DNA of 10,909 bases, taken from contig JBBIJQ010000022.1 of assembly GCA_037445915.1 (NCBI GenBank), forward strand, positions 1-10,909, given 5' to 3'. The stretch's first letter is position 1. Every line of letters begins with the position of its first letter. The notes below the pieces were generated by a model. The model ran no database searches. It was not told the origin of the DNA and saw only the letters and a program-made list of their open reading frames with translations. This document shows positions 1 through 10,909 of this stretch, piece by piece. Source of the stretch: Planctomycetales bacterium (lineage in GTDB: Bacteria; 4484-113). Position numbers and translations under genes: made by a program.

Positions 1-798
1 GCCGTCTATTTCCTCATTGGCGCGTTCATTTTCTCAATACTCTCAAGCTGGTTTAGCTATTACAACTCAGACAAGCTTGTCATTTCATCGGTTAACGCAA
101 AGCCTGCCGACCCCATCCTCCACCAGCGTTATATCAGTATGGTTGAAGGGCTGGCGATTGCCGCAGGCATGCCGGAGCCGCCGAAGGCTTATGTGATGGA
201 CGACCCATCGCCCAACGCCTTTGCGACCGGCCGCAGCCCCAAGCACTCGGCTATCGTCGTCACGAGCGGGCTTCTGGATATGATGGGGCGCGATGAGCTG
301 GAGGGCGTCATCGCGCATGAGATGAGCCACATCCTGAACTACGACATCCTACTGGCGACCATCATCAGCGTGCTGGTGGGAACAGTTATTATCATCAGCC
401 ACTTCTTCGCGCGCTGGCTATGGTACGGCGGAGGCAGGGGCGGGCGGCGCGATAGCAGCGGAGGCGGCGCGGGAATGCTCATCGTTCTTGGCCTAGCGAT
501 TCTCTTCATCATACTAGCTCCCATCGCTTCGCAGATTATCCAGCTGGCCGTATCGCGCAAGCGCGAGTACTTAGCGGATGCGTCAGCGGCGGGGCTAACC
601 CGGCTGCCGGACGGGCTGGCGAGCGCGCTGGAGAAAATCTCTAACTATTCGGCGCCGGTAGCCAATGCGTCCAAGGCGACTGCGCATATGTTCATTGAAG
701 ATCCTTTCAAGAAACCCCGACGGGAAGGCTTTATCACCACCTTGTTTTCCACGCATCCGCCAATCTGGGATCGCGTTGCCCGCCTCCGCGCTATGTAG
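1..798 (+). CDS. htpX: M48-family membrane zinc metalloprotease (HtpX-like), 5' end outside window
   Basis: Frame of ORF 139..798 is open from base 1 (AVYFLIGAFIFSILSSWFSYYNSDKLVI...). Motifs: PNAFATG, zinc-binding HEMSH (HExxH), SRKREYLAD, C-terminal LFSTHPP, hydrophobic TM segments. Confidence 0.93.
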   Translation, partial: AVYFLIGAFIFSILSSWFSYYNSDKLVISSVNAKPADPILHQRYISMVEGLAIAAGMPEPPKAYVMDDPSPNAFATGRSPKHSAIVVTSGLLDMMGRDELEGVIAHEMSHILNYDILLATIISVLVGTVIIISHFFARWLWYGGGRGGRRDSSGGGAGMLIVLGLAILFIILAPIASQIIQLAVSRKREYLADASAAGLTRLPDGLASALEKISNYSAPVANASKATAHMFIEDPFKKPRREGFITTLFSTHPPIWDRVARLRAM

Positions 799-1978
799 GC
801 TTCCTCCCCAAGAAAGCTCCAAGGCGCGCCAGGCCTTTGCGAATATCATCTTCAGGCGTGGTTAGTGAAAGCCGGAAATAGCCCTTGCCATGCGGCCCGT
901 ATGCTGAGCCTGGCCCGACGACAAGGCCTTCTGTTTCCAACAAGTCCCCGGCGAACTTGATATCGTCGCCTTTCCACGCTTCAGGCAGCTTGCACCAGAA
1001 ATAAAGCGTCGCCTTGGGGTTGGGATGCCAGATGCCCATCCTATCCAGCGCCTCCGCGACCATATCCCGCCGCGCATTAATGCGCCTGCGGTTTTCGTTC
1101 AGGAAACTGTGCAGCTCAGGATGAACGAGAGCGCGCGCCAGCGCCATCTGGATGGCGTTGAACTGGCCTGAATCCACATTGCTCTTGATTGTTAGCAGCG
1201 CATTCACGAGCTTTGCGTTTCCTGCAGCCCAGCCGATGCGCCAGCCGGTCATGTTCAGCATCTTGCTGAAGCTGTTGAACTCAAGGCATCGCTCCATCGC
1301 CCCCGGCAGCTCAAGGATAGACATCGGCCGGTCTTGTTCGTTGAAGTATATCTCGGTGTAGGGGTTATCAGATAACACTGCGAGGTCGTATTTCTCAGCA
1401 AACGCCAGTAAGTCAACGAAAAACTCTCGCGGAGCGCATGCGCCGGTAGGGTTATTGGGGTAGTTCACAAATATCAGCGTGGCGCGGCGGGCAATGTCTT
1501 CGGGAATGCTCTCCAAATCGGGGAGGAAGCCGTTCTCCTTGGTTAGCCCCAGGAAATGAACCTCAGCGCCTGCGTACAGGCTGTTTGTGTTGTAGACCGG
1601 ATAAGCTGGCTCAGGTATCAATGCCACATCTCCCGCTTCGCAAAGCGCCCAGGCGATATGAGCCACGCCTTCTTTTCCACCGAGAAGCGTCATTACTTCG
1701 CGCCTCGGGTCCACGCTCACGCCAAAGCGTTCTTCCATCCAGCCTGAAACCGCTCTCAGGTATTCAGGCAAGCCTGCGTAATCGGGATAGCGGTGAAACC
1801 CTGGATGGCGAATTTCCTCTTGAAGAAGCCCAAACATCCATTCCGGCGGCGGCAGGTCGGGGTCGGCGATACCCATTGAAACGACATCCAGCCCCCGCGC
1901 AATGGCGCGCTCGCGGGCGCGGTCAATCTCTGCGAATAGGTATGGCGGCTGCTCGGTAACTCGTCGGCTCAATTTCAT
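791..1978 (-). CDS. dapL: PLP-dependent class I/II aminotransferase, most likely LL-diaminopimelate aminotransferase
   Basis: N-terminus PPYLFAEID...DVVSMGIADPDLP typical of this group, NYPNNPTG, DNPY, PLP-lysine motif SFSKMLNMTGWRIG, GYFRLSLT. Substrate is inferred from family resemblance. 3' end overlaps htpX by 8 bp (convergent). Confidence 0.8.
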   Translation of the reverse strand: MKLSRRVTEQPPYLFAEIDRARERAIARGLDVVSMGIADPDLPPPEWMFGLLQEEIRHPGFHRYPDYAGLPEYLRAVSGWMEERFGVSVDPRREVMTLLGGKEGVAHIAWALCEAGDVALIPEPAYPVYNTNSLYAGAEVHFLGLTKENGFLPDLESIPEDIARRATLIFVNYPNNPTGACAPREFFVDLLAFAEKYDLAVLSDNPYTEIYFNEQDRPMSILELPGAMERCLEFNSFSKMLNMTGWRIGWAAGNAKLVNALLTIKSNVDSGQFNAIQMALARALVHPELHSFLNENRRRINARRDMVAEALDRMGIWHPNPKATLYFWCKLPEAWKGDDIKFAGDLLETEGLVVGPGSAYGPHGKGYFRLSLTTPEDDIRKGLARLGAFLGRKPT

Positions 1979-2024
1979 ACGGAATACCCCATTGTGAATT
2001 CAAATAAACGGCTTATCAACAAGA

Positions 2025-2040
2025 TGTTCCACGTGGAACA
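2025..2040. promoter_or_regulatory. parS: parS centromere-like site (ParB/Spo0J binding)
   Basis: Perfect 16-bp palindrome TGTTCCACGTGGAACA matching the chromosomal parS consensus TGTTNCACGTGNAACA; intergenic between trmO and dapL. Confidence 0.88.
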
Positions 2041-2041
2041 A

Positions 2042-2512
2042 TCAGCTCTTGTCCTCATTACGGGCTTCAGCGTCTGCCAGCCAGCCCCGGCGTAGCTTCC
2101 CTTCAGGTATGCTGGACAGGTACGGTTTGATATCCAGGACCGGCGTCCCATCCAGCATATCAACTCCGCGTACTCTGAGCACATTGCCTTCACGCCCTAG
2201 AAGCTCCACGACCGTCAGCCCGATGGGGTTTGGCCTTCTTGGCGAGCGGGTGGAGAACACGCCGTGCGAGCGGTCGTCGCAGGGCGGGTGGGCAATAAGG
2301 TCGTAGCCCTCAGTCCGGTCAAACACCCAAAGTATGTAGAGGTGCGACATCCCTTCAATGTCGGCCAACCCGGGACCGTATTCTGGAAGAAGGACGATTT
2401 CCCCTTCGTCTGGATGTTCCGCACCCAAGCCCTTGGGAACTTCCTCGTCCTGCGCGAAAGGGCTGCGCACATGCCCGATGGGGCGCAAGCTGTAAGTCTT
2501 TGCTTCAAGCAC
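2042..2512 (-). CDS. trmO: tRNA (t6A37)-N6-methyltransferase TrmO/TsaA (UPF0066) family, single-domain form
   Basis: LRPIGHVRSPF, SHLYILWVFD, GVFSTRSPRRPNPIGLTVV, GVDMLDGTPVLDIKPY are family hallmarks; GTG start. Confidence 0.9.
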   Translation of the reverse strand: MLEAKTYSLRPIGHVRSPFAQDEEVPKGLGAEHPDEGEIVLLPEYGPGLADIEGMSHLYILWVFDRTEGYDLIAHPPCDDRSHGVFSTRSPRRPNPIGLTVVELLGREGNVLRVRGVDMLDGTPVLDIKPYLSSIPEGKLRRGWLADAEARNEDKS

Positions 2513-2518
2513 GCGAAA

Positions 2519-2527
2519 ATAATAGCA
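2519..2527 (-). promoter_or_regulatory. Extended -10 element for a probable leaderless trmO transcript
   Basis: Minus strand reads TG-C-TATTAT, then 6 nt (TTTCGC), then the GTG start at 2512; no Shine-Dalgarno. Confidence 0.55.
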
Positions 2528-2537
2528 TCCCGCCTAG

Positions 2538-3299
2538 CTAGGGGAAAGAACGCTCGCAGTGGATTACCTTGCCGCAGATATGTAGCTCTCCCTGGCATTC
2601 CGGCGAAACAGCCAGCGGCTCGTAGCGGCTGTTGCAGGGCTGGAGGATGATGAGTTCGCCCTGCGCGACCACGCGCTTGATACTGTACTCGCCCCCGTTC
2701 AGGCGCACGACGCAAATATCCCCGCTTTTCCACTGGCTGCGCGGGCTGACGACAACGATGTCGCCTTCTAGGATTCCCGCATCCGCCATTGAATCGCCGT
2801 GAACCCGCAACGCGTATGCGCCTGCGTCACCACGCAACCGGCTTTCGTGGATGTGGGCACTCTCGCAGTCGTTTTGCGGCAAAGACTCCGCTGCCGCCAC
2901 GCCAAACGATGCCGGCACGCTGGAAAGCAGCGGAAGGCTGCGAAACTCACCTGTGCCAGCATCGGCGGCTTGGCGGGTAAGCTCGCCCGCCACTTCCCAG
3001 AGCCGTTCGGCGATTGCGCGCTGCCGCTCGTGGCTCTGCGCAGCTCCGCTGATTTCCTCGGCTACGCCGCAGTACCCAGAGGCCGAGAGGAGATCTGCGT
3101 AGCTTATGGCGGGAAGCGCCTGCGTCAGCCGTTTCAAGACAAGCAGGCTGGGACGGCAAATGATGCCACGCTCAATTTGGGACACATACGAGTGCGACAC
3201 GCCAATTCTCTTAGCCAATTCTCGCGCCGAGCACCCAAGCGCGAGTCTCCCCCGGAGCACAATCTCGCGTAGTGAATTAGCAATTGCTGTTTCCTTCAT
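2538..3299 (-). CDS. XRE-family HTH plus S24 peptidase domain repressor (LexA/phage cI-like)
   Basis: N-terminal XRE HTH (SARELAKRIGVSHSYVSQIERG...PS); C-terminal S24 domain YALRVHGDSM (Ser170) GILEGDIVVV...YSIKRV (Lys208)...LQPCNSRYEP...ICGKV. Confidence 0.9.
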   Translation of the reverse strand: MKETAIANSLREIVLRGRLALGCSARELAKRIGVSHSYVSQIERGIICRPSLLVLKRLTQALPAISYADLLSASGYCGVAEEISGAAQSHERQRAIAERLWEVAGELTRQAADAGTGEFRSLPLLSSVPASFGVAAAESLPQNDCESAHIHESRLRGDAGAYALRVHGDSMADAGILEGDIVVVSPRSQWKSGDICVVRLNGGEYSIKRVVAQGELIILQPCNSRYEPLAVSPECQGELHICGKVIHCERSFP

Positions 3300-3307
3300 C
3301 GTGTTAT

Positions 3308-3336
3308 ATTGTATAATAATAGGCGTATTATGTCAA
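3308..3336 (-). promoter_or_regulatory. Sigma-70-type promoter for the XRE-S24 repressor
   Basis: Minus strand TTGACA (3336-3331), 17-nt spacer, TACAAT (3313-3308), ending 8 nt before the ATG at 3299; AT-rich island in GC-rich DNA. Confidence 0.75.
3316..3331. promoter_or_regulatory. Candidate operator palindrome
   Basis: ATAATA-GGCG-TATTAT inverted repeat occupying the -35/-10 spacer; a second palindrome TTATA-TTG-TATAA at 3304-3316 covers the -10. Confidence 0.45.
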
Positions 3337-3375
3337 GCAACAAGGCGGCTGCGTTTGTTTCGCGCTGGAATACCT

Positions 3376-3624
3376 ATGGATAAACGTGATGCAGAGATTC
3401 TTATAACTCACCTCCGCCGGGTGGTGCGCAACTTCGCTCTTTATGAAGCTGTCGCCACCGGCGCATGCACGATTCCCGATCTTGCGCAACGGATAGGCAT
3501 GACTGCCGCAAGCTTGCGTGTTAAGCTTGCGCGGGCGCGGAACGCCGCAAAAGAGGAGCTTGCGGGCATTGGCCTAAAGGAAGTATTGCCGGATGAGGAA
3601 ACTCAACGCGAAAGCTTGGACTGA
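3376..3624 (+). CDS. Small (82 aa) HTH protein resembling sigma-70 region 4
   Basis: ATG at 3376 inside ORF 3106..3624 (MDKRDAEILITHL...). TIPDLAQRIGMTAASLRVKLARARNAAKE resembles ECF sigma region 4.2 (xxEIAxxLGxSxxTVKxRLxRAR). Fills the gap divergent from the repressor; TATAAT at 3312-3317 on the + strand. Confidence 0.6.
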   Translation: MDKRDAEILITHLRRVVRNFALYEAVATGACTIPDLAQRIGMTAASLRVKLARARNAAKEELAGIGLKEVLPDEETQRESLD

Positions 3625-4586
3625 GCATCAAGGGCGGCGTTGACCTCCGCGTCAGCTGCGGTGTTTTCCTCGCGCGGAACCAGCATCAGGCGCAGCCTAG
3701 GAATCTCCGCCATCTCGCTTAGTGCTTGGCGCGCCAGCTCGCGCAGGTTCGCGTCCTTTACTTTATACGATCCAAGCAACTGGTTGTAGATGAGGCTGGA
3801 ATCGGTTTGCAGGATGATGTGATGCCTGCTTGCCCCGCGCTCCCTGAGCAGCCGCAGCGCAAGGAGCACTCCCTTGTACTCAGCGACATTATTGGTCGCC
3901 CTGCCAATGAACTCGGTTCGGGAATAAGTTTCTCCAGCCGGATCACGCACCAGCGCGGCGGCAGCCGCAGGGCCTGGGTTGCCCCTGCTTCCGCCGTCCA
4001 CGCTTACAAGAAACGCGCCTTTGGGTATTGCGCCTTTGTGCTCCAGCGGATGCTTCTCTAGCGCCAAGGCGTCTTTTGCCCTCCCCTGCCGGCGCGCCGC
4101 AAGCTTGCCCAGCACCAGCGCATACGCAGCTATGGCGCGGCCTTCGCCGATGTCGCCCATGCCTTCAAAGCTGCGCGCCTTCACGCTTACGCAGGCTTCG
4201 TCTAGTTTCAGCAGCTTTGCCACGCGCGTGCGTATAGCTTCGTAATGCGGCGACAGCTTTGGCGCCTCTGCGAGGATAGTAATGTCTGCCTGCTGCAGCG
4301 CCAGCCCGGCTTTAGCGGATAGCGCGCATGCGCGGGAAACGAGGTCTGCGCTGGGAGTATCGCCAAACAATCCTTCGCCGGGCGGGAATTGCACGCCGAT
4401 GTCGGGCAAGCCTGAAGCGGCAAGTATCGCGTCTATGAGCGCGTGGAGGACAACGTCGCCGTCGGTTTCAGAAGCAAGCCCGAAACTAGATGGAATACAC
4501 ACCCCGCCGAGCATCAGCTTTGCCCCCGGCTTCGTTCTATGGATGTCAAAGCCACTCCCGATGCGCATCCGCGCTTCTTCAGGCAT
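3603..4586 (-). CDS. ispF: Fusion protein: 2-C-methyl-D-erythritol 2,4-cyclodiphosphate synthase (IspF) + ribonuclease HI domain
   Basis: aa ~7-160: MRIGSGFDIH, LMLGGV, DGDVVLHALIDAIL, DIGVQFP, PKLSPH, VSVKA, EGMG (IspF). aa ~191-320: VDGGSRGNPGP, ATNNVAEY, QTDSSLIYNQLLGSYKVK, VPREENTAAD (RNase HI). Single uninterrupted ORF directly after ispD. Confidence 0.9.
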   Translation of the reverse strand: MPEEARMRIGSGFDIHRTKPGAKLMLGGVCIPSSFGLASETDGDVVLHALIDAILAASGLPDIGVQFPPGEGLFGDTPSADLVSRACALSAKAGLALQQADITILAEAPKLSPHYEAIRTRVAKLLKLDEACVSVKARSFEGMGDIGEGRAIAAYALVLGKLAARRQGRAKDALALEKHPLEHKGAIPKGAFLVSVDGGSRGNPGPAAAAALVRDPAGETYSRTEFIGRATNNVAEYKGVLLALRLLRERGASRHHIILQTDSSLIYNQLLGSYKVKDANLRELARQALSEMAEIPRLRLMLVPREENTAADAEVNAALDAQSKLSR

Positions 4587-5295
4587 CGCCCATCTCGCCT
4601 AAATATGCTTCCGCGACGGCGAGATCAACGGGGAACGTAATCTTGATATTGCTTCGCTCGCCGGGCACTGTAACCAGCTTGTAGCCGCCTGCAATAAACG
4701 CGCTGCCGTCATCAGTGTAACGGTCGGCTTGCTGGCCGAGAATATCCCTAACCATCCTGTATTCCGACGTGATAAACCCCTGCGGGGTCTGCACGAGCAT
4801 CAGGTCGGCGCGCGGGATGTAGTTTTCCGGCTTGCCCTGCGCATCTCCGCGGAGGATGGAGTCTGCGGGGCTGACAACAGGGACTACCCCTAAGCCGGGC
4901 CTTACCGCATCTATGACCCGCCGGTAAAGGGCGGGGGTGGCAATCGGCCTGTCCGCGTCATGGATGAGCACAATCCGGCACCTGGTGCGCTTCAATGCAA
5001 GGCCTACCGATGCGGAACGGCTGTTGCCTCCGTCAACAATTTCAATGCTCGCAGGGCTTTCAACCGACTTTTTAGCCGTATCCAACACTTTCTCAATTTC
5101 CGACCGCAGGAGCGCATTGCATGCGATTACTACTTGGTCTATGAAAGGCATGGACAGCACAGTGCCGATTGTGTACGCGATTAGCGGTCGGCCCCTAATC
5201 AGCGAAAGCAGCTTTGGCACCGTCATCCCGAAGCGGTTGCCTACTCCTCCTGCGAGTAAAATAACGCAAACATCGCTTTTTTCGTTGGCTGCCAT
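4579..5295 (-). CDS. ispD: 2-C-methyl-D-erythritol 4-phosphate cytidylyltransferase
   Basis: LLAGGVGNRFG...PK, GGNSRSASV, VLIHDADRP, QTPQGF, TDD, NIKITFPVDL; lies between yacL and ispF. Start is ATG at 5295 (or TTG at 5298); overlaps the ispF start by 8 bp. Confidence 0.9.
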   Translation of the reverse strand: MAANEKSDVCVILLAGGVGNRFGMTVPKLLSLIRGRPLIAYTIGTVLSMPFIDQVVIACNALLRSEIEKVLDTAKKSVESPASIEIVDGGNSRSASVGLALKRTRCRIVLIHDADRPIATPALYRRVIDAVRPGLGVVPVVSPADSILRGDAQGKPENYIPRADLMLVQTPQGFITSEYRMVRDILGQQADRYTDDGSAFIAGGYKLVTVPGERSNIKITFPVDLAVAEAYLGEMGDA

Positions 5296-5307
5296 CAACG
5301 AATCCCA

Positions 5308-6489
5308 TTATACATGGTCTTTTAGCACTTTGCGGACGCGGCCAAAAATTAGCCTGCCCGCGACAGTCTGCATGATTGAAGTTACTTCAATATCGCATAC
5401 GCTGCCGATATGCCGGATGCCCTGTTCAATTACGACCATCGTCCCGTCGTCAAGGTATCCAACGCCCTGGCCGGATTCTTTCCCTTCGCGGATAACGCTA
5501 ACGATTAGCGTTTCGCCGGGTATTACCATTGGCTTTACCGCGTTGGCAAGCTCGTTGATGTTCAGGACGCGGATGTCGCGGATACCAGCAACGCGGTTTA
5601 GGTTGTAATCGTTGGTGACGACTTCGCCGCCCAACTCTTCGGCGATGAGCATCAGCCGCTCGTCAACCGACACTTTTTCGTGGTCATAACCTGTATCGTC
5701 GTAGATGTGGATAGGGTTTGGCGCGGTTTCCTGCAGGTTCTTGAGAATCTCCAGGCCGCGCCGCCCTTTAAGCCGTTTGATTTGGTCTGCAGAATCGGCA
5801 ACAAGCTGCATCTCGCGAACAACCGAATTGGGCACGATGAGGAGCCCTGGAATAAATCCGCTGCGGAGAATCTCCGTGATGCGCCCGTCAATGAGGACTG
5901 ATGTGTCCAGGATGCGCGGGCGTATGTCTATGTTGTAGCGGGAGAGGATGCTCTCGCGGCTGCTCTGCGGGTAAAAAATGTTTGTCGCGATAAAGCTGCC
6001 CAGGTAGCCGAATGTCAGCAGGAACAGCGCGTTGAGGAGCACCAGCACAAACTCTGAGTTCCAGAAGCTCCTGGGAAGGCGGCTCAGGTAGAAGAACAGC
6101 GGAATGTTCGCTAACAGAAACGACAGAAGAATCCCGCCGAGGAATCCCAGCGAGCCTGCAACGAAGCGCTGGCGCGTTATGCCCCGCAGCTCGCGCTGAA
6201 CGCCTTTGCTCAAGGCGGTGAGCCCCATCTCCGCTAGCGGCGCGAACAAGTATCCAAAAACGAAGCCGCAGAGTATCAGCACATAGCCGAAGCTGCGCAG
6301 GTCGCTCATGTTGGCGGCAACTTCCTTGCCTTCCTGGAAGAGCGGCGGGATGGTGTTTGAGTACTCTGCGAGGATATTTCCCCAATCCGCTATGGGCTGG
6401 CCAAAGAGGCTGGAGACGTAGAATGCAACAGCCGCGCCGAGCATTCCTCCAACTATTGATGAAAACAACCGTGCAACAAGTCCTCTCAT
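5308..6489 (-). CDS. yacL: Membrane-anchored PIN/TRAM domain protein (YacL family)
   Basis: N-terminal TM helices; PIN motifs ILDTSVLIDGRI, VVREMQ, GRRGLEIL, VDERL, VTNDYNLN; TRAM domain EGKESGQGVGYLDDGTMVVIE...QTVAGRLIFG. yacL-ispD-ispF order is as in Bacillus subtilis. Confidence 0.92.
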   Translation of the reverse strand: MRGLVARLFSSIVGGMLGAAVAFYVSSLFGQPIADWGNILAEYSNTIPPLFQEGKEVAANMSDLRSFGYVLILCGFVFGYLFAPLAEMGLTALSKGVQRELRGITRQRFVAGSLGFLGGILLSFLLANIPLFFYLSRLPRSFWNSEFVLVLLNALFLLTFGYLGSFIATNIFYPQSSRESILSRYNIDIRPRILDTSVLIDGRITEILRSGFIPGLLIVPNSVVREMQLVADSADQIKRLKGRRGLEILKNLQETAPNPIHIYDDTGYDHEKVSVDERLMLIAEELGGEVVTNDYNLNRVAGIRDIRVLNINELANAVKPMVIPGETLIVSVIREGKESGQGVGYLDDGTMVVIEQGIRHIGSVCDIEVTSIMQTVAGRLIFGRVRKVLKDHV

Positions 6490-6577
6490 CCCATAGTGAG
6501 TATATAACCTTTGCAGGTTTGGCGCGAATCTCAGCGCTGGTTTAGGCTATAATGTACGTGCCCGTGGGGGCCTAACT
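6490..6577. promoter_or_regulatory. Divergent promoter region (yacL operon / PASTA-rpe)
   Basis: TATACT on the minus strand (6504-6499) 9 nt before the yacL ATG; TATAAT on the plus strand (6548-6553) upstream of the PASTA gene; no convincing -35 hexamers. Confidence 0.5.
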
Positions 6578-7567
6578 ATGAGCATACGCCGCGACAGGAT
6601 AAACCGAAAGCGGAATTCCCGCGTCCTGGGGCTGGTTATTGTAAGCCTGTTCGCGGTCGCCGCCATCCTCATCCTTTACAGCATCATCGTCGTCGTCCGC
6701 TCGTTTTCCACCGGCGCCGCGCCTGAAGTCACCGTGCCAAACCTGGCAGGGCTGACGGTAGAAGAGGCCGAGCGCAAGCTAAATGAGCTAAATCTTGGGC
6801 TGAATATCGTTGAGAATGCGCCTTCGGATAAATACCCAGCCGGCGCGATAGTAAGCCAAGTTCCCATCGCCGGCGCGGTAGTTCGCGAGAACAAGCAGGT
6901 GCAGGCCGTGCGCAGCCTGGGCAAGCCAAGCCTGAATGTCCCCAAGGTTATCGGCCTTAGCTTTGACAACGCCCAGCGCAAGATCGCGGAAGCAGGCCTG
7001 ACTCTCGGCGTCGTGCAAAAAATCTACACTAAGAAATTCCCAAGGGGCAGCGTGATAACGCAGGTTCCCGACCCCGAAAAAGTCTTCACTTCGCCGGTGA
7101 AGGTTGATGTGACCATCGCTTTCGCCGACGGCGATTACAAGGTGACGATGCCCGACCTGCTAGGCAAGAACTTCCGCACCGCCGAAAACATGCTCTACAA
7201 CCTGAACCTGCTCGCCAGCCGGATAACCTACCAGATGTCCACCATTGCCGCAGTAGGTGAAGTCATCTCGCAAAAGCCAGAAGCGGGCGCAGCCCTTGCG
7301 CCTGGCAGCGGCGTGGAGCTGGTAGTGGCAATCTCCAGCGATATGTCCAAAGCCACTGCTCAGGACTTCCGCTTTACATTCCGCCTTCCCTCCGGGCTGC
7401 CTGCCGGCGAGCTGCGCCTTGAGATTGACGACGACCTTGGGCGGCAGGAGATATACAAAGACACTGTTGCGCCCGGCGAGACTATTGAGCAGCAGCTTCG
7501 CGTCCAGGGGCGCGCTAAGATCAGGGTTTACCTTGATGGCTCGCTAATCCGGGAGGACAAGATTTGA
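6578..7567 (+). CDS. Single-pass membrane protein with three PASTA domains, no kinase domain
   Basis: Basic N-terminus, one TM helix, three repeats starting VTVPNLAGLT, LNVPKVIGLS, VTMPDLLGKN, each with a G-x-[IV]-[IV]-[ST]-Q-x-P motif; short beta-rich C-terminal domain. Confidence 0.9.
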   Translation: MSIRRDRINRKRNSRVLGLVIVSLFAVAAILILYSIIVVVRSFSTGAAPEVTVPNLAGLTVEEAERKLNELNLGLNIVENAPSDKYPAGAIVSQVPIAGAVVRENKQVQAVRSLGKPSLNVPKVIGLSFDNAQRKIAEAGLTLGVVQKIYTKKFPRGSVITQVPDPEKVFTSPVKVDVTIAFADGDYKVTMPDLLGKNFRTAENMLYNLNLLASRITYQMSTIAAVGEVISQKPEAGAALAPGSGVELVVAISSDMSKATAQDFRFTFRLPSGLPAGELRLEIDDDLGRQEIYKDTVAPGETIEQQLRVQGRAKIRVYLDGSLIREDKI

Positions 7568-8226
7568 AGCTAGCGCCCTCAATACTGGCCGCCGATATAT
7601 TCAACTACCAGCAATGGATGAAACAGATTGAAGCCGCCAAGTGCGAGTTCCTGCACTTTGACGTGATGGACGGGCACTTTGTCCCCAACCTCACCTTCGG
7701 GCCTCCCTTCATTGCGCAAGTCCGGAAGCTGACAACCGTTCCCTTTGACGTGCACCTGATGGTTGAGAACCCTGAGGACTATGTAACGCCCCTTGCAGAG
7801 CTGGGCGTTGAACTGCTGAGTTTCCACATTGAGGCGGAACGGTATTCGCCCCGGCTGCTTAAGCGCGTCCACGATTGCGGGATGCTTGCGAGCATTGCCA
7901 TCAACCCGCAAACCCCGTTGACCGCGATTGAGGACGTGCTGCCGCTGCTGGATAACGTAATGGTGATGACGGTTGACCCGGGGTTCTACGGCCAGCCCTT
8001 CATTGAGACGATGTTCCACAAGCTTGAAAAGCTGCACGCCTACCGCGAAGACCGCGAGCTTGTGTTCAGCATAGAAGTTGACGGCGGCGTATGCGAAGAG
8101 AATTTGGAGACGCTGCGCCAGCTCGGCGTGGACATGGTCGTCGCCGGCAAGGCGTTCTTCCAGGCTAAAGACCCAACCCTTTTCGCCGCGCGCGTCCACG
8201 GCAGCCGCCGCCGCTTCCACGCGTAA
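7564..8226 (+). CDS. rpe: Ribulose-phosphate 3-epimerase
   Basis: LAPSILAAD, LHFDVMDGHFVPNLTFG, FDVHLMV, VMTVDPGFYGQ, IEVDGG; TTG start overlaps the upstream stop (TTGA). Confidence 0.96.
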   Translation: MKLAPSILAADIFNYQQWMKQIEAAKCEFLHFDVMDGHFVPNLTFGPPFIAQVRKLTTVPFDVHLMVENPEDYVTPLAELGVELLSFHIEAERYSPRLLKRVHDCGMLASIAINPQTPLTAIEDVLPLLDNVMVMTVDPGFYGQPFIETMFHKLEKLHAYREDRELVFSIEVDGGVCEENLETLRQLGVDMVVAGKAFFQAKDPTLFAARVHGSRRRFHA

Positions 8227-8244
8227 TGACATAGTCCAGGTAGG

Positions 8245-8510
8245 GTAGGCGGAACTTCATTTCCGCTCCGATGCATAGCTCCTTCCACTTGTAGGCGGGA
8301 CTTTAGTCCCGCTCTTGGTTCTGTGCTCCGACCTGTAGGGCGGGGACCTTTGCCCCGCCGCTCTTTCCGGAATCCAGACGGCGGCCCACTGGTGGCCGCC
8401 CCGCCAAAGGCGGGCAAGCCTACAGCAGAGACCAGAGCGGCACCGAGGTGCTATCTACAAGGCGAGTTAACCTCGTCGGGTACGCCGGGCTCACCAGCCC
8501 GGCTCTGGTT
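8245..8510. repeat. Cluster of GTAG-headed REP-like hairpins, including nested inverted pairs (REPIN-like)
   Basis: + strand: GTAG-GCGGAA-cttcat-TTCCGC (8245-8266); GTAG-GCGGGAC-ttta-GTCCCGC (8291-8312); GTAG-GGCGGGG-acctttg-CCCCGCC (8335-8359); GTAC-GCCGGGCT-cacc-AGCCCGGC (8480-8503). - strand copies at 8380-8423 and 8437-8458. Located between convergent genes. Confidence 0.8.
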
Positions 8511-9266
8511 CTACTTCCCCGGTATCTCTTCCTTGAAATCCGCGCTTCCGGCGCCGGCCATGCGCTTGTGGAACAGGAGGAACATCCCCGCGAGCAATAT
8601 CGGCACGCCGAGAATCAGCGCAAGCAAGATAAGCTGGAGCGGCGATTCCGCGCTCATGTTTTTCGTGATGAGGATGATGTAGCCCATCCCCAGCAGCAGG
8701 AACAGCGCGCCTGAAAGCTTGGGCATCCAATGCGCCACAACCGTGACGAGGATGATGAGCAGCGGCACGAACATTTGCGGCGTCAAGAAGTAGCCCTCCA
8801 GCGTCTCCATTAGCGCGATTAGCCCGCCGACCGTGTAGCCGATGATTAGCGAGAGAAGGCGCGTGTCGTAAGTGAGCGCGAGCGAGGCGAAAAACTTGTA
8901 GAGAATGGGGACGGTGAGCAGGATGAAATACTCCGGCTCAAGCTCCTTGCCCTTGAGTATCGTGCGCGCGATGAAAACCGCCGTGATGACGAGCATGGTC
9001 ACGTAAAACGCGACGTGGCTGCTGCGGTATGAGATGAAGCTTATGCGCTCGTCGCGCTCGTCAAGCAAGCCCACTTCGCGCACCAGCGGCCCCGCGAACG
9101 CGAGCGCAACGAGTATGAGCAGGAACGCGGGGTTGAGCGCCAGCGCGAGGACGATGGCGATGATGCCGATGACCACCATCACCCAGTTATACACGGTCAT
9201 TTTGCGCAAGCGCTCCAGCGCCTGCGACTTGATTGCGTCAGTAAGCTTTTCCGGTTTCGCCATCAT
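8511..9266 (-). CDS. Polytopic membrane protein of unknown function
   Basis: 251 aa with about 8 hydrophobic helices; DERDER...SSHVAF segment recalls DUF2178-type proteins; GGAGG Shine-Dalgarno upstream of ATG ATG. Confidence 0.8.
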   Translation of the reverse strand: MMAKPEKLTDAIKSQALERLRKMTVYNWVMVVIGIIAIVLALALNPAFLLILVALAFAGPLVREVGLLDERDERISFISYRSSHVAFYVTMLVITAVFIARTILKGKELEPEYFILLTVPILYKFFASLALTYDTRLLSLIIGYTVGGLIALMETLEGYFLTPQMFVPLLIILVTVVAHWMPKLSGALFLLLGMGYIILITKNMSAESPLQLILLALILGVPILLAGMFLLFHKRMAGAGSADFKEEIPGK

Positions 9267-9293
9267 TCCCCTCCAATCGGTAAAGATGTTTCG

Positions 9294-9683
9294 TTACTTC
9301 GCAGTTGTAGAAGTATCCCGTTTAGGCGGCAGTTTTGTAAAGAGGAGCGCGAGCCCCGCCAAAGTCACCGGCGCGACAATAAGCCCTAAAACGTATATGT
9401 TCAGCTTATTGAACTGGTTGAAGAAGACCGCAAAGACGCATCCCGTCGCAATGAGCAGCACGCCGCCGGTTATCGGCCACCGCCATGCCACGTAGGTAAT
9501 GGCGAGGAGCACCAGCCCGGGCATGAGCGTATGCATGAACGTGCCGATAATCCCGCCGCCCTCGGCAATGCCGCTTGCTATGCCGAACCACGTCCAAAAC
9601 AGCCCCGACAGCAACACGATACCTAGGAAGACCATCCTAACGATGTAGAGCACAGGCAGCTTCGTTTTCTTTGTTGCTTCCAT
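9294..9683 (-). CDS. Small 4-TM membrane protein of unknown function
   Basis: Likely start MEATKK (ATG at 9683) preceded by GGAGAGGGA; 129 aa, four hydrophobic segments. Confidence 0.75.
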   Translation of the reverse strand: MEATKKTKLPVLYIVRMVFLGIVLLSGLFWTWFGIASGIAEGGGIIGTFMHTLMPGLVLLAITYVAWRWPITGGVLLIATGCVFAVFFNQFNKLNIYVLGLIVAPVTLAGLALLFTKLPPKRDTSTTAK

Positions 9684-9739
9684 TTCCCTCTCCTTACGGC
9701 CACCGCCGCGCACGATGAATACTATCCGCGTGGAGTGAT

Positions 9740-9961
9740 TTATCCATCTTCCTTCTCCGGTAACGAAAAGAGGTTTTCCACGTTAGTAAGTAGCGCTTGC
9801 GCCAGTTTTAGCGCCAGCGCGACCGACGGGTTGTAGCGCCCCGATTCAATGGCGATGATGGTCTGGCGCGACACGCCGACGCGCGCCGCCAGCTCCTGCT
9901 GCGTCATCCCCCCCGCCATCCGCCGGTGTTCCGCCATCCGGTTGTGTAACTTCTCGGTCAT
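9740..9961 (-). CDS. Small XRE/HTH_3 transcriptional regulator
   Basis: MTQQELAARVGVSRQTIIAIESGRYNPSVALALKLAQAL...VENLF is the typical putative-transcriptional-regulator XRE signature; first gene of a three-gene unit. Confidence 0.93.
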   Translation of the reverse strand: MTEKLHNRMAEHRRMAGGMTQQELAARVGVSRQTIIAIESGRYNPSVALALKLAQALLTNVENLFSLPEKEDG

Positions 9962-9985
9962 ATGTAAAGTATGCGTTACATATGA
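9958..9985. promoter_or_regulatory. Probable autoregulatory operator of the XRE regulator
   Basis: Perfect 10-bp inverted repeat TCATATGTAA-N8-TTACATATGA spanning the start codon and part of the -10 element. Confidence 0.75.
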
Positions 9986-10010
9986 TACTGGGCTAGTTAG
10001 ATTATGTCAA
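9982..10010 (-). promoter_or_regulatory. Sigma-70-type promoter for the XRE/membrane-protein operon
   Basis: Minus strand TTGACA (10010-10005), 17-nt spacer, TATCAT (9987-9982). Confidence 0.75.
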
Positions 10011-10049
10011 TTGGCACGTTGGCAGGGTATCCTGTGCTGTCTGCAGCAG

Positions 10050-10907
<858 letters not shown>

Positions 10908-10909
10908 AT

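Follow-up and report, generated by a model that had tools for sequence, protein, structure and literature searches.

Why should an enzyme of isoprenoid synthesis share a polypeptide with RNase HI, the ribonuclease that removes R-loops and primer RNA? The question is raised by one gene in a contig of a Planctomycetales bacterium (GCA_037445915.1, JBBIJQ010000022.1), of which we analyzed positions 1 to 10,909; this whole stretch of 10,909 nucleotides is the window referred to below. A first-pass annotation had read in it an IspF domain fused in frame to an intact RNase HI domain. The features of the gene are as follows.

3603..4586, minus strand: whole fusion coding sequence (IspF domain, linker, and RNase HI domain; 327 aa plus stop)
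4110..4568, minus strand: IspF (MEcPP synthase) domain, residues 7-159 (Pfam YgbB, TIGR00151, AF2 model)
4545-4547, 4539-4541, and 4443-4445, minus strand: IspF zinc-ligand codons D14, H16, and H48 (codons checked)
4011..4109, minus strand: linker, residues 160-192, 33 aa (low-confidence AF2 region; 8 K/R, 3 D/E, 7 A)
3615..4010, minus strand: RNase HI domain of the RVT_3 subtype, residues 193-324 (Pfam RVT_3 and RNase_H, phmmer)
3996-3998, 3879-3881, 3801-3803, and 3651-3653, minus strand: RNase HI catalytic codons D197, E236, D262, and D312 (codons checked)

IspF and RNase HI are encoded in one intact frame

We confirmed that the window holds an in-frame, intact IspF-RNase HI fusion. The reading frame exists with the length and domains that the first-pass annotation had given it; it lies on the minus strand, with its ATG at 4584-4586 and its stop at 3603-3605, and the plus-strand frame over 3603-4586 contains many stops. 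The sole general ground for caution is that the source is a metagenome-assembled genome in 120 contigs, in which two separate genes might have been joined by a chimeric assembly, a frameshift, or an overlooked stop. The frame was checked over positions 3500-4700 with contigs from four DNA runs of one study, possibly including the source sample. Contigs from two of the four runs spanned this interval in one piece and had no indels; run X1 gave two contigs with a gap, with 4109-4147 outside any single piece. Across the contigs of all four runs, the coding sequence carried 15 substitutions (8 synonymous and 7 nonsynonymous) and no stops. A stop or frameshift, which the annotation had named as evidence against a fusion, was thus looked for in contigs from the four runs, and neither it nor any indel was present.

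The fusion was matched in all 24 genomes of the phylum (4 families, 13 genera). Both domains stand in one frame in 23 of them, and in the 24th (G003) the gene is broken by two contig ends; the separate genes in close relatives that would also have spoken against the fusion were not among them. Since 24/24 genomes match, the one-frame architecture is by this measure far beyond chance, and it is common to 37 public protein clusters. As far as sequence data allow, an assembly artifact is already refuted, and we regard it as vanishingly improbable.

The N-terminal half was identified by profiles. Pfam PF02542 (YgbB) matched residues 7-159 (E = 7.6e-47, 160 bits against a cutoff of 26.7, profile positions 1-153 of 155), and NCBIfam TIGR00151 (ispF) scored 145.7 bits against a cutoff of 116.45. 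An ungapped match to the solved IspF chain 1jy8 laid query residues 7-159 on chain residues 1-153, with D14, H16, and H48 at chain positions 8, 10, and 42, which we take to be the zinc ligands D8, H10, and H42 of Escherichia coli IspF. These metal ligands were found at the positions that the annotation had assigned and did not vary among 23 aligned fused homologues (38-82% identity). In the AF2 model, the IspF domain has a pLDDT of about 90 and superimposes on solved IspF structures with target-normalized TM values of 0.92-0.96 (root mean square deviation, 0.8-2.2 Å over 154-162 columns). The zinc site thus looks intact and the domain looks live, and this half would be expected to convert CDP-ME2P to MEcPP and CMP. 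IspF is a homotrimer with its active sites between subunits; a trimer is plausible for the window's protein as well.

The tether between the halves looks flexible in the model: residues 166-177 have a pLDDT below 50, and the whole model has a pTM of 0.54, although its pLDDT averages 88. The description of the linker as rich in basic residues and alanine fits the composition of the window's protein and does not extend to relatives, in which linkers vary in sequence and length (about 27 to about 100 residues), some being acidic or much longer. Where the IspF domain is live, linker dN/dS was 0.36-0.89. The basic linker was also considered as a nucleic acid binder and was dropped, its charge not being conserved among relatives.

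The C-terminal half matched Pfam PF13456 (RVT_3) over residues 196-317 (57.4 bits, cutoff 21.6, profile positions 2-122 of 123) and PF00075 (RNase_H) over residues 193-272 (29.7 bits, cutoff 25.8). Searches with phmmer against solved RNase H chains gave 3u3g (E = 1.2e-23), 3hst (2.1e-21), and 4e19 (1.5e-15), the matches at E values of 1e-23 to 2e-21 spanning 129-132 residues. The four acidic positions claimed at first pass were borne out: D197, E236, D262, and D312 align with the conserved D/E/D/D of 3u3g, 3hst, and 4e19, and they were invariant in the 23 fused homologues and in 22/22 sequences of a separate comparison that included genomes without the MEP pathway. Chain 4h8k has N where 3u3g has the D aligned to D262. 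The modeled domain has its five strands and four helices in the order expected of an RNase H: three strands, one helix, a fourth strand, two further helices, a fifth strand, and a last helix (pLDDT 86-96). It was the chain matches and this topology that identified the RNase H fold; the Foldseek matches listed were IspF chains. The domain would be expected to cleave the RNA strand of RNA:DNA hybrids.

The fusion supplies the only IspF and type 1 RNase H found in its genome and is rare elsewhere

The genome that carries the window (1.79 Mb, 90% complete, 120 contigs) gave one match each to YgbB, RVT_3, and RNase_H, all within the fusion frame, which is therefore its sole IspF and sole type 1 RNase H found; an RNase HII is encoded elsewhere. 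Dxs, Dxr, IspD, IspG, and IspH are present, together with an IspE-like match that scored 84 bits, under the cutoff of 138.7, and a profile search for HMG-CoA reductase found none. The MEP pathway of this genome therefore appears complete. Across the phylum, every genome had a single match to RVT_3 and a single one to PF00075, both of them at the fusion.

The annotation had left room for the architecture being already common. It proved rare: among the 37 proteins scanned for domains out of the best 150 matches from 1.84 billion representatives, it was carried by about 20 clusters (50% identity). A profile search of genome contigs with the fusion alignment returned at least 80 loci, all with single-domain IspF or RNase H among the matches listed. 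Candidates for reverse-order or triple fusions (RNase H at the N terminus, or lengths of 480-930 aa) were rejected, Pfam resolving them as tandem RVT_3 repeats without IspF (P0131, P0133, P0139, P0142-P0144, P0150, P0171, P0180, and P0209).

Among titles and the starts of abstracts, in a search that covered journals other than subscription ones, we found no paper describing an IspF-RNase H fusion and nothing relevant on YacL/PIN/TRAM with ispD. Public annotation of the fusion proteins reads "IspF" only. Because of this, the RNase HI is unannotated in the genomes with the fusion, and an IspF enzyme is attributed in error to the members without the MEP pathway.

The fusion gene follows ispD and a PIN/TRAM gene

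Two upstream genes accompany the fusion.

4579..5298, minus strand: ispD, encoding MEP cytidylyltransferase, immediately upstream of the fusion (Pfam IspD, E = 1.2e-42)
5308..6489, minus strand: PIN/TRAM-domain gene (YacL-like), upstream of ispD (weak Pfam matches: TRAM, E = 3.7e-4; PIN, E = 6e-3)

The ispD stop overlaps the fusion ATG by 8 nucleotides (ATGCCTGA). At 22/22 loci examined, the frame immediately upstream of the fusion encodes IspD or an IspD-like protein, and a PIN/TRAM homologue lies upstream of IspD at all 22 loci that reach that far, the window's own genome included (the G003 and G013 loci end at contig ends). Among the matches listed, ispD was the usual neighbor of ispF (35 of 61 IspF loci) and RNase H was not a usual one. 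The order PIN/TRAM-ispD-ispF is shared with 3 of these 61 unrelated loci (L041, L042, and L052, with Clostridia-type MAG titles) and corresponds to the yacL-like-ispD-ispF order of Firmicutes, the names being those of Bacillus subtilis. At the Clostridia-type loci, however, IspF ends at about 160 residues, whereas in the fusion phylum it runs on into RNase HI. In family f1, rnhB lies about 2.6 kb from dxs in 7/7 genomes that have both on one contig.

Relatives that lost the MEP pathway keep a constrained, dead IspF domain

IspG, IspH, Dxr, and Dxs are all missing from eight genomes of the phylum (G009 and G012-G018), one of which is a single 4.1-Mb contig. HMG-CoA reductase was found in 8/24 phylum genomes, exactly these eight; in these relatives the mevalonate pathway has taken the place of the MEP pathway. 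All eight probably go back to one loss, so that as evidence they are close to n = 1. Their zinc ligands have been replaced (the first in 8/8, the second in 7/8, and the third in 8/8); all three are kept in 15/15 MEP-bearing genomes examined (G003 left out). The MEP-less genomes still encode a full-length IspF domain fused to an RNase H with its four acidic residues.

We compared the constraint on the two domains. In five pairs of genus g9 without G017, dN/dS was 0.09-0.21 for the dead domain and 0.03-0.07 for the RNase H domain; in four pairs with G017 the dead domain reached 0.47-0.66, and in the genus g8 pair it stood at 0.58 (RNase H domain, 0.42). Between the three MEP-less genera, the dead domain is 31-45% identical over 151-157 columns, and its rate of evolution is 3-5 times that of the RNase H domain. 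The dead domain is under purifying selection, which is only modest in the more diverged comparisons. An unfused IspD-like gene is likewise kept in the MEP-less genomes, with a dN/dS of 0.07-0.25, no higher in level than the 0.15-0.23 of live IspD.

The dead domain is also predicted to trimerize. Complex prediction with three copies of the G016 domain scored 0.91, against 0.02 for the best of three controls, with at least 89% contact agreement between runs and a partner pLDDT of at least 88. The mark was reached by 20/30 proteins solved as one-chain pairs and by 1/23 solved as single chains, a calibration whose setup differs from a run with three copies and a custom alignment. The pass may reflect likeness only, because IspF trimers have already been solved.

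These relatives bear directly on an idea put forward at first pass, that isoprenoid flux is coupled through MEcPP to R-loop processing. On this account, CDP-ME2P, MEcPP, or CMP at the IspF site, or feedback ligands in the trimer cavity, would tune the tethered RNase H, so that the removal of R-loops or primers would respond to isoprenoid or oxidative-stress status. The fusion and its recurrence, the intact IspF site in the window's own genome, and the proximity of rnhB to dxs in family f1 are circumstantially in line with it. Against these stand a linker that may be about 27 or as many as about 100 residues long, a model with no fixed domain interface (pTM, 0.54), and eight relatives in which the fusion persists although the MEP pathway and the zinc site are gone. 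In those eight, the function that is kept therefore cannot be the sensing of a ligand. The idea found no support here, and we consider it very improbable.

A second, independent fusion of IspF to RNase HI

In ten public clusters (P0262 and P0268-P0276), IspF is followed by an RNase HI of the canonical PF00075 type. These MAG proteins, assigned to Spirochaetota by one source, have the same order of IspF, linker, and RNase HI and a similar full length (321-339 aa), but their RNase H (PF00075, 134 bits) is only 32% identical to the window's domain over 82 residues. In a tree of RNase H domains, a branch with 100% support and a length of 1.31 separated them from 28 RVT_3-type fusions, and they were nested among 15 unfused relatives. 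At the one locus inspected, neither ispD nor a PIN/TRAM gene lay within 3.5 kb. Given the other RNase H subtype, the fully supported branch, and the other gene context, this fusion is, judging by the tree and the locus, independent of the first. The 28 RVT_3-type fusions may or may not form one clade: in this quick tree they required five changes, at least two of them forced by starred branches, and included one long branch.

A neutral fusion of neighboring genes, which the first-pass annotation had offered as its alternative, has to be weighed at this point. Two unrelated housekeeping enzymes, each working on its own, would have been joined once in the ancestor of the phylum, by stop loss or rearrangement, and kept by drift; the dead domain would persist because a clean deletion is unlikely without losing the promoter, start codon, or translational coupling of the RNase H. 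The variable, low-confidence linker, its dN/dS of 0.36-0.89 beside live IspF domains, and the lack of confident domain-domain packing are what drift would leave, as is a dead domain that evolves 3-5 times faster than its neighbor. RVT_3-type RNase H is, moreover, a promiscuous module, fused in public proteins to many unrelated enzymes (TDO, glyoxalase, PhzF, and NIF3), and the mycobacterial RNase HI-CobC fusion has been judged a product of drift (PMC7466739). The dead domain, however, has a dN/dS well under 1 in close pairs (0.09-0.21) and keeps its full length, with a confidently predicted IspF fold and trimer. The IspD-like gene of the MEP-less genomes is also kept and constrained, and since it is unfused, the "hostage" argument fails there. 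Together with the second fusion, which arose with another RNase H subtype in another gene context, and the fact that RNase H is not a usual neighbor of ispF, the MEP-less relatives weaken the case for drift, which we hold to be somewhat unlikely.

A probably trimeric enzyme that may also serve as a scaffold

We consider it probable that the protein is a bifunctional enzyme whose IspF trimer is also a scaffold that the RNase HI has come to need. The live N-terminal IspF would make MEcPP from CDP-ME 2-phosphate as a homotrimer, which it must be because the active sites lie between subunits, and the C-terminal half, joined to it by about 30 flexible residues, would be a live RNase HI of the two-metal kind. 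In the resulting particle, three RNase H heads would project from a core formed by the IspF trimer. For the RNase H, the IspF body would be a platform for oligomerization and perhaps for IspD docking, and we propose that the dead IspF body was retained on a live RNase H after loss of the MEP pathway because the RNase H needs this platform. Trimerization would meet the need through avidity or placement.

Several observations speak against a scaffold. The dead domain is less constrained than the RNase H domain, and its retention could partly reflect the need of the RNase H for an upstream open frame and start codon. The RNase H fold does not inherently need a scaffold, because stand-alone 140-aa chains exist (3u3g and 2ehg). 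The trimer prediction may be a memory of solved IspF trimers. Finally, RNase HI-CobC, the closest known analogue, was attributed to drift by its authors (PMC7466739).

A broader proposal takes in the upstream genes: PIN/TRAM, IspD, and the IspF-RNase HI protein might form one complex in which IspD and IspF moonlight as a nucleic acid-processing core, a membrane-anchored PIN/TRAM RNase and the sole RNase HI being held on an IspD/IspF scaffold. If true, it would explain why genomes that lost the MEP pathway still keep constrained pseudoenzymes resembling both IspD and IspF, why IspF was fused to RNase HI in two independent cases, and why the order yacL-ispD-ispF is widespread in other bacteria. 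We regard such a complex as unlikely.

If the IspF trimer is a scaffold, the fusion bears on how small RNase HI enzymes that have no hybrid-binding domain find and hold their substrates. A whole phylum has its only RNase HI tied to an enzyme of a trimeric metabolic type, and the relatives that lost the pathway and the zinc site are a natural knockout in which the tie outlives the metabolism. The locus offers a testable case of an enzyme becoming a pseudoenzyme scaffold, of a possible multivalent RNase H, and perhaps of an as yet hidden physical connection of IspD and IspF with the processing of RNA and DNA.

Comparison with known systems

Small stand-alone RNase HI proteins (3u3g/4h8k, 140 aa; 2ehg/3aly from Sulfolobus tokodaii; 4e19 from a haloarchaeon) have the same fold and four acidic residues. 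They are single-domain proteins or have a short N-terminal extension, whereas the window's domain is tethered to an enzyme of trimeric type, and the RVT_3-type domain is never free in the phylum genomes.

Mycobacterial RnhC (Rv2228c/MSMEG_4305), an RNase HI with a CobC-like acid phosphatase, belongs to the same RNase HI subtype, as the first-pass annotation had recognized: NCBIfam PRK07238 (NF005567) matched the RNase H part only (residues 192-324, E = 5e-32), in agreement with the match to 3hst (E = 2e-21). Over the whole protein, PRK07238 scored 111.7 bits against a cutoff of 326, with model positions 4-136 of 378 matched, and the fusion is therefore not a member of the bifunctional RNase H/acid phosphatase family; Pfam found no phosphatase domain in it. 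The RNase H is N-terminal in RnhC and C-terminal in the fusion, and the partner is a histidine phosphatase in the former and IspF in the latter. In RNase HI-CobC, too, a single polypeptide carries a metabolic enzyme and RNase HI, with a linker that varies, and the authors of that study describe the domains as functionally dissociated and the fusion as fixed by drift (PMC7466739). The phylum studied here differs from that account in retaining a dead partner domain.

Bifunctional IspDF (Campylobacter jejuni, 1w55/1w57; Helicobacter pylori, 8xhu/8xkf), whose chains the IspF domain of our model matches, is alike in that IspF is fused and its trimer organizes a second enzyme. NCBIfam PRK09382 (NF006899, IspDF) scored 160.3 bits against a cutoff of 417 and matched over model positions 222-377 only, which places the fusion outside that family. 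In IspDF the partner is the pathway neighbor IspD, at the N terminus, whereas in the window IspD is a separate reading frame upstream and the fusion partner is a C-terminal nuclease from outside the MEP pathway.

Domain structure of the fusion protein

We confirmed that, as the first-pass annotation had proposed, an IspF domain and an RNase HI domain are joined in frame in one protein of 327 aa, and its gene (3603-4586) was placed on the minus strand; the opposite (plus) frame is riddled with stops. Three Pfam domains scored above their curated cut-offs:

Residues 7-159, YgbB/IspF (E = 7.6e-47)
Residues 196-317, RVT_3 (E = 1.7e-15)
Residues 193-272, RNase_H (E = 8.4e-7)

The protein also scored 145.7 bits against the NCBIfam ispF model TIGR00151 (cut-off, 116.45), and its RNase H part is closest to the N-terminal module of NCBIfam PRK07238, "bifunctional RNase H/acid phosphatase" (E = 5e-32), although the match covers only model positions 4 to 136 of 378. 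Every residue named earlier, that is, the zinc ligands D14, H16, and H48 and the RNase H acidic residues D197, E236, D262, and D312, was found at its position in the translated sequence and was invariant in an alignment of 23 fused homologues of 38 to 82% identity. The linker consists of 33 residues (8 K/R, 3 D/E, and 7 A). In an AlphaFold2 model (mean pLDDT 88, pTM 0.54), residues 166 to 177 fell below a pLDDT of 50, so that both domains were confidently modeled, whereas their placement relative to each other was not fixed. The IspF half resembled solved IspF structures (target-normalised TM, 0.92 to 0.96), and the RNase H half matched by sequence the solved chains 3u3g/4h8k, 3hst, 4e19, and 2ehg/3aly.

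The reading frame was likewise intact in contigs of four DNA runs from one study, among which the source sample may be included: over positions 3500 to 4700, covered as a single piece in two, there was no insertion or deletion. Of 15 substitutions in the coding sequence, 8 were synonymous and 7 were not; none created a stop or touched a catalytic residue. That the fusion is an artefact is a reading to which we give almost no credence.

Distribution of the architecture

Searching 5.8 billion proteins through a word index, we obtained 37 clusters (99% to 38% identity) with the YgbB + RVT_3 architecture. Their sources call them "IspF" only, apart from one fragment named "ribonuclease HI," and "Candidatus Riflebacteria bacterium" and "Planctomycetales bacterium 4484_113" are among the source labels. 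When 1.84 billion representatives (50% identity) were searched exhaustively with HMMER, 87 matches had an E value of <1e-30; a domain scan that took in 37 of the best 150 matches found YgbB + RVT_3 in 19 of the 37, the query's own cluster not counted. The earlier annotation had suggested that related genomes be checked for the fusion and for a further rnhA: the fusion was matched in all 24 genomes examined from the window's phylum (4 families, 13 genera), and RVT_3 and PF00075 each had one match per genome, always at the fusion. Both domains lie in a single open frame in 23 of these genomes, and in G003 the gene is split across two contig ends. The architecture is therefore rare overall and fixed in the window's phylum.

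One of the 37 scanned matches, public cluster P0262 (labeled "Spirochaetota bacterium" by one source), carries YgbB followed by a canonical PF00075 RNase HI, as do nine further clusters (45 to 59% identity). Its RNase H aligned with that of the window over 82 residues only, at 32% identity. A tree built from 69 RNase H domains grouped eight P0262-type fusions in one clade (SH-aLRT 95) among 15 unfused canonical relatives, and a branch of length 1.31 with 100% support parted them from 28 RVT_3-type fusions and 18 relatives of the latter. At the sole P0262-type locus recovered, an alpha/beta hydrolase gene lies upstream and SDR genes and RNase Y lie downstream, with no ispD or PIN/TRAM gene within 3.5 kb. 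This is thus a second fusion, independent of the RVT_3 type.

Among public proteins P0046-P0121 and P0131-P0209, RVT_3-type RNase HI is also fused to tryptophan 2,3-dioxygenase (PF03301, dozens of clusters), glyoxalase (PF00903), PhzF (PF02567), and NIF3 (PF01784), and there are tandem arrays of two or three copies, in some cases together with a SAP domain. The RVT_3-type RNase HI thus looks like a promiscuous fusion module.

Gene neighborhood and source genome

The window contains the following genes around the fusion and farther away:

2538-3299, minus strand, HTH_3 + peptidase S24 (LexA/CI-like) gene, directly downstream of the fusion
3379-3624, plus strand, 81-aa ORF inside the listed ORF 3106-3624
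4579-5298, minus strand, ispD, its 3' end 8 nt inside the fusion start (ATGCCTGA)
5308-6489, minus strand, PIN/TRAM-domain gene preceding ispD
8511-9266, minus strand, 251-aa multi-pass membrane protein without a Pfam family
9294-9713, minus strand, DUF7670 protein
10050-10850, minus strand, N6/N4 DNA methylase (PF01555, E = 1.5e-64)

The last three are unrelated to the fusion. An IspD or IspD-like frame lies directly upstream of the fusion in 22 of 22 loci examined, with a PIN/TRAM homologue before it in all 22 loci that reach far enough. The LexA/CI-like gene is the downstream neighbor in 9/9 loci of family f1 and not in families f2 to f4. The 81-aa ORF, convergent with the fusion's 3' end, divergent from the LexA-like gene, and conserved among f1 relatives, has a weak CII-like helix-turn-helix match (E = 0.003, below cut-off) and may encode a small regulatory partner of the LexA-like repressor.

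The fusion is the sole YgbB and sole RVT_3/RNase_H match of the source genome (1.79 Mb, 90% complete), where Dxs, Dxr, IspG, and IspH were all found, an IspE-like match scored below cut-off, and HMG-CoA reductase was not found. The organism therefore looks, from its gene content, like a user of the MEP pathway in which one protein is both the only IspF and the only RNase HI. Its RNase HII gene is on another contig, in the order dxs, weak Rce1-like ORF, rnhB, obg (G000:C9:18101-22300). In all seven f1 genomes having both on one contig, dxs and rnhB share a strand and are separated by about 2.6 kb; they are 59 to 63 kb apart in genus g7 of f2 and on separate contigs in f3. In f1, both RNase H genes thus adjoin MEP genes, which may be coincidence.

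The fusion in relatives without the MEP pathway

IspG, IspH, Dxr, and Dxs were not found in any of eight f2 genomes (G009 of genus g6, G012-G013 of g8, and G014-G018 of g9; G016 is a single 4.1-Mb contig), and exactly these eight of the 24 have HMG-CoA reductase. Elsewhere, IspH was not found in G001, G004, and G007 (62 to 78% complete), Dxr in G021, or Dxs in G004; these four MEP-bearing genomes all lack HMG-CoA reductase. The eight are kin, probably reflecting one loss event.

In all eight, the IspF domain is still full length but the first (to E, A, S, or Q) and third (to R or Q) zinc ligands are replaced, as is the second in seven (G014 keeps the His), and the DIG and K...E motifs are likewise altered. 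The three ligands are kept in 15/15 MEP-bearing genomes examined (the G003 N-terminal piece lay outside the alignment), and sister genus g7 (G010, G011) keeps both pathway and ligands. The four RNase H acidic residues were invariant in 22/22 aligned sequences; G003 and G017 were outside the alignment, but their motifs are present.

Because the fusion outlives the pathway, an RNase H controlled by an MEP metabolite, the coupling to isoprenoid flux suggested at first, is weakened, and we hold it to be very unlikely.

We calculated dN/dS for genome pairs (Nei-Gojobori, in-house script):

Five g9 pairs without G017: dead IspF 0.09-0.21, RNase H 0.03-0.07
Four pairs with G017: dead IspF 0.47-0.66, RNase H 0.11-0.19
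The g8 pair: dead IspF 0.58, RNase H 0.42
Live lineages: both domains 0.04-0.14

Across the three MEP-less genera, identity was 31 to 45% in dead IspF versus 58 to 67% in RNase H. Thus, the dead domain is relaxed, yet constraint persists. The G016 dead domain, modeled as three chains, was predicted to form a trimer with a score of 0.91 versus 0.02 for the best control (at least 89% of contacts in common between runs, pLDDT at least 88), a mark reached by 20/30 proteins solved as one-chain pairs and 1/23 solved as single chains, with the caveat that the alignment was our own and the three-copy set-up differs from the calibration. Since solved IspF trimers exist, the pass may reflect likeness only. 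The f2 linkers (L017:4743-5846 and others) are 80 to 100 aa long, have no Pfam family match, and carry a conserved motif, LPxRAxxFExA...LPPLP, just before RNase H; linker dN/dS was 0.0 to 0.14 in g9 versus 0.36 to 0.89 in other families.

The MEP-less genomes also keep the separate, unfused IspD-like gene upstream, with weak Pfam IspD scores (50.7 bits in G016 and 25 bits in G009) versus 146.6 bits for the window ispD. In our alignment, the positions of the catalytic lysines of E. coli IspD, K27 and K213, have lost lysine in g9 and g6. In g9, dN/dS was 0.07 to 0.25, the same as for live IspD (0.15 to 0.23). The f2 proteins (L017:3850-4734 in G016, L021:3687-4448 in G009, and others) contain an internal insert, and their conserved C-terminal tail ends with KYGGLGW; both features extend to g7, which retains the pathway.

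Interpretation

One alternative is a neutral fusion, kept by drift and by the difficulty of deleting one domain cleanly; fixation by drift is what was concluded for mycobacterial RNase HI-CobC (PMC7466739). The argument that RNase H needs its upstream frame does not account for the IspD-like gene, which is separate, and we judge a neutral fusion the less likely explanation here. A complex for nucleic acid processing that contains the PIN/TRAM RNase and has IspD and IspF as its structural core seems improbable to us; of 61 unrelated IspF loci, 3 have the order PIN/TRAM-ispD-ispF, each with a Clostridia-type title, and this order also occurs in Bacillus.

We lean toward a bifunctional enzyme whose IspF homotrimer would produce MEcPP and would display three RNase HI heads on flexible tethers, the RNase H having come to depend on this platform, whether to gain avidity on hybrids, to be stable, or to sit beside IspD and the PIN/TRAM protein. 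Here we infer both activities, trimer formation by this particular protein, and why the RNase H would depend on the platform.

Public records name such proteins as IspF only, and we found no description of an IspF-RNase HI fusion in the literature searched, most subscription journals being outside its scope. Each component has a precedent: Rv2228c is an RNase HI fused to a metabolic enzyme, and IspDF is an IspF fusion.
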